21,689 nt of DNA from a virus. Taxonomy: Duplodnaviria; Heunggongvirae; Uroviricota; Caudoviricetes. Under the pieces are notes generated by a model. It did not search any database. It saw only the letters and a program-made list of their open reading frames with translations, and was not told where the DNA came from. This document shows, one piece after another, positions 1 to 21,689 of the stretch (positions within the stretch are counted from its first letter, which is position 1; each line of letters begins with the position of its first letter). Location: IMG/VR virus record IMGVR_UViG_2541047926_000011. The stretch is one strand, 5' to 3'. The position numbers were made by a program, and so were the translations under genes.

Positions 1-981
1 TCACACCGCCAGCCCGCCGCCGAGAGGGTTTAACGTTACTGCGTGTTGCAGGTAATCAGGTGCAAGGTGAGCATAAACCATCGTCTGTTGTATGCTGGCG
101 TGCCCCAGAATTTGCTGTAACGCAATAATGTTCCCCCCGTTCATCATGAACCAGCTTGCAAATGTATGCCGAAGCACATGCGTGGCCTGCCCGCGTGGTA
201 AATCGGGCTTAACCTGTCTGAGCAGTTCGCAGAAGTTTTCATAGTCAACTTTGAACAGTGGCCCAGTGTCGCTGGTCTTGATCTCTTTCTCCAGTTCTTC
301 CGATATCGGAACCGTGCGCTTTTTCCCGTTTTTGGTCTTAAGAAACGTCACGCGCCCGTGATTTACCTGCTCGCCTCGCAGCGTGCTACCTTCGCCCCAG
401 CGTGCGCCGGTGCTTAGGCATAACAGTGCTACGCGTCGATCGTCGCCGGTCAGAGTATCCAGCAATTTGCTGATCTCTGATTTGGCGAGGTAGGTCATAG
501 CTGGCGGTGCTTCTTTCAGTGGTTCCAGACCCTTACAGGGGTTTTCCTTCCTGAACTCTTCCAGCTTTATCAACGTGCTGAACATCCCGGACAAGCGGTA
601 AATATCCCGGTTGATCGTTGCTGCGCTGATACCGTCTTCCAGCCGTTGGCTACGGTGCTGTGCAATCATTCGCTTGTTCAGTCGGTTAACGGCTGGATCA
701 CCAAGCGCCCTGATTGTTTTATTCAGATGCCGCTTTTCAATCTCGCCATTTTCCTGAGTCTGTCCATATAGCAGCCACCAAGTATTTAACAACTCGCTTA
801 AGGTGCGGCGGTCAACGCTCGCGCCCAGCCATTCTTTTTTGTCGGCGTTGGCTAATACATAACGCTCAAAAAGAACTGCCTCTTGTTTCTTCTCAAATCG
901 CCTGCGGATACGTTTTCCGTTACGTCCGCGCGGCCATACGTCCACTTCATATTGACCACCTTCGAGCTTCTTAATCGACAT
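1..981 (-). CDS. int: Phage integrase, tyrosine recombinase (P2 Int-like), complete
   Basis: 326-aa ORF ending in a stop at 1-3; C-terminal catalytic region with LRHTFAS...MVYAHL (His/Arg/Tyr of tyrosine recombinases); sits beside a repressor gene as in P2. Confidence 0.9.
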   Translation of the reverse strand: MSIKKLEGGQYEVDVWPRGRNGKRIRRRFEKKQEAVLFERYVLANADKKEWLGASVDRRTLSELLNTWWLLYGQTQENGEIEKRHLNKTIRALGDPAVNRLNKRMIAQHRSQRLEDGISAATINRDIYRLSGMFSTLIKLEEFRKENPCKGLEPLKEAPPAMTYLAKSEISKLLDTLTGDDRRVALLCLSTGARWGEGSTLRGEQVNHGRVTFLKTKNGKKRTVPISEELEKEIKTSDTGPLFKVDYENFCELLRQVKPDLPRGQATHVLRHTFASWFMMNGGNIIALQQILGHASIQQTMVYAHLAPDYLQHAVTLNPLGGGLAV

Positions 982-1050
982 AAGAAAGCCCTCCGGCGTT
1001 TATTTCTCCATCTTGGTAGCAGATGGTGAAAATGTAGTGTTTATAGATAG

Positions 1051-1350
1051 TTAACCAGTTTGTTTCTCGGAGAGGTCTGATTCCGTTGATTCTGGCCCAA
1101 TGTGTGCGAGAGCCGGTGCGATTTGACCAGCTTGCGGAGCGGTCTTATCAGTCATTAGCCAAAGCGTGTACTTTTCAAATAGTGGGTGCTGGGTGAGTTT
1201 CATCAGTGTTGTCCAGCCAGGTTCGTTATATCCCCCCTCTAATTTTTTCAAGGTGCTAATTGGTATCTCCATGATTTTGCAAAATTGATTCTGGCTGAGT
1301 CCTTCAGCCGTTCGAATCGCCTTTATTTTTTCAGATACGATCATTGACAT
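1051..1350 (-). CDS. C: Immunity repressor, HTH (P2 C-like); start placed at the ATG giving 99 aa, the ORF extends to a GTG at 1377
   Basis: HTH-like stretch SEKIKAIRTAEGLSQNQFCKIMEIPISTLKKL; C-terminal FEKYTLWLMT...GQIAPALAH matches my recollection of P2 C; the 99-aa length equals P2 C. Confidence 0.75.
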   Translation of the reverse strand: MSMIVSEKIKAIRTAEGLSQNQFCKIMEIPISTLKKLEGGYNEPGWTTLMKLTQHPLFEKYTLWLMTDKTAPQAGQIAPALAHIGPESTESDLSEKQTG

Positions 1351-1377
1351 GGTTCCGACTTGTGATCTAGCATTCAC

Positions 1378-1407
1378 TCAACTGGTTCATAACTCGGAAC
1401 CAGTTGA
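1378..1407. promoter_or_regulatory. Perfect 11-bp inverted repeat (TCAACTGGTTC / GAACCAGTTGA) with an 8-bp spacer, just upstream of the repressor start; candidate operator
   Basis: Read directly from the sequence; a GATC lies at 1364-1367 between the repeat and the C start codon. Confidence 0.4.
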
Positions 1408-1910
1408 ACCAGACTCATAACCGCCAATTTAGGCAGTTATAAGCCGAAATAAGCGCCTAGCGCCAATGCGGAGATTAGCACAAATGGTTATGAAACATGA
1501 GGGAGCGAAAGAATCGGGCGGAGCCTTACATATGAGATTCCGCCAGATTAAGGGGAGTCAAAAACGTGGCTTTCTGCGGGTTATTGCAGAACGTTTGTCA
1601 CTGGTGTTCCTTCGAGTTGCTCGTCCAGAAATTTGTGTGTCCTCGCTAAGTTCAATGCAAGTGATTGTGTTACCCCTGCTGAAAACTGCAATCGCAGAGG
1701 AATATCACCAGCAGGGTGCGGAAGCACTACATCGAGTTGTAATTCGCCTGTCTTGGCGTCGAATTTAAGACCTTTAAGGTCAGTAATCGGTAGAGGAAAA
1801 ACGCCCTTAAATTCGTCCATTTTTTTGCCCTATTAGTGTGAGAGCTACAAGGGTAACACGCGCCGGGGCGTGAGAAAAAATCCCGGCAACAATCAATTAG
1901 AGGTAATTCT

Positions 1911-2192
1911 ATGACAGACAAAGAGTTAGAGGGGTTCATTGAAGTGCGTCACGCTGTTGACGCGGTTCCATACCCAAAATTTGCCGAATTGATCGGTAAG
2001 AAGCCCGCCACGGTTAAGAGCATGATTGAAGACGGTAAGTTGCCGATCATCCCGTGGAAGAACCCGGAAAGCCTGGGCGCCCGCGCTGAGAACTGGATCT
2101 ATATTCCTGAGTTCAACCGCGCAATGCGTGACGCCTATTACAACCGTCCGAGAGAACAGCGCGACGCGTGGTTGTTGTGGATCGGTCTTTGA
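1911..2192 (+). CDS. cox: Cox-like excisionase / switch regulator
   Basis: 93 aa (P2 Cox is 91); C-terminal ...RDAWLLWIGL resembles the P2 Cox C-terminus; GAGGT Shine-Dalgarno upstream of the ATG; divergent from C. Confidence 0.75.
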   Translation: MTDKELEGFIEVRHAVDAVPYPKFAELIGKKPATVKSMIEDGKLPIIPWKNPESLGARAENWIYIPEFNRAMRDAYYNRPREQRDAWLLWIGL

Positions 2193-2202
2193 GGTTATCG
2201 CG

Positions 2203-2406
2203 ATGAGCCAGAAAACAGCCAACCACGAAAACCGGGTGCGTGAATGTAACAATATTCTGGACACCCATTTAAAAAATATGCAAACGGGATTCATGATTCG
2301 CACCAATAGCGGCGAGTTTATTATCAGGGATAAAAAGCTGATTAAGAAAATAACCAAAGACGTGGCGCGCCATGTTGATGGTGAATTGCTTAAATTGGGA
2401 ATGTGA
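2203..2406 (+). CDS. Hypothetical early protein, 67 aa
   Basis: ATG at 2203 with GAGG 8 nt upstream, just after the cox stop; the longer ORF from 2026 overlaps cox and is rejected. Confidence 0.5.
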   Translation: MSQKTANHENRVRECNNILDTHLKNMQTGFMIRTNSGEFIIRDKKLIKKITKDVARHVDGELLKLGM

Positions 2407-2416
2407 GGGGGCTTTT

Positions 2417-2623
2417 GTGGCTGTGCAATTAATACAGTTAAGTCGTCACTCATATTTATATCGTGGCTTCACGATTCAAAAGTGCCCGCGTAATCCATTT
2501 ACGTTTAAGCACTCTTATCGTATTTCCAGTAATGGCGATTATTACGGGCGTGACTTTGCTTTAGCGGAAGCCATGCGCACGGTTGATCAGATGTATAAGC
2601 AAGGGGGCAGTAATGCACGATGA
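2417..2623 (+). CDS. Hypothetical early protein, about 68 aa, start uncertain (GTG)
   Basis: GAGGGGG just upstream of an in-frame GTG at 2417; its stop overlaps the next ORF start, suggesting translational coupling. Confidence 0.4.
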   Translation: MAVQLIQLSRHSYLYRGFTIQKCPRNPFTFKHSYRISSNGDYYGRDFALAEAMRTVDQMYKQGGSNAR

Positions 2624-2843
2624 AGGCCCATCACTGGCAAGCCTGCTTAAGCACGGGTGCCAGGTTACACACTTCAAAAACTCACGCGGCTGGCTGGAAA
2701 CACCAGACGGGAAATTCTTTAAACCTGAGCCTGGCAAGGTTCAATTTATTAAGGGAATGAGTAAGCCCTTTGTTTATATGAAGAAGATAAACAAAGGATT
2801 ACTTTTTAACTTTGTTAATTCTTTGAGAAATTTAATCGGCTAA
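2613..2843 (+). CDS. Hypothetical early protein, 76 aa
   Basis: ATG at 2613 preceded by AAGGGGG; overlaps the stop of the upstream ORF. Confidence 0.45.
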   Translation: MHDEGPSLASLLKHGCQVTHFKNSRGWLETPDGKFFKPEPGKVQFIKGMSKPFVYMKKINKGLLFNFVNSLRNLIG

Positions 2844-2885
2844 CAACGCCAGTTAAATAGTAATTAAAAACAGTCTTCACTGTCG

Positions 2886-2901
2886 TCACTTAATTAAGTG
2901 A
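2886..2901. promoter_or_regulatory. Perfect 16-bp palindrome TCACTTAATTAAGTGA in an AT-rich gap about 35 bp upstream of the TerB-like gene; candidate operator or promoter element
   Basis: Read directly from the sequence; the surrounding stretch 2844-2936 is AT-rich and non-coding. Confidence 0.4.
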
Positions 2902-2936
2902 TGGCGCTTTCACTCATCCTAAAAAGGATAAATAGC

Positions 2937-3371
2937 ATGTTTAATAAACTGTTTGGAAAAAAAGTAGCAGCGGCAAAAGTTGAACTTAAGAAAGTAGAAA
3001 ATCGCGATCTGATGGAAGCTATTGTCGGCGGTTGCCTTTTGGTATCTGCCGCCGATGGCGAGATCGAAAAAGAAGAAACCAGCAAGCTGGATCAGCTTAT
3101 CCGCTCTAACCCGCGCCTTGCGCATTTCGGCAATGAGATCACATCCACCATCAACCGCTATACGGAACAGCTTGAAGCTGGCTTCCGCGTTGGCCGCATG
3201 AACATTTTGCGCGAAATCGACGACATCAAAAACGATCCGAAAGAAGCCGAAGAAGTCTTCGTCAACATGCTGACTATCGCCGAAGCGGACGGCCAGATCG
3301 AACCAGAAGAACAGAAGGTGCTGGAAGAGGTCGGGCGCCGTCTGGGGCTGCGTGTTGAGGATTATCTCTGA
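2937..3371 (+). CDS. TerB-like (tellurite-resistance TerB domain) protein, 144 aa
   Basis: Two acidic helical motifs, AADGEIEKEE and EADGQIEPEEQKVLEEV, as in TerB; AAGGA Shine-Dalgarno 8 nt before the ATG at 2937. Confidence 0.65.
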   Translation: MFNKLFGKKVAAAKVELKKVENRDLMEAIVGGCLLVSAADGEIEKEETSKLDQLIRSNPRLAHFGNEITSTINRYTEQLEAGFRVGRMNILREIDDIKNDPKEAEEVFVNMLTIAEADGQIEPEEQKVLEEVGRRLGLRVEDYL

Positions 3372-3553
3372 TGCTGCGCGTGCTGGATTCACTACGTCCG
3401 GCGCTGGCCCTGCTGTTGGCCTTCATGGTCGTAGCAGTGGATTTCACCAGCTACCTGCTTTCGGTGATTGGCGACGCCTTCTTCGTTGGCGCTCTTCTTC
3501 TCCTTGTCTGGCCTGCCATCAAGTCAGCTAACCAATCAGCGGATCACCAGTAA
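3371..3553 (+). CDS. Small hydrophobic (predicted membrane) protein, 60 aa, coupled to the TerB-like gene
   Basis: ATG overlaps the TerB-like stop (ATGA); translation has long hydrophobic stretches (ALALLLAFMVVAVDF..., FFVGALLLLVWPAI). Confidence 0.55.
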   Translation: MLRVLDSLRPALALLLAFMVVAVDFTSYLLSVIGDAFFVGALLLLVWPAIKSANQSADHQ

Positions 3554-3595
3554 CAGATTACCGGGGAAACCCGGCAATTTCTGAGGCTTCGAATC

Positions 3596-3808
3596 ATGAC
3601 TAAACGCGATCAATATAACTTCATCCTGCACGTTCTCTTACCTGCTGTTGAGCGTGAAGGGCTGACGATTAAAACCCGCCGCGATGGTGAGTTAACCCTT
3701 TCTTCTGACGATCCCTCTGTTTCCTGCTTTATCGACGACATGCGCCAGCGCCTTACCACGGCGTTGCTGCGTCCGGCTGTTCCATCTTCCCCTTACGGAG
3801 TCCTGTAA
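3596..3808 (+). CDS. Hypothetical protein, 70 aa
   Basis: ORF with GAGG upstream; its stop lies 1 nt before the Dam start. Confidence 0.5.
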   Translation: MTKRDQYNFILHVLLPAVEREGLTIKTRRDGELTLSSDDPSVSCFIDDMRQRLTTALLRPAVPSSPYGVL

Positions 3809-3809
3809 A

Positions 3810-4781
3810 ATGATCCGCCCGTTCATCAAATGGGCAGGGGGTAAAACCCGTGTCCTCCCTGACCTGCTGCCGCATCTTCCTAAAGCCGACTGCCTGATCG
3901 AACCGTTCGTAGGCGGAGCATCGGTATTTCTGGCGACTGAATACCGCCGCTATGTGCTGGCTGATATCAACCCGGACCTTATTAACCTGTATCGGGAAGT
4001 CACTCGTTACCCGGACTTAGTGATCGATGCGGCCCGCGAACTGTTCAACAGTAAGAACAGCCCGCAGGGATACAACGAAGTCCGCGCCGCGTTCAATAAG
4101 CAGGTGGGTACGGTAAAAAGCGGTGGGTTGCGTTATGGCGCTGAAATGGCGTGCATTATGCGCGCTGCTCAATTCCTGTATCTGAATCGCCACGGCTATA
4201 ACGGCTTATGCCGATACAGCTGGAAGACCGGCTTTAACGTGCCGTTTGGCAAGTATAAGAGCGTCTACTTTCCTGAAAATGAAATATGCCTGTTTGCCGA
4301 AAAGGCCAACGATACAAAGGCAATATTTCTTTGCGCGCCGTTCCAGCGTTCTCTACAGGTCGTCACGGGTGGCGATGTTCTCGTTTACTGCGATCCGCCT
4401 TACCTGCCTGAAAGCAAAACAGCCGATTTTACCCAATACCACACCGAACCATTCACGGAAGACAACCACCGCCAGTTAGTCCAGGCACTGCTGGAAGTTA
4501 ACCGTAAGCATGGCGTGAAGGTCGTCATTTCCAACAGCGACACCGAAGCCACCCGCGCGATTTATCAGCCCTTCAAGATGCACGAAATCAGCGTGCAACG
4601 TTCCGTCAGCACCAACAAAGACAACCGGCAGAAGGCCAAAGAAGTGATCGGCGTGCTGCCTGTCTGCGACTGCTGCGGGCGTTATGGCGGCGGTTGCCCT
4701 GATTGTGGCGCCGTGATGGGTGATGCGACTTACAACGCGATGGTTGCGGCGGGCGAGTTTGACGATCAGGAGGCTTTTTAA
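3810..4781 (+). CDS. dam: DNA adenine methyltransferase (Dam family, N6-adenine, probably GATC-specific) with a Cys-rich C-terminal extension
   Basis: N-terminal FIKWAGGK motif, catalytic DPPY motif, and collinear resemblance to E. coli Dam (LYLNRHGYNGLCRY); about 45 extra C-terminal residues containing CDCC...CPDC. Confidence 0.9.
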   Translation: MIRPFIKWAGGKTRVLPDLLPHLPKADCLIEPFVGGASVFLATEYRRYVLADINPDLINLYREVTRYPDLVIDAARELFNSKNSPQGYNEVRAAFNKQVGTVKSGGLRYGAEMACIMRAAQFLYLNRHGYNGLCRYSWKTGFNVPFGKYKSVYFPENEICLFAEKANDTKAIFLCAPFQRSLQVVTGGDVLVYCDPPYLPESKTADFTQYHTEPFTEDNHRQLVQALLEVNRKHGVKVVISNSDTEATRAIYQPFKMHEISVQRSVSTNKDNRQKAKEVIGVLPVCDCCGRYGGGCPDCGAVMGDATYNAMVAAGEFDDQEAF

Positions 4782-4960
4782 TGAATCTTATAGACGCCTG
4801 GATCGTTGAAATCATAAGCGTGAGTTGCGGCGAGATTGTGCCGTATTGGTTGGTTGAGGCGAAAGTAACAGCTTATGGAAGGGAGTCAATAACCACAATT
4901 CTGAAGAAATCAGAAGAGGAAGCCAAAGCCGTTAAAGTAGGGGATGTAGTTCAAATATGA
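4781..4960 (+). CDS. Hypothetical small protein, 59 aa, absent from the ORF track (below its length cutoff)
   Basis: ATG overlaps the dam stop (TAATG) with CAGGAGG 7 nt upstream; stop TGA overlaps the A start (ATGA); translation MNLIDAWIVEIISVSCGEIVPYWLVEAKVTAYGRESITTILKKSEEEAKAVKVGDVVQI. Confidence 0.45.
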   Translation: MNLIDAWIVEIISVSCGEIVPYWLVEAKVTAYGRESITTILKKSEEEAKAVKVGDVVQI

Positions 4961-7332
4961 CCACGGAAACCCGTGGCCGTCGCGCCCCTTCTCCACCTCC
5001 ACCGTATCCGGGTAGCACTGACAATGCTATCCCTTACGCTTATGGGGGAAACAAACCATACCAGCCTATTGGCGTTGATGTAGCGCCGGGGCTGGATGGT
5101 TTCGACTATCTCACGCCGGACGGCACGCGTAAGCATATTGCGTTCAGTGAACTGGTAGCGGAAGACGAAAAGCCGGAGCGCAGCAAGCTGCTGCGTCGCC
5201 GTCTGGCTTCACTTCCGCAGTATATCCGCCGCCACTTTGCCGCGAAGCTGGATGCACTGGACGCGAAAGACCGCAAAGCGGCAGATCACTGGCTGGTTAA
5301 TACCTTTGAGCGCCACGTATTAACGCGAATTGATAGTGTGAACAGTGTTTACCAGCCTGACACTGTGATGCCCGGCATTCTGCTGCCAATCCGCGATCAG
5401 CTGTTCCGTATGCTCTGGGCAGGGAAGAAAGAGTTAAAAAGACTGGCTTATACGCTTGCCGATATCTTTACGAGCGAGTTTATACGCGAGTCCGATCACC
5501 AATTGGCACGCACCGGAGATCCTGAGTTCGCGGCGCTTTCTGGCTATGGCCGTATTGCGTCGCTGGCGGTGCATCTGAAAACTCCGATCCCCGGCTGGAC
5601 GGCGTATTGCAATGAAGAACTGGAAGCGGAGGACGCGTTACGCGCGGTTCTTCGCCTTGAGTCACCGCAGTGGTGGTTAAACCGCCTGCGCCGTATCCAT
5701 GCCCGGTGGCGTGAGCATTTGATGATCGCTGCGGGATACGTCCAGAAAAAATCTTTCCCATACAGTAGCGCCCCGTGCCTTACGGAATGGTTGGCCCAAA
5801 AAAAGGCTAACCGTGAATACCTTAAGGCTATGGAACTGGAAGACCAGGACACGGGCGAACGCATTTCACTGATCGATAAAGTCGCCGGTAGTGTTGCCAA
5901 TCCGGCCAACCGTCGCCGCGAACTCATGACGAGAATGCGCGGATTTGAAGATCTGGCGAAGCTGGAAGGGCTGGCCGGTGACTTCTACACGCTGACAGCA
6001 CCTTCCCGTTACCACTCCATGCAGCATAACGGGCGCCGCAATAATAAATACTGTGGCGCATCGCCGCGCGAGACGCAGCAATATCTTTGCAAAGTCTGGG
6101 CGAGAACCCGCGCAGCGTGGAAGAGAAAAGGGATCCGCGTCTTTGGTTTTCGCGTGGTCGAACCGCACCACGATGCAACGCCACACTGGCATTTACTTCT
6201 TTTTATGCGCCCGGAATGCGTCGAGCAGGCGCGCGAAATCTTCCGTAAATATGCCCTGAAAGAAGACGGCAACGAACCGGGAGCGCAGGAAAACCGCTTT
6301 CAGGTTGTGCCGATCGATGATGCCCACGGCAGCGCAACCGGCTACATAGCGAAATACATTTCGAAGAATATCGACGGCTTCGCGCTGGATGGTGAGAAGG
6401 ACGACGAAACCGGGGAAGACCTGAAAGAAATGTCACTCCGCGTTAGCGCGTGGGCATCGCGCTGGGCTATTCGTCAGTTTCAGCAGATCGGCGGTGCACC
6501 GGTCACGGTATATCGCGAACTTCGCCGCCTGGGCGATCGCGAACTGGTGTTACACCCTGAACTGGAAACCGCCCGGCAGGCCGCTAACGGTGGCGAATGG
6601 GATAACTACGTATTAGCCCAGGGTGGCCCGTTGGTTGAGCGCGATAAGCTGCGCATCCGTCTGAATTATGAAACCACTGAAAACGGCAACGCCTACGGCG
6701 ATAACGTCCAGCGAATCACCGGTATCTATTGCCCGATTACGGGCAATGACTCTTTGATCTTCACCCGCACCACTAAATACAAAATCGTGCCGAAGCGCCA
6801 GAGCGCTGACGGTGTGGCCGTTGACGTTGGTTTTTCAGGCGGCAGCGCCGCCCCTCGGAGTTCTGTCAATAACTGTACGCGGGATCCCGCAACAGGTGCT
6901 GACGGTCTTGAACATGCCGATCACGAAGTGGGCGAGACGGTGAATTTTGATGCTCTTTCACGGCAAGAAAAGCGGGAACTGGCGCAGCGATTAAGTGACG
7001 ATGTACGCGCCAAGCGGAAAACGCGGCCACCGGAACGGGAACGGGAAGAGGAAGCAGGGCTATCAGTCAAAGAGCAGCAGATCAGTGAACTGCTGGAGCT
7101 ACGTGGGATTGATGCAAGCGCCGGAATGGTCAGATCGATGATGGCCGGTGCGTCAGTGGCGTGCGGTGATCTTGTTATGACCGTGCAGGACGGGCGGTTG
7201 GTATCGCGCAACCGCGCCGCATCCGGGCTGGATAAGCTGCCGTCACAGGTGATGGCAGCGAAGAAAAAGACAAGCGACCTTGTGAACAGGATGAAGGCAG
7301 CGTTTAAGGGCCATTTATTAAATGAGATATAA
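4957..7332 (+). CDS. A: Rolling-circle replication initiation endonuclease (P2 gpA-like)
   Basis: 791 aa; HUH-type motif TPHWHLLLF and active-site tyrosine motif GYIAKYISKN; positioned before the variable locus as in P2. Confidence 0.9.
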   Translation: MTTETRGRRAPSPPPPYPGSTDNAIPYAYGGNKPYQPIGVDVAPGLDGFDYLTPDGTRKHIAFSELVAEDEKPERSKLLRRRLASLPQYIRRHFAAKLDALDAKDRKAADHWLVNTFERHVLTRIDSVNSVYQPDTVMPGILLPIRDQLFRMLWAGKKELKRLAYTLADIFTSEFIRESDHQLARTGDPEFAALSGYGRIASLAVHLKTPIPGWTAYCNEELEAEDALRAVLRLESPQWWLNRLRRIHARWREHLMIAAGYVQKKSFPYSSAPCLTEWLAQKKANREYLKAMELEDQDTGERISLIDKVAGSVANPANRRRELMTRMRGFEDLAKLEGLAGDFYTLTAPSRYHSMQHNGRRNNKYCGASPRETQQYLCKVWARTRAAWKRKGIRVFGFRVVEPHHDATPHWHLLLFMRPECVEQAREIFRKYALKEDGNEPGAQENRFQVVPIDDAHGSATGYIAKYISKNIDGFALDGEKDDETGEDLKEMSLRVSAWASRWAIRQFQQIGGAPVTVYRELRRLGDRELVLHPELETARQAANGGEWDNYVLAQGGPLVERDKLRIRLNYETTENGNAYGDNVQRITGIYCPITGNDSLIFTRTTKYKIVPKRQSADGVAVDVGFSGGSAAPRSSVNNCTRDPATGADGLEHADHEVGETVNFDALSRQEKRELAQRLSDDVRAKRKTRPPEREREEEAGLSVKEQQISELLELRGIDASAGMVRSMMAGASVACGDLVMTVQDGRLVSRNRAASGLDKLPSQVMAAKKKTSDLVNRMKAAFKGHLLNEI

Positions 7333-7344
7333 TTAGCCAAAAGC

Positions 7345-7366
7345 AATGGCGCCATGAGGCGCCATT
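7345..7366. terminator. Hairpin (9-bp stem AATGGCGCC / GGCGCCATT, 4-nt loop) between convergent gene A and the 370-aa gene; probable bidirectional terminator
   Basis: Read from the sequence; T-rich tracts flank it on both strands. Confidence 0.5.
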
Positions 7367-7382
7367 TATGGGTATGTTTTAA

Positions 7383-8495
7383 TTATCTTCTCAAACGCTT
7401 CTGTCGTTTAGCTTCTAACTGAGCAGAAAATTTTCTTCCCGCTTTGAACTGTTCAGATGAAAGAGGTTTACTGTTAAGTTGATATGTACGTGCCCTTACA
7501 ATCAACTGAGACATGGAAGGAGATATCACGAAATCATTGAGATGTTTTTTTAGTCGTTCTAGAGCTTTTTTTCCTTCATCAGTAATCAAGTCTCTTTGCA
7601 GCATCCACAAAAAAACATCTACAGCTTGCAGCGCTGGATGACTTTCTGAACTTCGAAGATCGAATTTACCTAAATCGAATTGAGCCTCCTCAAAAAGAAT
7701 TGGGCCCCCCAAATCGTCCTCTACATGATCGATTTTATGAAAAATGCGGTGATATTCTCTCATCGTCCCGCGAAACTCGTCGCTTCTGTCATGGATCAAT
7801 TCTTTTACGGAAGAGGAATGCTTTTTACAGAAAGAATGTGTAGCCCCCATCAGACTAGAAAAAGCAACCATATTAGGCGTTTGGCCTTTGTAGGCGCTTT
7901 TCCCATGGGTACAAATTAAGGTGAATTCGTCAGGGTGGCTGATCGCGTAAGTTAAACCATCAGTCATAACTTCTTTCATTCGCGGATCTAGTATGCGGTC
8001 AATTCTTGAAAGTGCAATTTCCGCAACTTGAAGCATTTTTGGCATGTCGTCGCTCAGGAAACCATCCCAAAAAGCCTTGTTATCTTCATCGGACAAGATA
8101 TCTGCCATACCTAAGCACATAGCATGTCTAAATAATTCGGTGTTGTACCACAAGACCGGGACGCCAGGATTATCAGCACTATCAAAAAACAGATCAACAA
8201 ACTTGGTTGGTGCGAGATAAGGTTTGTGAATAACGCAGAGTGAAAATTCCCAAGAGGTATTTTTAAGTGCATCAAGAAGATCTGAGCAAATTACTGAAAC
8301 AACATGCTCTTGGTGTTCATTTGAGTGAAGACGCGGAACGCCTAAAGCCTTGCAGTGCCGCTGGACAACTTCGTTAATGATAGGATCAACGTCACCATGA
8401 GAGATTATCGCCCCCTGAAAGTATGTCGGTGATCTCTCGTCAAAAATATTGCGACCTGAATGTCCAGATTCATCAGCATAAACATAAACGTCCAT
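7383..8495 (-). CDS. Hypothetical 370-aa protein of unknown function; cargo at the A-cos variable locus; N-terminal YADESG motif (possibly DUF3800-like)
   Basis: Single uninterrupted ORF with AAGGAA Shine-Dalgarno before the ATG; visibly lower G+C than its flanks; convergent with A; basic C-terminal tail (KRQKRLRR). Confidence 0.75.
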   Translation of the reverse strand: MDVYVYADESGHSGRNIFDERSPTYFQGAIISHGDVDPIINEVVQRHCKALGVPRLHSNEHQEHVVSVICSDLLDALKNTSWEFSLCVIHKPYLAPTKFVDLFFDSADNPGVPVLWYNTELFRHAMCLGMADILSDEDNKAFWDGFLSDDMPKMLQVAEIALSRIDRILDPRMKEVMTDGLTYAISHPDEFTLICTHGKSAYKGQTPNMVAFSSLMGATHSFCKKHSSSVKELIHDRSDEFRGTMREYHRIFHKIDHVEDDLGGPILFEEAQFDLGKFDLRSSESHPALQAVDVFLWMLQRDLITDEGKKALERLKKHLNDFVISPSMSQLIVRARTYQLNSKPLSSEQFKAGRKFSAQLEAKRQKRLRR

Positions 8496-8748
8496 AACGG
8501 TTCCTTCTAAATTGTCATAGTTAGTTGCAATAAATACTATTACGGTTCATGGCGTTATCTATACATGATTGGCTTATTTTCGTCCATTTTGCTTAGAAAA
8601 AAATGAGCTTTAGACGTTCAGAATTCAACGCACAAATTGGAGCAAAATTGCACAAATTTTATGATGGTGATTTTCTCAGGGCAGACCAGGCGGGGTGGGC
8701 CTTCCGGTGGTCTGCACATTTGCACAAAAAAGCGGGGTTTCTGCGTGC

Positions 8749-8767
8749 GGGCGAGGCGGGGGAATGA
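8749..8767. other. Probable cos site (cohesive-end region), GGCGAGGCGGGGGAATGAG
   Basis: Its first 12-13 nt match the P2 cohesive end as I recall it (GGCGAGGCGGGGAAAGCAC); lies between the variable locus and the Q 3' end, as in a P2 prophage. Confidence 0.5.
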
Positions 8768-8870
8768 GCGCGCGCTGAGGGGTGGGATAGGGTCGGTATT
8801 ATCTGCGCCGATTTTCGCGCCGCTGCGCCTCGCTGCTGCGTCGTTTTCGGTTCGCCGTGGTGGGTTGAGG

Positions 8871-8908
8871 AAAAAGAAAAGCCCCTGCCAGCAGGCTGCT
8901 GAGGGGCT
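8871..8908 (-). terminator. Rho-independent terminator downstream of Q (minus strand)
   Basis: GC-rich hairpin AGCCCCT...AGGGGCT with an internal CAGCAG/CTGCTG stem extension, followed on the minus strand by TTTCTTTTT. Confidence 0.45.
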
Positions 8909-8978
8909 TACGTGCGGTGTGGTCAGTTATGGCCGTGTAGGCCTTTGCGCGGTGGTGGTGGGTGTGTCCGGGCTGGCG

Positions 8979-10028
8979 TCAGATTGCTGCCTGCAACAGT
9001 GCGTAAGGGTTGAAGCGCACCACGTCGATCCCCAGCCAGTCGTTTAACTCTTTCAGGCTTTCTTGTATCGGGGCCAGTTCGTTGATGGAAAACACCTTCG
9101 CCGCTTTCTCTACGTCGCCGAAGCCACCGGAGTTATTCGGCATTACCCCCATCAGAACGGGCGGCACGCGGTGCGCGGCTAACAGGTCGTCGCGGGTGGC
9201 GTCTTTGATGCCGGTAAACTCATCCTTCGCCGCCACCTGGCTGAACGGCATAATTTGCAGGCCGTCTTTTTTCCCGCCCGCCGCGTAGACAAACAGGTTT
9301 TTAAAAGCACCGTTGCCGCGTGCATCTTTCAGCGACTTCTTAAGCTTTTCCACATCGTTATTATTCGCCACCGGGTCAGTGAGGTAGACGATCACACCCG
9401 CATGACTGCCGTTAATGTAGTAGTTGCGGCGGAACACCGTTGCTTCACCGTTCAGCATGGCGCTTTGTAGCGCGGCCAGATATTCCGGCGCACCGTAGAT
9501 CTCCTGGTGCGGGCTGGGGTTCTTGATCTGGCAGACGCTGCCCGGTTCGAACGCGTGATCGTCAACGTAGCGCGGAACAAACCAGAATTGCGCCGGGTCT
9601 ATGCCGCGCCGCGTATATTTTGCCTGGCTGTGCCGCAGCTCGATCGGCTGGCCGAGTCGGTTGCGGCGGCATTCCATGTAACAGTTACCGAAAATTAAAT
9701 AATCCTGCACCCAGGCGGTGAACTCCTGCCGGGTCAACAGCGGGTGCGGTATGTAGCAACTGGCGATAACATTGCGTTTAAATATCAGCGGTGACTGGTG
9801 ATAGGCGGCAACGTCGAACATGCGCGCCAGCCCGTAGGGGCTGATCGGTGGTTCATACCAGCGGCCATTGTTATGGCATTCGAGGCACTCCATAAGAGAC
9901 GCGCGATCGTTGACTGCGATCGGGTCGCCAAAGCTGAAAGATTCCACGCTTTCCAGCGGGGTGGCTGCGTTGCTGGCCGTGCTGGCTGGCGCAGCAGTTG
10001 GCGCCCTGAATTTTTTTTTGCCGCTCAA
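8979..10028 (-). CDS. Q: Portal (capsid portal vertex) protein, P2 gpQ-like
   Basis: 349 aa (P2 Q about 344); N-terminus MSGKKKFRAPT; abuts the large terminase gene on the same strand. Confidence 0.9.
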   Translation of the reverse strand: MSGKKKFRAPTAAPASTASNAATPLESVESFSFGDPIAVNDRASLMECLECHNNGRWYEPPISPYGLARMFDVAAYHQSPLIFKRNVIASCYIPHPLLTRQEFTAWVQDYLIFGNCYMECRRNRLGQPIELRHSQAKYTRRGIDPAQFWFVPRYVDDHAFEPGSVCQIKNPSPHQEIYGAPEYLAALQSAMLNGEATVFRRNYYINGSHAGVIVYLTDPVANNNDVEKLKKSLKDARGNGAFKNLFVYAAGGKKDGLQIMPFSQVAAKDEFTGIKDATRDDLLAAHRVPPVLMGVMPNNSGGFGDVEKAAKVFSINELAPIQESLKELNDWLGIDVVRFNPYALLQAAI

Positions 10029-11741
10029 TTAAAACTCCTCCACAAAACTGCCGTTATCGCCGGTCACTTCCGCGCCGATCGGTTCGTTGTAAATGCCCTG
10101 CATAGTTGCCCATGCCAGATCGCCGTGATTGCTGCCACGGGCCCGATCGGACTGGTAGGTAATAACGCCGCCTGCGGTGACTTTACGCACGGTCATAAAC
10201 GACTGTGCGAGATCCATCATTCCGGCGTCGAACTCAAAGCGCCCGGCACGAATGACCATCAACATTTTGAGCACCATCGACCGCTTAAGAACCGGTGAAT
10301 AGTTGTATTTAACCGCCTGCGGGAAGAACTTGATCACCAGTTGATAAACCGCATCGCCGATCCCTGTGCCGTCGATAGCAATGTGCTGCACGTTGTAGCG
10401 GGTGGTGATCTCTTTAATAAATTTGGCCTGCTCTTCGTACTCCATGCCGCGTAACTGGTGGCGTTCTACCGCGCGGAACTTGCCACCCGGCACGGCTGGC
10501 GGGGCCAGCACAACCAGCCCGGCGCTGTCGCCTTTGCCGCTGCTGCCGTTGGGGTCATAGCTAACCCAGACAGGGCGATTACCCAGCGGGCGAGGTGCAA
10601 ACGGGTTCCAGTCCGGCCACGCGTCCGGCATGTAGCCATCAACGCCGCAGCCCAAAATTGTGTTGTAGTCGAAGGCGCGTTCCCCTGCTTTAACGAAGGT
10701 ACATCCGTACAGGTTGGCGTATTCGTCAAGGGAGTTTTCGCTACGGATTTCATCAATATCAACCAGATCGAAACCGAGCTTCATGGCGTCTTCCAGCGTG
10801 ACTATCTGGCGCCAGATGTTATCCCCGCATAGCTTGCCGTTTTTCAGTGCCTTATAACTGGTGTCGATATCCACCCGATCGGATCGGCGGCGGCTTTCAT
10901 TGAACTGATCGCCAGTCCAGAAGGGATAGGCTTCATGTTCTTCACTGGAAGGCGTCGAAAAGTAGGTGCGGCGCAGTCCTTTTTGTGTCGCCATGCCTGC
11001 GGCCACCGAGCGCAGTTTGATGAAATTACTGATCCAGAAGGCTTCATCAAGGTACAGATCGCCGGTGTAGCTCTGGGCCGTCGCGGCGGAGGTGCCGAGA
11101 AAATACAGGATCGCACCGTTGCTTAACTCAATGGCATCACCGCCCTTAAGTTCTACTCCTATTTCCCTTGCCAGCTTCTGAATGAACCGCTTGAACTGGA
11201 ACGCCTGGGCGCGGCTGGCTGACAGGAATATCTGATTATTTCCGGTTTCCAGCGCACGCAACAGCGCTTCGCGGGCAAAGTACCAGGTGGCACCAATCTG
11301 GCGCGATTTGAGGATAAAGCGGTTACGCCGGTTCCACTGTTTGAACCAGCGTTTTTGATGCTCGTATAGCGAATCAAAGATCAGGGCGCGAAGCTGAGTT
11401 ATCTGTTCTTCGGTGAAATGGTTTTTCGGGGTCTTCGCCTTCTTCTCTTTCTCCTGGTCGCGTCGCTCATGCCGTTCAAAGCGGTCAAGCTGGCGCGCCA
11501 GCAGGTCAATTTCTTTAAAGTCCTTCGGGGTTTTGTCGTCCTTTTCCACCAGGCGCAGGTAACGAACGTGCGTGCGATCCTGCACCCGCTGCATGGGGGT
11601 AGCTTTATCCCATTCATAGCGGCGGCGCCAACTGTAGATCGTGTTAATGCTCACCCCGATTTCCTTAGAAATCTGAGTGATGCTAAACGCCTGCCAGTAG
11701 AGGCTTTTGGCTTTTGTGCTGAGGTCTTCGGCTGTATTCAT
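10029..11741 (-). CDS. P: Terminase large (ATPase) subunit, P2 gpP-like
   Basis: 570 aa; N-terminal HTH-like region, central nucleotide-binding region and C-terminal nuclease-like region; divergent from O as in P2. Confidence 0.9.
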   Translation of the reverse strand: MNTAEDLSTKAKSLYWQAFSITQISKEIGVSINTIYSWRRRYEWDKATPMQRVQDRTHVRYLRLVEKDDKTPKDFKEIDLLARQLDRFERHERRDQEKEKKAKTPKNHFTEEQITQLRALIFDSLYEHQKRWFKQWNRRNRFILKSRQIGATWYFAREALLRALETGNNQIFLSASRAQAFQFKRFIQKLAREIGVELKGGDAIELSNGAILYFLGTSAATAQSYTGDLYLDEAFWISNFIKLRSVAAGMATQKGLRRTYFSTPSSEEHEAYPFWTGDQFNESRRRSDRVDIDTSYKALKNGKLCGDNIWRQIVTLEDAMKLGFDLVDIDEIRSENSLDEYANLYGCTFVKAGERAFDYNTILGCGVDGYMPDAWPDWNPFAPRPLGNRPVWVSYDPNGSSGKGDSAGLVVLAPPAVPGGKFRAVERHQLRGMEYEEQAKFIKEITTRYNVQHIAIDGTGIGDAVYQLVIKFFPQAVKYNYSPVLKRSMVLKMLMVIRAGRFEFDAGMMDLAQSFMTVRKVTAGGVITYQSDRARGSNHGDLAWATMQGIYNEPIGAEVTGDNGSFVEEF

Positions 11742-11787
11742 GGCAACAGGCTATCGCGCTCGCGCGCGCAACAATATCGCCGCTGGT

Positions 11788-11805
11788 TGTCGCCTGAGTC
11801 CGACA
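11788..11805. promoter_or_regulatory. TGT-N12-ACA dyad in the P/O divergent late-promoter region; candidate Ogr-type activator site
   Basis: TGTCGCCTGAGTCCGACA read from the sequence; P2 late promoters carry a TGT-N12-ACA element upstream of the -35 region. Confidence 0.45.
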
Positions 11806-11894
11806 AAGTGAAGGCTTTGCGCCTTCCGGCCGCAAAGGGAATGATTGGGGCACTGGTTAATATCAATCGCTTACCAACCCGGAGCTTTGTCACC

Positions 11895-12740
11895 ATGCCA
11901 ATGACAAATTTTTTCCGCGCCGCAGTAGAGGGCGCAACCTGTGACGGTCGAGTACTGGAACGTCAGCACATCACCGAAATGGCCGAACAGTACGATCCCC
12001 AGGTATATGGCGCCCGCGTCAATCTGGAGCACATTTTAGGCTGGTCGCCGACAAGCGATTTCCGCGCGTATGGTGACGTGGTTGAAGCCAAAGCAGAAGA
12101 GATTGCCGAGGGCCCGCTAAAGGGCAAACTGGCGCTTCTGGTGAAGGTGGACGCCACGGACGAACTGGTAGAACTGAAAGGCAAACGCCAGAAAATCTAC
12201 CATAGCATTGAGGTGCATCCGTCCTTTGCCGACACCGGAAAAGCCTACCTTATGGGGCTGGCCTGTACCGATAACCCGGCGAGCCTGGGCACCGAAATGA
12301 TGAAGTTTTGCACCCAGAACGCCAGCGCCAACCCACTGGCTGCGCGTCACTACGCACCTGAATGCTTCTTCACTGAAACCCTGGAATCATCCCTCGAATT
12401 TGCGCAGGAAGAGCCGCCAGCGTCCGACACCGGGAAGAATTTCTTTTCCCGTATCAAGGAAATGCTGACCGGAACCCGCCAGCACTTCGATCGTGAAAAT
12501 GGCGATATCCGCCAGGCGGTTGAACTGGTAGCGGAAAGTCAGGGTGAATTGCTGGACAAGATGGAAAAACTGAGCGCAGGGCAGCTTAAGAACAAGCAGA
12601 CCGCCGAAGCGGTGGATAAGTTGCGCTCTGAGTTCGACGAGATGAAAGCGCAGCTTTCTACCCAGGACGCCAGTAAATACCGCCGCCCGGAAGCGACCGG
12701 CGCAACTGAAAAATCTAACGCCCAGCTTGCTGACTGCTGA
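11895..12740 (+). CDS. O: Capsid scaffolding protein, P2 gpO-like
   Basis: Start set at the MPMTNFFRAAVEGATCDGRV methionine, which resembles the P2 O N-terminus; 281 aa versus P2 284; the ORF-track extension from 11418 overlaps P and is rejected. Confidence 0.85.
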   Translation: MPMTNFFRAAVEGATCDGRVLERQHITEMAEQYDPQVYGARVNLEHILGWSPTSDFRAYGDVVEAKAEEIAEGPLKGKLALLVKVDATDELVELKGKRQKIYHSIEVHPSFADTGKAYLMGLACTDNPASLGTEMMKFCTQNASANPLAARHYAPECFFTETLESSLEFAQEEPPASDTGKNFFSRIKEMLTGTRQHFDRENGDIRQAVELVAESQGELLDKMEKLSAGQLKNKQTAEAVDKLRSEFDEMKAQLSTQDASKYRRPEATGATEKSNAQLADC

Positions 12741-12780
12741 TCGCCGCCAGTAACGAAGGAACAGTACAGGAAATATAACT

Positions 12781-13827
12781 ATGCGTAATTCTACCCGTGA
12801 ATTGTTTGATGCGTATCTTGAGCGACAAGCTGAACTGAATCACATCAATAAGTCCCACGTAACAAAGGCGTTCAGCATTGATCCGAGCGTTGAGCAGACG
12901 CTTGAAGACAAGGTGCAGCAGTCTTCCGAAATGTTGAAGAAGATTAATATCTACGGCGTTAACGATCAGTCCGGTGAAAAAATCGGTCTGGGTGTGAGCG
13001 GCCCGATCTCCAGCACCAACAATTCCACCACCGATCGCCGCCAGCCTGTTTCCGTCACGGCGCTGGATTCAAACAAGTACACCTGTAATAAGGTGAACGC
13101 GGATACTTTCGCCTCTTATGCGCAGCTTGATGCCTGGGCTAAATTCCCCGATTTCCAGCAGCGTCTGAGCAATCAGATCATCCAGCGTATCGCGCTTGAT
13201 CGCATCATGATCGGCTTTAACGGAACCAGCTACGCGGATAAGTCAGACCGCAACGCCAACCCGCTTTTGCAGGATTGTGGCATCGGCTGGCTGCAACAGT
13301 ACCGCGCAAACGCGCCGCAACGTGTAATGAAAGATATCACCGTGACCAGCCGCGACGATTCCAACCAGGTGATCGCTAAAGGTGATTACGGTAACTACGA
13401 CTCGCTGGTTTATGACGCGGTTAACTCACTGATGGACGAGTGGTACAAAGATTCGCCCAATCTGGTGGTGATCACCGGTCGTAACCTGACGGTTAGCCGT
13501 TCGTTCCCGATCATCAACGCTGTCAGCACCAATAACCCGAACTCCGAAGCGCTGGCCGGTCAGTTGATCGCATCGCGTAAGACGATCGGCAACCTGCCTT
13601 CGTTCATCGCGCCTTTCTTCCCTGATGGCAGCATGTTTATCACTTCGTGGGAAAACCTGTCGATTTACTGGCAGGAAGGTGCGCACCGTCGCCGCATTGT
13701 GGAAGAGCCGGAATATAACCGCGTCTCTACTTACAGTTCGTCAAATGATGCCTATGTTGTTGAAGATTACGGCTTCGGCTGTCTGATCGAAGGCATTACC
13801 GCCGCCGAACCAGCACCGGCACCATAA
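12781..13827 (+). CDS. N: Major capsid protein, P2 gpN-like
   Basis: 348 aa (P2 N 357); follows O; AGGAAA Shine-Dalgarno. Confidence 0.9.
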   Translation: MRNSTRELFDAYLERQAELNHINKSHVTKAFSIDPSVEQTLEDKVQQSSEMLKKINIYGVNDQSGEKIGLGVSGPISSTNNSTTDRRQPVSVTALDSNKYTCNKVNADTFASYAQLDAWAKFPDFQQRLSNQIIQRIALDRIMIGFNGTSYADKSDRNANPLLQDCGIGWLQQYRANAPQRVMKDITVTSRDDSNQVIAKGDYGNYDSLVYDAVNSLMDEWYKDSPNLVVITGRNLTVSRSFPIINAVSTNNPNSEALAGQLIASRKTIGNLPSFIAPFFPDGSMFITSWENLSIYWQEGAHRRRIVEEPEYNRVSTYSSSNDAYVVEDYGFGCLIEGITAAEPAPAP

Positions 13828-13869
13828 ATCAGCGCAGGCCAGCTAACTGCTGGCCGCTTTGGGGGCATC

Positions 13870-14718
13870 ATGTTGACACCTGCTCAACAACATTTTAACC
13901 GCGTGATGGCTGAACGCCGCCACGCCAGCCGTGAGCCGTCGCAGCTTGAAATGACGGCCTACGAAACCATGCTTCACCGCCTGCGACTGGATAAAGCCCG
14001 TTTAAGCCGTGTCCAGTCCCAGAAGGCTAAAGCGGATTTAAAACGCGAACTGCTGCCGGACTACCAGCCGTGGATCGAAGGCGTACTTACGGCAGATTCC
14101 GGCCAGTCTGACGACGTGTTAACCACCGTCATGATCTGGTGCTGTGACTGCGGAAACATCGCTGAAGCCCTGCGCATTGGTCAGTATGTCTTGCGCCATA
14201 AGTTGCCGATGCCGGATCAGTATCGCCGCACCACTGCCACCGTACTGGTGGAAGAAATTTGCGATCCCGTCCTGGCTGCATTCAAAGCTAACCCGGCTGT
14301 TGCGCCGGTCGCCGCTGACCTGCTGGAAGCGTTACGGGGCTTAACCCTGAACGAAGATATGCCGGATGAGGTGCGCTCAAAGCTGCTTAAGGCGCTGGGG
14401 TATACGCTGCGCCTGACTGACAACGTTGAATCGCTTACCGCTGCGGTTGAATACCTGCGCCAGGCGGCAGTGTTGAACCCGAAAAAAGCAGGCGTAACCC
14501 GTGATATTGAGCTTCTGCAACGTGCGCTTAAGAAGTCCGGGCAACCTGCTGACGGTGAGGGCGCAGACGGCAAGCCAGAAGCAAACAACACCGAAACCCA
14601 GACGGCAACGCCGCCAGCCCAGCCAAAAGCGAAGCGGGAAACCAAAAAGCCCGCCGCTAAAAGCAAGCAGGCAGCGAAGAAAAGAACCACGACAGCCCGC
14701 CAGAAGGCGGCGTCATAA
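13870..14718 (+). CDS. M: Terminase small / endonuclease subunit, P2 gpM-like
   Basis: N-terminus MLTPAQQHFNRV resembles P2 M; basic Lys/Arg-rich C-terminal tail. Confidence 0.85.
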   Translation: MLTPAQQHFNRVMAERRHASREPSQLEMTAYETMLHRLRLDKARLSRVQSQKAKADLKRELLPDYQPWIEGVLTADSGQSDDVLTTVMIWCCDCGNIAEALRIGQYVLRHKLPMPDQYRRTTATVLVEEICDPVLAAFKANPAVAPVAADLLEALRGLTLNEDMPDEVRSKLLKALGYTLRLTDNVESLTAAVEYLRQAAVLNPKKAGVTRDIELLQRALKKSGQPADGEGADGKPEANNTETQTATPPAQPKAKRETKKPAAKSKQAAKKRTTTARQKAAS

Positions 14719-14820
14719 CCGAACGTGCCCCCGCGCACCCAGGCGGCACGGCAGGCGAAAACAGGCAACGCCGCGTCTTCGTCCTGCCGTCCACCGCCTG
14801 ACTTATACGGAGTAGAGATC

Positions 14821-15309
14821 ATGAGTCTGGTAGCCACTGAGCCAGTACGGCCACCATCCGATCCAGTGCCTGATGATGGCGGCGCGAAGGTTGAAAGCCT
14901 GCCATTCTGGCCGGTCATTTCGCTGGCTGAACTACGCCGCGCGATGCGTCTTGATGGGCAGGTGACAACCGATCGCCTGATGTCGCGAACGGTGGAAGCG
15001 GTGGCCCATGTTAATGATCAGCTTTTCCTGTGGCGCCAGGTGCAGATTGATGCGGGCTATGAGTCATTGGCAGAAATTCCGGCCAGTCCGGTGAATGGCA
15101 CTTCCGTGAAGGTATGGCGCTATAAAAACGCCGTGTATTCACTCACTAAGGCGCTGTTGATTGAAGGCTACCGCGATATTGACACCACCAGTAAAGGCGA
15201 AGACCACGCGGCGGCATTGAGCACGCAGATCGATACGCTGTGGCGGGATGTGCGCTGGTCAATCCGTGATATCCAGGACGAAAGCCGGGGCCTGGCGGAG
15301 TTGGTGTAA
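14821..15309 (+). CDS. L: Head completion / stabilisation protein, P2 gpL-like
   Basis: Start at ATG 14821 with GGAG 8 nt upstream; 162 aa (P2 L 169); C-terminal ...IDTLWRDVRWSIRDIQ resembles P2 L. Confidence 0.8.
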   Translation: MSLVATEPVRPPSDPVPDDGGAKVESLPFWPVISLAELRRAMRLDGQVTTDRLMSRTVEAVAHVNDQLFLWRQVQIDAGYESLAEIPASPVNGTSVKVWRYKNAVYSLTKALLIEGYRDIDTTSKGEDHAAALSTQIDTLWRDVRWSIRDIQDESRGLAELV

Positions 15310-15509
15310 TGAACGTTCAGGCGCAGCAAAACGACACGATCGACCTGCTTTGCTGGCGCTATTACGGCAGAACAGCAGGCGTTACCGAGGCGGTGATCGA
15401 TGCCAATAAGGGCATTTCCGCCGCCACTGAGTTGCAGGCCGGGCAGATTGTCTACCTGCCAGAGATCCAGCCGCCAGCCCAGCGGGAAACCGTGCAGCTA
15501 TGGGATTAA
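15309..15509 (+). CDS. X: Tail protein X (P2 gpX-like)
   Basis: 66 aa; ...CWRYYGRTAGVTEAVIDAN...LWD resembles P2 X; start overlaps the L stop (TAATG). Confidence 0.8.
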   Translation: MNVQAQQNDTIDLLCWRYYGRTAGVTEAVIDANKGISAATELQAGQIVYLPEIQPPAQRETVQLWD

Positions 15510-15519
15510 GGGGGAGGGT

Positions 15520-15849
15520 ATGCACGACACACCACCGGGATTACTCGAACAAACAATGAAATGGATCGCTACTTATCTGCCGACACTGTTTGCGGCTGGT
15601 GCGGCGCTGAGTATTTCGGCGCTAATGAGCCTTTACGATGGGCAGTCTTTGCTTAAAACCGCCACCGGATCGCTGGTATGTGGGATTGTCACGCTTGCTG
15701 TGGCCGGTTCGCTGGAATATCTGGGGCTTCCGTCCAACGCAGTAACGTTCGTGGGCGCCTCAATCGGATTTATGGGAGCGGATAAAGTCCGCAACAAAGT
15801 TACTGGGTTTATCGAAAACCGTATCGGCGGAATGAAGGGCGGGGAATAA
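15520..15849 (+). CDS. Y: Holin (P2 gpY position)
   Basis: Small protein with hydrophobic segments; two closely spaced methionines (MHDT... and MKWIATYL), a common holin dual-start arrangement; strong GGGGGAGGG Shine-Dalgarno. Confidence 0.7.
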   Translation: MHDTPPGLLEQTMKWIATYLPTLFAAGAALSISALMSLYDGQSLLKTATGSLVCGIVTLAVAGSLEYLGLPSNAVTFVGASIGFMGADKVRNKVTGFIENRIGGMKGGE

Positions 15850-15913
15850 ATCCCATCACCTGAAATGATTTGCTGGTTGGCGGTTTTATTCACTGTCAAA
15901 GAGGAATGCAGCC

Positions 15914-16393
15914 ATGAAAGAACCATCATGGATTGTTGAAGGTCGTAAATATATTGGTGAAAAGGAAATTAAAGGGCCAGAGCATAACCCGCTAATTTTA
16001 CAGTTCTGGAAGGATATAAAACGAGGCGGTATTAAGGACGACGAAACGCCGTGGTGTGCGGCTTACGTTGGGGGAGTGCTGGAACGTTCAGGTATCACAT
16101 CAAGCCGCTTTGAATCAGCCGCATCTTATCTTAATTGGGGGGTGAAGCTGGATAAACCTGCATATGGTTGTGTGGTGGTATTCAGCCGTGACGGCGGCGG
16201 TCATGTTGGCTTTGTTGTTGGTCAGCAGGCAAATGGCGATTTGATGGTACTGGGTGGAAATCAGAGTGATGCGGTGAATATCCGTGCGTTTTCTACATCG
16301 CGGGTATCTGGATATCGCTGGCCGAAAGATATTCCTGTCGATGTTCAACCATTGCCGCAGCTATCCGGTACGCGCTCCGTTTCTGAGTCGTGA
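15914..16393 (+). CDS. Putative endolysin, Cys/His peptidoglycan hydrolase (CHAP/NlpC-P60-like), not the P2 K lysozyme type
   Basis: In the lysis cassette between holin and spanins; conserved-looking Cys (PWCAAYV) and His (GGGHVGFV) motifs; AGAGGA Shine-Dalgarno. Confidence 0.65.
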   Translation: MKEPSWIVEGRKYIGEKEIKGPEHNPLILQFWKDIKRGGIKDDETPWCAAYVGGVLERSGITSSRFESAASYLNWGVKLDKPAYGCVVVFSRDGGGHVGFVVGQQANGDLMVLGGNQSDAVNIRAFSTSRVSGYRWPKDIPVDVQPLPQLSGTRSVSES

Positions 16394-16494
16394 TCATGTC
16401 TAACCGTGCTGGCCGTGCGTATCGAGCGCGGTCATTTTTGACAGTGCTCCAGCACGTACGGTAATGACAGTGCGAGCTGGCGAGAGGTTTAGAT

Positions 16495-17025
16495 ATGGGG
16501 TTGTCACGCTGGAAAGTGATCGTTTGTCTTGTGCTGGCCGCTGCTGCTGTATGGGGTTTTAGCCACTGGCGTTACAGCGCCGGTTACGGTGATGCAGATC
16601 AGCACTGGCGTGAAAAGTGGGCGCAACGTGATGCACGCGACGCCACCGCGCTGGCGCAAAGGCAGGCTGAGGCCAGGACAGAAGAACAACGCCGACAAGG
16701 TGAAATTGATGCGATCAGAAAACAAACCAGTCAGCAGCTTGCTGGCGTGCAGGCTGCTGCCGATCGTGCCAGTGCTGTTTCTCGTGGGCTGCACGCCAAA
16801 GCCGACGAACTCGCCAGAAGACTGGCAGACCGTGAACGTGCCTGCGGTGCCGGAACTCCCGGCAGAAGCGAGGCAAAAGCCAGCGGTGCCGCATTGCTTG
16901 CCGACCTGTTTAAGCGGGCTGACGAGCGAGCGGGGGAACTGGCAAGAGAAGCTGATGAAGCAAGAGCCAGAGGATTAGCCTGTGAGGCTGCATATGATGC
17001 GGTTAAGTCCGGGGGGAATAAGTAA
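16495..17025 (+). CDS. lysB: i-spanin (Rz / LysB-like)
   Basis: N-terminal transmembrane segment WKVIVCLVLAAAAVWGF followed by a charged, coiled-coil-like Ala/Arg/Glu-rich periplasmic region. Confidence 0.75.
   Translation: MGLSRWKVIVCLVLAAAAVWGFSHWRYSAGYGDADQHWREKWAQRDARDATALAQRQAEARTEEQRRQGEIDAIRKQTSQQLAGVQAAADRASAVSRGLHAKADELARRLADRERACGAGTPGRSEAKASGAALLADLFKRADERAGELAREADEARARGLACEAAYDAVKSGGNK
16709..16978 (+). CDS. lysC: o-spanin (Rz1 / LysC-like) lipoprotein, nested in the +1 frame of the i-spanin gene
   Basis: Signal peptide with lipobox LVGC, then a Pro-rich mature part; AAGGTG Shine-Dalgarno before the ATG at 16709; lies wholly inside lysB. Confidence 0.65.
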   Translation: MRSENKPVSSLLACRLLPIVPVLFLVGCTPKPTNSPEDWQTVNVPAVPELPAEARQKPAVPHCLPTCLSGLTSERGNWQEKLMKQEPED

Positions 17026-17519
17026 TGCTTAAACCCGATTTACTGCGCCAGATGATAAGCCAGCATGTGCCCTGGCTGCGCGAAAATCCCGATAATCTGG
17101 CGGTTTATCTGCGAAAAGGTCGTATGGTCAGCACCGGCCAGCGTGCTGCTGCGTTTGAGTATCGCTATACGCTGGAAGTGCTGGTGATGGATTACCCTGA
17201 ATCTCTGGATACTATCAGCGTGCCGGTGCTGGCATGGGCGCGCTTATATCAGCCTGATCTGTTGTTTAACCCGGACAGGCAGCAGAACGGCATAACATTC
17301 GAAGCCGATATTCTGAGTAACAGCACGATGGACGTACTGATCCAGATTCAGGCTGATGAAGCGGTGATCGTCACCCGTGAAGATGGCGAGATCGTCACCC
17401 GTCACCGTGCTGACCCTGCACCGGGGCCGGAAATTGGCGCGTGGTCACTGGTATTTGTTGATGAGGTCAGCGGCGAAACATGGCAGGACAACAAACCGAT
17501 CCCCTCTTCCAGCAGTTAG
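17025..17519 (+). CDS. R: Tail completion protein, P2 gpR-like
   Basis: N-terminus MLKPDLLRQ and internal VPVLAW match my recollection of P2 R; 164 aa. Confidence 0.8.
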   Translation: MLKPDLLRQMISQHVPWLRENPDNLAVYLRKGRMVSTGQRAAAFEYRYTLEVLVMDYPESLDTISVPVLAWARLYQPDLLFNPDRQQNGITFEADILSNSTMDVLIQIQADEAVIVTREDGEIVTRHRADPAPGPEIGAWSLVFVDEVSGETWQDNKPIPSSSS

Positions 17520-18124
17520 ACGACTGGTTAGCCAGCGTTGCCGCGCAGCTTTCGCCCGGACACCGTCGCAAGCTGACGCGCGACGTTGCGATCGGGCTGC
17601 GTAAGCGCCAGCAAAAGCGTATCGCCAGCCAGAAGAACCCCAGCGGTGAAAGCTATCAGGCCCGCCGCCGCAAAATTCTGCGCACCCAGGGCGGGATAAA
17701 ATTCGTATGGAATGATGAGGCCAGGGAGTTACGCAACTGGCGAACCACGGGCAGGGGTGAGCACCGCGCAATCACCGGCTATGACGTTGATCGCGGTGCC
17801 CTGCGCACGTTCTATAAGCGCGATATCCAGCGCTATATTGAAATCAATCTCAACCAGTCAAAGCAAAACCGCACCAGAAAGGATCCGATGTTCCGCAAGC
17901 TGCGCACCGCACGCTTTCTTAAGGCTTACGGTACGGGCGGCATGGCAGTGGTTGGCTTTCAGGGGCATACCGCCGAAATTGCCAGCGTTCACCAGTACGG
18001 TGAAGTCGATAACGTGGTGCCGGGTGCCCGTGCACGCTACCCGGTGCGTGAACTCCTGGGCATGACCGAGGGGGATTTAGACTGGCTGGTCGATACTGTT
18101 GTCGCCTTCATGCAAGAGATTTGA
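17480..18124 (+). CDS. S: Tail completion / virion morphogenesis protein, P2 gpS position
   Basis: Position after R and before V; 214 aa, longer than P2 S (150); start uncertain. Confidence 0.65.
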   Translation: MAGQQTDPLFQQLDDWLASVAAQLSPGHRRKLTRDVAIGLRKRQQKRIASQKNPSGESYQARRRKILRTQGGIKFVWNDEARELRNWRTTGRGEHRAITGYDVDRGALRTFYKRDIQRYIEINLNQSKQNRTRKDPMFRKLRTARFLKAYGTGGMAVVGFQGHTAEIASVHQYGEVDNVVPGARARYPVRELLGMTEGDLDWLVDTVVAFMQEI

Positions 18125-18125
18125 T

Positions 18126-18143
18126 TGTCACCAACCCGCCACA
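18126..18143. promoter_or_regulatory. TGT-N12-ACA dyad upstream of V; candidate Ogr-type late promoter element
   Basis: TGTCACCAACCCGCCACA directly after the S stop, in the 157-bp S-V gap. Confidence 0.45.
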
Positions 18144-18281
18144 AGGGCGCCGCGTTGTTTGCGCGCGCGCGACTCCTGATACTGACTGCATAACCCAAAA
18201 GCCGAAACGGTCGTAAAGCCTGCTACCGGGTGGAAACGACGCCGGACAGCGTAACCGGCACCACGGGAAACAGTCAGCACT

Positions 18282-18911
18282 ATGAATTTAAACGAACTCT
18301 ATCGCCTTATCTGCAATCTCGCCCGCATTGGCACCGTGCTGGAAGTGGATACGGAAAAGTATCTTGCACGCGTCGAAACCGGCGAGAACAAAACCGACTG
18401 GATCCGCTGGGCAGTGCCGCGCGCCGGTGAAGCCGTGACGTGGTGGGCGCCGACAGTGGGCGAACAGGTTTATATTTTGTGCCCCTGCGGTGAGCTGGAG
18501 ACGGCATTCATTGCCGGAAGCCTTTACAGCGAAGACGCACCGCCGCCAGATGCTGGCGCTACCACCTGCGTGATCCTGCACCCGGATGGCGCCCGTATTT
18601 CATATGACCCGGAGGCCAGCGCGCTGGTTGTCAGCGGGGTAAAAACGGCAAGCGTCACCGCGTCGGAATCCATTACCGCCACCGTGCCGGTGGTAACGGT
18701 CAAGGCAGATACGCGCGTTACCCTGGACACGCCGGAAGTGGTCTGCACCAACAAGCTGATCACCGCCACGCTGGAAGTGCAAAAGGGCGGGGAAATGAAG
18801 GGCAATATTACCCATTCAGGCGGATCGCTTTCGTCTAATGGTGTCGTTGTCCATTCTCACAAACATAGCGGCGTCCAGTCCGGTGGTAGTAATACAGGTG
18901 GCCCGGTATGA
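18282..18911 (+). CDS. V: Baseplate central spike protein, P2 gpV-like
   Basis: 209 aa (P2 V 211); ...TWWAPTVGEQV...KTASVTASESITATVPVVTVKADTRVTLDTPEVVCTNKLIT... closely resembles P2 V. Confidence 0.85.
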   Translation: MNLNELYRLICNLARIGTVLEVDTEKYLARVETGENKTDWIRWAVPRAGEAVTWWAPTVGEQVYILCPCGELETAFIAGSLYSEDAPPPDAGATTCVILHPDGARISYDPEASALVVSGVKTASVTASESITATVPVVTVKADTRVTLDTPEVVCTNKLITATLEVQKGGEMKGNITHSGGSLSSNGVVVHSHKHSGVQSGGSNTGGPV

Positions 18912-19270
18912 GTACAGTCCGTTACAGCGGCATGAATGCCAGTTCAGGCCATGCCATCACCGACAACGAGCATATAGCGCAGTCTATCGGCGATATTCTG
19001 TTAACGCCGATCGGTTCCCGTGTAATGCGCCGCGCTTACGGTTCGCAGCTTTTCAACCTGATAGATCAGCCGGTCGATAACGCCATAACGAAGCTGCGCG
19101 TTATGTCTGCCATCTACAGCGCCCTGTATTTATGGGAACCGCGGATCTCTCTGACCAGTATCACCCTGAGCGCGCCGGGTGCCGGTCGGCTGGTTGCCAC
19201 TATCCAGGCCAATCGCACCGACAATCAGACGCCATTTAACGCTGATATTACATTGAGGGGCCAGGCATGA
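18908..19270 (+). CDS. W: Baseplate wedge protein, P2 gpW-like
   Basis: 120 aa; overlaps the V stop; conserved position. Confidence 0.85.
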   Translation: MSTVRYSGMNASSGHAITDNEHIAQSIGDILLTPIGSRVMRRAYGSQLFNLIDQPVDNAITKLRVMSAIYSALYLWEPRISLTSITLSAPGAGRLVATIQANRTDNQTPFNADITLRGQA

Positions 19271-20178
19271 GCGGCACGATCGATTTATCGCAGCTACCGC
19301 CGCCCGTGGTGGTTGAACCGCTGGACTTCGAAACGCTTTTCGCGCAGCGCAAGGCGGCATTTATTGCGATGTACCCGGAAGACGAGCAGGAAGAGATCGC
19401 CCGCACGCTTGAGCTTGAATCGGAGCCGATCACCATGCTGCTGGAAGAGAATTGCTATCGCGAATTGCTGTTGCGCCAGCGGGTGAATGAAGCAGCCCGC
19501 GCGGTGATGCTGGCTTATTCCACGGATAGCGATCTGGATAATCTGGCGGTCAATTTCAACGTTGAACGTCTGACCATTCAGGAAGAAGACGACAGCGTTA
19601 CACCGCCAATTGAAGCCGTGATGGAGTCAGACCCAGATTTACGCACGCGTACCCAGCAGGCTTTTGAAGGTCTGAGCGTGGCCGGGCCAACTGCGGCGTA
19701 TGAATTTTGGGGGCGTTCAGCAGACGGGCGCGTAGCTGATATTTCGGCGGTGAGTCCTACGCCTGCCTGCGTCACCATTTCGGTGCTGTCGCGCGAAGGT
19801 GACGGAACGGCCAGCGATGATCTGCTTTCCGTGGTCGCTGCTGCCCTGAACGATGAAGAAGTGCGCCCGGTGGCCGACAGGGTAACGGTGCAGTCTGCGG
19901 AGATCGTGCCGTATCAGATTGATGCAACGCTTTACATCTATCCGGGGCCGGAAGCTGAACCCGTCCGGCAGGCATCGGAACAGCAGTTACAGGCGTATAT
20001 TGCCGCGCAGAATCGCTTAGGGCGCGATATCCGTCTTTCAGCTATCTACGCCGCCCTGCACGTCGAAGGCGTCCAGCGCGTGGAACTGGCGCAGCCTGTT
20101 GCGGATATTGTGCTGAGTGACTACCAGGCATCGCACTGCACCGAATACACCATAACGGTGGGTGGTTACGATGAGTAA
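19267..20178 (+). CDS. J: Baseplate protein, P2 gpJ-like
   Basis: 303 aa (P2 J 302); overlaps the W stop. Confidence 0.85.
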   Translation: MSGTIDLSQLPPPVVVEPLDFETLFAQRKAAFIAMYPEDEQEEIARTLELESEPITMLLEENCYRELLLRQRVNEAARAVMLAYSTDSDLDNLAVNFNVERLTIQEEDDSVTPPIEAVMESDPDLRTRTQQAFEGLSVAGPTAAYEFWGRSADGRVADISAVSPTPACVTISVLSREGDGTASDDLLSVVAAALNDEEVRPVADRVTVQSAEIVPYQIDATLYIYPGPEAEPVRQASEQQLQAYIAAQNRLGRDIRLSAIYAALHVEGVQRVELAQPVADIVLSDYQASHCTEYTITVGGYDE

Positions 20179-20785
20179 TGACCTGTTACCACCCAGCGCC
20201 AGCCGAATGGAGCGCGTCGCCGCGCGCGTCTGTGCGTCGTTGGGTGAAGTGCCCGTGCCGCTGCGCCAGTTGTGGAACCCGTGGACGTGTCGGGCTGATC
20301 TGTTGCCCTATCTGGCGTGGGCCTTCTCCGTTGATCGCTGGGATGAGGCCTGGCCGATAAACACAAAACGAAAGGCGGTGGCCGATGCGTTTTACCTGCA
20401 TAAGCACAAGGGTACAACGGGCGCCATGCGCCGGGTTGTGGAGCCGTTCGGCTTCTTCATCCGGGTTAACGAGTGGTGGAACATCGACACCGCACCGGGC
20501 ACCTTCACGCTGGATATTGGCGTGGAAGACCAGGGCATTAGTGAAGAAACCTATCAGGAACTTGAACGCCTGATCGCCGATGTGAAGCCGTGCAGCCGTC
20601 ATATGCTGGGAATGTCTCTTCACCTGCAAACAACCGGCGATCTGTATATCGGCGCGGGCAGTTATTCCGGCGATACGCTAACCGTGTACCCGTATTTTCC
20701 TGAAACCATAGCCGTGGGCGGTGATGATTACACCGGGGCGGCAATCCATTTAATTGACACCGTGGAGATCGCAAGTGGCGACTAA
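20171..20785 (+). CDS. I: Baseplate / tail fibre attachment protein, P2 gpI-like
   Basis: Start set at ATG 20171 (MSNDLLPPSAS...) with GGTGG upstream; ...LPYLAWAFSVDRWD... and ...GAGSYSGDTLTVYPY... resemble P2 I. Confidence 0.8.
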   Translation: MSNDLLPPSASRMERVAARVCASLGEVPVPLRQLWNPWTCRADLLPYLAWAFSVDRWDEAWPINTKRKAVADAFYLHKHKGTTGAMRRVVEPFGFFIRVNEWWNIDTAPGTFTLDIGVEDQGISEETYQELERLIADVKPCSRHMLGMSLHLQTTGDLYIGAGSYSGDTLTVYPYFPETIAVGGDDYTGAAIHLIDTVEIASGD

Positions 20786-21689
20786 ATATTATGCCGTGCT
20801 AACCAATGTGGGCGCGGCGAAACTGGCAAATGCCACGGCATTGGGTGCGCAGGTTGAAATCACCCAGATGGCTGTAGGCGATGGTAACGGCGTGTTGCCG
20901 ACGCCGAACCCGGCACAAACGGCGCTGGTTCATGAGCTGCGCCGCAAGCCGCTTAATAGTCTGAGCATTGACCCGAATAACGCCAACCAGATTATTGCCG
21001 AGCAGGTGATACCTGAAGACGAGGGCGGGTGGTGGATCCGTGAAATCGGTTTATTCGATAAAGACGGCGATATGATTGCCGTAGCCAACTGTGCGGAAAC
21101 GTATAAGCCGCAGTTACAGGAGGGAAGCGGGCGCGTACAGGTTGTACGCATGATCCTGATTGTCAGCAGCACCGCTGCCGTAACGCTGAAAATTGACCCT
21201 TCGGTAGTTCTGGCAACCCGACAGTATGTTGATGATCAGATCATCCAGGTGAAAAGCTATGTTGATCAGAAAATGGCAGCGCATGTAGCTGCGGCTGATC
21301 CGCATAAACAATACGCACCAAAAGAAAGTCCCGCTCTTACTGGCAGGCCGACTGCGCCAACGGCGGAAGGCAAAGATAGTTCTACTCAAATTGCAAATAC
21401 AGCTTTCGTTCAGGCTGCTATTGCTGCTTTGGTTGGCTCTTCGCCTGAAGCGCTGGATACGCTGAATGAACTTGCTGCGGCTTTGGGTAATGATCCTAAC
21501 TTTGCTACCACCGTAACAAATTCACTCGCTGGAAAGATGGATAAATCGGCAAATGGTTCAGACATAGAAAACGTTTCTGTTTTTCTACAAAACCTTGATT
21601 TGGGAGAAGGTTCAGCATTACCCGTTGGTGTGCCTGTTCCGTGGCCTTCCGCTACTCCGCCAACAGGCTGGCTGAAATGCAACGGTGCG
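20775..21689 (+). CDS. H: Tail fibre protein, P2 gpH-like, 5' part only (runs off the window end)
   Basis: Open frame from GTG 20775 to the window end; ...GAAKLANATALG...MAVGDGNG... and ...IANTAFVQAAIAALVGSSPEALDTLNELAAALGNDPNFATT... match conserved N-terminal P2 H regions. Confidence 0.8.
   Translation, partial: MATKYYAVLTNVGAAKLANATALGAQVEITQMAVGDGNGVLPTPNPAQTALVHELRRKPLNSLSIDPNNANQIIAEQVIPEDEGGWWIREIGLFDKDGDMIAVANCAETYKPQLQEGSGRVQVVRMILIVSSTAAVTLKIDPSVVLATRQYVDDQIIQVKSYVDQKMAAHVAAADPHKQYAPKESPALTGRPTAPTAEGKDSSTQIANTAFVQAAIAALVGSSPEALDTLNELAAALGNDPNFATTVTNSLAGKMDKSANGSDIENVSVFLQNLDLGEGSALPVGVPVPWPSATPPTGWLKCNGA

Follow-up and report, generated by a model that had tools for sequence, protein, structure and literature searches.

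An accessory cassette with a sas-like head element, probably silenced by early transcription, in the C-cox interval of a P2-like prophage

The stretch of DNA analyzed here, 21,689 nucleotides in full and called "the window" below, corresponds to the left end of a P2-like prophage (Peduoviridae, SEN4/SEN5-like). Near-identical copies of this prophage are found in E. coli, where their integration site adjoins cpxP; E. coli AR_0118, AR_0119, AR_0128 and 1332KP are among its lysogens. The window opens with the integrase gene, int. Upstream of int, on the same strand and transcribed towards it, lies the gene for the immunity repressor C, whose product matches HTH_3 (E 1.7e-5) and is 45% identical to P2 C across all 99 residues. 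On the opposite strand lies cox, the first conserved early gene, whose product is 48% identical to P2 Cox; small early genes follow, and then a gene for a Dam methylase.

Between the start codon of C (CAT at 1348-1350) and that of cox (ATG at 1911) lie 560 bp, as an earlier note on this DNA had reported; with this length, the interval is not one of the short C-cox spacers of the P2 type. Also as reported there, it holds an inverted repeat with perfect 11-bp arms (TCAACTGGTTC at 1378-1388 and GAACCAGTTGA at 1397-1407, separated by 8 nt), a 79-amino acid open reading frame on the minus strand (orf79), and an ORF antisense to this, at 1466-1768. The coordinates of these and other features are collected in Table 1.

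Table 1. Genes, predicted signals and RNA structures at the left end of the prophage (positions are those of the window)
Feature	Position	Strand	Remarks
int	1-981	minus	
C immunity repressor gene	1051-1350	minus	99 aa from ATG at 1350
Early promoter Pe (predicted)	-35 TTGACA 1344-1349; -10 TAGCAT 1368-1373	plus	18-nt spacer; start ~1380
Probable C operator	1350-1411		four TGGTTC/GAACCA half-sites; repeats in immunity-specific segment
Conserved block, found with differing repressors and the same Cox	1419-1487	minus	expected Pc and Cox-binding site (predicted); Pc start ~1419
Junction remnant ATGGTTATGAAACATGAGGGA	1484-1504	plus	equals first 7 codons of SEN5 orf33
Inserted accessory (moron) cassette, ~425 bp	about 1488-1910		in leader of early Pe transcript
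GC-rich hairpin GGCGGA...TCCGCC, then CGAUUCUUUCG	1517-1544	minus	possible weak orf79 terminator (from fold)
orf79	1581-1820	minus	RefSeq WP_000343126.1 (hypothetical protein)
sas-like antisense-RNA region	1821-1900	plus	putative, by homology to P22 sas
Hairpin	1825-1831/1850-1856, inner 1834-1837/1844-1847	plus	spans complement of orf79 ribosome-binding site
Candidate orf79 extended -10 promoter TGTTACCCT	1850-1858	minus	predicted start ~1839-1843
Hairpin	1857-1861/1868-1872	plus	
Hairpin, then AACAAUCAAUUAG	1862-1867/1882-1887	plus	mutually exclusive with 1857-1861/1868-1872
cox, first conserved early gene	1911-2192	plus	Pfam Phage_Cox PF10743, E 2.1e-23

The early genes beyond cox include one of the TerB family within 2937-3553 (Pfam TerB, E 2.4e-14), adjoined by a small ORF that carries a DUF3927 annotation in a near-identical RefSeq copy of the prophage (L001). 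In relatives, this pair is swapped for a DUF7446 protein and a 3'-5' exonuclease, which makes the position another variable slot. The Dam methylase ORF (3810-4781) is intact, encoding 323 amino acids with a cysteine-rich C-terminal tail. In several prophages that are nearly identical to this one, RefSeq calls the counterpart an incomplete pseudogene, which may be an annotation artefact of the unusual C terminus. The 3' end of the fil-like gene holds a second perfect 11-bp inverted repeat (CCTTTGTTTAT/ATAAACAAAGG, 9-nt spacer, 2767-2797). This overlaps a weak, sub-threshold match to Rfam rli36 (2722-2808, minus strand), the sole Rfam match and one at chance level.

The switch itself is, as far as its sequence can tell, canonical and compact, with a Pe/operator/Pc core of ~140 bp (about 1344-1487). 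A promoter scan of both strands of 1000-2300 returned a single sigma-70-like site (10 of 12 matches), and this is the predicted early promoter, Pe. Its -35 hexamer overlaps the start codon of C, exactly as does the annotated Pe -35 in P2. In the annotated P2 record, the Pe -10 has the operator sites O1 and O2 on its flanks, and Pc is placed at a distance of 72-97 bp from the start of C.

The earlier note also drew attention to a GATC at 1364-1367, in a phage that encodes its own Dam. The site is present, but nothing marks it out. GATC is abundant throughout the window (149 observed versus ~84 expected), and the Pe of P2 also has a GATC at the equivalent position of its spacer. Thus, on present evidence, the site is not special.

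Inverted repeats like the one beside the C start are not expected often. First-order Markov simulations, counting perfect 11-bp arms with a loop of at most 20 nt, give an expectation of 0.13 per window, versus the two that are observed. Here, the perfect inverted repeat is part of a larger cluster of TGGTTC/GAACCA half-sites. Two of these (1350-1355 and 1383-1388) are in direct orientation, 33 bp apart and on either side of the Pe core; the other two (1397-1402 and 1406-1411) are inverted. The perfect inverted repeat corresponds to the middle two of the four. Four of the 17 such hexamers in the window fall within this cluster.

Where a relative shares Cox with the window and has a different C, the match between the two begins only at about 1419. 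This means that the immunity-specific DNA consists of C together with ~70 bp. Within the interval, the segment that holds the cluster is the sole part that differs between heteroimmune relatives, and each of these has repeats of its own at the same place: two copies of ATCTCTACCAT in L002 and L006, two copies of GGGTCTCAnTTGATACCAT in L005, and the pair ATTGGATTACA/TGTAATCCAAT in L003. Because the repeat cluster lies within the only immunity-specific stretch, it is likely to be the operator of C, and the inverted repeat is very probably a part of this putative operator, placed over the start of Pe.

One might, of course, read the inverted repeat as an RNA hairpin, serving to stabilize the 5' end of the early transcript or to structure the leader of the C mRNA, rather than as an operator. 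By prediction, it makes up the first 30 nt of the Pe transcript; it also lies inside the C leader, and in both RNAs a stem of 11 bp would be stable. However, the repeats that the heteroimmune relatives carry at this position are direct, and cannot pair; the repetition is conserved, and the hairpin is not. Further, the stem does not take in two more TGGTTC copies, one of which precedes its direct partner by 33 bp, an arrangement that fits a protein bound to one face of the helix, and the C protein of P2 binds repeats flanking the Pe -10, according to the annotated features of P2. We therefore regard the RNA hairpin as an unlikely reading.

Past the operator, the block that is expected to hold Pc and the Cox-binding site is nearly identical in L002, L003, L005 and L006. 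The best candidate for the Pc -10 within it is TAAATT (the complement of 1426-1431), which reads TATATT in these four relatives. Its distance from the start of C is 76-81 bp; in P2, the annotated Pc -10 is 72-77 bp away. No good -35 for Pc was found in this block. The proposal of the earlier note that the lysogeny switch may be wired differently from that of P2 is thus mostly not borne out: the overlap of Pe with the start of C is that seen in P2, and it is the early transcript, in its leader downstream of the core, that has taken up the extra DNA.

This extra DNA is what makes the interval long. The gap between C and cox spans 560 bp because it holds an insertion of ~425 bp that compact relatives lack. 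In two of these (L003 and L006), which use the same att site, the gap between C and cox is ~100-190 bp, the insert is missing, and the conserved block runs directly into the start of cox. In L005 and SEN5, other cargo stands in place of the insert, and strain 0H26 and the phages SEN4 and SEN5 have unrelated genes at the same slot. The earlier note had named close relatives of like spacing but lacking a conserved ORF as the outcome that would speak against it. The comparison with other P2-like prophages gave the opposite, in that relatives either are without the whole insert or have its ORF intact. In base composition, the cassette (G+C 45-49%, with orf79 at 45%) is below the window as a whole (53%).

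The junction at the left of the insert carries the heptacodon remnant of Table 1, ATGGTTATGAAACATGAGGGA, which also aligns with the start of cox in the compact relatives. In SEN5, the corresponding gene, orf33, lies on the plus strand and encodes 158 amino acids beginning MVMKHEG. The remnant looks like the footprint of a recombination event that exchanged one cargo for another.

A moron, in the concept of Hendrix and Juhala, is a promoter, a gene and a terminator inserted between backbone genes. Taken singly, the components of the locus are all of known kinds, namely a switch of the P2 type, a moron, and an antisense arrangement like that of sieB/sas. The suggestion of the earlier note that the gap might carry an inserted gene or a small RNA was apt on both counts, in that orf79 is real and conserved and the region adjoining it is homologous to P22 sas.

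That Orf79 might instead be a component of the switch, for instance one that assists or opposes C or Cox, with the long interval representing a rewired switch, is improbable. Its gene does lie between both switch genes, on the strand of the repressor, and the lack of a strong terminator between orf79 and C would permit co-transcription with C and int. However, the insert is common to the window and three other immunity types, and three different C repressors (those of the window, L002 and L015) have this same gene as a neighbor. The closest homologues of Orf79 are found in lambdoid prophages, where they adjoin a gene for an unrelated, CI-type repressor. Close relatives function without any gene in the slot between C and cox, and SEN4 and SEN5, which were isolated as active phages (PMC5261728), hold unrelated genes there.

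The head of the cassette is more widely distributed than its cargo. The ~45 nt upstream of orf79 are common to the other cargo variants and to the lambdoid homologues. They are homologous to the 3' part of the region upstream of sieB in P22, the region that encodes sas. The sequence of P22 sas RNA has been published (127 nt; PMC13397905), and is the exact reverse complement of 29636-29762 in the P22 record BK000583. Positions 1857-1895 of the window, plus strand, align with the 3' hairpins (~45 nt) of sas. The 5' part of sas cannot be aligned with the window, as is expected because the cargo differs. The class-1 and class-2 forms of the element are bridged by a P22-like phage with sieB as its cargo (L090).

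The element was surveyed by searching for the pattern GCCGGGATTTTT-N6-10-CCCGGCGC, drawn from 1850-1890 of the window, minus strand. It was found in 68 IMG/VR viral contigs (loci L023-L087 among them), where it precedes at least 15-20 unrelated small cargo ORFs, including those for SieB and a GhoS-like protein. In at least 27 P2-like contigs the order is cox/element/cargo/C/int, with differing cargo. The remaining contigs with the element are lambdoid, and here the cargo lies antisense in the leftward early operon, beside the repressor. Among annotated phages, the element stands ahead of sieB, both in a P22-like phage and in P22 itself. In P22, in the lambdoid contigs and in SopEPhi, the cargo lies antisense just downstream of a repressor-controlled early promoter. 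No relevant Rfam match at E<=1 was obtained for 900-3000 of the window or for six related loci, and a literature search with a string of sequence returned only unrelated primers.

SopEPhi (L088; AY319521) offers an observation of its own. Within 2501-2900, between its cII-like and fil-like genes, it has an unannotated ORF of 91 amino acids (2571-2846) that is antisense in the early operon; it has the head element and is accompanied by an intrinsic terminator of good quality.

Downstream of the conserved hairpin, a TGnTAnnnT motif recurs in all cargo variants. In the window, this provides the candidate extended -10 of orf79, with a hexamer (TACCCT) that is a poor match. In the class-2 element (P22, L090), the conserved hairpins are followed, at a similar distance, by the mapped -10 and start of P22 sieB. 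For the shorter, class-1 element of the window, we infer the position of the orf79 promoter.

The search pattern prescribes hairpin A of the element, so that ascertainment accounts for part of its conservation in the 68 contigs. Hairpin B shows two double compensatory changes across the copies of the element. In addition, four of its variants that give A.C on the cargo strand give G.U on the early strand, with zero cases of the reverse. Hairpin 2, which lies over the ribosome-binding site of the cargo, was scored by folding each sequence separately; column-wise covariation was dropped because the lineages differ in register in the MAFFT alignment. The early strand is the more stable in 7 of 11 scored lineages (L047 not counted), and it has 12 G.U pairs versus 4. 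This suggests that the structure of the hairpins is under selection on the strand of the early transcript.

It was also considered that the conserved hairpin acts as a leader of the cargo mRNA, occluding its ribosome-binding site. This was rejected, since P22 sieB starts downstream and the wobble pairs favor the other strand. With the mapped sieB promoter and start downstream of the hairpins, these belong to the antisense RNA, and not to the mRNA of the cargo.

Two hairpins of the head element exclude one another, giving it the geometry of an anti-terminator and a terminator. The hairpin at 1862-1887 ends 23 nt before cox, with a poor U tract; were it to terminate transcription, as it presumably does in sas, read-through into cox would have to be assumed. 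We know of no N-type antiterminator for this P2-like phage. A search for a separate plus-strand promoter for the sas-like RNA found no convincing one.

Homologues of orf79 share 57-66% identity and keep its frame of 80 codons. Between the window and L015, the gene differs by 8 synonymous and 5 non-synonymous changes (pS 0.138, pN 0.028); between L011 and L013, pS is 0.43 and pN is 0.06. Read from these patterns of substitution, orf79 is a real protein-coding gene under purifying selection.

This bears on whether the cassette is anything more than an inert remnant of recombination, devoid of present function. Orf79 has no recognizable domain and comes from an extremely rare family, and the junction bears a decayed duplicate of a gene start, much as a remnant might. 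Inert DNA, however, would not be expected to show an ORF under purifying selection and intact in every copy, next to a head element that is kept, with compensatory changes, over two phage families and many cargos; this reading is highly improbable. Least credible is that the first early gene is in truth the ORF on the plus strand (from 1466 or 1484 to 1768), with orf79 as its shadow. This ORF is open for 94-100 codons and shares its first seven codons, MVMKHEG, with the 158-amino acid gene of SEN5. However, in the part that overlaps orf79, a comparison of the window with L015 gives 7 non-synonymous changes and 0 synonymous ones in its frame (versus 5 and 8 in the frame of orf79). In the lambdoid homologues of orf79, stops break every antisense frame and the orf79 frame is open, and the sole Pfam match of the plus-strand ORF is insignificant. 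The antisense ORF to which the earlier note pointed thus shows no coding signal.

Exhaustive profile searches through billions of proteins gave about 13 clusters for the Orf79 family, all of small proteins. Orf79 has no match in Pfam, PHROGs or PADLOC, their exclusion and defence proteins included. Across species-representative genomes, a scan by protein alignment confirmed no Orf79, and a DNA pattern gave one unrelated match in a MAG; the empty scan indicates that the family is rare. The cargo of strain 0H26 (78 amino acids) was tried as a distant relative of Orf79 and dismissed, with an hhalign probability of 0.2%.

From an alignment, AlphaFold2 predicts for Orf79 a structure of three strands and a long helix (pLDDT 81). 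A model made from the single sequence was discarded, as its pLDDT was 59 and its Foldseek matches were meaningless. A candidate for Orf79 is the COMM-domain/PUR-alpha-like fold, in which a sheet of three or four strands is packed on a C-terminal helix, and which forms dimers.

The C-terminal 27 residues of Orf79, LALNLARTHKFLDEQLEGTPVTNVLQ (codons 53-79; 1581-1661), are almost invariant among close homologues; the N-terminal 50 residues diverge to ~50%. At the 3' end of the gene pS is 0.13-0.32, versus 0.5-0.7 elsewhere in it. The possibility of an RNA element in the near-identical 85 nt at the 3' end was rejected: pS is reduced there, not zero, and constraint on the protein suffices. Orf79 has no internal methionine, and hence lacks an in-frame start of the Esc kind.

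Following orf79 is the GC-rich hairpin of Table 1, at a position where L005 has a hairpin of different sequence. A simple terminator scan made no call at 1517-1544. Because the terminator after orf79 is weak, transcripts of orf79 may read into C, and this would alter the model proposed below.

A distant homologue of Orf79 (P0009) is found in a 186-like element on a JGI metagenome contig (L018, 2900-8200), between the repressor region and int. Several other unannotated genes lie with it, one of them for a DUF4325 protein, so that the equivalent position is here taken by a larger accessory island.

Orf79 is a small, soluble protein, and its rare family moves about with the immunity regions of phages of the lambdoid and P2-like groups. 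From the company that it keeps, the best guess as to its role is superinfection exclusion, or some other benefit to the prophage.

Taking these results together, we favor a reading in which a compact switch of the P2 type has received an accessory cassette with a sas-type head, whose cargo is on in the lysogen and is turned off by early transcription; we give this a probability of roughly 0.65. Here, C would be made from Pc, and would repress Pe through the TGGTTC repeats that flank the Pe -10 and extend beyond it. A moron of ~425 bp would have entered between the switch and cox, on the opposite strand, so as to lie in the leader of the early transcript. It would bring a conserved head (the promoter for the cargo, with the sas-like region on the opposite strand), orf79, and a weak, terminator-like hairpin. 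The starts of Pe, Pc and orf79 in this scheme are predictions.

In the lysogen, with Pe shut, orf79 would be on, transcribed from its own extended -10 promoter as an accessory function of the prophage, by analogy with sieB/sas of P22. Upon infection or induction, the Pe transcript would have to cross ~530 nt of the cassette, in antisense, to reach cox. This transcription would oppose the orf79 promoter, and the hairpin region of the Pe RNA, being complementary to the leader and ribosome-binding site of orf79, would help to turn the cargo off.

A broader proposal is possible, and we put it forward tentatively, as something we would not yet bet on. Here, the sas-type head would be a portable, self-silencing platform, shared by lambdoid and P2-like phages and always placed just downstream of a repressor-controlled early promoter. 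It would carry dozens of swappable small cargos that are on in the lysogen and silenced by early transcription. Orf79 would be a new exclusion or abortive-infection protein, and growth of the phage would depend on silencing it.

The slot between C and cox would tie P2-like phages to the classic sieB/sas paradigm of P22. The sas antisense module is perhaps a general carrier of many small, uncharacterized prophage genes, and these become candidates for roles in exclusion or defence in which self-immunity is built in. Apparently undescribed are the placement of such a cassette inside the C-cox interval, the cargo family Orf79, and the reuse of the sas-type head with many cargos across two phage families. 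The slot would also account for a published observation on P2-like prophages, namely that the spacers between C and cox are of variable size and resist alignment (PMC3448106); for the CI class, spacers of 88-125 nt are given in the same work (PMC3448106).

Among known systems, the switch of P2 is the natural first comparison. The two are alike in the order int-C/cox, in a Pe -35 that lies over the start of C, in repeats around the Pe -10, and in the candidate Pc of the window being at a similar distance from C. They differ in the distance between C and cox, which is 114 bp in P2 versus 560 bp here. They also differ in their operators; that of P2 has two direct 8-bp repeats, while the window has TGGTTC in both direct and inverted copies, including a perfect palindromic pair. 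Unlike the early transcript of P2, that of the window has a leader of ~530 nt that is antisense to another gene.

The second comparison is to the sieB/esc/sas locus of P22, reportedly described by Ranade and Poteete in 1993, where sas shuts off SieB. Here also, a prophage gene lies antisense in a repressor-controlled early operon, with orf79 on the minus strand between Pe and cox. The upstream regions are homologous, especially in the 3' hairpins of sas, and the region of the antisense RNA, which is putative in the window, covers the leader and the start of the cargo. The cargo, however, is Orf79 and not SieB, and it is without the internal start that would correspond to Esc. The element of the window is the shorter, class-1 form with a single hairpin, and the phage that hosts it is P2-like, without antitermination of the N type.

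The third comparison is to morons, of which sopE is one known to be shared by P2-like and lambdoid phages. As with other morons, the cassette is present in some and absent from others of a set of near-identical, collinear relatives, and has a lower G+C content than its surroundings. It apparently has its own (candidate) promoter, it does not share a strand with the lytic operon, and it is common to P2-like and lambdoid phages. The published hotspot for defence genes in P2 is near cos, between gpA and gpQ (PMC9122126). This cassette lies inside the interval of a P2-like switch, which would make the C-cox slot a further variable site for accessory genes in P2-like phages, separate from the cos-proximal site that has been screened for defence (PMC9122126). 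Unlike other morons, it brings with it a conserved antisense-RNA head, one that is reused with many cargos.

Follow-up and report, generated by a model that had tools for sequence, protein, structure and literature searches.

A probable tciA-tciB cargo cassette between fil and orf70 in the early operon of a P2/186-like Escherichia coli prophage

The closest described relatives of the locus considered here are the tci genes of P1-type phages, which according to the annotation of the reference P1 record (AF234172) belong to the ban operon, where the series tciA-B-C follows the C1-controlled Pban/Oban. The tci name, used in the sense of inhibition of cell division, was given by homology only, as the same record annotation indicates. 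All three genes tciA, tciB and tciC of P1 are non-essential by CRISPRi, and in one P1 subgroup the operon has been lost in about half. TerB domains have been described as membrane-associated or amphitropic, and they occur in the defence systems Bunzi, Shango and Dionysus, with "membrane surveillance" as a proposed role; for a standalone TerB of jumbo phages, action against superinfecting phages has been proposed. The domain is now appearing in several validated anti-phage systems, and a two-protein version free of further components would offer an almost minimal background for identifying the TerB ligand and its membrane partner. The pair described below is already catalogued in PHROGs, Pfam, RefSeq and the P1 literature, and a literature search found no functional study of a tciA-tciB pair from any phage.

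The DNA analysed, referred to throughout as the window, is the whole stretch of 21,689 nucleotides of IMG/VR record IMGVR_UViG_2541047926_000011, a P2/186-like, Novemvirus-like prophage of E. coli. Strain AR_0128 of E. coli is 99.9% identical to the window across positions 2600–3900, the proteins from fil through gpA of IMG/VR contig L019 are 100% identical to those of the window, and the same two genes are called by RefSeq in an E. coli prophage 99.9% identical to it. The pair, which encodes a TerB-family protein of 144 residues and a hydrophobic protein of 60 residues, is placed between fil and orf70/dam, within the early lytic operon (Table 1). An earlier note, made from the sequence alone, had described here a palindrome, two ORFs, acidic motifs, a hairpin and a set of coupled ORFs upstream, all of which were recovered in place.

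Table 1. Coordinates of genes and sequence elements around the pair in the window.
Feature	Position	Strand	Basis or remark
int	1–981	minus	ORF list and Pfam
HTH repressor	1051–1377	minus	ORF list and Pfam
orf79	1581–1820	minus	ORF list and Pfam
cox	1911–2192		ORF list and Pfam
orf67	2203–2406		First of three coupled upstream ORFs
DUF4761	2417–2623		Second of three coupled upstream ORFs
fil	2613–2843		Third of three coupled upstream ORFs
Block variable against pair-less relatives (last ~12 fil codons, spacer, TerB, DUF3927, 3′ hairpin)	2804–3592	+	blastn, MAFFT alignment A1
AT-rich fil-TerB spacer, 93 nt	2844–2936	+	Diverged homologue of the fil-orf70 spacer in pair-less phages
Conserved hairpin downstream of fil, palindrome as core	2882–2905	+	RNA fold, alignment A3
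Conserved CACTCAT box 3′ of hairpin	2911–2917	+	A3 columns ~42–48; C46 and A47 invariant
Small hairpin ATCCT-AAAA-AGGAT over TerB Shine-Dalgarno	2916–2929	+	Minimum-free-energy and centroid folds
TerB-family protein, TciA homologue, 144 aa	2937–3371	+	Pfam, PHROG, PDB match, AF2
DUF3927/TciB-like small membrane protein, 60 aa	3371–3553	+	PF13064, phrog_1470, hydropathy
GC hairpin CCGGG-GAAA-CCCGG, GAAA tetraloop, just past tciB-like stop	3561–3574	+	Fold, alignment A6
orf70	3596–3808		ORF list and Pfam
dam	3810–4781		ORF list and Pfam
orf59			Between dam and gpA
gpA	4957–7332		Usual P2 head and lysis genes downstream

A nucleotide search with the locus aligns P7, a P1 isolate and D6 at 79% identity over a stretch that runs from the ribosome-binding site into gene two of the pair, the matching genes being annotated as terB/upf69.4 in P7 and as tciA/tciB in the P1 isolate. 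The two proteins, the gene order and the overlapping stop and start are all shared between the P1-type pair and the window, the VDFTS...(S/G)D...VWP motifs of P1-type TciB recur in the 60-aa protein, and the P1 and window copies both lie within a repressor-controlled lytic operon. The window thus contains the combination that characterizes tciA-tciB, a TerB-type gene followed by a start-overlapping hydrophobic gene of ~55 aa with VDF(T/S)...D...WP. The P1 copy, however, resides in the ban operon and the window copy in a P2-like early operon, where a tciC homologue and flanking tRNA genes are missing and the pair is followed instead by a hairpin and orf70; a GC tetraloop hairpin closes the P2-like copies and is missing from the P1 copies, and the window partner is only ~35–40% identical to P1 TciB. 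With these likenesses and differences taken together, the two-gene locus is very probably the tciA-tciB pair of P1-type phages, carried as an accessory cargo cassette. The earlier note, which did not recognize the pair as a characterized P2 function, overlooked this correspondence with genes known from P1-type phages.

The 144-aa protein is a true member of the TerB family by its Pfam match, its similarity to a solved TerB structure and its fold, in agreement with the TerB-like nature first suggested for it. The Pfam profile PF05099 (TerB) matches residues 27–143 with 54.0 bits against a gathering score of 24.4, covering profile positions 2–113 of 118, phrog_632 ("tellurite resistance") matches with E=5e-62, and Klebsiella KP-TerB (PDB 2JXU) matches residues 17–138 with E=1e-8. 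The AF2 model, built with 45 homologues, has a pLDDT of 92.7 and six helices in the all-helical TerB fold, with 2ou3 and 2h5n as further structural matches. The two acidic motifs, SAADGEIEKEE and AEADGQIEPEE, are encoded in the TerB ORF as copies of a duplicated A-D-G-x-I-x-x-x-E motif, of which A39, G41, E47, A115, G119 and E125 are invariant among the 45 homologues and D40, I43, D118 and I121 are conserved in at least 90% of them. The protein is 91% identical in amino acid sequence to P7 TerB and to TciA of the P1 isolate OP279344 and only 32.5% identical to TciA of reference P1 (AF234172), so that P1-type phages carry two very different alleles. The net charge of the window protein is −8, and that of its first 20 residues is +5.

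TerB encoded in ter operons (terZABCDEF, with terBCDE as the minimal gene set) shares with the window protein the full-length domain and the duplicated acidic motif, as in KP-TerB, although the identity to KP-TerB is ~25–30% as judged by eye from the PDB-match alignment. The settings also differ in that the window lacks TerC, TerD, TerE and TerZ and has fil, orf70 and dam as neighbours, and in that the partner in the ter operon is the multi-pass TerC rather than a 60-aa protein. A genuine tellurite or metal resistance conferred on the lysogen would suit the family name and the database annotation, and the conserved acidic motifs could bind metal ions, but this explanation is highly improbable: terC, terD, terE and terZ are absent among the window ORFs scanned, resistance has been described as requiring a multi-gene "minimal ter operon" (PMC8123226), and the position in a lytic operon argues against a lysogenic conversion trait. 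The words "tellurite resistance" on such prophage genes are a homology label and not a phenotype.

The 60-aa protein matches Pfam PF13064 (DUF3927) over residues 12–54 with 30.8 bits against a gathering score of 25 (E=3e-7) and phrog_1470 ("TciB-like") with E=2e-19. It contains a continuous hydrophobic run of ~41 residues with two hydropathy maxima, the Kyte-Doolittle mean over 19 residues being 1.3–2.3 from residue 4 to ~48, and together with the DUF3927 match this run is consistent with the predicted small membrane protein that had been assigned to TerB as a partner. AF2 models the protein as a single continuous long helix (pLDDT 89.6), compatible with a hairpin or an oligomer. Across 26 homologues no variation is seen at V23, D24, F25, T26, S27, Y28, L29, L30, S31, D35 or W47, and the two invariant aspartates, Asp24 and Asp35, both lie inside the hydrophobic stretch. 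In the sequence TGATG the ATG of the 60-aa ORF shares one base, the last of the stop codon, with the TerB ORF, and through this overlap the two proteins are probably translationally coupled and hence made together. A tblastn search of the phage collection with the 60-aa protein returned no matches, an outcome almost certainly due to low-complexity filtering, given that the nucleotide matches overlap genes annotated as TciB-like. A candidate TerB-DUF3927 fusion, P0026, was considered as Rosetta-stone evidence and was rejected because its sequence has frameshift artefacts.

Comparison with phages lacking the pair delimits the variable block. By blastn, homology to Enterobacter phage phiT5282H and to pair-less IMG/VR contigs stops inside fil, at 2803–2808, and restarts at 3593, three bases upstream of the orf70 ATG, and the MAFFT alignment A1 is concordant with these boundaries. 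In phiT5282H, the closest phage in the collection, with flanks 95.6% identical to those of the window, the pair is absent and the gene order is fil, an 85-nt spacer, orf70 and dam. Among the 65 IMG/VR fil-bearing loci long enough to judge, in which cox, DUF4761, dam and gpA are otherwise often 94–100% identical, 12 carry the pair and 53 do not, a distribution clearly at odds with a universally conserved, essential P2 gene, the outcome that the earlier note had named as fatal to its own reading. In complete E. coli genomes the pair is found in this context in 17 of 5,426, other genomes having the same backbone without the pair or different cargo nearby. The pair travels with a specific fil allele, and the exchanged block begins inside fil.

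The distribution of the pair extends well beyond E. coli prophages. P2-like prophages of Pectobacterium, Serratia, Dryocola, Klebsiella and Buttiauxella carry a TerB 86–95% identical to that of the window, whereas the integrase and gpA of those same prophages are only 35–60% identical, gpA by itself ranging over 38–60%. The 80 IMG/VR TerB loci divide into 37 that are P2-like and 43 that are P1- or D6-like, and in every one of the 80 a small hydrophobic ORF of the DUF3927 type with an overlapping start follows TerB; in the reverse check, for which two DUF3927 proteins were looked up, TerB lies upstream of DUF3927 in all three places shown. In the lambdoid phages LMessi, JLK-2012 and Klebsiella phage 1 LV-2017 the pair lies in the slot that separates Q from the holin gene; it is also present in Pollock and FSL SP-058, which are virulent N4-like phages, and in an Erwinia jumbo phage, there with a more diverged partner. 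The pair is thereby common to P1-like phage-plasmids and P2-like prophages, at ~90% identity, and is shared more distantly with lambdoid, N4-like and jumbo phages. TerB genes without the partner are present in the phages Vibrio D505, Pseudomonas AF and Cygsa01, from which it follows that TerB can function without the 60-aa protein. Judged by these sequence comparisons, the pair is accessory and mobile and is not part of the P2 backbone.

The spacer between fil and TerB has a G+C content of 35%, against 53% for the window, and aligns with the spacers of 85–96 nt found in pair-less relatives. Its most conspicuous element, TCACTTAATTAAGTGA at 2886–2901, is a perfect 16-bp palindrome, and the window has no other of this length. 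Its status as statistically unusual was nevertheless rejected, since a perfect palindrome of at least 16 bp occurs in 40% of first-order Markov simulations of the window, and the pattern of the GC hairpin downstream of the pair is likewise expected 0.2 times per window by chance and occurs in 19 of 100 shuffles. Both elements being unremarkable by chance statistics, their meaning can come only from comparison with relatives.

Such comparison reveals that, of 51 distinct spacers, 50 have a hairpin ~30–45 nt beyond the stop codon of fil, irrespective of which gene, TerB or orf70, comes next. The RNA fold of this hairpin in the window has an energy of −12.8 kcal/mol (z = −3.6), and the energies in the distinct spacers range from −6 to −12.6 kcal/mol. 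At least seven different stem sequences occur; one relative that carries the pair has TCATTT...AAATGA where the window has TCACTT...AAGTGA. In alignment A3, comprising 23 sequences, 85% of cells are paired and seven of ten pairs have changed on both sides, a value reached in none of 500 shuffles, and slid registers give 31–70%. Because pairing is conserved while the stem sequence is free to vary, the alignment indicates that the hairpin after fil is a selected single-strand structure, most simply in RNA. A box of the form (C/A)ACTCAT is present 3′ of the hairpin in nearly all spacer variants. Closer to TerB, the small hairpin is predicted to sequester the Shine-Dalgarno of the TerB gene (AGGA, 2925–2928), and phiT5282H has an analogous Shine-Dalgarno-covering hairpin upstream of orf70. 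An Rfam scan of 1300–5000 found no family for either hairpin, the only match being a sub-threshold one to rli36, and the hairpin after fil has no U-tract. The earlier note had taken the palindrome for a site belonging to the pair itself, but the same-position hairpin in phages without the pair and the compensatory changes in its stem do not sustain this: as far as alignments can tell, the palindrome is a feature of the phage backbone and not a sequence-specific operator of the pair. That the palindrome-bearing version of the spacer nevertheless travels with the pair here is explained by the start of the exchanged block inside fil.

A comparable picture emerges at the 3′ end of the pair. In the P2-like relatives compared, a GC-rich hairpin lies 7–14 nt past the tciB-like stop in all but one (L010), with GAAA, GCAA or UUCG tetraloops and an invariant CCGG(G) core. 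In alignment A6 pairing holds in 89.5% of cells, against 30–54% in slid controls, and covariation is seen at the three outer pairs. Most close relatives have a longer stem, GAUUGCCGGG-GAAA-CCCGGCAAUU, with an energy of −17.5 kcal/mol and corresponding to 3556–3579 of the window, where an A at position 3560 in place of the G of relatives shortens the stem. In P1 the 3′ hairpin is absent and tciC comes next, and the P1 isolate has a similar hairpin upstream of tciA. The 3′ hairpin was also considered as an intrinsic terminator and was rejected on account of an inadequate T-run and of the non-U sequence that follows it in the Pectobacterium homologues. We take both flanking elements, the palindrome on the upstream side and the hairpin on the downstream side, to be conserved structures in the spacers of the phage transcript and not operators for the pair. 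In L010 the tciB gene is apparently frameshifted.

With respect to regulation, a scan of 2844–2936 for sigma-70-like promoters, covering sigma-70 consensus sites only, flagged none, and in a terminator scan around the pair neither hairpin, including that at 3561–3574, was terminator-like. Of the "independently regulated two-gene insert" proposed in the earlier note, the insert is thus upheld by its absence from phiT5282H and most relatives, whereas the independent regulation is not. A weak or activator-dependent promoter may be present in the spacer. Because the pair has no promoter or terminator of its own in these scans, its genes appear translationally coupled and its context is that of an operon, we infer co-transcription with the early lytic genes, such that the pair would be read within the early transcript from upstream of cox on to gene A. 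The pair is located in lytic-cycle operons in every phage context, including phages that never lysogenise.

These findings bear on a different explanation, in which the pair is an independently regulated module with a palindromic operator that is expressed in the lysogen for defence against other phages, as a minimal relative of Shango, Bunzi and Dionysus. In its favour, TerB domains are found in defence systems that have been validated, the pair, like the usual defence cargo of prophages, is accessory and moves horizontally, and the combination of TerB with a membrane protein echoes the pairing in Dionysus of DinB with a pore-forming protein. In Dionysus (DinB), Shango (SngA) and Bunzi (BnzA) alike, a TerB domain is accompanied by membrane components. 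The pair, however, lacks the MAEBL and four-TM pore proteins found in Dionysus, the helicase/ATPase partners known from Shango are apparently missing as well, and the TerB systems are found in host defence islands whereas the pair is phage-encoded in lytic operons. The PADLOC 2.0 models applied to TerB, DUF3927, orf70, orf79, orf67 and the DUF3800 protein gave no meaningful match, the best being PDC-S48 (E=0.003) and PtuA (E=0.04), both partial and not significant, and no partner genes of the known TerB defence systems were found with them; the PADLOC library predates Dionysus, which was compared by architecture only. Defence of the lysogen is unlikely on these grounds, to which are added the scans that found no promoter or terminator, the presence in pair-less phages of the palindrome hairpin, the repressor-controlled lytic operons that enclose the P2-like and P1 copies, and the strictly virulent N4-like and jumbo phages, which carry the pair and form no lysogen that it could protect. 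Two P2 hotspot surveys also leave the pair unmentioned in their main text, even though it is annotated in P2-like early operons.

The mechanism that we favour, tentatively and at somewhat less than even odds, is a TerB-TciB complex at the membrane whose target during lytic growth would be the envelope. The 60-aa protein would insert into the inner membrane, with a helical hairpin or a small oligomer as its probable form and its two invariant aspartates within the membrane element, and would draw the acidic TerB domain, with its six helices, to that membrane. TerB would contribute the two ADGxIxxxE motifs and the lysine-rich N-terminal helix, and during lytic growth the complex could sense or adjust either the condition of the inner membrane or its ion balance. 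The cell that serves as the phage's factory would thereby be protected, for example from phages that superinfect it, from pore damage of the colicin type or from abortive infection aimed at the membrane. A TerB-like domain tethered to the inner membrane, as proposed for the pair, has a precedent in DjlA, to which the window TerB has a weak NCBIfam similarity (24 bits over residues 36–142, far below the 162-bit cut-off); the window protein differs in lacking a J domain and in having its membrane anchor as a separate polypeptide. The best explanation as a whole, comprising the cargo cassette, its early-operon expression and the membrane complex, is about evenly balanced between being right and wrong.

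A bolder and rather doubtful extension would make TciA-TciB a phage-owned module, reduced to a minimum, that guards the membrane through a TerB sensor docked on a mini-membrane protein with two aspartates, and which phages of at least five unrelated lineages (P2-like, P1-like, lambdoid, N4-like and jumbo) would switch on in lytic growth to exclude competitors or to neutralise abortive infection that collapses the membrane. If true, this would amount to a widespread counter-defence or exclusion function hidden under the "tellurite resistance" label since 2004. For the window itself the result comes to something modest, a pair already known as cargo and a supposed operator that is a backbone hairpin.

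Alternatively, the pair might serve in host takeover by blocking or modulating cell division, in concert with the adjacent filamentation protein Fil. The pair lies directly downstream of fil and is tied to a specific fil allele, the P1 ban operon with tciABC also contains a dicF-like region according to the record annotation, and in Yersinia a link between the ter operon and filamentous growth has been reported (PMC4633105). We nevertheless regard a division role as very unlikely, given that the tci name was assigned by homology, that fil is not nearby in the Pectobacterium, lambdoid, N4-like and P1 contexts, and that searches of Pfam, NCBIfam and PDB gave no similarity to known division inhibitors.

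As to how the cassette spreads, neither G+C nor GC3 marks the pair as foreign. In two Pectobacterium prophages the 3′ half of the hairpin downstream of the pair and 40 further nucleotides form a 47-nt direct repeat (98–100% identical) that flanks the pair on both sides, an arrangement which, from its sequence, suggests that the cassette moves by recombination within such structured spacers.

In two Pectobacterium P2-like prophages, the TerB-DUF3927 pair is bracketed by a 47-nt direct repeat whose copies are 98-100% identical (see table). The presence of these repeats on either side of the pair suggests that the cassette enters, or is swapped, via recombination in structured intergenic spacers. 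The P1-type phages, in which the pair corresponds to tciA-tciB, carry two very different tciA alleles: reference P1 (AF234172) has one with 32.5% identity to the protein in the window, whereas the one found in P7 and P1 isolate OP279344 is 91% identical to it. The tciB genes of the two P1 records are far closer to each other than are their tciA alleles. In Dryocola sp. BD626 (L010) the DUF3927 gene has an apparent frameshift past ~40 codons, and because its conserved C-terminal half runs on in a different frame, this copy is possibly a pseudogene or a sequencing error.

Coordinates of the pair's flanking elements and of other features (plain coordinates refer to the window).
Feature	Location	Strand	Remarks
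79-aa ORF	1581-1820	minus	between repressor and cox
Structured spacer	2882-2929		compared with post-fil spacers of P2-like loci L002-L005, L010, L019-L083
3' hairpin	3556-3579
DUF3800 protein, 370 aa	7383-8495	minus	between gpA and portal gene
DUF3927 gene	L010 5432-5671		Dryocola sp. BD626
47-nt direct repeat	L007 4910-4956 and 5601-5647		Pectobacterium prophage
47-nt direct repeat	L008 4910-4956 and 5600-5646		Pectobacterium prophage
orf70-gpA cargo	L003 3045-3626
orf70-gpA cargo	L004 3059-3307
orf70-gpA cargo	L172 4425-5039 and 6144-7711

The DUF3800 protein has no match in PADLOC or NCBIfam; its gene lies at what we take to be the position of tin/old in P2, presumably the published P2 defence hotspot. 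Three relatives (L003, L004 and L172) have a second cargo zone, located between orf70 and gpA, with contents that differ by relative: a 3'-5' exonuclease, DUF7446, an Rv2179c-like protein, a ParE-like protein, PAPS reductase, or an extra cytosine methylase. The 79-aa ORF has no family match, and since it is found in only a few of the otherwise near-identical relatives (e.g., IMG/VR contig L019, and L028 and L043), it marks a further variable slot within the immunity region.

Downstream of fil, P2-like phages have a structured spacer whichever gene comes next. Stem changes in its first hairpin are compensatory, a box (C/A)ACTCAT is conserved, and the second hairpin contains the Shine-Dalgarno sequence of the next gene; the spacer has no U-tract and matches no Rfam family. 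The hairpin 3' of the pair takes an extended form, GATTGCCGGG-GAAA-CCCGGCAATT (-17.5 kcal/mol), in most close relatives, whereas in the window it is cut to a 5-bp core because A replaces G at position 3560. Across genera its loops are the tetraloops GAAA, GCAA, or UUCG.

Follow-up and report, generated by a model that had tools for sequence, protein, structure and literature searches.

What is the single gene that lies between gene A and the cos site of this P2-like prophage, and does it serve to keep other phages out? The whole stretch of DNA that was analyzed, here called the window, is 21,689 nucleotides (nts) long and is 99.9% identical across 21.6 kb to a prophage beside cpxP in E. coli AR_0128. 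The A-cos (A-portal) interval is the principal defense hotspot of P2 elements (PMC9122126; 10.64898/2026.02.27.708500). An earlier note on the window had read the gene as horizontally acquired cargo, probably a defense or exclusion determinant. Between the stop codon of A (position 7332) and cos, the list of open reading frames (ORFs) contained one substantial entry. The features of the locus are as follows.

4957 to 7332, plus strand: P2 gene A, replication endonuclease, 791 amino acids (aa), the left flank of the hotspot (ORF; RefSeq annotation of the 99.9%-identical prophage)
7345 to 7366, no strand assigned: hairpin between A and the DUF3800 gene (terminator scan; inverted repeat 100% complementary)
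7383 to 8495, minus strand: DUF3800 cargo gene, 370 aa, 42.3 kDa, pI 6.1
8496 to 8640, minus strand: cargo-specific AT-rich upstream region, the presumed promoter and 5' leader
8502 to 8506, minus strand: Shine-Dalgarno-like AAGGA, 6 nt 5' of the ATG (read from the sequence)
8750 to 8768, no strand assigned: cos region, GGCGAGGCGGGGG..., with Q the right flank of the hotspot (start of the SEN4/SEN5 records; sequence)
8979 to 10028, minus strand: portal gene Q (ORF and annotation)

The gene is thus convergent with A, and the hairpin that the earlier note had placed between them was found. It is a perfect 9-bp inverted repeat (7345-7353 / 7358-7366) with six G-C pairs and a 4-nt loop; the stem is AATGGCGCC/GGCGCCATT, and the T-rich tail GCTTTTGGCT on the minus strand makes it terminator-like there. 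The good ribosome-binding site also held up, as AAGGA at 8506-8502. The linear records of Salmonella phages SEN4 and SEN5 start at window position 8750, which puts cos at about that position. Similarity to other P2-like prophages picks up again at about 8630 to 8676, and this is the end of the cargo-specific DNA. Thus, the interval of 7333 to 8748 that the note had assigned to the cargo held the gene at the correct coordinates but extended too far toward cos. Outside its ORF the cassette has about 50 nts of its own DNA downstream and about 135 to 145 nts upstream.

The G+C content of the gene, which had been judged by eye to be below that of its flanks, was 0.416, versus 0.542 for the remainder of the window (standard deviation 0.037 in 1,113-nt windows). 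The minimum elsewhere was 0.438, so the G+C content of the cargo gene is below that of every other window of the same size. GC3 values were 0.364 for the cargo gene, 0.597 for A, and 0.709 for Q. This foreign composition, at the main defense hotspot of P2, supports the reading of the gene as horizontally acquired cargo.

Is the gene expressed and functional in E. coli? A promoter scan found no consensus sigma-70 promoter on the gene strand upstream of the gene, which could therefore be silent in the lysogen. The gene is also rare: of 5426 complete E. coli genomes, 5 carry it, and there is one further copy at 70% identity. Across the five genomes the copies share 99.9% identity, which fits a recent spread. 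These observations would suit a silent passenger, in other words xenogeneic AT-rich DNA without expression or without a selectable role in E. coli that persists only because its arrival was recent. However, every copy has an intact ORF, and the protein belongs to a distinct subfamily, the long-form DUF3800 proteins. These form about 930 clusters at 50% identity, and almost all are full-length (about 350 to 400 aa). Some 30 residues, with the putative catalytic set among them, are invariant in this family. Full-length conservation on this scale implies purifying selection somewhere, although maybe not in E. coli, and we regard a passenger without function as highly improbable.

The earlier note had associated the N terminus of the protein (MDVYVYADESGHSG) with DUF3800, and an HMM search agreed, if marginally: PF12686 scored 23.5 bits where the curated cutoff is 21 (E value 1e-4, profile positions 1-148 of 149). 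The RefSeq name of the AR_0128 copy is likewise "DUF3800 domain-containing protein" (WP_045355548.1). DUF3800 was the sole Pfam match, and no PADLOC family matched at an E value of ≤1, in agreement with the view that the protein is neither Old nor Tin. The PADLOC models included those for the DUF3800 proteins of type VII retrons. No NCBIfam model matched the protein; PHROGs gave one weak match, to a family of unknown function, and among the BFVD viral structures a fold search detected just two weak DUF3800-like matches.

Although the protein passes the Pfam cutoff, it departs from the Pfam model in shape. The 149-position profile is stretched across 298 residues (4-301) because of a helical insertion of about 135 aa at about residues 91 to 227, and about 70 C-terminal residues, with a basic C-terminal helix ending in KRQKRLRR, extend past the profile. 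The motifs of the domain are nevertheless in place. Mestre et al. defined the DUF3800 signature as an N-terminal DE plus a C-terminal QxxD (PMC7736814); these correspond to D8-E9 and Q290/D293, which were invariant in 41 sequences. The residues invariant in the long-form family include D8, E9, D236, and D293, plus H57, K91, N109, R123, and N208.

Fold comparison showed an RNase H-like fold with type 2 topology, type 2 RNase H being the nearest. The four invariant carboxylates lie at places that match type 2 RNase H topologically; Altae-Tran et al. have described a catalytic rearrangement of the DUF3800 active site. We predict that the cargo protein is an RNase H superfamily nuclease that depends on metal ions. 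Its link to RNase H is a matter of fold alone. The hhalign probability against E. coli RnhB was 0.07, and when all PDB sequences were searched with a profile, no RNase H and only two chance matches appeared. Given that nothing matched RNase HII or HIII at the sequence level, the protein should not be filed as a member of the RNase HII family. Even so, the statement in the earlier note that the protein lacks a recognizable function was too strong, given the fold, the four carboxylates, and the fact that published work already treats DUF3800 as a predicted nuclease of RNase H fold tied to type VII retrons and some CRISPR loci (PMC7736814, PMC10910872, PMC12669027).

We compared the cargo gene with the systems in which this domain is known. 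The type VII retron effector, a DUF3800 protein or a DUF3800 domain fused to the reverse transcriptase (DefenseFinder Retron_VII_2), is of the same Pfam family, has a predicted RNase H2-like fold, and is, like the cargo protein, thought to be a defense effector. However, the neighbors of the cargo gene are A and Q, so there is no adjacent reverse transcriptase or msr/msd RNA. In addition, the type VII retron proteins reportedly have DEED in place of DEDD and no Q in the QxxD motif, whereas the cargo protein has Q290 and D236. The TPR-DUF3800 accessory proteins of Cas12a2/Cas12a3 and of some type VI CRISPR loci (class 2 systems) share the RNase H-fold DUF3800 domain and an immune context, but the cargo gene stands alone, has no TPR domain, and is in a prophage with neither cas genes nor a CRISPR array. 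Old and Tin of P2, like the validated single-gene systems of the P2 and P4 hotspots (e.g., DUF4238 and TIR-NLR; Rousset 2022), have the same slot, the same single-gene architecture, and the same logic of exclusion by a prophage, but the cargo protein is unrelated to any of them in sequence and fold.

A DUF3800 gene that appears to stand alone might still have a partner in the form of a noncoding RNA. The HEARO and IS605-orfB RNAs are guide RNAs of RNase H-fold (RuvC) nucleases. Both are in the Rfam table and are motifs of the kind that the Weinberg group describes, and Weinberg et al. (2017) found RNA motifs DUF3800-I to -XI, drum, and skipping-rope adjoining DUF3800 genes. The cargo gene could by analogy be half of a two-part system with an unrecognized RNA acting as guide, antitoxin, or activator, as in the shorter, RNA-flanked DUF3800 genes; a conserved leader of about 90 nts ahead of a plasmid paralogue (discussed below) might be such an RNA. 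Rfam 15 includes the DUF3800 motifs, yet nothing in the window reached the gathering score, nothing relevant appeared at an E value of ≤10 over 7200 to 9100, and there was no match at the gathering score in 21 homologous loci. The 145 nts of cargo-specific upstream DNA folded no better than shuffled sequences (z-scores of −0.58 and +0.09). An all-against-all comparison of 400-nt flanks found no noncoding block shared with the window beyond the ribosome-binding site. The little noncoding DNA that the cassette has of its own also argues against an RNA partner, which we consider very unlikely.

A protein partner fared no better. Long-form DUF3800 genes were solitary at all loci examined, and clustering of 124 neighbors revealed no recurring neighbor gene, so the claim that this is a single-gene unit stands. 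The genes move as such units among unlike carriers. Among P2-like prophages three hotspots are used: A-cos in the window and, in other prophages, the interval between gpD and ogr and the one after ogr. Homologues also lie between rusA and a terminase gene in a lambdoid prophage of Morganella, next to the integrase of a prophage-like island in Vibrio alginolyticus, directly after AbiEi/AbiEii in a Salmonella integrative and conjugative element (ICE), and on the border of a CP4-like island in Serratia. Broad occurrence outside mobile-element hotspots, which the earlier note had said would count against its reading, was not seen; the relatives occupied such hotspots and not housekeeping loci. Nucleotide similarity among the homologous loci ends at the ORF, stopping 13 nts upstream of the ATG in the window. 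A tblastn search of 50,697 deposited phage genomes found no homologue; thus, the carriers considered here are prophages, other integrated elements, and plasmids.

One homologue is the third cassette of the chromosomal integron of Vibrio maritimus. Strain L046 of this species has an intI-like gene next to rplT, and the homologue is within an array of co-oriented ORFs. Its stop codon is followed by the 125-nt repeat of the array, which recurs at 6642 to 6765 (92% identity) and at 11469 to 11592 (86%). The arrangement is that of an integron cassette, namely a promoterless ORF followed by attC in an array next to intI. The window copy has no cassette repeat, and the DNA 3' of the gene is the A terminator. 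A home-made attC pattern finder detected no repeated attC in six loci and performed no better than on shuffled sequence over whole loci. Because the finder was uninformative, the integron assignment comes from the V. maritimus array alone. At four further loci the stop codon is closely followed by a palindrome of 66 to 91 nts of the form TAAC...GTTA, which is no more than suggestive.

A solitary nuclease-like gene that occurs at many phage, plasmid, ICE, and integron sites, with homology ending at the borders of the ORF, might be a selfish or addictive element, either a toxin that harms the cell when lost or deregulated and thereby stabilizes its carrier or a homing-type endonuclease that cuts empty sites to spread; any effect on phages would then be incidental. 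Toxin-antitoxin pairs do lie near the relatives on plasmids. However, no adjacent gene of antitoxin size and no conserved RNA is present in the window or common to the loci, and the insertion sites are cargo hotspots used by many unrelated genes instead of one target sequence. Recombination at attC in the integron requires no nuclease encoded by the cassette, and we know of no RNase H2-like homing endonuclease. A selfish role is therefore quite unlikely.

The surroundings of the gene and its relatives point instead to defense. Among P2 elements surveyed, 49% have a recognized defense system, and the value rises to 81% with putative systems (10.64898/2026.02.27.708500). We found seven very strong PADLOC matches among the 124 nearest neighbors at 23 species-representative loci: UzuA (two), a type IIG restriction-modification system, IetA, IetS, LmuB, and SspH. 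The enrichment had a binomial P value of 0.003, although this is for only 23 loci and with an assumed background of 1.5%. Other defense-related neighbors of the relatives were AbiE, HEPN_AbiU2, DUF4238, and a PD-T4-5-like gene. The hotspots also hold cargo that is not defensive, including partition systems, in about one-fourth of P2-like phages, and toxins (Rousset et al., PMC9122126). As minor recurrences among the neighbors, a GIY-YIG gene was found at two loci, and ParA plus RepA at two plasmid-like loci.

A paralogue of the cargo protein is far more common than the prophage form. It is full-length, has 27% to 29% identity and the same architecture, and is carried by IncF, IncI, and IncR plasmids (examples are WP_000545983, WP_000545984, and WP_009483870). 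It occurs in 1,841 to 2,551 PLSDB records, which is about 2.5% to 3.5% of PLSDB plasmids; the prophage form is rare. It passes the Pfam DUF3800 cutoff with 31.6 bits, and no PADLOC model matched it. Residues D8, E9, G11, G14, H57, K91, N109, R123, N208, D236, and D293 are kept, whereas Q290 is replaced by Glu and H235 is lost. On these plasmids the gene is in the maintenance region, with vapBC on one side and ccdAB/resolvase/repE/sopAB on the other, and a small korC-like ORF often comes next. Its neighbors include the HEPN gene pEK499_p136, DUF4238 (a few genes away), and a PD-T4-5/Abi_2-like gene. We also considered that the paralogue might be a leading-region, anti-restriction gene and rejected this reading: six contexts were without ssb, psiB, and ardA and had maintenance and defense neighbors instead.

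A location in the maintenance region on more than 1,800 plasmids, often ahead of a korC-like ORF, raises the alternative that the nuclease serves its own carrier. It could remove RNA primers or R-loops while a prophage or plasmid replicates, assist plasmid establishment or maintenance, or counter a host defense based on RNA:DNA hybrids or small nucleic acid signals. The nearest folds are those of RNase H enzymes that act in replication and repair, mobile-element cargo sites also hold anti-defense and maintenance genes, and the Morganella prophage with a homologue has a Tad2-like anti-defense gene about 3 kb away. Several findings oppose this alternative. None of the six plasmid contexts is a leading region, and anti-defense genes were detected in just 28/1511 P2 elements (10.64898/2026.02.27.708500), versus the 49% to 81% with defense systems. 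With carriage by 5 of 5426 E. coli genomes, the gene is far too rare and patchy among P2-like prophages to be needed for their replication. A replication role would also leave unexplained the integron cassette and the AbiE, Uzume, Lamassu, and IetAS neighbors. We consider service to the carrier unlikely.

A predicted nuclease family that is found on mobile elements beside anti-phage genes is a good candidate for a one-gene phage defense. Judging from this context, we give about an even chance to the reading that the cargo protein acts as a stand-alone nuclease to exclude competing phages. The gene would be a horizontally acquired, self-contained cassette of the P2-like prophage, and the lysogen would make the nuclease from a promoter within the cassette. 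On entry of a competing phage, or perhaps of a plasmid, the nuclease would cut a nucleic acid structure that the invader generates in abundance. The likeliest substrates would be RNA:DNA hybrids, such as replication primers and R-loops, or structured RNA. Cutting would stop replication of the invader, either directly or through death of the infected cell. The 135-residue helical insertion and the C-terminal helices may select the substrate or autoinhibit the enzyme, taking the place of a partner protein or RNA. More tentatively, and with some doubt on our part, the long-form stand-alone DUF3800 proteins as a whole may be a new family of single-gene immune nucleases, in which a helical domain gates an RNase H2-like core that acts, free of partners, on RNA:DNA hybrids or replication intermediates of invaders.

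If the cargo protein is protective, a stand-alone RNase H2-like nuclease would be a new type of effector among one-gene defenses. The function of a gene on roughly one in every 30 to 40 PLSDB plasmids, among them IncF plasmids from E. coli and Klebsiella, would be reclassified. If the family is indeed immune, it would be among the more common unrecognized defenses of the Enterobacteriaceae because of the abundance of the plasmid paralogue. Protection would also open an experimental route to DUF3800 for the first time; the tie of this domain to eleven structured RNAs has been unexplained since 2017. What the domain cuts would be most simply learned from a partner-free DUF3800 protein that is native to E. 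coli and carried by a tractable prophage. If it is not protective, this is a rare uncharacterized cargo gene in a well-known hotspot.

The earlier note had called the gene undescribed, which was only partly correct. Rousset et al. had already cataloged the cargo protein itself in 2022, although only as a "hypothetical"; in their Table S5 it stands by itself at the P2 locus. DUF3800 is absent from Table S2 of the same paper, which gives the tested systems, and from the supplements of two other screens. The searchable full texts, which did not include all papers on integron defense, reported no test of a stand-alone DUF3800 protein. In Table S3 of DefensePredictor, "DUF3800 domain-containing protein" is among the neighbor genes that shift predictions toward defense.

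The window spans a P2-like prophage from the integrase to the tail-fibre genes and is 99.9% identical across 21.6 kb to a prophage beside cpxP in E. coli AR_0128. The interval between gene A and the portal gene is known as the classic site of old and tin and as the main defence hotspot of P2 (PMC9122126; 10.64898/2026.02.27.708500). In the window this interval and its borders are as follows.

4957-7332, plus strand: ORF of gene A, replication endonuclease
7345-7366, between A and the cargo gene: perfect 9-bp hairpin, terminator-like on the minus strand
7383-8495, minus strand: cargo ORF of 370 aa, the single real ORF between A and cos, convergent with A
6 nt 5' of the cargo-gene ATG: AAGGA
about 8750: cos, at which the Salmonella phage SEN4/SEN5 records start
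8979-10028, minus strand: ORF of portal gene Q

The lone convergent gene, the hairpin between it and A, and the good ribosome-binding site that an earlier note had described are thus all confirmed. So is its low G+C, which is 0.416 versus 0.542 (sd 0.037) in the remaining window and the lowest among 1113-nt stretches; GC3 is 0.364, compared with 0.60 for A and 0.71 for Q. Because resemblance to P2-like prophages lacking the gene restarts at ∼8630-8676, the cassette is ∼1.3 kb, consisting of the ORF, ∼50 nt downstream, and ∼135 nt upstream.

Contrary to the earlier note, the gene is not wholly undescribed, because Rousset et al. 2022, who catalogued 1,650 gene arrangements at the P2 locus, entered the window protein, WP_045355548, in their Table S5 as a lone "hypothetical" (PMC9122126). 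It was neither annotated nor among the tested systems there, and DUF3800 is absent from their tested-systems table. DUF3800 did not occur in the searched supplements of the 2026 P2/P4 survey or the mobile-integron screen, and none of the 18 searchable full texts that mention DUF3800 tests a stand-alone member, the screens of integron-borne defence published by Getz, Darracq, and Kieffer lying outside that search. Table S5 of PMC9122126 also has another P2-locus arrangement, StbA + DUF3800 + Plasmid_stab_B (WP_001613283 + WP_000654460 + WP_001613284), with a different DUF3800 protein inside a module that its authors regard as plasmid-partition-like.

Membership of the window protein in DUF3800, suspected in the earlier note, was upheld by a Pfam match barely above the cutoff (23.5 versus 21 bits), with the 149-position profile spread across residues 4 to 301. 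PADLOC and NCBIfam models gave no match. Among 5.8 billion proteins, a word-indexed search returned 122 relatives, nearly all 370 to 385 aa long and similar from end to end (38 to 98% identity), from Enterobacterales, Vibrio, Aeromonas, Shewanella, Oceanospirillales, Thermodesulfobacteriota, and Alphaproteobacteria. Searched with a profile, 1.84 billion cluster representatives gave 931 clusters with E ≤ 1e-3, of which 238 reached E ≤ 1e-30, and these too were nearly all full-length. The proteins are a small, coherent "long-form" subfamily of DUF3800. An alignment of 41 of them has 29 invariant columns, including D8, E9, G11, G14, H57, K91, Y93, K98, N109, R123, H124, N208, H235, D236, Q290, D293, and S329. 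That the gene is a silent passenger seems scarcely credible.

Published accounts of the DUF3800 fold are in agreement. Mestre et al. modelled the retron-VII DUF3800 on RNase H2 (PMC7736814), Makarova et al. described DUF3800 as an RNase H fold nuclease, and Altae-Tran et al. described it as an RNase H fold "with a catalytic rearrangement." We found no RNase H link at the sequence level for the window protein family, and no solved structure of a long-form member among PDB sequences. It is therefore a reasonable inference that the window protein acts in the manner of a two-metal nuclease of the RNase H type, but its identity as a type 2 RNase H is unsupported. The earlier note was right that the gene is foreign and uncharacterised; the lack of recognisable function that it noted is overstated, since the fold is RNase H-like.

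The best-supported reading, to which we give about an even chance, is that the gene is exclusion cargo and that its product is an RNase H-fold nuclease needing no partner. The predicted nuclease would attack a nucleic-acid structure that an infecting phage makes; the fold and the RNA and retron links of the DUF3800 family point to RNA:DNA hybrids or structured RNA as the likeliest substrates. The helical insertion of the window protein could serve for recognition or autoinhibition. The evidence for this reading comes from structure and context; that the protein is expressed, acts as a nuclease on such a substrate, and protects the cell we infer. Among the rivals, an enzyme that serves its element in replication, maintenance, or counter-defence is possible but rather unlikely, a selfish or addictive nuclease is distinctly unlikely, and a small share of the probability goes to no named reading. 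As a proposed role, the defence or exclusion function suggested in the earlier note is reasonable. An uncharacterised nuclease in a P2 hotspot would not surprise a specialist, but a solitary gene native to E. coli, a very common plasmid paralogue, and the unsolved question of DUF3800 raise its value. What is new is the stand-alone long form, DUF3800 so far being tied to immunity only within retron and CRISPR loci.

Elsewhere, DUF3800 genes adjoin eleven structured RNAs (DUF3800-I to -XI) as well as drum and skipping-rope (Weinberg et al. 2017), and such genes are also linked to retron reverse transcriptases (Mestre et al., PMC7736814) and Cas12a2/a3. None of these associations applies to the window gene. 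Its neighbours are A and Q. None of the models in Rfam 15, DUF3800 motifs included, matched the window or any of 21 homologous loci, and the 145 nt upstream of the gene folded no better than shuffled sequence. Nucleotide similarity to homologous loci (63 to 88% protein identity) breaks off at the stop codon on one side and 13 nt 5' of the ATG on the other, and when the 124 nearest neighbour ORFs at 23 loci were clustered, no recurring partner gene emerged. A cryptic RNA-partnered system is very unlikely. At two marine loci, the DUF3800 homologue is directly followed by a gene (L004:11219-12055 and L011:8479-9291) for a protein of 270 to 278 aa with a C-terminal GIY-YIG nuclease domain; the two are 53% identical. 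L011 also has a traJ-II RNA (Rfam, 77.6 bits) ∼380 nt upstream of its DUF3800 gene.

Whether relatives lie in mobile-element hotspots was the key test of the earlier note, and they were found at mobile-element cargo sites of many kinds. Homologues lie between gpD and ogr of another P2-like prophage (E. coli, 70% identity), 3' of ogr at a prophage end (Yersinia, 66%), between rusA and the small terminase gene of a lambdoid prophage (Morganella, 63%), right behind AbiEi/AbiEii in an ICE (Salmonella, 76%), and at the edge of a CP4-like island with CbtA/CbeA, RadC, and antirestriction genes (Serratia, 88%). In Vibrio, homologues are two genes from a HEPN_AbiU2 gene (V. parahaemolyticus), beside the integrase of a prophage-like island (V. 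alginolyticus), and the third cassette of the chromosomal integron (V. maritimus, L046:5447-17131) beside infC-rpmI-rplT and a truncated intI-like gene. There, a 125-nt array repeat 3' of the homologue's stop is found again at 6642-6765 and 11469-11592. Recent work describes integron cassettes as phage-defence reservoirs, according to references 4 to 6 as cited in 10.64898/2026.03.17.712381. The Serratia cassette probably derives from a P2-like phage, since a 56-nt fragment of P2 backbone (L025:7771-7826, S. ficaria) remains 175 to 230 nt upstream of the gene and matches window 8762-8817, between cos and Q, at 87.5%.

Mobile-element genes among the 124 neighbours were integrases (four), gpA terminases (two), RepA (two), ParA (two), and transposases. 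Seven neighbours were very strong PADLOC matches (two UzuA, a type IIG R-M, IetA, IetS, LmuB, and SspH; binomial P ∼0.003 if the background rate is assumed to be 1.5%). A tblastn search of 50,697 deposited phage genomes found no homologue. The Morganella prophage has a Tad2-like (anti-Thoeris) gene (L031:12244-12519) ∼3 kb from its DUF3800 homologue; therefore, defence-like and anti-defence cargo share one element. At L002, L005, L006, and L033, imperfect TAAC...GTTA palindromes of 66 to 91 nt begin 0 to 4 nt past the stop codon, and no cassette array was detected around them.

A full-length paralogue (27 to 29% identity) was found by tblastn in 1,841 PLSDB plasmid records, or 2,551 with the plasmid form as the query. 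These plasmids are mostly conjugative IncF/IncI/IncR plasmids of Escherichia and Klebsiella, and also Salmonella. The paralogue (for example, L043:8001-9134 and L040:9057-10190) keeps D8, E9, D236, D293, H57, K91, N109, R123, and N208, and seems uncharacterised to date. In six contexts examined it occupies a small islet bounded by vapBC and ccdAB/resolvase/repE/sopAB, not an ssb/psiB/ardA leading region. Its neighbours include HEPN pEK499_p136 with a ∼255-aa gene, a PD-T4-5/Abi_2-like gene, and DUF4238, whose defence activity was validated by Rousset et al. (PMC9122126). An ORF of 94 to 97 aa annotated korC, with no Pfam or PADLOC match, often follows 16 to 20 nt downstream (L038:10150-10443, L039:10150-10443, and L042:9154-9438), and a ∼90-nt leader (about −93 to −1; L038, L040, L042, and L043) is 70 to 88% conserved despite differing upstream genes. 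Leader, paralogue, and korC-like ORF could together form a regulatory unit.

Just to the left of cos, in DNA common to other P2-like prophages (window 8630-8761), are short direct repeats and a hairpin that may be packaging or terminase recognition elements.

8630 and 8650: direct repeat GCACAAATT
8642 and 8714: direct repeat pair, GCAAAATTGCACAAA and GCACATTTGCACAAA
8672 and 8738: 24-nt repeat pair, the second copy overlapping cos
about 8681-8715: G+C-rich hairpin GCAGACCA...TGGTCTGC

Upstream of A, 3810-4589 is a DNA adenine methylase gene, which RefSeq marks in the 99.9%-identical prophage as a pseudogene that is incomplete; behind it that annotation has another small pseudogene fragment (4662-4733). 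The early region has a second low-G+C stretch (0.40) at 2401-3000, and also one at 801-1800; the former may be further accessory cargo and holds these genes.

2417-2623: DUF4761
2613-2843: Fil
2937-3371: TerB-family gene (start only)
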